A stretch of 24,236 nucleotides of DNA, taken from NCBI GenBank assembly GCA_044220955.1, contig JBGAQA010000095.1, forward strand, positions 1-24,236, in the 5' to 3' direction. The notes beneath the pieces are model-generated. The model saw nothing but the letters and a program-made list of their open reading frames with translations, searched no databases and was not told where the DNA came from. Source of the DNA: Sandaracinaceae bacterium. GTDB lineage: Bacteria; Myxococcota_A; Polyangia; Polyangiales; Sandaracinaceae. Position 1 is the first letter of the stretch. Each line of letters starts with the position of its first letter. This document shows, in pieces, positions 1 to 24,236 of this stretch. The translations under genes were made by a program, and so were the position numbers.

Positions 1-77
1 GCTCTCGCTCTCGCTCTCGCTCTCGCTCTCGCTCTCGCTCTCGCTCTCGCTCTCGCTCTCGCTCTCGCTCTCGCTCT
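1..77. repeat. (GCTCTC)n hexanucleotide microsatellite, about 12.8 copies, running off the window edge
   Basis: Perfect tandem GCTCTC from base 1 to 77. On the minus strand it is in frame with the HTTM gene and encodes K-SESESES... Confidence 0.97.
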
Positions 78-951
78 TCCTCCGCCGCCGCCACCGCCGC
101 AGCGCCCTCTCCCACGGCACGAACACGCCGTAGGTGACCCAGAGCACCGTGAAGCGAATCCCCATGAAGTACTCGGTCGACGCGTGGAACAGGAGCGCCG
201 CGATCACCGCGAGCGCGCGGGTGCGCCGGTGGAAGACGAGGAACGGGAACGCGAGCTCGAACACGATCGTGGCGCCCGCGCCGAGGTGCAGCAGCGAGGG
301 GTATCGATCGATGCGGAAGCTCGGCTGCGTGCTCGGGTCCTCGGCCCACTTCCACCACATCTGGTTGCGCAGGTTGTCGCTCGTGACCCACGCGATCCCC
401 GACGTCGCGAGCTTGTGCACGCCCGGGAAGAAGAAGACGCACCCGAGGATCAGCCACGCGAGCCGGATCGCCGCGCCGTGTGCGCGGCCGCGCGTCGGGA
501 GCGGGCGCCCGTTCCTGCGCGCGAGCCACGCATCGACCGAGAGCGCATCGCCGCAGGGGCTCGCGGCCAGGACCACCGCCATCCAGAGCAGGTGGTGGTC
601 GTGGAACACCGCGCCTCCGAGCTGCGGCGCGAGGAGCACGTAGCTCGCCGCGAGCGAGGCGACGACGAAGCTCGTGCGCGAGAAGAGCCCCACGGCGCCG
701 GTCGAGCAGGCGCCCCAGAGCACCCAGCGCACGCCGCGGACGAGCGACGGCGTGACCGGGAGCAGCGGTACGAGCCATCCGACCCCGATCGGCGCCACCC
801 GCGCGGCCTCCGGCAGCGAGGCCGCCGCGTCCGCGACCCAGACGCTCTCGTTCCACGCGAGGAACACGGCGAGCGTGATGCGGAACACGGCGAGGTCGAG
901 CGCGGAGCCCTCGGGCGCGAGGAGCTCGCGCGCGCGATCGGCGAGCCGCAC
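1..951 (-). CDS. HTTM-domain (vitamin K-dependent carboxylase-like) integral membrane protein, 3' end beyond the window
   Basis: Not in the ORF track because no stop lies in the window. Manual translation from GTG at 951: MRLADRARELLAPEGSALDLAVFRITLAVFL...HDHHLLW...SPCGDALSVDAW...IRLAWLILGCVFFFPGVHKL...TIVFELAFPFLVFHRRTR...LLFHASTEYFMGIRF. The DALSVD, FFxGxxK, ELxxP and FH motifs are typical of HTTM. Start lies 1 nt after the phosphatase stop. Confidence 0.8.
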   Translation of the reverse strand, partial: MRLADRARELLAPEGSALDLAVFRITLAVFLAWNESVWVADAAASLPEAARVAPIGVGWLVPLLPVTPSLVRGVRWVLWGACSTGAVGLFSRTSFVVASLAASYVLLAPQLGGAVFHDHHLLWMAVVLAASPCGDALSVDAWLARRNGRPLPTRGRAHGAAIRLAWLILGCVFFFPGVHKLATSGIAWVTSDNLRNQMWWKWAEDPSTQPSFRIDRYPSLLHLGAGATIVFELAFPFLVFHRRTRALAVIAALLFHASTEYFMGIRFTVLWVTYGVFVPWERALRRWRRRRKSESESESESESESESESESESESES

Positions 952-952
952 C

Positions 953-2647
953 TCAGTCGACTCGGTGCTGGATCTCCATCCGCGACTTGAAGAACGCGTT
1001 GTGCTCGGGATCGTTGTAGCGCGCCCAGTCGAGCCGGAAGGGCACCAGCTCGAGCTCCCCGTCCTGGGCGAGCACCGTGAGCGCCATCGGCGTGACCGAG
1101 CGGTAGCTCGAGCCCTCCGGCAGGTCGTCGTTCTCCTTCCCACCGGCCGAGAACAGCGTGATCAGGGTGCCGCTCGGATCGGCATAGGTCGTCTGGATGC
1201 CCTCCTCGACCTTCTCGTGCCCGCGCACGAGCATGTGGCAGCCGATGCGCTGCATGAACGACTGGAACTGCAGCTTGCCGAAGGGGAAGCGCGCGCTCTG
1301 GTCCTGCAGCTGCGCGGGGATCACGTCGGCGCTCGAGGGGTCGCTCCACATCATCTGGAATCGGAGATCCGAGTCGTTGAGCGAGCCGAGATCCTGCCAC
1401 TTGTCCTTGATCGCGCGGTCGCGCGGGATCCCCGCGTGCACGAACATCGCCTGCCCGAAGAGCAGGACGTTCGGCATCACCTCGAAGAGCGCCATGTACT
1501 TCCGGAACACGTCGATCGAGAGGTAGGGCTTGAGCGTGTTGATCGCCTCGGCCGGCTTCACGCCGCCGTAGATCTGTCCCTTGTACTCGACGTAGTACTC
1601 GTGGTTGCCGCGCAGCACGATCACGTGCTCGGGCGCGGTGACGAAGAGCTGCAGCGCGCTGCGCAGCACGCCGTTCAGCGAGAAGATCCCCCGGTCGATG
1701 TAGTCGCCGAGCAGCACGAGCAGGGGGTAGGGATGCGCGCCCGGCTCGGCCTTGTACGCCGCGACCCTGCCGAGGAAGTCGGTCTGCATGACCGCGCCCT
1801 TGAGGCAGCTGTAGCAGCCGTGCAGGTCGCCCACGACGGTGAGGTCGAACTTCTGCCCGGGGCTCGGCGCGATCGCGTACGTGTGCCCGTCGAGGAAGAA
1901 CGAGCCCGGCGCGATGTCGTGGACCGTCTTCTTGCCCGTGAGCTGGCCCTTGCCCTTCTCGTTCATCGCCGCGATCGTCTCGATCGCCCTGTCGACGAGC
2001 GCGAGGTCGGCCTCGATCTGCTTCATCATCCGGTCGTGGTCGCTCGAGTAGTGGACCTCGAACTGCTTGAAGAAGGGGTGGTCCTCCTTGGCCGGCACCC
2101 TGTCGACGACGCTCGACATGCGCACCGGCGTCATCGTCGAGTCGTCGATCTCGATCTCGATCGCGTCCTCGGTCGATCCGAGCAGCTGCGCGAGCTCGCT
2201 CCGGAACTTCGTCTCGGCCGGGTGCATGTGGCCGTCGGCCATGATGAAGTCGTCGACCGTCTCGAGCAGGCCCTCCTGGCTCGGACGATCGAAGGTCTTG
2301 AAGAGCTCGAAGCAGCGGAGCTTGAGCTTGGCGTGCACGAACGCGTCGCGGCTCTCGTCCTTGCCGACCGGCTCGTTGAAGACGTCGGCGACGTAGCGCG
2401 TGACGTTCTCGAAGACCTCGAGGAAGTGCGTGGTGAAGCGCGCCGTCACGTCCCGCTTCGTCGCCGCGTCCGAGCCGGCCATGCCGGCCTCGACGCGTCC
2501 CTCGACGAGCTTGCCGATGTGCGCGCGGACGAACGCCTTCTCCTTCTCGTCGAAGTCGCCGTCGATGTGACCGAACGTCGTGAGCGAGAAGATGATCGCC
2601 TGCATCTGCCGCTCGGCGACCTGCGGATCGGGGCTCCAGTTCAGCAT
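953..2647 (-). CDS. TerB-like N-terminal domain fused to a PPP-family (calcineurin-like) Ser/Thr protein phosphatase, 564 aa
   Basis: PPP motifs GDLHG, GDYIDRG, LRGNHE, HAGI, MWSDP, VRGHE, TLFSA. N-terminus has two TerB-like half motifs (FGHIDGDFDEKE and IMADGHMHPAE). Start set at ATG 2647 (MLNWSP), with TATCAT 8 nt upstream. Confidence 0.88.
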   Translation of the reverse strand: MLNWSPDPQVAERQMQAIIFSLTTFGHIDGDFDEKEKAFVRAHIGKLVEGRVEAGMAGSDAATKRDVTARFTTHFLEVFENVTRYVADVFNEPVGKDESRDAFVHAKLKLRCFELFKTFDRPSQEGLLETVDDFIMADGHMHPAETKFRSELAQLLGSTEDAIEIEIDDSTMTPVRMSSVVDRVPAKEDHPFFKQFEVHYSSDHDRMMKQIEADLALVDRAIETIAAMNEKGKGQLTGKKTVHDIAPGSFFLDGHTYAIAPSPGQKFDLTVVGDLHGCYSCLKGAVMQTDFLGRVAAYKAEPGAHPYPLLVLLGDYIDRGIFSLNGVLRSALQLFVTAPEHVIVLRGNHEYYVEYKGQIYGGVKPAEAINTLKPYLSIDVFRKYMALFEVMPNVLLFGQAMFVHAGIPRDRAIKDKWQDLGSLNDSDLRFQMMWSDPSSADVIPAQLQDQSARFPFGKLQFQSFMQRIGCHMLVRGHEKVEEGIQTTYADPSGTLITLFSAGGKENDDLPEGSSYRSVTPMALTVLAQDGELELVPFRLDWARYNDPEHNAFFKSRMEIQHRVD

Positions 2648-2886
2648 GGTGCGGGATGATACGCCGGGAGGTGCGGCCGCCGGAACCCGCACCGTACGAC
2701 ATCGGCGTCGGGCACCGGCTCGCGCGACGGCAGCGCGGGGCTGCGCCGCTACGTCGGGCGGTCGCGGACCGCGCGTCGTACGTGAGCGCTCGAGTCCGGC
2801 CCGAGCAACACGCAGCCCGATCGCGACGGGCGGACGTGCCACCGTCCTCCGCGCGCAGCCAGCCCTACGTGCGCTACACTGAAGGC

Positions 2887-3435
2887 GTGCGCGCCCCCTC
2901 GTCCGCCATTCGCCCGCTCAAGCGCGTCGAGTACGAGCGGCTCGTCGCGACCGGGGCATTCGAGCACGAGCGCGTCGAGCTTCTCGACGGAATGGTGATG
3001 CAGATGCCGCCTCACGGCCCCGAGCACGACGGGACGATCGAGATCGTGAGCCGGTTGCTGTCGACGGCTCTCGGCGCGCGCGCGTCGGTGCGCGTTCAGT
3101 CCGCGTTCGCGGCGACCGGCGACGGCGAGCCGGAGCCCGATCTCGCCGTCGTCCCCGTGGGCGACTACCGCGACGCGCACCCGTCCAAAGCGTTCCTCAT
3201 CATCGAGGTTGCGGTCTCGTCCATCGCCTACGATCGGGACAAGGCGTCGACGTACGCGCGCGCGGGTGTCCCCGAGTACTGGATCATCGACGTGCCGCGT
3301 GGTGTCGTCGAAGTGCACCTCGCACCTTCCGAAGGCGCCTACGAACAGCGGACCACGCATCGCCGCCCCGAGACGCTGCGGCCTGGGGCTTTTCCGGATG
3401 TCCCCGTGCCGCTCGATCGTGTGCTCCGCGGGTAG
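2887..3435 (+). CDS. Uma2-family (DUF820) PD-(D/E)XK endonuclease-like protein
   Basis: RVELLDG, EPEPDLAVV, LIIEVAVSS, DKASTYARAGVPEYWIID are the Uma2 signature. GTG start 6 nt after TACACT. Confidence 0.92.
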   Translation: MRAPSSAIRPLKRVEYERLVATGAFEHERVELLDGMVMQMPPHGPEHDGTIEIVSRLLSTALGARASVRVQSAFAATGDGEPEPDLAVVPVGDYRDAHPSKAFLIIEVAVSSIAYDRDKASTYARAGVPEYWIIDVPRGVVEVHLAPSEGAYEQRTTHRRPETLRPGAFPDVPVPLDRVLRG

Positions 3436-3472
3436 CGCCGACGCTGCCCCAGCGCGCTATGCTGACCTCGTC

Positions 3473-4438
3473 TTGCTCTCGGACCTTCCGCCGCCGTTCG
3501 GGAAGAGAAAGCGTCCCTCGATCGAGGTCCGGCGGTTTCGCGGGACGGCGCGGCTGGCCGAGGGGCTCGAGCGGCTGCGCGTCGCGCACCTGACCGACAT
3601 GCACTTCGGGCGCGTGACGCCTCTCTCCGTGCAGGAGGCCGCCGTCGCGGCCGTGAACGCGGAGGAGCCGGACGTCGTCGTGCTCACGGGCGACTTCGTC
3701 TGCCACTCGCAGGCGTACCTCGAGCAGATGAGCGCCGTGCTCGGGAAGCTGCGCGCGCCCGCGCTCGGCGTGCTCGGCAACCACGACTACTGGTCGGGAG
3801 CGGACGAGGTCCGGCACGGGCTGAAGAAGGCGAACGTCACGCTCCTCAGCAACGCGCACACGACGATCGAGGTGCGCGGCCAGCGCCTGCAGATCCTCGG
3901 CCTGGACGACGCGTACACCGGCCACGCCGATCGCGCGCGCGCGCTGAAGGGCCTGCGCAAAGACGTGCCGACGCTCGGCCTCTCGCACATCGCCGAGGAG
4001 GCCGACGCGCTCTGGGCGCAGGGCGTCTCGCTCGTGCTCGCGGGGCACACGCACGGCGGCCAGGTGACGGTCGCGAGCCTGCACGAGCTCGCGATCGGCC
4101 GCCTCGTCGGCCACAGGTACGTCCACGGTCTCTACGGCAAGCGGAACGGCGGCGAGCAGGGCACGGGCGCCGTCTACGTGAGCGCCGGGATCGGTGCGGC
4201 GATGATCCCGATCCGCCTCGGCGATCGCGGCCGGCGCGAGGTCGCGATCTTCGAGCTCGGCGCGAGCGCGCCCGCCCTCGAAGAGCACCACGACGAGCAG
4301 CCCCCCTTGCCCGGCCGCAAGCCCTCGCCCGCGCTCGTGGAAAAGCGGCGTGCCGCGGTGGCGAAGAAGATGTGGAAGCGCGAGAGCGCGGCCGCCCAGC
4401 GGGCGCTCGCGGCCGAGCGGAAGAAGCCGCGCTCGTGA
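3473..4438 (+). CDS. YkuE/YaeI-like metallophosphoesterase
   Basis: Motifs HLTDMH, LTGDFV, LGNHD, LSH, AGHTHGGQ, YVSAGIG. Start uncertain; TTG 3473 chosen because TATGCT lies 9 nt upstream. Confidence 0.88.
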   Translation: MLSDLPPPFGKRKRPSIEVRRFRGTARLAEGLERLRVAHLTDMHFGRVTPLSVQEAAVAAVNAEEPDVVVLTGDFVCHSQAYLEQMSAVLGKLRAPALGVLGNHDYWSGADEVRHGLKKANVTLLSNAHTTIEVRGQRLQILGLDDAYTGHADRARALKGLRKDVPTLGLSHIAEEADALWAQGVSLVLAGHTHGGQVTVASLHELAIGRLVGHRYVHGLYGKRNGGEQGTGAVYVSAGIGAAMIPIRLGDRGRREVAIFELGASAPALEEHHDEQPPLPGRKPSPALVEKRRAAVAKKMWKRESAAAQRALAAERKKPRS

Positions 4439-6030
4439 CCGAGCCGACCACCCGATCGAGCGAGCGGGAGCGCGCGCCCTCCGTGACCGTGAAGTCGCTC
4501 GACGCGAGCCGCGTGGAGCACGCCACGGAGCGACGTCGCGCGCGCGCCGGCGTGCTCGTGATCTCGGTGGTGTTCCCCCTGACGACCTTCCTCGACGTGC
4601 TCTACGCCGACGTGGGCGCGCCCGGCTCGCTGCCGGCCGTTCTGGTCGTGCGTGCGGTCGCGACCCTCTACCTCTGGGCGCTCGTCGCCCGCTTCCAGCT
4701 CGTGCCCGAGATGGGCGGACGCGAGCTGCGCGTCCATCGCTACGGCCTGATCCTCTGGATGATGACGGCGCTCGCGGCGATGGGCGCCTCCCTCGGCGGC
4801 TTCGGGAGCCTGTACGGCGCGGGCGCGATCGTGCTCGCCGGCTCGCTCGCGATGTTCCCCGAGCCCTGGCGCACGCACCTCTCCATCGCGATCCCCGTCT
4901 CGCTCGTCTACCCGGCCGTGATGCTCGCGAGCCTGCTCGTCTCGCCCGTGACGCAGGCCGACGCGAGGGACTCGCACGAGGTCTTGTGGCTCATCGTCTA
5001 CTCGGTGCTCATCGCCGTGTCGGTGGTCAACGCCGTGGCCATCAGCCACCTGAGCTGGTCGCTGCGCAAGGAGGCCTTCGCCGAGAAGCGTGTCGGCCGC
5101 TACCGCCTCCGCCGGCGCCTCGGCAAGGGCGGCATGGGCGAGGTCTGGGCGGCCAAGCACGTGGGCCTGGGGCGCGAGGTCGCGCTCAAGCTGCTCGACG
5201 CGGGCCAAGGCGACGCGACCATCGCCGTCGAGCGCTTCGAGCGCGAGGTGCGCGCGACCAGCGAGCTGACGCACCCACACACCGTGCGCGTGTACGACTA
5301 CGGTGTGGCGGACGAGGGATACCTCTATTATGCGATGGAGCTGCTCGACGGCGAGCACCTCGGCGCGCTCGCTCGACGAGAGGGCCCGATCCCGGCGGCG
5401 CGGGCCGTGTACCTGATGACCCAGGCGGCCCGCGCGCTGGGCGAAGCTCACGCGCGTGGGATCGTGCACCGCGACGTGAAGGCCGAGAACCTCTTCGTGA
5501 CGATCGCGGGGGGCGAGCGCGACTTCCTCAAGGTGCTCGACTTCGGCGTCGCGAAGCTGGTGCGCCACGACGAGGCGGCCCTCACCAAGACCGGCGCGCT
5601 CGCGGGCACGCCATCGACGATGAGCCCCGAGCTGATCCGAGGCGACTCGGTGGGGCCGCCCGCCGACGTCTACGCGCTCGGCGCCGTCCTCTACTTCCTC
5701 CTCGTCGGGCGCTACCCCTTCGAGAGCGAGGCACGCTCGTCGACGATCCTCTCGCACCTGGCCGACCCGGTCGTGCCGCCGAGCGTGCGGAGCAAACAGG
5801 ACGTGCCGCGCGACGTCGAGGACCTGGTGATGCGCTGCCTCGAGAAGGATCCGGGCGCCCGCTACGCGGACGCGAACGCGCTCGCCGATGCCCTCGAGGC
5901 GTGCGGCGTCGCGGGACGGTGGCGCCCCTCGCGGGACGCACCCGCGATGCGGGCGGCGCCGGCCAGCACGGAGAACGAGCCGACGCAGACCGAGGGCGTG
6001 ACGGTGTCCCGCGGGCGCCCCGCCCGCTGA
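4435..6030 (+). CDS. Membrane-anchored Hanks-type Ser/Thr protein kinase (multi-TM N-terminus, cytoplasmic kinase domain)
   Basis: LGKGGMGEVW, VALKLL, HRDVKAEN, KVLDFGVAK, GTPSTMSPE, DVYALG. About six hydrophobic segments precede the kinase domain. GTG start overlaps the upstream stop (GTGA). Confidence 0.93.
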   Translation: MTEPTTRSSERERAPSVTVKSLDASRVEHATERRRARAGVLVISVVFPLTTFLDVLYADVGAPGSLPAVLVVRAVATLYLWALVARFQLVPEMGGRELRVHRYGLILWMMTALAAMGASLGGFGSLYGAGAIVLAGSLAMFPEPWRTHLSIAIPVSLVYPAVMLASLLVSPVTQADARDSHEVLWLIVYSVLIAVSVVNAVAISHLSWSLRKEAFAEKRVGRYRLRRRLGKGGMGEVWAAKHVGLGREVALKLLDAGQGDATIAVERFEREVRATSELTHPHTVRVYDYGVADEGYLYYAMELLDGEHLGALARREGPIPAARAVYLMTQAARALGEAHARGIVHRDVKAENLFVTIAGGERDFLKVLDFGVAKLVRHDEAALTKTGALAGTPSTMSPELIRGDSVGPPADVYALGAVLYFLLVGRYPFESEARSSTILSHLADPVVPPSVRSKQDVPRDVEDLVMRCLEKDPGARYADANALADALEACGVAGRWRPSRDAPAMRAAPASTENEPTQTEGVTVSRGRPAR

Positions 6031-6144
6031 GGGTGTGGCGGCCCCGACGACCTGCGAGGGCCCGGAGCGCGCGGTCCGAGCACCGCGTCCCGAATCCATC
6101 ACGGACCATTCGGGACCCTGCACCGGGTCGTGGTATCCGATCGC

Positions 6145-7279
6145 ATGGCCACCCATCGTGAGCTCCTCGAGAAGGTCCCCGCGCTTCTGCCGAACTACCG
6201 CCAGCCGCCGATCGTGATGGTCCGCGGCGCGGGCCGCAGCCTCTGGGACGCCGACGGGCGCGAGTACCTCGACTTCTCGGGCGGGATCGCCGTGCTCAGC
6301 GTCGGGCACTGCCATCCGAAGCTCGCGAGCGCGATCGCGGAGCAGGCCCGGACGCTGATGCACACCTCCAACCTGTTCTACACGGACAAGGAGCTGCTCT
6401 TCGCCGCCGAGCTGACGAGGCGCACCGGCTTCGGGCGCGTCTACTTCTGCAGCACGGGCACGGAGGCGAACGAGGCCCTGATCAAGCTCGCGCGTCGCCA
6501 CTTCTTCGAGCGGGGCGACGCGCAGCGCACGGAGCTGGTCGCGACGCACAACAGCTTCCACGGCCGCACGATGGGCGCGCTCAGCCTCACGGGTCAGCCC
6601 AAGTACCACGCCGGGATGCAGCCCCTGCTCCCCGGCGTGCGCCACGTCGCGTTCGGCGATCTCGACGCCATGCGCGCGGTCGTCACCGAGAGAACGGCCG
6701 CCATCTTCGTCGAGCCGGTGCAGGCGGAAGGCGGGATCCTCGTGCCGAGCGACGACTACCTCCGCGGCCTTCGCGCCCTCGCCGACGAGCGGGGGTGCCT
6801 CCTGATGTTCGACGAGGTGCAGACGGGCTACGGGCGGACCGGCAAGTTCCTCGGCCGCGAGTGGAGCGGTGTGATGCCCGACGCGTGCTCGCTCGCCAAG
6901 GGGATCGGCGGCGGCTTCCCGCTCGCCGCGATGGTGCTCGGCGAGCACCTCGCCAAGAGCCTGCCGGTCGGCAGCCACGGCACGACCTTCGGCGGCAACC
7001 CGCTCGCGTGCGCCGCCGGGCTGGCGGTGCTCTCGATCTTCGACGAGGAGAAGCTGGTGGAGAATGCGCTCGAGATGGGCGGCTACGTCGGCAGCGCGCT
7101 CGAGGCCATCGCGAGCGACGACTCGCGACGCGGGCGTGCTCGCCTCCACGGCCGGCGCCGACGTGATCCGGCTCGCGCCCGCCCTGAACGTCACCCGCGC
7201 CGAGTGCGATCGCGCGCTCGCGGTGCTCCGTCAGGCCGTGGCCGAGGCGCCGAGGACCGCGGAGGCGGCGAAGAAGTGA
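6145..7279 (+). pseudogene. argD: Acetylornithine aminotransferase (class III PLP) with apparent internal deletion and frameshift near 7122
   Basis: YLDFSGGIAVLSVGHCHP, STGTEANE, SFHGRTMGALS, EPVQAEGG, FDEVQTGYGRTG, LAKGIGGGFP, HGTTFGGNP are in frame 1. The C-terminal RDAGVLASTAGADVIRLAPALNV...* is in frame 2. The usual VRGxGL segment is missing. Confidence 0.8.
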
Positions 7280-7392
7280 GGCTCGGCCGCCGCCCGTCGC
7301 CTGCGCTCGCGACCGAGGGCGGCCCCCGACGCTCTCCGTAGGCCAGAGCCGGCACCCCGGTATGGCCAGGCCCGAAAACGCCACGTTCGCGA

Positions 7393-7407
7393 CGGCACGC
7401 CGGTTGC
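7393..7407 (+). promoter_or_regulatory. Putative sigma54 (-24/-12) promoter
   Basis: CGGCACG-CCGG-TTGC versus consensus TGGCACG-N4-TTGC (one mismatch, exact spacing). Intergenic, 13 nt before ATG 7421. Confidence 0.7.
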
Positions 7408-7420
7408 GCTGGCGCTCGGC

Positions 7421-7783
7421 ATGTCCGAAGTCCGCGTCCTCTTGGTCGAGCCCGACGGAGACCTACGGCGCGCGACCGCGAGGGCGCTCCGCGACCACTT
7501 CGAGATCACCCAGGCACACGACGCGGTCCGCGCGCTGGAGCTGATCCGAGAGGCCGAGTTCGACGTGGTGATCGCGCACGTCGAGACACCGCGCCTCGAG
7601 GGCCTCGCGCTCATCGACCGCCTCCGGGTCGAGCGGCACCGCCTCGCGCAGCACTGCGTGGTGCTCTCTGGCGACGTCGACGCCATCGGGCGCGGGGCGC
7701 GCGAGCGCTCGATCGAGCTGCTCGCCGCGCCGGCGCGGATCTCCGACCTCGTCATCGCGATCCGTCGCGCCGCCGATCGCTGA
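7421..7783 (+). CDS. Stand-alone atypical (pseudo-)receiver domain protein
   Basis: CheY-like pattern RVLLVEPD...FDVVIAHVETPRLEGLALI...VVLSG...LLAAP. The phospho-Asp position is His and the conserved Lys is Ala. Confidence 0.8.
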   Translation: MSEVRVLLVEPDGDLRRATARALRDHFEITQAHDAVRALELIREAEFDVVIAHVETPRLEGLALIDRLRVERHRLAQHCVVLSGDVDAIGRGARERSIELLAAPARISDLVIAIRRAADR

Positions 7784-7788
7784 CTCGC

Positions 7789-9753
7789 TCACTCGCTCGG
7801 CGGGACGGCGGCGCCCTGCCACGCCTCCGAGGCGGGGAACGCACGCTCGTCGACGACCACGGACAAGATCATCTCGAAGCGAAGTCCGCGGATCGCCGAA
7901 GACGGAACCCGGAACCGCACGCGACGCGGCGCGCTTCCCTGCACGATCTGACCCTGCACCGCGCGCACCTCGGTGTCGGGCGTGGCCGCGTCGGCGCGGA
8001 TGCGCAGCAAGTAGTGCTCGTGCGCGAGCGGCGCTCGGTCGAGCGTCGCCTCCACGACGAGGTCGCGCTCGTCGTAGCCGATGACACCCCCCGACAGCCG
8101 TGGGATCGCGTCGATGCGCGCGCGCTCGGCAGCCGCGGTCTCGGACATCAGCGCGTCCCATGCCGCCCCGACGTGCTCGTAGTCGCACCCGATCGTCCCG
8201 AGCACGTGGCGGAAGAGGACGTCGTGCTGGGCGTCCTGCGGCAGGTCGTCGCGCGTGAAGGCCCGCACCACGTCGCCGTAGGCGCGGGGGCCACATGCGC
8301 GCGCGAGGGCCTCGCCGAGCGTCTCGCCCAGCGGATACGCGAGCGCGGTGTCCCAGCGTTCGACGAAGCGCGTGTTGTCGACGAGGTCGTCGAAGCGCAC
8401 TTGCTGACGCTCCCAGCTCGTGACCGCCACCAGCCGCGACGCCGCGCGAAGCTCGCGTTCCTGCGCGAGCTCGTCCTCGGTCATGACCGAGCTCGTCCCC
8501 GTACACGCCTCGAACGCCAGCCACTCGGCGCCGCCCTCGACGAAGAAGCGCGTCGTGTCGCCGTTCTCCATGAGGCGCAGGCCGCTGACCGTGCCCTGCA
8601 GCACGTGCGCGCTCTCGTGCGCGAGCACGTGGACCAAGCGCCAGCCGTCCTGGTCGGTGAGGCCCATGCGGATACGGGCGCCCGCGGTGATGCCCTCGTG
8701 GTGCTGGCTCACCTCCGCGAGGTCGACCGTCACCGCGGGCACGCGGGTCTCTCCGACCTCGTGGGTCAGAGCCTCGAGCACGCGATCCGATCGCGTCACG
8801 AGCTGCATCGCGCTCTCGTGGAGGTTGTCGGGGTAGACGAAGACGTAGTGCGCCGTGCGCGCCTCGGAGGTCTGGAACGTCACCCCCTCGGCCTCGCGCG
8901 CGACACGCGGATCCTCCGGCGGCGTCGAGCCGTACTCGCTCACCGCCCAGAACCCCATCACGAAGAAGCCGACGAACGCGAGGAACGCCGTCGCACAGCC
9001 GAAGCCGACGGTGAACAGGGTCGAGCGACGCGCGAAGAGCCCGCGCAGGCCGTCCATCGAGCCCATCCAGAGGACGTATCCGAGCATCGCAGCGAGCCCG
9101 CCGACGCCGAGATGGAACGCCGCGTCGACCCAGGGGACCTCGAGGCGCGCGCCGACGTACTCGCAGCGCGCGATGCGCAGTGGGTCGAGCCACGCCAGCT
9201 CGGGAGCGATCTCGGTCAGGACCACCAGGACGTACGCCAGCATCGCGTAGGGCAAGAGGCCGAAGCGCCGGAAGAACGACGCCAAGAGGCCGTGGCCGTA
9301 CATGACCGTCGCGACCAGACCGTGCAGCAGCACGGCGGTGGACGCGAGGCGCAGATCGAGCTGTGAGCCCTCGAAGCTCGAAGGATTCCAGGCGACGATG
9401 AGCGCGTTGGTGATCTGGCCCAGCGCGCACGTGAGCCAGAGCATCGTGAGCCCGGCGAGGCTCTTGGCGAGGTAGATGCCGCGGCGCGTGATCGGCAGGG
9501 CGTAGAGCAGCTCGATCGTGCCCTCGTCGTGCTCCCGCGGGAGCGACGCGTAGGCCATCATGAACGAGAGGATCGACAGGATGAACGCGAGGAAGGTGCC
9601 CTCGCCTGCCGCGATCCCGGCCACGTCCGAGAAGGCGTCCTCGTCGAGGCGCTCCGTGAGCGGGCGTCCGATCAGGTCCCCGCTCACGAGGAACGCCGAG
9701 AGCGCGAACATCGGCAGGAGCGAGCGCAGCTCCTTGCGATAGAGGGCGATCAC
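7789..9753 (-). CDS. ABC-2 type permease fused to an extracellular gluzincin (peptidase MA-like) domain, 654 aa
   Basis: IALYRKELRS start and REHDEGTIELLYALPITRRGIYLAK (ABC-2 permease motif), multiple TM segments, then HVLAHESAHVLQ...RFFVEGGAEW. GTG 9753 overlaps the upstream stop. Confidence 0.85.
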   Translation of the reverse strand: MIALYRKELRSLLPMFALSAFLVSGDLIGRPLTERLDEDAFSDVAGIAAGEGTFLAFILSILSFMMAYASLPREHDEGTIELLYALPITRRGIYLAKSLAGLTMLWLTCALGQITNALIVAWNPSSFEGSQLDLRLASTAVLLHGLVATVMYGHGLLASFFRRFGLLPYAMLAYVLVVLTEIAPELAWLDPLRIARCEYVGARLEVPWVDAAFHLGVGGLAAMLGYVLWMGSMDGLRGLFARRSTLFTVGFGCATAFLAFVGFFVMGFWAVSEYGSTPPEDPRVAREAEGVTFQTSEARTAHYVFVYPDNLHESAMQLVTRSDRVLEALTHEVGETRVPAVTVDLAEVSQHHEGITAGARIRMGLTDQDGWRLVHVLAHESAHVLQGTVSGLRLMENGDTTRFFVEGGAEWLAFEACTGTSSVMTEDELAQERELRAASRLVAVTSWERQQVRFDDLVDNTRFVERWDTALAYPLGETLGEALARACGPRAYGDVVRAFTRDDLPQDAQHDVLFRHVLGTIGCDYEHVGAAWDALMSETAAAERARIDAIPRLSGGVIGYDERDLVVEATLDRAPLAHEHYLLRIRADAATPDTEVRAVQGQIVQGSAPRRVRFRVPSSAIRGLRFEMILSVVVDERAFPASEAWQGAAVPPSE

Positions 9754-11660
9754 GTGCCGTCCCCCGCCCTCAACGTCAGACGCTCGGCGGCGAGGCGCAT
9801 CGGTGCGTCGAGCGCCGTTCCCTCGAGGTCCACACGCACCAGCACGCGGTCGCCCGTCGTGTAGCGGCCGGTGAGGCGCACCTCGGCGTGTCCGTCGTCC
9901 GGAACGGCGATCGTCTCGCGCGGCAGCGCGTAGTCCTCCACGACCCGGTCGAAGGGGCCGATGGCGAGGTGCCGGACGCAGAGCGTGAGGTCGGACGCGT
10001 GCGGGGACACCGTGGCACGCACGACGACGGAGACGATCCCGCTCGCATCCCGCTCGACGCGCACGTCGGCGCTCGCACCCGGCAGCGACGCCATGATCTG
10101 CACCACGTCGGGCCGCGCGCGCAGGGCGCGGAGCGTCTCGCTCCAGGCGCGCGTGAGCGCGGGCGGATCGAGCGCCGTGGCGGCCGCGATCTGTGCGCGT
10201 AGGGGGTGCAGCCGCTCTTCGATCGTGGCGCGGACGTCCTCGGTCGGGCTGTTCGGAAACGTCGTGCGCGCGACGAGCGCGACTCCCCCGGGCCGTGCGC
10301 GCTCGATCGCCATCACGCCCGTCGCCGCGAGCGAGGCGGCCACGGTGTCGCCGAGCTCTTCTCGGACGCGGTCGAAGTGCTCGATGCGAGACGGGTCGGG
10401 GCCGCGGGAGCGCGTGGCCCACGCCGCTTGTGCAAGACGCGTCGCGGGGAGCCGGCCCTCGTCGTAGGCCCAGTAGGTCGCGAGTCCGTCCCGCCACCAG
10501 CGGCGCGGCTCGAGGCGCGCGCGCCGCCGCGTGCGGGCGTCGAGCATCCCGCCGATCACCGCGGAAGAGATCGTGTCGAGGTCCGGGTGCGCCGAGGAGA
10601 GGAAGTTCGCGCGCACGAGCATGCCGTCGGCGTGCGAGAGCGTGACGGGCTCGACGAGTCCCCGGCTCAGCGTGCGGCGGAGCACGACGCGCATCTGCGG
10701 CAGCGCGGACACCTGCATGGCCTCGCGGAGCGTGCCCACGTCGTGCTCGAGGTTCGCGAGCAGGAGGCGCGCGTCCGGCTCTGCCGCGCGATCGCCGAAG
10801 CCGATCGCGATCGGCAGCGCGCTCGAGCGGACCACTTCGCCGCTCATCACGTAGGGCAGCGGCTCGGCCTCGCGCTCGAACGCGCCCCAGAGGGTGAGCA
10901 GCGCCATGAACGCGATCCCGACCATCGCGAGGTCGCGCTGCGACATGGGCTTGGACAGCCGCTCTTGCACGGAGCCCTCGCGGATGGTGCTGATCGCTCC
11001 GCCCAGCGCGAGGAAGCCGACGCCGAGGCCCGCCGAGACGGCCAGCTCGCTCCACGGCCACACGCCGCGCGACGTCGACATCTCGGGGCCGACGAGCGCG
11101 AAGGGCCCGAAGTGAAGCAGCTCGAGCTGTGTCGTCGCGCTCACGAGGATGAGGCCGAGCGCCATCAGCACGTAGAGCGGCACGCGGGCCTTGCCGAAGA
11201 GGCCCATCGTGAAGAAGAGGCACCAGCCGAAGAAGACGTAGACGAAGGTGCGAGCGCCGAGGATCGCGAGGAAGGTCCCGTCGAAGGGCTCGTTGCTGAG
11301 CGCGAACAGCTCCGTGCCGGCGAGCGAGACGAGCGCGATGCCCTCGAGAACGGCGAGGCCCATCGCGAACTTCACGAGCAGCGGCTCGAAGCGCCGCAGC
11401 GGCAGGCTCTCCACGAAGCGCTGCGTGCGTCCGTGCAGCTCGGCCACGACGAGCCGGTTGCCCATCGCGAGCCCAGCGAGCGGCAGCACCCAGCGGCAGA
11501 AGCTCACGTGCGCCTCGAGGTAGGTCACCGTCGTCGGCGCAGCGAGCACCGCGAGCGCGAAGATGGCCCAGCCGAAGGGCAGCGTGGCCGCGAGGACCAG
11601 CACCACGAGGAAGTGCTCGCGCACCTCTTTCCAGGTCAGCGCGAGGAGGCGACGCGTCAT
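9750..11660 (-). CDS. ABC-2 type permease with large C-terminal extracellular domain (degenerate peptidase-like), 636 aa
   Basis: LLALTWKEVREH and AELHGRTQRFVESLPLRRFEPLLVK (ABC-2 motif), many TM segments. ATG 11660 overlaps the ATPase stop (ATGA). Confidence 0.82.
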   Translation of the reverse strand: MTRRLLALTWKEVREHFLVVLVLAATLPFGWAIFALAVLAAPTTVTYLEAHVSFCRWVLPLAGLAMGNRLVVAELHGRTQRFVESLPLRRFEPLLVKFAMGLAVLEGIALVSLAGTELFALSNEPFDGTFLAILGARTFVYVFFGWCLFFTMGLFGKARVPLYVLMALGLILVSATTQLELLHFGPFALVGPEMSTSRGVWPWSELAVSAGLGVGFLALGGAISTIREGSVQERLSKPMSQRDLAMVGIAFMALLTLWGAFEREAEPLPYVMSGEVVRSSALPIAIGFGDRAAEPDARLLLANLEHDVGTLREAMQVSALPQMRVVLRRTLSRGLVEPVTLSHADGMLVRANFLSSAHPDLDTISSAVIGGMLDARTRRRARLEPRRWWRDGLATYWAYDEGRLPATRLAQAAWATRSRGPDPSRIEHFDRVREELGDTVAASLAATGVMAIERARPGGVALVARTTFPNSPTEDVRATIEERLHPLRAQIAAATALDPPALTRAWSETLRALRARPDVVQIMASLPGASADVRVERDASGIVSVVVRATVSPHASDLTLCVRHLAIGPFDRVVEDYALPRETIAVPDDGHAEVRLTGRYTTGDRVLVRVDLEGTALDAPMRLAAERLTLRAGDGT

Positions 11661-12616
11661 CCCCGCCCGTCGCGCCGCGCCATCGCGATGAAGATCTCCT
11701 CGAGCGGAAGCTGCGTCACGGTGAAGCCGAGCTCCGGCTCGGCCGCGAGCTGGTCGAGGCGCTCGGGATCGGAGGTCTCCACGAAGAAGCGCGCGGCGTG
11801 GGCGCCCGTCTCCGCGTCGCGCTCGCCCTCCTCGACGCGCAGCACGACGAAGCCGTTGTCGACGAGCCACGCGCGCACCGCGTCGGGGGGTTCGTCGGCC
11901 GCGAGCAGGCGTGTCACGAGCCGGACCCGCGCGCCGAGCGCGGGGATCGTCCCCTCGAAGCGCATGCGGCCGTCGTCGACGATGCCGACGCGGTGGGCGA
12001 CGAGCTCCACCTCGTCGACGAGGTGCGACGAGAAGAACGTCGTGTGCCCGCTGGAGCGCTGCTCGGCGCGCACCAGCTCGAGGAATTCGCGACGCGCCAC
12101 CGGATCGAGCCCCGCGGTCGGCTCGTCGAGGAGCAAGAGCGGCGGCCGGTGAGCGAGCGCGATCGAGAGCGCGGTCTTCACCCGCATGCCGCCCGAGAAC
12201 GTCCCGATCTTGCGGTCGGTCGGCAGATCGAGGCGCTTGATCAGCCGCGCGAACTCGGCGTCGTCCCAGGTCGGGAAGAACGCGCGCACGAAGCCAGCGA
12301 GGTCGCGAGGCGTCATCCACGGATAGAAGCTCTGCTCCTGCGCGACGTAGCCGATGCGCTGGCGCGCGCGCACGAGGTCGCGCCCGACCGGCTCGCCGAA
12401 GAGCTGGATGCTGCCCGCGCTCGCCTCGGTGATCGCCATGAGGATCCGGATCGTGGTGGACTTGCCGGCGCCGTTGCGACCGAGGAATCCGTAGACCTCG
12501 CCCTCGAAGACGGTGAGGTCGAGCCCGTCGAGCGCCAGCACGCCGCCGCCGTACTGCTTCCTCAGCCCCCGGACCTCGAGGACGGCCTTCCGCGGCGCGG
12601 GCGCGACGTCTTCCAT
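11657..12616 (-). CDS. ABC transporter ATP-binding protein (DrrA/ABC-2 exporter type)
   Basis: Walker A GRNGAGKST, signature FSGGM, Walker B LLLLDEP, H-loop SSH. Confidence 0.96.
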   Translation of the reverse strand: MEDVAPAPRKAVLEVRGLRKQYGGGVLALDGLDLTVFEGEVYGFLGRNGAGKSTTIRILMAITEASAGSIQLFGEPVGRDLVRARQRIGYVAQEQSFYPWMTPRDLAGFVRAFFPTWDDAEFARLIKRLDLPTDRKIGTFSGGMRVKTALSIALAHRPPLLLLDEPTAGLDPVARREFLELVRAEQRSSGHTTFFSSHLVDEVELVAHRVGIVDDGRMRFEGTIPALGARVRLVTRLLAADEPPDAVRAWLVDNGFVVLRVEEGERDAETGAHAARFFVETSDPERLDQLAAEPELGFTVTQLPLEEIFIAMARRDGRG

Positions 12617-12697
12617 GGCGCGCGATGTTACACAGCGGCGCGCGCGCGTCGATCGTCACGTGGACGGGGCTTCTCGGGCCCTATAGTGGGGGTCGAG

Positions 12698-14107
12698 ATG
12701 CTGCGGAGCCTCCCGCTGCGGGTGTTCGTGCTGATGTGCATCGCGATCGCCCTCGTGATCGGCGCGACGTGGCTCTACCTCGATGCGGCGCACGCGGAGC
12801 GCGCGGCTGGGGTCCTCGAGGGCGCCGCCGTGCTCGCGGTGCTCTTCGCGGCAGGCATCGCGGTGCTGCTCTCGCGCTGGGTCAGCTCGCCCCTCGGCGA
12901 GATGGCGGGTTCGGCCGATCGCCTGGCGTCCGGCGATCTCTCGGTGCGCACGCGCGCCCGGCGCGACGACGAGATCGGGGCGCTCGGGCGCGCGCTCGAC
13001 CGCATGGCCGACCAGCTCGAGGATCGCTTCGCCCGGGTCCGCGAGGAAGAGGCGCGCCTGCGCGCGATGCTGGACGCGATGGTCGAGGCCGTGCTCGTCG
13101 CCGATCGGGAGGGCCGCGTCGTCCTCTCGAACGCGGCGTTCAACAAGCTGGCCGAGGCCGATCCGATCGGACGCCGGGTGATCGAGGCGCTGCGCAGCCC
13201 GGAGCTGCACGAGGCCGTCGAGCGCGCGATCGCCGGCCAGGGCGGCCGTGTCCAGGTGGAGCTGGCGACCTCGCGCGTTCCTCGCACGCTGCGCGCCACG
13301 GTGTCGCCCTTGGCCGAGACGCGCGGCGCGATCGCCGTGCTGCACGACGTGACCGAGCTCGAGCGCGCGAACTCCATCCGCCGCGACTTCGTCGCCAACG
13401 CGAGCCACGAGCTGCGGACGCCGCTGACCTCGATTCGAGGCTTCGCCGAGACACTGCAGGGCGGCGCGCTCGACGACCCGAAGATCGCACGACGCTTCGT
13501 GTCGAGCATCGTCGAGAACTCCGTGCGTCTCTCGCGGCTCGTCGACGATCTGCTCGAGCTCTCGCGCTCCGAGTCGCCGAACGTCGACTACGAGCTCGAG
13601 CCGGTCTCCATCGGCGAGGTCGCGGCGAAGGTGCTTCGATCGCTGGAGTCGCAGGCGCTCGACAAGAAGATCACGCTCGTCCTCGAGCAGCCGGACGGCG
13701 AGGTCTGGGCGCGGGCCGAGCTGCGCGCTCTCGAGCACGTCGTGGTCAACCTCGTGGACAACGGAATCAAGTACACGCCCGCGGGCGGCCGCGTCGTGGC
13801 GCGCGCATCGAAGCAGGGCGGGAGCGCGGTGCTCGAGGTCGAGGACACCGGGCAGGGCATCGGGGCCGAGCACCTGCCGCGCATCTTCGAGCGCTTCTAT
13901 CGCGTCGACCCCGGACGCGCGCGGGAGCAAGGCGGCTCCGGCCTCGGCCTCGCGATCGTGAAGCACCTCGTGCTGAAGATGGGCGGCGAGATCAGCGTGC
14001 GGAGCCGCATGCGCGAGGGCACGACGTTCCGAGTGGAGCTCCCGCAGGTGGTCCCCGAGGCCGATGGAGACGAGGGGTCGGACGCGCTACCCTCCTCGCG
14101 GGGTTGA
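12698..14107 (+). CDS. PhoR-like sensor histidine kinase (2 TM, HAMP, PAS, HisKA, HATPase)
   Basis: HAMP DEIGALGRALDRMA, H-box DFVANASHELRTPLT, NLVDNGIKYT, DTGQGI, IFERFYRVD, GSGLGLAIVKH. ATG 12698 lies 10 nt after TATAGT. Confidence 0.93.
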   Translation: MLRSLPLRVFVLMCIAIALVIGATWLYLDAAHAERAAGVLEGAAVLAVLFAAGIAVLLSRWVSSPLGEMAGSADRLASGDLSVRTRARRDDEIGALGRALDRMADQLEDRFARVREEEARLRAMLDAMVEAVLVADREGRVVLSNAAFNKLAEADPIGRRVIEALRSPELHEAVERAIAGQGGRVQVELATSRVPRTLRATVSPLAETRGAIAVLHDVTELERANSIRRDFVANASHELRTPLTSIRGFAETLQGGALDDPKIARRFVSSIVENSVRLSRLVDDLLELSRSESPNVDYELEPVSIGEVAAKVLRSLESQALDKKITLVLEQPDGEVWARAELRALEHVVVNLVDNGIKYTPAGGRVVARASKQGGSAVLEVEDTGQGIGAEHLPRIFERFYRVDPGRAREQGGSGLGLAIVKHLVLKMGGEISVRSRMREGTTFRVELPQVVPEADGDEGSDALPSSRG

Positions 14108-14706
14108 TGGGCGCGCGCGAGACGGCGGAGATCGACGCGGCGCTGCCGAGCGTCACGGCGTACGTGCGCGGCCTGCCCGCGGGCTGGTCGTCTTATCCGG
14201 AGTGCGCCGCACGCGGCAGGCTCCTGGGGTCACTGGCGGTCACGGGCGCGCTCGACGGGCTCGAGGGCCTGCCGGACGCGCTCGCGCGCCACCTCCCGAC
14301 GCTCTCGGCCGGGTGGATCCCCGAGGTGGTGCACGTCGGGCTGATGCTCGCGGTTCGCGATCGCCGCTTCGCCGGCGCGGGCGGAGAGGACGCCTTTCTC
14401 GCGTGGTTGCACCGCCTGAACGGCGCGGTGATGCCGGAGCGCAGCGACCCACGCGCGGCCGTCCTGGAGCTCCCGACGATCTGGTCGAGCCTGCACACTG
14501 GCACCGTCCTCGAGGTCCGCGAGGCGAGCGAGAGCTCCGCGCTCCTCGCGGCACGACACCCCGAGCCGCTCTTTCCTGCGCTGGCGAGCCGCTGGCGCTG
14601 CGACGCCATCGCGGGGCTCCTCGTCCGCAGCGGCGCCGTGCAGCCGCGCGTGACGCAGCACCCCTACGCCGGTGGCGAGACGCTCCTCGCGATCACGTGG
14701 ACGTGA
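14107..14706 (+). CDS. Hypothetical protein, 199 aa
   Basis: ATG overlaps the kinase stop (TGATG). Protein-like composition: LPSVTAYVRGLPAGWSSYPEC...WIPEV...LPTIWSSLHTGT. Confidence 0.7.
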   Translation: MGARETAEIDAALPSVTAYVRGLPAGWSSYPECAARGRLLGSLAVTGALDGLEGLPDALARHLPTLSAGWIPEVVHVGLMLAVRDRRFAGAGGEDAFLAWLHRLNGAVMPERSDPRAAVLELPTIWSSLHTGTVLEVREASESSALLAARHPEPLFPALASRWRCDAIAGLLVRSGAVQPRVTQHPYAGGETLLAITWT

Positions 14707-15271
14707 GCGCCTGGGGCGCGCGCGCGCACGAGCAGTCGAGGCACCCGTGCTCGGCGCAGGTTCCGCACGCGCGCGCGACCTGCTCCCGGAGCGCCTTGCG
14801 CGCGCGAAAGAGGCGCACGCCGGCGTTGCTCGCCGAGATGCCGACCGCCTCCGCGTAGTCCTTCACGGCGACGCCGTCGATCTCCACGCGACGCAGCACG
14901 TCCGCGTACTCCGGCTTGAGGGTCGCCGCGAGGTCGGTCACGCAGCGACACGCGACGCGCGTCCACTCCTGGTCGTCTTCCGCATCGGCCATCTCGGCGG
15001 CCAGCTCTTCGAGACGGCGCTCGCTCACGGCGTGACGTCGCTGGTGGTCGATCACGGCGTTGCGGAGCACGCGATAGAACCACCCGAGCACCGACTCTCG
15101 GATGTCGTCGGCATGGTCGAGGCTGCGGACGAAGGCCTCCTGCACGATCTCCTCGGCCGCGGCGCGACTGCCGATCCTCCTCTCCACATAGCGGAGGAAG
15201 TCACGGTGGTTCGCGACGAACGTCTCGAGCACGGCCTTCGACGGGCTCTGGCCCGGGTCTTCTCGGCTCAC
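14693..15271 (-). CDS. CorE-like ECF sigma factor with linker CxC and C-terminal Cys-rich domain, 192 aa
   Basis: Sigma2 region FLRYVERRIGSRAAAEEIVQEAF...WFYRVLRNAVIDHQRR, linker CRC, sigma4 HTH LKPEYADVL...YAEAVGISASNAGVRLFRARKAL, C-terminal CGTCAEHGCLDCSC. GGAGG precedes GTG 15271. Confidence 0.9.
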   Translation of the reverse strand: MSREDPGQSPSKAVLETFVANHRDFLRYVERRIGSRAAAEEIVQEAFVRSLDHADDIRESVLGWFYRVLRNAVIDHQRRHAVSERRLEELAAEMADAEDDQEWTRVACRCVTDLAATLKPEYADVLRRVEIDGVAVKDYAEAVGISASNAGVRLFRARKALREQVARACGTCAEHGCLDCSCARAPQALTST

Positions 15272-15290
15272 GTCGTCCTCCGCTCTCTGC

Positions 15291-15329
15291 GCGAGCGGGG
15301 GGCTCGACCCTTCGGCCGCGCCCCCTCGC
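15291..15329 (-). terminator. GC-rich imperfect hairpin between the Cys-rich peptide and the sigma gene
   Basis: GCGAG(C)GGGGGGCTCGACC-CTTC-GGCCGCGCCCCCTCGC can pair as a long stem. No U tract, so its role is uncertain. Confidence 0.4.
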
Positions 15330-15347
15330 CCGGGCACCACATGACTC

Positions 15348-15515
15348 CTACTTCCTGGTCGCGCAGGCGCAACCGCCGCCGCAGCGGCAGGTCTGCTCGC
15401 ACCTGCAGCTCTCGCCGCAGGTGCATCGCTCGGCCGCCGCGGCGCACCCGCAGCTCGTCTGTGCGCATCGACAGCCACTCGGGCTCGGGCTCGGGCTCTG
15501 CTTCTCGTTGCTCAT
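15348..15515 (-). CDS. Metallothionein-like Cys-rich peptide, 55 aa
   Basis: Manual translation: MSNEKQSPSPSPSGCRCAQTSCGCAAAAERCTCGESCRCEQTCRCGGGCACATRK*. It has 12 Cys in six CxC pairs and no aromatic residues or His. Strong RBS (GAGGAG) precedes the ATG. Below the ORF-track length cutoff. Confidence 0.85.
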   Translation of the reverse strand: MSNEKQSPSPSPSGCRCAQTSCGCAAAAERCTCGESCRCEQTCRCGGGCACATRK

Positions 15516-15564
15516 CGCTTCTCTCCTCGTGAGAGGTCGCGCTCACTCGCGCGCCCTCACCCTC

Positions 15565-15592
15565 ACGACGCAGCGCCCGGCGCTTCATTACA
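15565..15592 (-). promoter_or_regulatory. Putative ECF-sigma promoter TGTAAT-N16-CGTC
   Basis: Minus strand reads TGTAAT gaagcgccgggcgctg CGTCGT just after the oxidase stop and about 50 nt upstream of the peptide ATG. CGT(C) is a common ECF -10 element. Confidence 0.6.
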
Positions 15593-15596
15593 CCGC

Positions 15597-16856
15597 TCAG
15601 CGCACCACCTCGAAGTGCCCCATCATCCCGGCGGCGTGATGCTCGAGGATGTGGCAGTGGTACATCCACGAGCCCGGGCGATCGTCGGGACGGAACGCGA
15701 TGGTGACGGTCTGCCGACCGACCACGTTGACGGTGTCCTCCCACGACGAGGGCGTCGTGGGAACGCCATCGACGGCGACCACCTGGAAGAAGAACCCGTG
15801 CAGGTGGAAGGGGTGATCCATCCCCGTCTCGTTGACGATGTCCCAGACCTGGAGCTCGCCGACCTTGACCGGCGCATCGTGGTGGTGGGTCTCGTCGTTG
15901 ACGAGCCAGTCGTGCCCGTGCAGCGTCATCCGCGCACCGAGGCGGACGGTGCGCGTGCGGACCGGCTCGCCCGTGACGAGCGGCACGACGCGACCCCGCG
16001 CCCGGGGGACCGACGCGCGCGAAGCGGCGCGGGGCCCGACGCGGAGCGAGGCCCACGCCGTGCGGGTGGGCCACTTCATCTTCGAGCGTCGATACGGCAG
16101 CGACTCGATCGGCACGACGCTGCCTTCGTCCTCGAACGGGCCGACGGCCAGCTCGACGCGCTCGCCGGGCGCCAGCAGCTTCTCGAACACGACGGGCGTC
16201 TCGTTGCTCGGACCGCCGCCGCCGCCGACCACGCGGAACGGCCGACCGCCGATCGAGAGCCGCACGTAGCGCGCGCTGCACGCGTTCACGACGCGCCAGC
16301 GCTCGACCTGGCCCGCCGCGATCTCGAGGCGGGGCATCGAGCGCCCGTTCACGAGCGTGACGCCACCCTCACGACCGGCGTGGCGATCGAAGATCGACGT
16401 GGCCGCGATGTGCCCGCGTCCGTCGAGCGACACGTCGTCGAGGACCAGCACGCGATCGGCATCGAAGCCCCGCTCGTCCTCGCCCAGCACCACGAGCGCG
16501 CCGTAGAGGCCCCGCTCCATCTGCACCGTCTCGTTGGCGTGCGAGTGGTACCAGAACGTGCCGGCGTCAGGCAGCTCGAAGCGGTACTCGAACGTCTCCC
16601 CCGGCGCGACCATCCGCTGCGTGCACGCGGTGCCGTCCATCGCGGCGGGCACGCGCAGGCCGTGCCAGTGGATCGACGTCGGCTCGGGCAGGTGGTTGAC
16701 GAGCCTCGCCACGAGCGTGTCACCCACGTGCGCGACGATCAGAGGACCCGGCACGCGGCCCTCGTACCCCCACGCCGGAACGCTCCGGCCTGGCGCGATC
16801 TCCCACGCCATCTCCTTCGCCTCGAGCCGCACGTCGATCTCTCTCGCAGTCCTCAT
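15597..16856 (-). CDS. Multicopper oxidase (three-domain, CueO/CuoB-like), 419 aa
   Basis: All four Cu motifs: HWHG, WYHSH, HPFHLHG, HCHILEHHAAGMM. AGGAGG precedes ATG 16856. Confidence 0.94.
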   Translation of the reverse strand: MRTAREIDVRLEAKEMAWEIAPGRSVPAWGYEGRVPGPLIVAHVGDTLVARLVNHLPEPTSIHWHGLRVPAAMDGTACTQRMVAPGETFEYRFELPDAGTFWYHSHANETVQMERGLYGALVVLGEDERGFDADRVLVLDDVSLDGRGHIAATSIFDRHAGREGGVTLVNGRSMPRLEIAAGQVERWRVVNACSARYVRLSIGGRPFRVVGGGGGPSNETPVVFEKLLAPGERVELAVGPFEDEGSVVPIESLPYRRSKMKWPTRTAWASLRVGPRAASRASVPRARGRVVPLVTGEPVRTRTVRLGARMTLHGHDWLVNDETHHHDAPVKVGELQVWDIVNETGMDHPFHLHGFFFQVVAVDGVPTTPSSWEDTVNVVGRQTVTIAFRPDDRPGSWMYHCHILEHHAAGMMGHFEVVR

Positions 16857-16951
16857 GGTCCCTCCTGCCGGGCCCGTGGCCCGATGACGTCGCCAGTACA
16901 CTTCTTCTTCTTCGTTCTTCTTCGGCGCCCTCGGGAGCACCGCGGGGGCGC

Positions 16952-17650
16952 TCACGCCGCGACGAGCTCGAGGCTCGCGTGCGCCAGCGCCGAGGCGGTC
17001 TTGCGGCCGACGATCGCGGGCGCCTGACGCACCAGCGACTCGTCCTCGAGCGCCGCGACCATGAAGAGCGCGAAGTCGACGCGGCGGGTGCGGTTGCTCG
17101 CGAGGACCGGATCGCCGACGTGTCGGCTCCACACCGGGAGCCCCTCGCTCTCGCCTTCCTCGAGATCGCTCCCGCGAACGACGGTCCAGCGCCTGTCGCT
17201 CTCGAAGATCCGCCTGCACGCCTCGACCTGATCGTCGATCTCGGCGAGGCCGAAGAGACGCACGATCCAGGCGATGATCGGGAGCAGGATGGTGAAGAAC
17301 GCCGAGTAGCGATCCTTCCCGTCGCGGCTGATGTGCCAGCCACAGGAGAAGACGAGGCGCGCGCCCGGCTTCGCGAGGTCGAGGACCGCCTGCGCGGTGC
17401 CCGACGAGTACTGCCGGACGCCCCAGGGCGCCAGGACGACGAGGACGCCGTCGCAGCCGTCGACGGCCTTGCGGATCACCTCGCGGTCATCGGTGCGGCC
17501 GGGGTGGACGGTGATCCGGCCCGCGAAGCGATCGAGCTTCCCGACGCTCTCGGGCCGGCAGACGCCGACCACCTCGTGTCCGCGATCGAGCGCGTGCTCG
17601 ATCATGTACTGGCCCAGCTTCCCCGACGCCCCGACGATGCAGATCTTCAT
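16952..17650 (-). CDS. NAD(P)H-binding Rossmann protein (flavin/biliverdin reductase-like, NAD_binding_10)
   Basis: MKICIVGASGKLG...ALDRGHEVVGVCR, WTVVR, RVDFALFM. GGAGG RBS. Confidence 0.9.
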   Translation of the reverse strand: MKICIVGASGKLGQYMIEHALDRGHEVVGVCRPESVGKLDRFAGRITVHPGRTDDREVIRKAVDGCDGVLVVLAPWGVRQYSSGTAQAVLDLAKPGARLVFSCGWHISRDGKDRYSAFFTILLPIIAWIVRLFGLAEIDDQVEACRRIFESDRRWTVVRGSDLEEGESEGLPVWSRHVGDPVLASNRTRRVDFALFMVAALEDESLVRQAPAIVGRKTASALAHASLELVAA

Positions 17651-17672
17651 GTGCCGTCCTCCGTTCTTCGTG

Positions 17673-17719
17673 GACCTTGGCTCGTCGCGCCGGGGCCCAC
17701 TTGAACGAAGGGGCTACGA
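17673..17719 (-). promoter_or_regulatory. Conserved promoter/operator, copy 1 (upstream of the oxidoreductase)
   Basis: Plus strand GACCTTGG-N18-ACTTGAACGAAGGGGCTACGA; near-identical to the copy at 19432-19478. Confidence 0.7.
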
Positions 17720-18484
17720 CAAGCGGAGCGTCGCGGCGGCAATGCCGAACATGCGGCGAAACGTCCGGCTCAGGTGCGCCGAGTCCGAGAAGCCCGCTTC
17801 GTGCGCGGCCTCGGTGAGCGAGGCGCCGACGGCGAACATCTCGACGGCGCGCACCAGGCGCAACCACAGGAGGAACGTCCGGAACGAGAGCCCCGTCTGC
17901 TCGACGAAGAGGTGTCGCGTCCGTCCCTTCGAGAGGCCCACGACCGCGGCGACCTCGCCGAGGCTCACGGGCTGCTCGAGCCGCGCCGACACCCAGGCGA
18001 TCAGCTTCGCGACGCGCCGGTCGACGCGCGGGGCGCGGACACCCTCGCCGGCCAGTCGGGCGATCAGCTCTCGACCCAGGGCGCGGAGATCCTCGTCGCT
18101 GTGCGCTCGGCGCGCGAACGTGGCGCGCAGGCGCGCGGGGATGTCGCCGAGACGCTCCGCCGGCAGGTGCACGATCGGCCCGTCGGCGAAGAGCGTGCGC
18201 GCGATCTCTCGGCCCGCCTGGCCGTCGGACGCGACGAACAGGTGCGCGACCGTCCCGGTCCCCGCGAACGCGTGCGGCGCGTCGGGCGCGACCGCGAGGT
18301 AGCTGCCGGCGACGCGCCCACGATCGCTCTCGAAGTCCACGCGCCCCGTCAGCGCGAGCGTCACCTGGATCACGTGGTGAGCGTGGACGTCGGTGCGCGG
18401 GTACTGCTCGCCGGCGGGAGCGCTCAGGATCCAGAGGCTCGCGCCCTCCCAGACGAGGATGCGACCGTGCGCCTTGGTCCCCAC
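17714..18484 (-). CDS. AraC-family transcriptional regulator
   Basis: N-terminal cupin HAHHVIQ; C-terminal SLGEVAAVVGLSKGRTRHLF...LTEAAHEAGFSDSAHLSRTFRRMFG. Confidence 0.95.
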   Translation of the reverse strand: MGTKAHGRILVWEGASLWILSAPAGEQYPRTDVHAHHVIQVTLALTGRVDFESDRGRVAGSYLAVAPDAPHAFAGTGTVAHLFVASDGQAGREIARTLFADGPIVHLPAERLGDIPARLRATFARRAHSDEDLRALGRELIARLAGEGVRAPRVDRRVAKLIAWVSARLEQPVSLGEVAAVVGLSKGRTRHLFVEQTGLSFRTFLLWLRLVRAVEMFAVGASLTEAAHEAGFSDSAHLSRTFRRMFGIAAATLRLS

Positions 18485-18535
18485 GCGTCCGAGCTTAGCG
18501 GACGCCTCCGCGACGCGGCCAGTCGAGACCGCCGA

Positions 18536-19399
18536 TCAGATGCCCGCGGTCGCGGGCACAGCCGGCACGACGGGGTCCGCCGGCAGCACGCTCAGGATGA
18601 TCTGCGTCACGTCCTGCGCGCGATCGGTCTCGAGGTTGTGACCCGCTCCCTCGAAGAGCCACTGGTCGCCGTCCTCGGCAGCATCGGCGATTGCGGCGTG
18701 CATCCAGACCCAGAGGTGCTCGCCCGCGGGCGAGAAGCCGTGCGACGTCGCCGTCAGCACGCGGACTGGATACGACCCGAAGCCGCCGGTCGCCGCGAGC
18801 TGCGCCGAGATGCCCCCGAACGCCTCGTACTCGGCGATCTCCACGGGCGGCCGCGAGCGCAGGACGTCGCGCGGGACGATGCAGCCGGTGACGGCGGCGT
18901 GCTCGCACGCGAGGCTGAAGTCGCCGGGGCGCGGCTCGACGAGCACGAGCGCCGCCACCTCCTCGGGATGCGCCCTCGCGAAGAGCTCCAGGTACGTTCC
19001 GCCGAACGAGTGACCCACGAGCACGTACGGCGGCGCGTGGCCGCGCGCGACGAGCAGTGCGCGGAGATCCTCCACGATGTGCGCGCCGTCCCGCGGCTCC
19101 GTGGTCGGATCGCTGCGTCCGTATCCGGGGCGCGAGTACGCGAACACACGCGCGTGGCCGGAGACCTCGCTCGCGACCTGATCCCACGCGCTCCAGTCGT
19201 TTCCCCAGCCGGACTCGAACACCACCGTCGCCTCGCCGCTGCCGGTCTCGACGAGCTCGACGTCGCGGCCGGAGACCTCGGCGACGGTCGGCGTGAGCCG
19301 CGTGCTGCACGCCGTGAGCGTCGCGAGCGTCAGGAGCACCAGCACGCTCGCTGGCAGGAGCCGGCGGGGGTGGGCGCGTCGGATCGTCTGGGTGTTCAT
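18536..19399 (-). CDS. Alpha/beta hydrolase, predicted lipoprotein
   Basis: Lipobox LTAC, VVFESGWG, YSRPGYGRS, nucleophile GHSFGG, GAGH. AGGAG RBS. Confidence 0.9.
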   Translation of the reverse strand: MNTQTIRRAHPRRLLPASVLVLLTLATLTACSTRLTPTVAEVSGRDVELVETGSGEATVVFESGWGNDWSAWDQVASEVSGHARVFAYSRPGYGRSDPTTEPRDGAHIVEDLRALLVARGHAPPYVLVGHSFGGTYLELFARAHPEEVAALVLVEPRPGDFSLACEHAAVTGCIVPRDVLRSRPPVEIAEYEAFGGISAQLAATGGFGSYPVRVLTATSHGFSPAGEHLWVWMHAAIADAAEDGDQWLFEGAGHNLETDRAQDVTQIILSVLPADPVVPAVPATAGI

Positions 19400-19431
19400 G
19401 GTGCCTCTTCTCCTGGGTTCGGGGATTGCTC

Positions 19432-19478
19432 GACCTTGGGAGCGGCACGCCCCGGCGACTTGAACGCAGGGGCTGCGA
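19432..19478 (-). promoter_or_regulatory. Conserved promoter/operator, copy 2 (upstream of the hydrolase)
   Basis: Plus strand GACCTTGG-N18-ACTTGAACGCAGGGGCTGCGA; same spacing as copy 1. Confidence 0.7.
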
Positions 19479-19522
19479 TCGTTCGACCGGACGCGTCGAT
19501 GGCTCGGGCCCGAGGCCAGGCC

Positions 19523-21718
19523 TCAGACGGAGAAGTCGAAGCGGTAGGTCAGCTTCAGCGTGATCGCGTGCTCGACGAGCACGCTCGCCGAGCTCGGGTA
19601 GTGCGCGTTCATCTGCCAGACGAAGTACACGTCGCTGCCCGGCATGTAGCGCCAGCGCATCCGCAGCATCGCGGTCGCGAGATCGGTCTCCTCGTTCACG
19701 CGACCGAGCAGGTCGAACTGGAGGTTCGTCGTCGGCGTGACGCGGACCAGGGCGTTGAGGCCGTACGTCCAGAACGGGAGCACGCCGGGGAGCTCCACGT
19801 AGTAGAGGTCCGCGCGCACGTCGAGGCTGACGAACGAGCCGAAGCCCACGAGCGCGCGCGCGTACGGGTTCTGCTGCGTGCCTCCGAAGAAGCCGTTGCG
19901 CACGCGGTAGGCGACCTCGAAGTACGGGTTCCGCGCGGGCGGCGAGTACGCCAGGGCGGACAGGATCACCCCCCGGTACGTGCCGCGCTCCACCTCCAGC
20001 GTCCGGTACGGCGCGAACGGCTGGGCGACCGTGTCCTCGACGTACGACGCTTCGTAGCTCGCGCCCCAGCCCCCCTCACCCTCGACGGAGGTGTAGATCC
20101 CGGCGCTCTCGTAGAGCACCGAGTCGAAGCGATCGGTCACCTGGATCTCCCCGCGGGGCCCGATCTGCATGCGGCGGAAGAAGCCGCTCGGCCTCGCGAT
20201 CACGGGGGAGTCGAGCGCGAGGCGCGCAGCGCCCGGCCGCCGCGCGAAGCCGAGCTCCGGATCGAACTCGCGGCCCACCCAGAGCGCGCTCAGGACGGGC
20301 TGCCAGATCTGCCCGCGCCACCGCAGGGTCGCCGAGCCCGCGAACCCCTCGCCGCTCGCATGCGTGACCTCGTCCTGCCCGTCGCGCGCGGTGCCCGCGG
20401 CGAACGCGTAGAGCTCGAGTCGGTCGTCGGCAGCGCGCAAGAGCCCGTCGACGGCGACCGTGGCGTGGGCGCCCTGGCCGGTGGGTGCTCCGTCCCAGCG
20501 GAACGGCTGACGCGAGACGACCATCAGGCCCACGTACGACGCGCCCTCGATCGCGACCCGCGCGCGCGCGGCGACGACGTTGGAGGCGGGCGTCGCCCCG
20601 CTCTGGTCCGTGAGCACGTCGAGCGCGCCGAACGTGACGGGACCCTCGCGTCCGTAGAGCTTCACGCCGCCGAGGATGGGCAGCCGGCGCCCGGAGGGGT
20701 CGAGGCCGATGCGGCGGGAGTAGAACGGCAGGAGCGCCTCGGCGACTCCCGCGTCGAAGACGTCGAGGCCGTTCAGGAAGAAGGGGCGGCGCTCCGGGAA
20801 GAAGAGCGGAAACCGGTCGAGGTTCACGAGCGCGTCGTCGAGGTCGACCTGCGCGAAGTCGGTCAGCACGGTCGCCTCTCCCCACACGTCCGCGCCGAGC
20901 CGCGCGAGCAGGTCGCCGCCGATCGACTGGTGCTCGCTGGACGCGCCGTCGCCGATCCGGAGCCCCGAGACGGCGTAGGGCGTCACGACCACCGGCGCGC
21001 CACCGCCGCCCATCACGAGCCCATCGACGACGCCGTAGTGCAGCGCCGACCACGGGCCCATCTCCGGCGTCATCGGCGACCAGTCGTACGTGGCGGCGCG
21101 GGCGTTGTGGTCGCGCGTGACGTTGAGACCGATCGATCGCGGCGCGTCGCTCTCTCGAAGGCCCAGGGAGATGACGGGGATCCGCAGCTCGACGGTCCAG
21201 GTGCGCCCCTCGACCCGCGAGGCGCTCTGCCAGACCATGTCGACCTCCTGCCGGACGGTCCGGCCGTTGTCGAGCGCGAGATAGTCGAGCTGCGCGCCCG
21301 AGGCGTCGACGACGAACCCGAGCGTCGTCCGGTGGTCGAGCCGCGCGTCGATCTTCACGCTGATGGCGTCGTCCTCGAAGATCGCGTCGGAGTCGCGCGT
21401 CATCGTCAGCCCGCGCGGCGTCTCGCCCTCGGCGAGCCCGGCCTCGATGCCGATGTAGAGCGCGTCGCGATCGAAGACGATGCGGAACGTCGTGGGCACG
21501 GTCGGCTGCGTCCCGGGATGCGGGACACGCTCGACGAAATCGCCGGCGGGCTCCGCCTCGAGCCAGGGCGCCTCGTCGAGGATCCCGTCGATCGCGATCG
21601 AGCGCTCCCCGCGGGCCGTCGCGGTCACGTGCGGCGGCGCGTGCGCCGGCTGCGCTAGCGCCCGAATCGGGAGCGTGAGCGCGAGCGCCGCGACCACGCC
21701 GTGGAGCCCCCGGTACAT
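19523..21718 (-). CDS. CBM9-like / DUF5916 outer-membrane protein
   Basis: Signal peptide, IAIDGILDEAPW, WTVELRIP, DFAQVDLD...NLDRFPLFFPERRPFFL, FYSRRIGL, and a beta-barrel-like C-terminus KLTYRFDF. Confidence 0.88.
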   Translation of the reverse strand: MYRGLHGVVAALALTLPIRALAQPAHAPPHVTATARGERSIAIDGILDEAPWLEAEPAGDFVERVPHPGTQPTVPTTFRIVFDRDALYIGIEAGLAEGETPRGLTMTRDSDAIFEDDAISVKIDARLDHRTTLGFVVDASGAQLDYLALDNGRTVRQEVDMVWQSASRVEGRTWTVELRIPVISLGLRESDAPRSIGLNVTRDHNARAATYDWSPMTPEMGPWSALHYGVVDGLVMGGGGAPVVVTPYAVSGLRIGDGASSEHQSIGGDLLARLGADVWGEATVLTDFAQVDLDDALVNLDRFPLFFPERRPFFLNGLDVFDAGVAEALLPFYSRRIGLDPSGRRLPILGGVKLYGREGPVTFGALDVLTDQSGATPASNVVAARARVAIEGASYVGLMVVSRQPFRWDGAPTGQGAHATVAVDGLLRAADDRLELYAFAAGTARDGQDEVTHASGEGFAGSATLRWRGQIWQPVLSALWVGREFDPELGFARRPGAARLALDSPVIARPSGFFRRMQIGPRGEIQVTDRFDSVLYESAGIYTSVEGEGGWGASYEASYVEDTVAQPFAPYRTLEVERGTYRGVILSALAYSPPARNPYFEVAYRVRNGFFGGTQQNPYARALVGFGSFVSLDVRADLYYVELPGVLPFWTYGLNALVRVTPTTNLQFDLLGRVNEETDLATAMLRMRWRYMPGSDVYFVWQMNAHYPSSASVLVEHAITLKLTYRFDFSV

Positions 21719-21734
21719 CGCGCGCGGAGCCTAC

Positions 21735-21758
21735 GCGATCGCTCGAGCGAGCGATCGC
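21735..21758. repeat. Perfect 10-bp inverted repeat
   Basis: GCGATCGCTC-GAGC-GAGCGATCGC, between the tRNA fragment and the TAGGCT box of the DUF5916 gene. Confidence 0.55.
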
Positions 21759-21796
21759 CCGAAGACCGCAGCGGACACGCGCCGCGCCCGGTGGAA

Positions 21797-21817
21797 GCGG
21801 AGGAGAAGGGATTCGAA
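21797..21817 (-). mobile_element. tRNA(Ser)-like 3' fragment, probable att site of an integrated element
   Basis: Minus strand TTCGAAT-CCCTT-CTCCTCC-G-C = T-loop, 3' T-stem, 3' acceptor strand, G73. The 5' T-stem strand (expected AAGGG) and the rest of the tRNA are absent. Confidence 0.72.
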
Positions 21818-22085
21818 AACGCCTACATTCTAGGTCTATTCCGGGATCACGGAGGAAATCGCGGAAACGCGTCGGGGGGGCCGACGGCACTTCCCGCGAG
21901 ATCACGCGAGTTCCCGGGCGGAGTTCCGGACGACGTTACGCGCGTCACGCTGGAGCGGGTGCGCGAAGCGGTACGGGTGCTGCGCGAGGGCGGGCACCGC
22001 GACCTCGCCGAAGCTGTCGATCGGTTGACGCGGCCGTCGTGACACTTCGCGTGCATCGTCGCGCGGCTTGCGCAACGATGCGCGC

Positions 22086-22646
22086 GTGACGCGTCGGAAA
22101 CGGAAGCGGCGAACGACGGTCCGCGCGAGACGCGTCGAAGGCGCTTGGCGCCCTTGGCCGGGCACGCGGCTCACGCTCGAGCGCGCCACCGCGGCGGAGT
22201 TGGCCGCGATCGAAGCGAGCTGGCGAGCAGGGCGTGGAGCCGCCGAAGCCCACTGGCGATGGACGGACATCGCGGCGTTCGCCGACGAGACCGTGATGGT
22301 GATCCGCAACGAGGCGGACGTGATCGCGCTCTGGGCGGGTCGGACGACGGGCGAGGTCGGCCGCGCTGTCTACGTCCTCGAATACCTCGAGGTCGCGCCG
22401 GACGCGCGTGGTCGCAACCTCGCTGGCCCGACCGCGATGCTCCTGCTGGCGCACCACGCGCTCGCAACAGCCCACTCGTCAGTCGTCCTGGCTGCGCTCC
22501 CCGAGCGCGTCGCCTGGTACCTCCGACTCGGCGCCGTGCTCGCCGTGGGCGCGAGCGTGCCGGAGGGTCTCGTTCCCTTGCGCTTCGACCTGCCGGTCCT
22601 TCAAGCTATGGAGAAGATTCTCGATGCCACCCGCGAAAAAATCTGA
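22086..22646 (+). CDS. GNAT-fold acetyltransferase-like protein
   Basis: YVLEYLEVAPDARGRNLAG (motif A-like) and VVLAALPERVAWYLRLGA (motif B-like). Start uncertain. Confidence 0.65.
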   Translation: MTRRKRKRRTTVRARRVEGAWRPWPGTRLTLERATAAELAAIEASWRAGRGAAEAHWRWTDIAAFADETVMVIRNEADVIALWAGRTTGEVGRAVYVLEYLEVAPDARGRNLAGPTAMLLLAHHALATAHSSVVLAALPERVAWYLRLGAVLAVGASVPEGLVPLRFDLPVLQAMEKILDATREKI

Positions 22647-22908
22647 TCCGGGACTCGACGCCCCGCAGCGCGCGTTCGCCGCCTGGGCGCTCGCCGTGGG
22701 TGACCCTGGCGCGAGCGTGCTCGCGTACCCGGGGGTGCAGCTGCCGGGCGCGGCACCGTCCGATCGTGCGCGACGCGCGGCGCGTGTGCTTCTCGCCGAT
22801 CGCGAGGCTTCGAAAGCCGACCTGAATGCGTTGGCGCTCGCGCTCGACGCCTTCGTCCCGAGCGCGCGCCCACGCACGCGTCGCAGAGCATCGAAGCGCG
22901 CGGCCTGA
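22624..22908 (+). CDS. Small hypothetical protein, 94 aa, overlapping the GNAT 3' end
   Basis: GGAG precedes ATG 22624. MPPAKKSDPGLDAPQRAFAAW...RTRRRASKRAA*. Confidence 0.5.
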   Translation: MPPAKKSDPGLDAPQRAFAAWALAVGDPGASVLAYPGVQLPGAAPSDRARRAARVLLADREASKADLNALALALDAFVPSARPRTRRRASKRAA

Positions 22909-22921
22909 GAGTTCCCGAGTG

Positions 22922-24226
22922 ATGCCGAGTCGCGGTGCTCCGGCGGACTTGTGGAAGCTCCTCAAGGGCGACAAGTGGCACCAGCTCATACCGATCCTCT
23001 GCGTCGCAGCGTGGGTGTCGTGCACAGGCGCGCCCAACCAAGACGGGGGCGTTGATCCGGGCGCAGACGTCGGTAACGACACCGGACTCGATACGCGCGC
23101 CACCGAGACCGGGCCGAGTGATGCCAGTGGGCTGGACCCGGGGTGGGTGTCGATCGCGGATGGTCTTCCGTCGTTCTGCAGGCTCGAGCGAGCGAATCAT
23201 CCCGAGCGGCTCGATCAGCTTCGCCTCCACATGACCCCTTGCGCGGCGCGTGACAACTGCATGATCTCGGATCCTTTTCCGGGTCTCGCGCCCAACTGGC
23301 TTGGCGTGGACGGCATGTTCGCCGTCGGCGGCACCGACGGTGGCGACGGCTGGACATGGGTGTTCGTGTCGCCCCTCGACGGCGGCCCACCGATCGCGGC
23401 CTACCGGGGCGGTCAGTCACGTGATCCGATCCTGTGCGCCCTTGGGTTCGGCGCGATCGGCGGCGGGCGCTTTGCGATGGCCACGTCCTACAGCCACGAC
23501 GGCGTCCGGGGCGCGAGCTTCTTCGTGTCCACCCTCGCGGACGCCGCGCACATCGAGCGGACGTTCTTCGACGATCACACCGACTTTGCGGGCTCGTTCG
23601 TCCAGGGCCTCTACGTCACCGAGAGCGCAGTGGTGATCTGGGACTCTGGCGGCTTTTTCGCGGACGTCTCCACGGGCGCGCTCGTCCCCGTCTACGATGC
23701 GAGTGGGCCGCCGAGCATCTCCGACGATGCGAGCGTGGTTGGGAACACGATCGTCTTCGGTGCCTACGCTTCGCCGCCCTACATCGCGATGGGCCAAGCG
23801 GGCGTGACAGGAGGAGCCGGCTACTACCATGCGGCGACGGGCATCGAGGTCCACCGGCCGCAGTTCGACGGCGTGGATATCGCCTGGATCGAGTATCCCG
23901 TGGGCGCGACGACGTTCCCTGCCGAGCTCTGGACGGGTCGCTTCGTCGCGGACGCGGCGGCGTTCGTTCCACGACACGTGCGCTCGATCGACGTCGTCGC
24001 CGATCCCAGCTTGGGCGCGGGGATGTGGGTGGTGGCGCGCGGAACGCTGACTGACCCACATCGCATCGAGCTCTACGACCTGGTGGACGGTCGCCGTCGA
24101 ACCTACACGACGCCCGACGACATCGCAGCGAGCCACGTCCTCTTCATCGCCAGCGATCGCGTCATCTACCCCCGCGCCTCACAGCTCATCCAGTTCGATC
24201 CGCGCCTCCTCCCGTACGACCCCTGA
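22922..24226 (+). CDS. Hypothetical secreted/lipoprotein, beta-rich
   Basis: Long ORF with a hydrophobic stretch ending in WVSC, a D/G/T-rich linker, then beta-strand-rich sequence. More A/T at third codon positions than upstream genes. Start uncertain. Confidence 0.75.
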   Translation: MPSRGAPADLWKLLKGDKWHQLIPILCVAAWVSCTGAPNQDGGVDPGADVGNDTGLDTRATETGPSDASGLDPGWVSIADGLPSFCRLERANHPERLDQLRLHMTPCAARDNCMISDPFPGLAPNWLGVDGMFAVGGTDGGDGWTWVFVSPLDGGPPIAAYRGGQSRDPILCALGFGAIGGGRFAMATSYSHDGVRGASFFVSTLADAAHIERTFFDDHTDFAGSFVQGLYVTESAVVIWDSGGFFADVSTGALVPVYDASGPPSISDDASVVGNTIVFGAYASPPYIAMGQAGVTGGAGYYHAATGIEVHRPQFDGVDIAWIEYPVGATTFPAELWTGRFVADAAAFVPRHVRSIDVVADPSLGAGMWVVARGTLTDPHRIELYDLVDGRRRTYTTPDDIAASHVLFIASDRVIYPRASQLIQFDPRLLPYDP

Positions 24227-24236
24227 GCATCGTTTG

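Follow-up and report, generated by a model that had tools for sequence, protein, structure and literature searches.

The closest described systems are the metal-responsive ECF sigma factors of Myxococcus xanthus. CorE (MXAN_3426) is switched on by Cu(II) and off by Cu(I), responds weakly to Cd and Zn too, and gives about threefold more output when Cu(I) chelators are present; an unidentified Cu(II) chaperone upstream of it has also been speculated on (PMC3107203). It is known to act on an outer-membrane efflux gene together with cuoB, on P1B-ATPase genes and on a metallochaperone gene, and the oxidase CuoB works in the periplasm (PMC6851896). CorE2 (MXAN_5263; ECF238s15), with Cys in the specificity position, responds to Cd/Zn; it shows no autoregulation, and it controls a cation efflux gene and a glyoxal oxidase. 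The characterized bacterial metallothioneins are few (SmtA/BmtA and MymT), and the examples considered here are under repressors.

Here we analyzed a stretch of 24,236 nucleotides from a Sandaracinaceae bacterium (hereafter the window), in which a multicopper oxidase, a short peptide ORF and an ECF sigma factor are encoded by three genes in one orientation, all on the - strand, as the initial annotation had described them. The features are as follows.

16856..15597, - strand: multicopper oxidase, 419 aa (Pfam Cu-oxidase_3, Cu-oxidase and Cu-oxidase_2)
15515..15348, - strand: metallothionein-like peptide ORF, 55 aa, six CxC pairs (12 Cys in all), neither His nor signal peptide
15271..14693, - strand: ECF sigma factor, CorE-type, 192 aa (Pfam Sigma70_r2, PF04542, and r4_2, PF08281, both over the cut-off)
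15567..15592, - strand: predicted sigma promoter, TGTAATG-N15-CGTC, a de novo motif starting 5 bp past the oxidase stop
15529..15560, - strand: 5' leader hairpin of the peptide mRNA, folding z -2.74
15291..15331, - strand: GC hairpin between peptide and sigma, 79-nt fold of -44.3 kcal/mol, z -3.55
16952..17650, - strand: NAD(P)H-binding protein gene (Pfam NAD_binding_10)
17699..17716, - strand: conserved box TAGCCCCTTCGTTCAAGT, candidate AraC site, recurring upstream of close oxidases
17714..18484, - strand: AraC-family regulator gene (Pfam HTH_18)
18536..19399, - strand: alpha/beta hydrolase gene with a lipoprotein-like leader (Pfam Abhydrolase)

The gaps measure 81 bp between oxidase and peptide, 76 bp between peptide and sigma, and 95 bp between the NAD(P)H-binding gene and the oxidase; a scan of these three gaps found no consensus terminator, and a sigma-70 promoter scan gave no hit. 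Since no terminator separates oxidase and peptide, read-through from upstream may join all the genes. The reading we prefer from the sequence, with a probability of roughly 0.62, is that sigma and peptide would form a circuit behind the sigma factor's own motif, the oxidase belonging to a separately wired AraC-type unit.

The sigma factor carries a CxC motif (C108-R-C110) in the linker between sigma2 and sigma4, and a Cys-rich C-terminal domain, CGTCAEHGCLDCSC (C169-C182), with C169, C172, A173, C177, C180 and C182; the cysteines are invariant in the sigma alignment, and both elements are present as initially described. These positions equal C120/122/181/184/A185/189/192/194 of CorE minus 12, a constant offset (PMC3107203, PMC4937300), the four invariant CorE cysteines (181, 184, 192 and 194) and Cys189 corresponding to C169, C172, C180, C182 and C177, respectively. 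The two proteins thus agree in their sigma2/sigma4 domains, linker CxC and tail spacing, and both have Ala at the specificity position, no linked anti-sigma factor and a multicopper oxidase gene just upstream, whereas the sixth CorE cysteine (C206, of minor role in CorE) is absent here. CorE2 likewise shares the CxC motif and the Cys-rich tail but differs at the specificity position; its Cys-type relatives bear the same motif as the one described below, immediately downstream. The window protein is 56% identical to the sigma factor of locus L074 from Sorangium cellulosum So ce56; we take the latter to be sce8251, a listed member of the CorE-like ECF group. Among the adjacent genes no anti-sigma factor was found, the upstream ORF being the peptide and the downstream one (14107..14706) being convergent with no Pfam or other family match. 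By these sequence features the protein is a CorE-type sigma factor (former ECF44, within ECF238) lacking an adjacent anti-sigma gene, as had been proposed, and Ala173 would by analogy predict a copper-type metal response. A plasmid search returned 10 distant sigma factors.

The promoter assignment comes from a motif, TGTAA(T/G)-N16-CGT(C/T), found de novo: Gibbs sampling of the peptide upstream regions gave it as the best solution, with a site in 25 of 25 (23 of them exact and 2 near). Across 80 CorE-like sigma loci there were 82 sites in 60 loci at spacer 16, against 1-6 sites at each other spacer, and 61 of the 82 precede peptide ORFs or ORFs that we presume, from their sequence motifs, to be HMA, YHS-type, CPMHP or cupredoxin-like. 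In the organism's own genome the top matrix site, and the sole strong one, is 15567..15592 (26.0 bits), located past the oxidase stop and ahead of the peptide start. This genome also has three weaker sites, TGTAAG-N16-CGTT, in front of non-metal genes; another ECF sigma factor may therefore use the motif as well, or the regulon may be wider. Its two HMA genes have no motif among the top sites. Locus L244, whose gene order is that of the published corE region, has sites before a cupredoxin gene, an outer-membrane efflux gene and a convergent metallochaperone gene, and PMC3107203 likewise places CorE promoters before the latter two. The CorE motif in the literature had 'AAC' as its seed. Taken as a sequence pattern, the motif is likely the promoter read by CorE-like sigma factors.

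The peptide contains 12 Cys in 55 aa (22%), with no His and no aromatic residues, and its structure model shows no regular structure (AlphaFold pLDDT 53, low confidence). It is thus small, Cys-rich, CxC-bearing, free of aromatics and predicted to lack a stable apo fold, the features that define a metallothionein operationally. No family match was obtained for it in Pfam or NCBIfam, and none of 13 members of its family matched the bacterial metallothionein models of these databases at E<=1; one weak match among the 13 was to plant PEC (E 0.2). With the peptide as query a word-index protein search gave no hit, unlike a profile search with its family, which retrieved 53 representative proteins at E<=0.001; leads from the ESM Atlas were all under 0.9, and recognition stayed below its threshold. 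The relatives range from 24 to 64 aa and have several unrelated cysteine patterns with variable spacers. When we compared the peptide with its ortholog in the genus relative G003, 12 of 12 Cys were kept, four of them through synonymous change, and 10 non-synonymous changes fell outside Cys, among 44 codons; in this single pair non-synonymous changes exceed synonymous ones, which counts against our best explanation. We conclude from its sequence that the peptide is metallothionein-like, with metal binding predicted, and belongs to no catalogued family.

Like SmtA and BmtA, the window peptide is small, Cys-rich and presumably metal-sequestering, and is encoded beside its own putative metal sensor; the metal ligands of SmtA include His. 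The window peptide has neither His nor aromatics, no Pfam model match and no zinc-finger core with His, whereas SmtA has a zinc-finger fold (PMC7558416) and an ArsR/SmtB repressor. MymT of Mycobacterium tuberculosis is also a small, originally unannotated, Cys-rich cytoplasmic peptide, and it binds Cu(I) and is copper-induced (PMC7558416); MymT is under a Cu-sensing repressor, not a sigma factor (PMC11672702). No sequence match between MymT and the peptide was found. The MymT repressor is RicR, and the cysteine pattern of MymT differs from that of the window peptide. A short Cys-rich ORF under an ECF sigma factor is also a layout known from copper-binding RiPPs, and the ORF could in principle be the precursor of a modified metal-binding peptide instead of an unmodified metallothionein. 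Among the 18 window proteins and 37 selected neighbours, however, there is neither a radical SAM nor an MNIO-type protein nor any other family that modifies peptides, and the family alignment shows no conserved leader and no export signal, making a RiPP precursor scarcely conceivable.

The association of peptide and sigma factor is more than chance. A set of 80 CorE-like sigma loci was chosen by sigma sequence alone and passed through a strict filter for metallothionein-like ORFs (a loose cysteine filter was swamped by shadow-frame ORFs). In this neighbourhood survey, which the initial annotation had suggested, such an ORF lay within 500 bp of 22 of the 80 sigma genes and nowhere in 706,008 bases of farther flank. 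The arrangements at the 22 loci were divergent (13), upstream co-oriented (4), convergent (3) and downstream co-oriented (2). Conversely, a search of 251 genomes of the order found the 12-Cys family in 12, with a CorE-like sigma factor within 1.5 kb in 11 and the peptide at a contig end in the twelfth. A similar ORF filter gave four matches in the own 7.5 Mb genome (88% complete), one of which is the window peptide gene. The remaining 58 sigma loci, including 20 of 20 from the family of G251, have no such peptide.

The close adjacency could also mean that the peptide acts on the sigma factor directly, as a small soluble anti-sigma factor or as the copper chaperone proposed in PMC3107203. Against this, most CorE-like sigma factors surveyed do without the peptide, and its variable spacers, lengths and unrelated cysteine patterns are more in keeping with a metal sponge than with a binding partner; moreover, at 7 AT-rich loci similar peptides stand beside signal-less oxidases with no such sigma factor nearby. 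We regard direct action as very improbable.

As to the metal, the pair might serve as a sponge for zinc/cadmium or thiophilic metals in general instead of a copper system. The weak response of CorE to Cd and Zn would fit this, as would the solved sequences nearest to the peptide profile, the Cd-metallothioneins of snails (a weak match, best E 0.024), and some relatives carry a phytochelatin synthase gene between oxidase and peptide (L152) or a P-type ATPase nearby (L034). On the other hand, the residue responsible for the Cd/Zn preference of CorE2 is Ala173 here, not Cys, and among 38 distinct peptide-linked sigma factors this position is Ala in 36 and Cys in none, the Ala count being biased since the search pattern contained the Ala, and all 8 Cys-type sigma factors coming from one family. 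The HMA, YHS-type and cupredoxin-like genes behind the motif also argue against a zinc/cadmium system, which is quite unlikely in our view.

Two RNA structures flank the peptide ORF. Peptide leaders fold with a mean z of -1.67 (n=39), and for 118 other leaders that follow this motif the mean is -0.16, although kin among them are not independent; the leader hairpin has three consensus pairs, one of which has both partners altered in 5 of 25 sequences. This hairpin, recurrent in the peptide family, likely stabilizes the transcript. A combined promoter-plus-hairpin pattern matched none of 301 genomes of the phylum and was too narrow, the window itself being unmatched. The hairpin between peptide and sigma is strong and GC-rich with no U tract (0 of 200 shuffles fold as well), and may attenuate read-through or protect the 3' end of the peptide mRNA. 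Taken together, the metallothionein-like gene is real and conserved, likely under the adjacent sigma factor and likely co-transcribed with it. The initial claim of co-transcription is therefore probable as regards the sigma gene; as regards the oxidase it is not an observation, and a predicted promoter intervenes.

The oxidase is a three-domain multicopper oxidase with three cupredoxin domains and all four copper-binding motifs, HWH, HSH, HPFHLH and HCHILEHHAAGM, bearing the T1/T2/T3 ligands; 116 of 120 homologues have all motifs. Its model takes the laccase/CueO-type fold (TM about 0.85) shared by CueO, CuoB and Thermus laccase-type oxidases, but in the fold search it is at most about 33% identical to such structures, it falls far below the cut-off of the NCBIfam CueO and CopA models, and it has a short conserved His/Asp loop (310-327) and no long Met-rich insert. 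The hydropathy and twin-arginine test gave no Sec or Tat signal for it, and a hydrophobic leader was missing from 120 of 120 homologues, one of which has an RRxL near residue 32 with no hydrophobic stretch. Lacking these signals, the oxidase is likely cytoplasmic, unlike CuoB and the CueO/CuoB-type periplasmic cuprous oxidases, which are exported, and it lies upstream of the motif. We discarded a promoter count that relied on mis-extended N-termini of oxidases (26 of 120), since a related natural N-terminus yields such a pattern too.

Its wiring is likely of another kind. In 20 of 23 close-oxidase loci the box TAGCCCCTTCGTTCAAGT, of which the own genome holds a single exact-pattern copy, lies no more than 300 bp upstream of the oxidase (box alone in 18, box and sigma motif in 2, sigma motif alone in 2, neither in 1), and from its position it is likely the site of the adjacent AraC-family regulator. 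Among 30 loci whose oxidases are >=65% identical to this one, 21 have an AraC homologue and 17 a hydrolase homologue. The NAD(P)H-binding gene is likely first in a transcript that includes the oxidase. The unit is thus not self-contained as claimed, the AraC, NAD(P)H-binding and hydrolase genes being members of the same recurrent cassette.

The three genes do travel together, as had been suggested: of 80 oxidase loci, 8 have both peptide and sigma no farther than 4 kb away (18 have the peptide, 10 the sigma). One might therefore picture oxidase, peptide and sigma on a single sigma-driven transcript, the cytoplasmic oxidase setting the Cu(II)/Cu(I) ratio sensed by the sigma factor. The shared orientation, short gaps with no consensus terminator and presumed common compartment are consistent with this, and in relatives the oxidase stands directly behind the sigma motif (L156/L174, L152, L213, L211, L217) or follows in the order motif-peptide-sigma-oxidase (L149, L150, L167, L204). 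In the own genome, however, no motif precedes the oxidase or its operon as a target in the CorE regulon would require, the best sites scoring -14.6 bits upstream of the oxidase and -19.1 bits upstream of the NAD(P)H-binding gene; a TGTACT at 16900 does not qualify as a promoter of the sigma type, its second element being absent. The AraC-type box heads the upstream unit, and the AraC, hydrolase and oxidoreductase neighbours would fit an organic substrate equally well, cuprous oxidase activity being putative. In addition, the oxidase is a mere remnant in the genus relatives G003 and G001, where peptide, motif and sigma are intact, and was not found at close identity in G005, G022 and G202, which keep peptide and sigma. 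A single transcript is therefore unlikely, and the claim that the oxidase is a target of the window sigma factor is not supported here.

In the circuit we prefer, a metal, likely copper judging from the Ala at the specificity position, would activate the sigma factor directly, which would then read the motif at 15567..15592 and yield a cytoplasmic metallothionein-like sponge and more sigma factor, autoregulation arising by read-through across the 76-bp hairpin gap. The peptide would bind Cu(I) in a thiolate cluster. Whereas CorE has several known targets, the peptide gene with sigma is the sole strong predicted target here. The oxidase, likely transcribed separately from the AraC-type unit, would be an accessory of the same mobile cassette, wired to the sigma factor in some relatives.

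How the peptide feeds back on the sigma factor is a separate matter. Thiols reduce Cu(II) and hold Cu(I). We lean toward net damping, because thiols would remove both copper forms, like tetrathiomolybdate in the CorE experiments; a BCS-like prolongation of sigma activity is possible but clearly less probable, and no effect on the sigma factor is a little less probable again. The peptide had been proposed as the 'missing' negative feedback, but CorE is already switched off by Cu(I) and raised about threefold by Cu(I) chelators (PMC3107203), so the sign of the effect could go either way. A more speculative scheme, which we consider doubtful, has the cytoplasmic oxidase regenerating Cu(II) and the peptide removing Cu(I), which together would sustain, within the reducing cytoplasm, the activity of a sigma factor that Cu(II) turns on. 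If true, this redox module would be a positive loop, answering how CorE-type sensors meet Cu(II). Since the oxidase-peptide pair recurs in AT-rich bacteria under a different, CxxC-bearing AraC regulator, it would also be a general unrecognized cytoplasmic copper module.

To the few characterized bacterial metallothioneins, the peptide adds an uncatalogued, His-free family of ~50 clusters at 50% identity, apparently wired to a metal-sensing sigma factor. The motif provides a precise candidate promoter for CorE-like sigma factors; in the 2021 ECF classification no conserved group-level motif had emerged for them. The locus further contributes the oxidase localization and a regulator swap, and through its unusual clade of signal-less oxidases a long-standing question, that of how CorE encounters Cu(II) inside the cytoplasm, becomes accessible to experiment. 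With only two genes, the proposed circuit lends itself to simple tests and might find use as a copper biosensor.

The initial annotation had proposed a self-contained circuit of a multicopper oxidase, a metallothionein-like peptide and a metal-sensing ECF sigma factor. All three genes are present and co-oriented on the minus strand, accompanied by two motifs:

17716..17699, minus strand: AraC-type box, between the AraC gene and the NAD(P)H-binding gene
16856..15597, minus strand: multicopper oxidase gene, 419 aa
15592..15567, minus strand: sigma motif, predicted promoter, five bases past the oxidase stop
15515..15348, minus strand: peptide ORF, 55 aa, 12 Cys as six CxC pairs
15271..14693, minus strand: ECF sigma factor gene, 192 aa

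The sigma factor has the proposed linker CRC (C108, C110) and Cys-rich tail (C169, C172, C177, C180, C182), with Ala at residue 173, and no anti-sigma-like gene adjoins it among the window neighbours, as had been claimed. This cysteine/Ala register is identical, at a constant offset of 12, to that of Myxococcus xanthus CorE (C120, C122, C181, C184, A185, C189, C192, C194), in which, according to PMC3107203 and PMC4937300, Ala at the specificity position marks the copper-responsive CorE and Cys the Cd/Zn-responsive CorE2. The window sigma is therefore predicted to be of the copper-responsive type. A 199-aa ORF (14107-14706, plus strand) is convergent with the sigma gene and overlaps its stop; it has no match in Pfam or NCBIfam and one relative, in genome G004. 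A second ECF sigma of the same genome (G000 C288:20557-21042, locus L003), presumably SigZ/ECF24-like, has a different Cys-bearing tail, CCEIEVD...CEPRAGACGCG.

Comparative evidence shows the peptide ORF to be a real, conserved gene. In the neighbourhood survey that had been suggested, we scanned GTDB genomes (29 of 64 parts) with the sigma alone, one seed pattern containing the Ala. Among the best 80 of at least 292 confirmed loci, whose names span myxobacteria, Acidobacteriota and others, an ORF passing a metallothionein-like filter (22-85 aa, seven or more Cys, three or more CxC, low Arg) lay within 500 bp of the sigma in 22 (21 of the 71 with both 500-bp flanks) and was absent from 58; the same filter found none in 706,008 bases of farther flank. 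The 22 were divergent (13), upstream co-oriented (4), convergent (3) or downstream co-oriented (2). Conversely, when 251 genomes of the order were searched with a 13-sequence peptide profile, 12 proved to have the 12-Cys family; in 11 of these a CorE-like sigma lies within 1.5 kb, and in the remaining one the peptide lies at a contig end. Against this, such a peptide is missing from the 58 sigma loci above and from all 20 fetched from the family of genome G251. Searched against proteins clustered at 50%, the profile retrieves 53 representatives, and almost all of them measure 45-70 aa and share the pattern; none of 13 members matches the bacterial metallothionein models of Pfam or NCBIfam, and the nearest solved sequences are snail metallothioneins, weakly (E 0.024). 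In the one pair counted, codon changes were 10 non-synonymous vs 4 synonymous, with all Cys kept. Database protein P0163 fuses the 12-Cys peptide with part of the sigma, which probably reflects a frameshift or an erroneous gene call.

Searching 130 bp upstream of each of 25 peptide genes yielded TGTAA(T/G)-N16-CGT(C/T); 23 of the genes have an exact copy, one has a copy whose spacer is 15 bases and one a copy with a single mismatch. It occurred at 82 sites in 60 of the 80 sigma loci (best 80 of at least 292), vs only 1-6 occurrences for each alternative spacer from 12 to 20. The downstream ORF was a peptide at 21 sites, unassigned at 21, and at 40 of a kind we label, by sequence motif, as HMA, YHS-type, CPMHP or cupredoxin-like. 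Far shorter peptides (24-32 aa, 7-10 Cys) stand downstream of the motif in L073, L078, L079, L149 and L150, so several unrelated cysteine patterns occupy one slot. In locus L244, whose gene order is that of the published corE region (PMC4937300 Table S4), the motif lies upstream of a cupredoxin gene, an outer-membrane efflux gene and a convergent metallochaperone gene; PMC3107203 places CorE promoters before the last two of these and reports that the metallochaperone gene depends on CorE. Our motif was found de novo; the published CorE consensus (Figure S3 of PMC3107203) was seeded on 'AAC', and identity of the two is not implied. For ECF238, the 2021 classification gives no conserved motif (PMC7826278 supplement).

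When a matrix derived from other loci was scored on the window's own genome (88% complete), the window motif ranked first at 26.0 bits, the runner-up reaching 20.0; the best sites upstream of the oxidase and the sigma scored -14.6 and -24.2. Three weaker TGTAAG-N16-CGTT sites (20 bits; G000 C246:71788 and 76044, plus strand; C260:23342, minus strand) precede lipoprotein-like or membrane genes without evident metal link and are perhaps targets of another ECF. Because the motif lies between oxidase and peptide, with no good site upstream of oxidase or sigma, the predicted regulon in the window is the peptide, plus the sigma by read-through over a 76-bp gap that holds a strong hairpin (z -3.55). 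Of the single co-transcribed unit proposed earlier, peptide and sigma would thus stay together; the oxidase, upstream of the motif, would probably fall outside the sigma-driven circuit.

The oxidase has a complete set of copper-binding motifs and a laccase/CueO-type fold, and its N-terminus starts directly at the first beta-strand. Hydrophobic leaders are also absent from all 120 of its closest homologues (62-89% identity), so it is likely cytoplasmic, unlike the periplasmic M. xanthus CuoB (PMC6851896). Order-level relatives at 41-50% mostly have lipoprotein-like leaders, judged by eye. We compared upstream motifs in 23 metagenome loci picked by oxidase alone (from the best 80 of 288; at least 65% identity, 300 bp of upstream DNA): 18 had only an AraC-type box, TAGCCC(C/T)TTCGTTCAA, adjoining an AraC-family gene, two had both motifs, two (one sequence occurring twice) only the sigma motif, and one neither. 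In the window this box, single-copy in the genome, precedes the NAD(P)H-binding gene, which ends 95 bp above the oxidase; the oxidase is therefore likely the second gene of an AraC-controlled unit. The intergenic stretch before the oxidase contains a purine run of AAG repeats (16901-16925, minus strand). In G003 and G001, of the same genus, the oxidase is reduced to remnants and the adjoining motif, peptide and sigma are intact. Database oxidases P0083, P0087, P0088, P0090, P0093, P0102, P0105, P0108 and P0118 start M-x5-R(R/H), after which comes a His-rich segment. Gene calling from the ATG within TGTAATG would produce such a start, which suggests, from protein sequences alone, that more sigma-driven oxidases with His-rich N-termini exist.

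The linkage of the three genes is not accidental. Among the best 80 of 288 oxidase loci, which include two near-duplicate pairs and many short contigs, the peptide occurred in 18, a CorE-like sigma in 10 and both in 8; the order was motif-peptide-sigma-oxidase in four and sigma-motif-oxidase-motif-peptide in L156. In L152 a phytochelatin synthase gene (3916-4602) lies between oxidase and peptide. AT-rich metagenome loci (L192, L197-L200, L207, L209; GC 37-46%) encode a signal-less oxidase of 46-53% identity. Another kind of Cys-rich peptide is encoded close by, in four of the loci 160-310 bp upstream, and no CorE-like sigma is near; in L197, L198, L199, L200 and L209 an upstream AraC protein carries an N-terminal MVCxxC motif, presumably HMA-like. 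In these AT-rich loci the oxidase-peptide pair is kept and the sensor swapped. Across the loci as a whole, oxidase, peptide, sigma, AraC and hydrolase genes form a shuffled cassette. In the window, a sensor kinase gene and the genes upstream of it (12700-14107 and beyond) are kept in 5 of 5 genus relatives; there similarity ends where the kinase gene does, and the 0.4-1.5 kb fetched past that point contains neither sigma nor peptide nor oxidase, so the cassette looks inserted behind the kinase gene in the window.

The word metallothionein is absent from the main texts of PMC3107203, PMC6851896 and PMC8999054 and from four searched supplement files of PMC4937300, including a table of 67 sigma neighbourhoods. 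Our literature search, with most subscription papers outside it, turned up no publication that describes this oxidase clade or a metallothionein controlled by a CorE-like sigma. None of the conclusions here draws on the unpublished genomes G134 or G301.

As to mechanism, metal would likely bind the sigma at the CxC and tail, the metal-bound sigma would likely read the motif, and the peptide, which would hold Cu(I), would likely accumulate from mRNA with a hairpin conserved at its 5' end (39 peptide leaders, mean z -1.67; 118 other leaders, mean z -0.16; only 3 consensus pairs, 1 of them covarying). For CorE, PMC3107203 reports that Cu(II) activates and Cu(I) inactivates, and that output rises threefold with Cu(I) chelators and is lost when one chelator takes up both forms. 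An off-switch therefore exists already, and negative feedback is not 'missing' in CorE, contrary to the earlier suggestion; given this switch and the effect of Cu(I) chelators, a sponge for Cu(I) might lengthen the pulse or damp it. The boldest reading, in which a cytoplasmic oxidase-metallothionein module maintains the Cu(II)-activated sigma in its active state, seems to us improbable. We favour damping by the peptide, since thiols also reduce and trap Cu(II), although this is the least certain step. The CorE-type sigma without anti-sigma and the conserved peptide are thus the supported parts of the initial interpretation, and a place for the oxidase in the sigma circuit is not supported here. 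Our main reading, with a probability of roughly 0.6, is of a CorE-type sigma whose main likely target is an uncatalogued metallothionein-like gene, with the adjoining, likely cytoplasmic oxidase under other control.

Follow-up and report, generated by a model that had tools for sequence, protein, structure and literature searches.

A conserved six-CxC gene family paired with CorE-type sigma factors: candidate His-free bacterial metallothioneins

Does the short interval between a multicopper oxidase gene and the gene for a CorE-like ECF sigma factor, on a 24,236-nucleotide contig from a Sandaracinaceae bacterium (the whole of which is referred to here as the window), encode a metallothionein of a kind not yet described in bacteria? 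The question was raised by a sequence-only reading of the window, which picked out in this interval a 55-residue open reading frame, missed by the annotation track and led by a strong ribosome-binding site, and proposed it as a possibly undescribed myxobacterial metallothionein family. Three matters have to be settled in turn, namely whether the frame is a gene, which of its neighbors it belongs with, and what the encoded peptide is likely to do.

A conserved gene family overlooked by annotation

The frame and its ribosome site are there as described (Table 1). Read on the minus strand, the interval runs from ATG to TAG, with GAGGAG 7 nt before the start, while the plus strand over the same positions yields only an unrelated Ala/Arg string. 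The peptide (5.6 kDa, 21.8% Cys) places all 12 of its cysteines in six CxC pairs with spacings of 4-6-3-3-3, the last four pairs being regularly three residues apart as had been noted, and it contains no His, Phe, Trp, or Tyr; its GRAVY value is -0.53 and it has no hydrophobic signal stretch. GC content by codon position is 0.46/0.79/0.89, a coding-type third-position bias in a source genome (G000) of 7.5 Mb and 72.5% GC, and the sequence AGGAGA is invariant in all four aligned regions upstream of such genes.

Table 1. Features of the peptide-sigma region in the window and the basis on which each was assigned
Feature	Position	Strand	Basis
CorE-like ECF sigma factor, 192 aa, linker CxC + C-terminal C-x2-C-A-x3-C-x2-C-x-C	14693..15271	minus	Pfam (Sigma70_r2, r4_2), sequence, 80-orthologue motif table
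GC-rich hairpin just after the peptide stop; possible stabilizer or attenuator before the sigma gene	15292..15332	minus	RNAfold
Six-CxC metallothionein-like gene, 55 aa, ATG to TAG	15348..15515	minus	ORF reading, codon GC, homologues in G001/G003/G022, invariant Cys
Shine-Dalgarno GAGGAG, 7 nt before the ATG of the peptide gene	15523..15528	minus	Sequence
Conserved 6-bp hairpin in the predicted 5' UTR of the peptide gene	15537..15554	minus	Covariation over 24 six-CxC loci
Predicted ECF promoter: -35 TGTAAT (15587-15592), 16-nt spacer, -10 CGTC (15567-15570)	15567..15592	minus	Motif counts, shuffles, weight matrix
Multicopper oxidase, 419 aa; neighbor, probably outside the unit	15597..16856	minus	Pfam Cu-oxidase_1/2/3

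A count of CxC pairs is not by itself unique in this genome, since 3 of the 150,383 stop-to-stop segments in its six frames carry at least six of them within 45 residues, the other two being irregular Pro/Arg/Ser-rich strings. It is conservation that settles the matter. Clear homologues occur in three of 40 related genomes (G001, G003, and G022; E 7e-20 to 4e-10, with the remaining matches, at E above 0.004, left aside), and in a 12-member alignment, A3, every one of the 12 cysteines is invariant against a mean column identity of 53%, the N-terminal stretch varying over 6–14 residues. Because the cysteine pattern is conserved, the CxC count alone being insufficient, we accept the peptide gene as real. 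Two further sources are uninformative: an AlphaFold2 model built without metal has a pLDDT of 47 and a pTM of 0.20, and the public sequencing runs X1 (RNA) and X2 are present only as small contig pieces, depth over the gene being zero in X1.

The family extends well beyond these genomes. A profile built from A3 retrieves 37 proteins from a 90% library, of which the 11 that carry names are all called “hypothetical protein,” and 54 from a 50% library. Among 76 distinct database hits, 57 show the full six-CxC pattern in proteins of about 50 residues, and the cores of these 57 consist of 32% Cys and 0.1% His, without aromatic residues. The spacing 4-7-3-3-3 is common to 36 of 55 twelve-Cys cores; the family as a whole obeys 4-(5 to 9)-3-3-3, strictly with six CxC pairs and with no CC or CxxC. 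A single-sequence search of 5.8 billion proteins gave no candidate, while the alignment-based profile did find relatives, and an exact look-up among 15 billion proteins returned none of ten peptides read from contigs, so that gene callers must often miss the family. In the window the likely reason is that a longer, GTG-started form of the sigma frame (to 15478) overlaps the peptide gene in another frame.

The six-CxC type is found mainly in records titled Myxococcota, and its distribution is patchy: a phylum-wide sample with 16 candidates scored per genome found it in 3 of 401 genomes, and a family-level search in 4 of 32, G000 being included in both counts. These figures come from targeted searches as opposed to a census of whole collections, and both the size of the family and the fraction of members that lack a sigma neighbor are to be read as lower bounds.

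The family fits no existing model. The peptide itself matches nothing in Pfam or NCBIfam, and none of 26 members reaches a family cut-off in either; the best Pfam scores, both below the curated cut-off, are to the plant models Metallothio_PEC (E 0.2) and Metallothio_2 (E 0.69), for one member each, and no prokaryotic metallothionein model is matched at E up to 1. Profile matches in the PDB are all metallothioneins, at weak E values of 0.021–2.1, while in the ESM Atlas unnamed clusters come first (0.88–0.89) and metallothionein clusters after them (0.75–0.82), which is a lead only. The likeness to known metallothioneins is thus not significant and may reflect cysteine richness alone. An unmodelled, unannotated, and conserved CxC family had been foreseen by the sequence-only reading and is what was found; a restriction of the peptide-sigma pairing to myxobacteria did not stand, since records of Acidobacteriota, Gemmatimonadota, and Eisenbacteria carry other CxC-rich peptides at the same genomic position.

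A CorE-type sigma factor as the conserved partner

The peptide gene had been placed between a multicopper oxidase and a CorE-like sigma factor, and although both neighbors are where they were said to be, only the sigma proves to be a conserved partner. In the window its gene lies downstream of the peptide gene on the same strand. From 292 genome loci encoding relatives of this sigma, the best 80 were taken and searched for ATG-started frames of 20–90 residues with a ribosome site, at least six Cys, 15% Cys, and three CxC. Such a frame lies within 500 bp of the sigma in 21 of the 80 loci (77.7 kb scanned), as against none in the other 356.5 kb, and a 22nd locus (L054) failed the ribosome-site rule only. 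The two genes stay within about 350 bp of one another through four orientations (four upstream on the same strand, 13 divergent, one downstream, and three convergent). Eight of the 21 peptides are of the six-CxC type, six from Myxococcota-labelled records and two from records of an “uncultured proteobacterium”; the other 13 are different CxC-rich peptides, of which most come from Acidobacteriota and one each from Gemmatimonadota, Eisenbacteria, and Nannocystaceae.

The pairing also holds when the peptide is the bait. A search seeded with a 4-member alignment (the 12-member one was too variable), which leans to close relatives, recovered 29 metagenome loci; two at contig edges gave no frame, and removal of duplicates left 21, of which 15 have the sigma 25–151 bp away. 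Where each flank extends for 700 bp or more, the count is 7 of 10. The six without a nearby sigma include three with one flank of 225 bp or less, and in locus L101 the peptide is present with no sigma within 1.5 kb. Pfam matches for 104 flanking frames at 22 loci, chosen by a codon-bias filter within about 3 kb, reveal no other recurrent neighbor beside the pair and no shared anti-sigma-like neighbor; in the supplement of an ECF survey, CorE-like sigmas likewise appear without a known anti-sigma (PMC7826278).

The sigma has both the sigma2 and the sigma4 domain, and it is the only protein of the CorE-like kind in G000 at E<1e-8. Its features are those of CorE (PMC8999054, in the text available): a CxC in the linker, present in 80 of 80 orthologues, and a cysteine-rich C-terminal domain whose residues match CorE positions 181, 184, 189, 192, and 194. 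At the position corresponding to residue 185 stands an alanine, directly after the second tail cysteine, and the same holds for 79 of the 80 orthologues, the remaining one being truncated. This residue bears on metal specificity. In the portions of the CorE2 study at hand, the linker CxC is essential, a cysteine at this tail position makes CorE2 a Cd/Zn sensor, alanine shifts CorE2 from Cd to Cu, and the CorE A185C variant answers both metals (PMC4937300). The window sigma has the copper-type (CorE) arrangement and, by analogy, most likely senses copper.

The oxidase was considered as a core partner and rejected, as it is not recurrent, lacks the promoter motif upstream (see below), and is represented by a close homologue or remnant at only a few loci: L002 and L127 retain C-terminal remnants of 66 and 33 aa, respectively, and the copy in L024 is frameshifted. 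It lies upstream of the peptide gene and retains its copper-site motifs, with no twin-Arg in its first 40 residues and no obvious signal stretch at the ATG used; either it is a cytoplasmic enzyme or the wrong start has been called. Farther upstream on the same strand (16952–18484) are an AraC-family regulator and an NAD(P)H-binding protein, perhaps the operon to which it really belongs.

Promoter motif, predicted leader hairpin, and the place of export genes

The best clues to the function of the peptide are a promoter motif and a hairpin in the predicted leader, neither of which the sequence-only reading had picked out. The first four upstream regions share TGTAAT and CGTC separated by 15–16 nt. 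Across the 80 sigma loci, TGTAA[T/G/C]-N16-CGTC occurs 74 times, as against 0–4 times at each other spacer length from 10 to 23, and 20 of the 74 copies face a peptide gene, whatever the orientation of the sigma. Only 8 of 20 metagenome loci have the strict motif, and the misses read CGTT at the -10 position. With the -10 relaxed to CGT[C/T], a change made after the data had been seen and for a motif derived from these same loci, the motif lies no more than 140 nt from the start in 43 of 45 distinct peptide loci, compared with 4 of 13,500 shuffles; a 15-nt spacer or a degenerate -35 marks the two loci that depart from it. Scored over G000, a weight matrix built from 73 sites places the site before the peptide gene first, at 26.7 bits against 17.7 for the next, and a scan with the same matrix does not find the motif before the oxidase or before CopA-, CopZ-, and cupredoxin-like genes. 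Over 13900–18600, a search gave neither a sigma-70 promoter nor a U-tract terminator.

Four weaker sites of the form TGTAAGG-N15-CGT[C/T] are also present in G000 (C246:71788 and 76044, C260:23342, C33:20584). The C246 pair flanks another ECF-like gene, and the sites may belong to a different sigma.

What lies behind the other 54 motif copies is informative as to the regulon. Sixteen of 23 hand-picked frames there have HMA, HMBD, YHS, P-type ATPase, cupredoxin, or outer-membrane efflux domains, multicopper oxidase matches are found at several of these loci, and no arsenic family is represented among the 23. The gene types correspond to those that CorE controls, a multicopper oxidase, P1B-ATPases, an efflux protein, and an HMA protein, in the accessible part of the original report (PMC3107203). 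That text describes a CorE promoter built on AAC at -35 and G at -10, 16–18 nt apart, whereas the -35 of the present motif mostly ends in AAT or AAG, with C in 4 of 73 sites, and the two are related at best. The supplement of the family-wide survey describes ECF238 promoters as not conserved and gene context as conserved in one subgroup only (PMC7826278); the motif offers a concrete candidate promoter for CorE-type sigmas.

Between this predicted promoter and the ribosome site lies the conserved 6-bp hairpin. Over 24 six-CxC loci, 91.6% of its cells are paired and five of the six pairs have changed on both sides; none of 500 shuffles scores as high and slid controls score lower, for a structure that was derived from the same alignment. 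Such a hairpin fits a transcribed leader, in which it may have a role. The second, GC-rich hairpin was predicted by RNAfold, run without a shuffle control on the 77 nt that follow the stop codon, both in the window and at 25 related loci.

Peptides and export genes tend not to occur together beside this sigma. A metal-export or chaperone gene is found no farther than about 3 kb from it at 1 of 22 peptide loci and at 41 of 58 others and, for loci of at least 6 kb, at 1 of 18 and 33 of 42, counts that treat kin as separate observations of a pattern that is clustered on the tree. In a quick sigma tree, the window sigma belongs to a six-CxC group of six members (support 96), and ten acidobacterial peptide loci cluster apart from it (97), a topology that leaves room for a single origin of the myxobacterial and acidobacterial peptide groups. 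The near-exclusion suggests that, functionally, the peptide stands in for the export genes.

The acidobacterial peptides have their own pattern, CxC-x2-CxCxC-x4-CxC-x4-CxCxC, and lie divergent from the same kind of sigma with the same promoter motif (L072, L078, L079, L082, L084, L087, and L088; about 2710–2900, minus strand). They have 46 further database hits, hypothetical where named, and with an hhalign probability of 27% they are not clearly homologous to the six-CxC type.

A proposed metal-buffering cassette and its alternatives

What, then, would such a pair of genes do? That the peptide works as a metallothionein, for whatever soft metal, we regard on the strength of its composition and context as highly probable. 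We also lean, with less assurance, to a more specific reading, a two-gene metal-buffering cassette in which a copper-sensing CorE-type sigma turns on the peptide, a His-free metallothionein likely for Cu(I). The sigma would bind metal, most likely copper, through its cysteine tail and linker CxC, as extrapolated from CorE and CorE2, and would then transcribe from TGTAAT-N16-CGTC a short leadered mRNA for the peptide. The peptide, once made, would enclose soft metal ions, of which Cu(I) is the probable one, in a thiolate cluster made of cysteines alone, and by lowering free metal it may switch the sigma off again. In G000, where the sigma gene is on the same strand, it may be read through from the peptide promoter past the GC-rich hairpin; such self-activation is not general, because in 16 divergent or convergent loci the peptide promoter cannot drive the sigma.

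The same cassette might instead serve Cd(II), Zn(II), Hg(II), Ag(I), or As(III). Sites made of thiolates alone bind many soft ions, and the closest solved sequences, by weak matches, are snail metallothioneins, one of them titled as a cadmium-metallothionein. The responses of CorE2 to Cd/Zn and of CorE A185C to both metals, in the available text of PMC4937300, further point to a specificity that is labile. Against this stand the copper-type tail in 79 of 80 sigmas and the other targets of the motif, which include cupredoxins, HMA/YHS P-type ATPases, and efflux proteins and no arsenic family among 23 frames, such that we consider a metal other than copper unlikely.

Another possibility is that the peptide is a dedicated partner of the sigma, either a metal chaperone or a soluble redox- or metal-sensing modulator that loads, strips, or inhibits it. 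The close and exclusive pairing in four orientations would suit such a role, as would the status of the peptide as the only strong target of the motif in G000 and the lack of a known anti-sigma for CorE-like sigmas in the PMC7826278 supplement. One protein, P0066, even joins a degenerate six-CxC peptide to the first half of a CorE-like sigma, by deletion, frameshift, or assembly artefact. However, 58 of the 80 orthologous sigmas lack such a peptide nearby, the peptide types differ between clades (the 27% of the hhalign comparison), almost nothing but cysteine is conserved, so that scant surface for specific binding remains, and the peptide sits where other effector genes sit. We judge this role improbable.

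Copper-induced, Cys-derived RiPPs exist, and a short, cysteine-rich peptide with a variable N-terminal stretch of 6–14 residues invites the thought that it is the precursor of a modified or disulfide-bonded product (a RiPP metallophore or a defensin-like peptide) matured or exported by other genes. Among the 104 flanking frames at 22 loci, though, Pfam finds no radical SAM, YcaO, DUF692, or lanthipeptide family and no shared transporter family, and the hydrophilic peptide lacks a signal stretch, which makes a precursor very unlikely. Finally, that there is no protein gene here, only an off-frame by-product of GC-rich DNA or a non-coding RNA, is barely credible: off-frame CxC-rich strings do occur in G000, the ten look-ups did come back empty, and 8 of the 12 changed core codons between the window and L002 are non-synonymous, but the four synonymous changes all keep Cys, distant loci share the start, ribosome site, stop, length, and every cysteine, their indels keeping the frame, and 76 relatives have been predicted elsewhere by gene callers.

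Returning to the metallothionein reading, the peptide has the sequence attributes of that class, being of low mass and rich in Cys in CxC pairs, without aromatics, and with cysteine positions conserved across homologues. The nearest comparison in composition is to the eukaryotic all-Cys metallothioneins (snail 5ML1, 5MN3, and 6QK5; wheat Ec-1; mammalian MT2), likewise small and cysteine-rich, with CxC repeats and almost no His or aromatics. Whole metazoan metallothioneins are given as 31.65% Cys and 0.15% His in the part of PMC11705764 consulted, close to the values for the six-CxC cores, and the pure-CxC, eukaryote-like character proposed for the peptide is supported in this respect. In contrast to those proteins, the six-CxC family is bacterial, keeps its own strict spacing, and has its own predicted ECF-type promoter.

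Bacterial types named in the sections available of PMC7387436, PMC7558416, and PMC12193353 are SmtA/BmtA, PmtA, and MymT. SmtA/BmtA and PmtA of Pseudomonas are likewise bacterial, about 55 residues long, and cysteine-rich, and SmtA adjoins its own sensor, SmtB, as excerpts of PMC7387436 describe. These proteins have Cys9His-type clusters in a zinc-finger fold and are under a repressor (PMC7387436 and PMC7558416, in part), whereas the six-CxC peptide has no His or aromatic residue, matches no model of their family, and is putatively under an activating sigma. MymT of Mycobacterium tuberculosis, about 5 kDa and Cu(I)-binding, was at first also an unannotated small frame, on the available text of PMC7558416. 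By analogy it is the closest functional precedent for the six-CxC peptide, although it gives no family match and comes from a different phylum. Its cysteine pattern and its repressor control differ as well.

The sigma, for its part, has the linker CxC and the tail in common with CorE and CorE2 of Myxococcus xanthus (formerly ECF44, now in or beside ECF238), and its orthologues, too, have P1B-ATPase, HMA, efflux, and oxidase genes nearby. Among the known targets of CorE/CorE2 are pumps, an oxidase, a chaperone, and a Kelch/glyoxal oxidase protein, whereas here a peptide seems to take the place of export genes. A search for the word “metallothionein” gives 0 occurrences in the main texts of PMC3107203 (CorE), PMC4937300 (CorE2), and PMC6851896 (a 2019 review) and in the available part of the PMC7826278 supplement. 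The environmental candidates in the portion of PMC11705764 at hand are His-rich (10.6% Cys, 13.3% His), unlike the six-CxC family, and four family words are absent from four text supplements of that paper. The titles and abstract openings searched, with few subscription papers among them, hold no description of the six-CxC family or of its pairing with a sigma.

Judging from the sequences, then, the six-CxC family is very probably a His-free bacterial metallothionein and a target of a CorE-type sigma. Reviews, in the parts available, describe bacterial metallothioneins as rare and His-preferring, with function studied essentially for SmtA, MymT, and the Pseudomonas proteins (PMC11705764, PMC7387436, PMC7558416). 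If the assignment is correct, the family would be a new bacterial class with metazoan-like cysteine content and would bring a new regulatory logic, activation by a metal-sensing sigma instead of release by a repressor. A two-gene cassette of less than 1 kb could also serve as a model of thiolate-cluster evolution and possibly as a biosensor or metal-capture part.

A broader reading can be offered tentatively. CorE-type sigmas may use one promoter for two alternative copper programs: most lineages would express an export regulon (CopA/CopZ/efflux), others a one-peptide “sponge.” At least two unrelated metallothionein families, both His-free and eukaryote-like, would have come to serve as that sponge (the six-CxC family in myxobacteria, the CxCxC type in Acidobacteriota), and the peptide would close the feedback by competing with the cysteine tail of the sigma or by directly stripping metal from it. 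We hold this to be possible and rather doubtful; were it true, bacterial metallothioneins would be more common than has been assumed, and gene callers would simply have overlooked them.

Several smaller observations concern related loci. Very short versions of the peptide, with 24–29 residues and 7–10 Cys and under the same motif, are seen at L063:2878-2952, L068:2822-2911, and L069:2884-2964. The smallest copper metallothioneins of fungi are of this size. In L025, a minus-strand frame (2391–2654) lying about 70 bp beyond the peptide gene, on its downstream side, shows a partial match to phytochelatin synthase (E 8e-9 over 45 residues), which may be a second hint of thiol chelation at that one locus. 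In three of the acidobacterial peptide loci, a second motif copy precedes a protein of about 190–200 residues with a signal-like start (L078:3624-4202, L082:3627-4250, L088:3573-4154), the L088 protein having a weak DUF4177 match, and this protein is a possible further member of the regulon.
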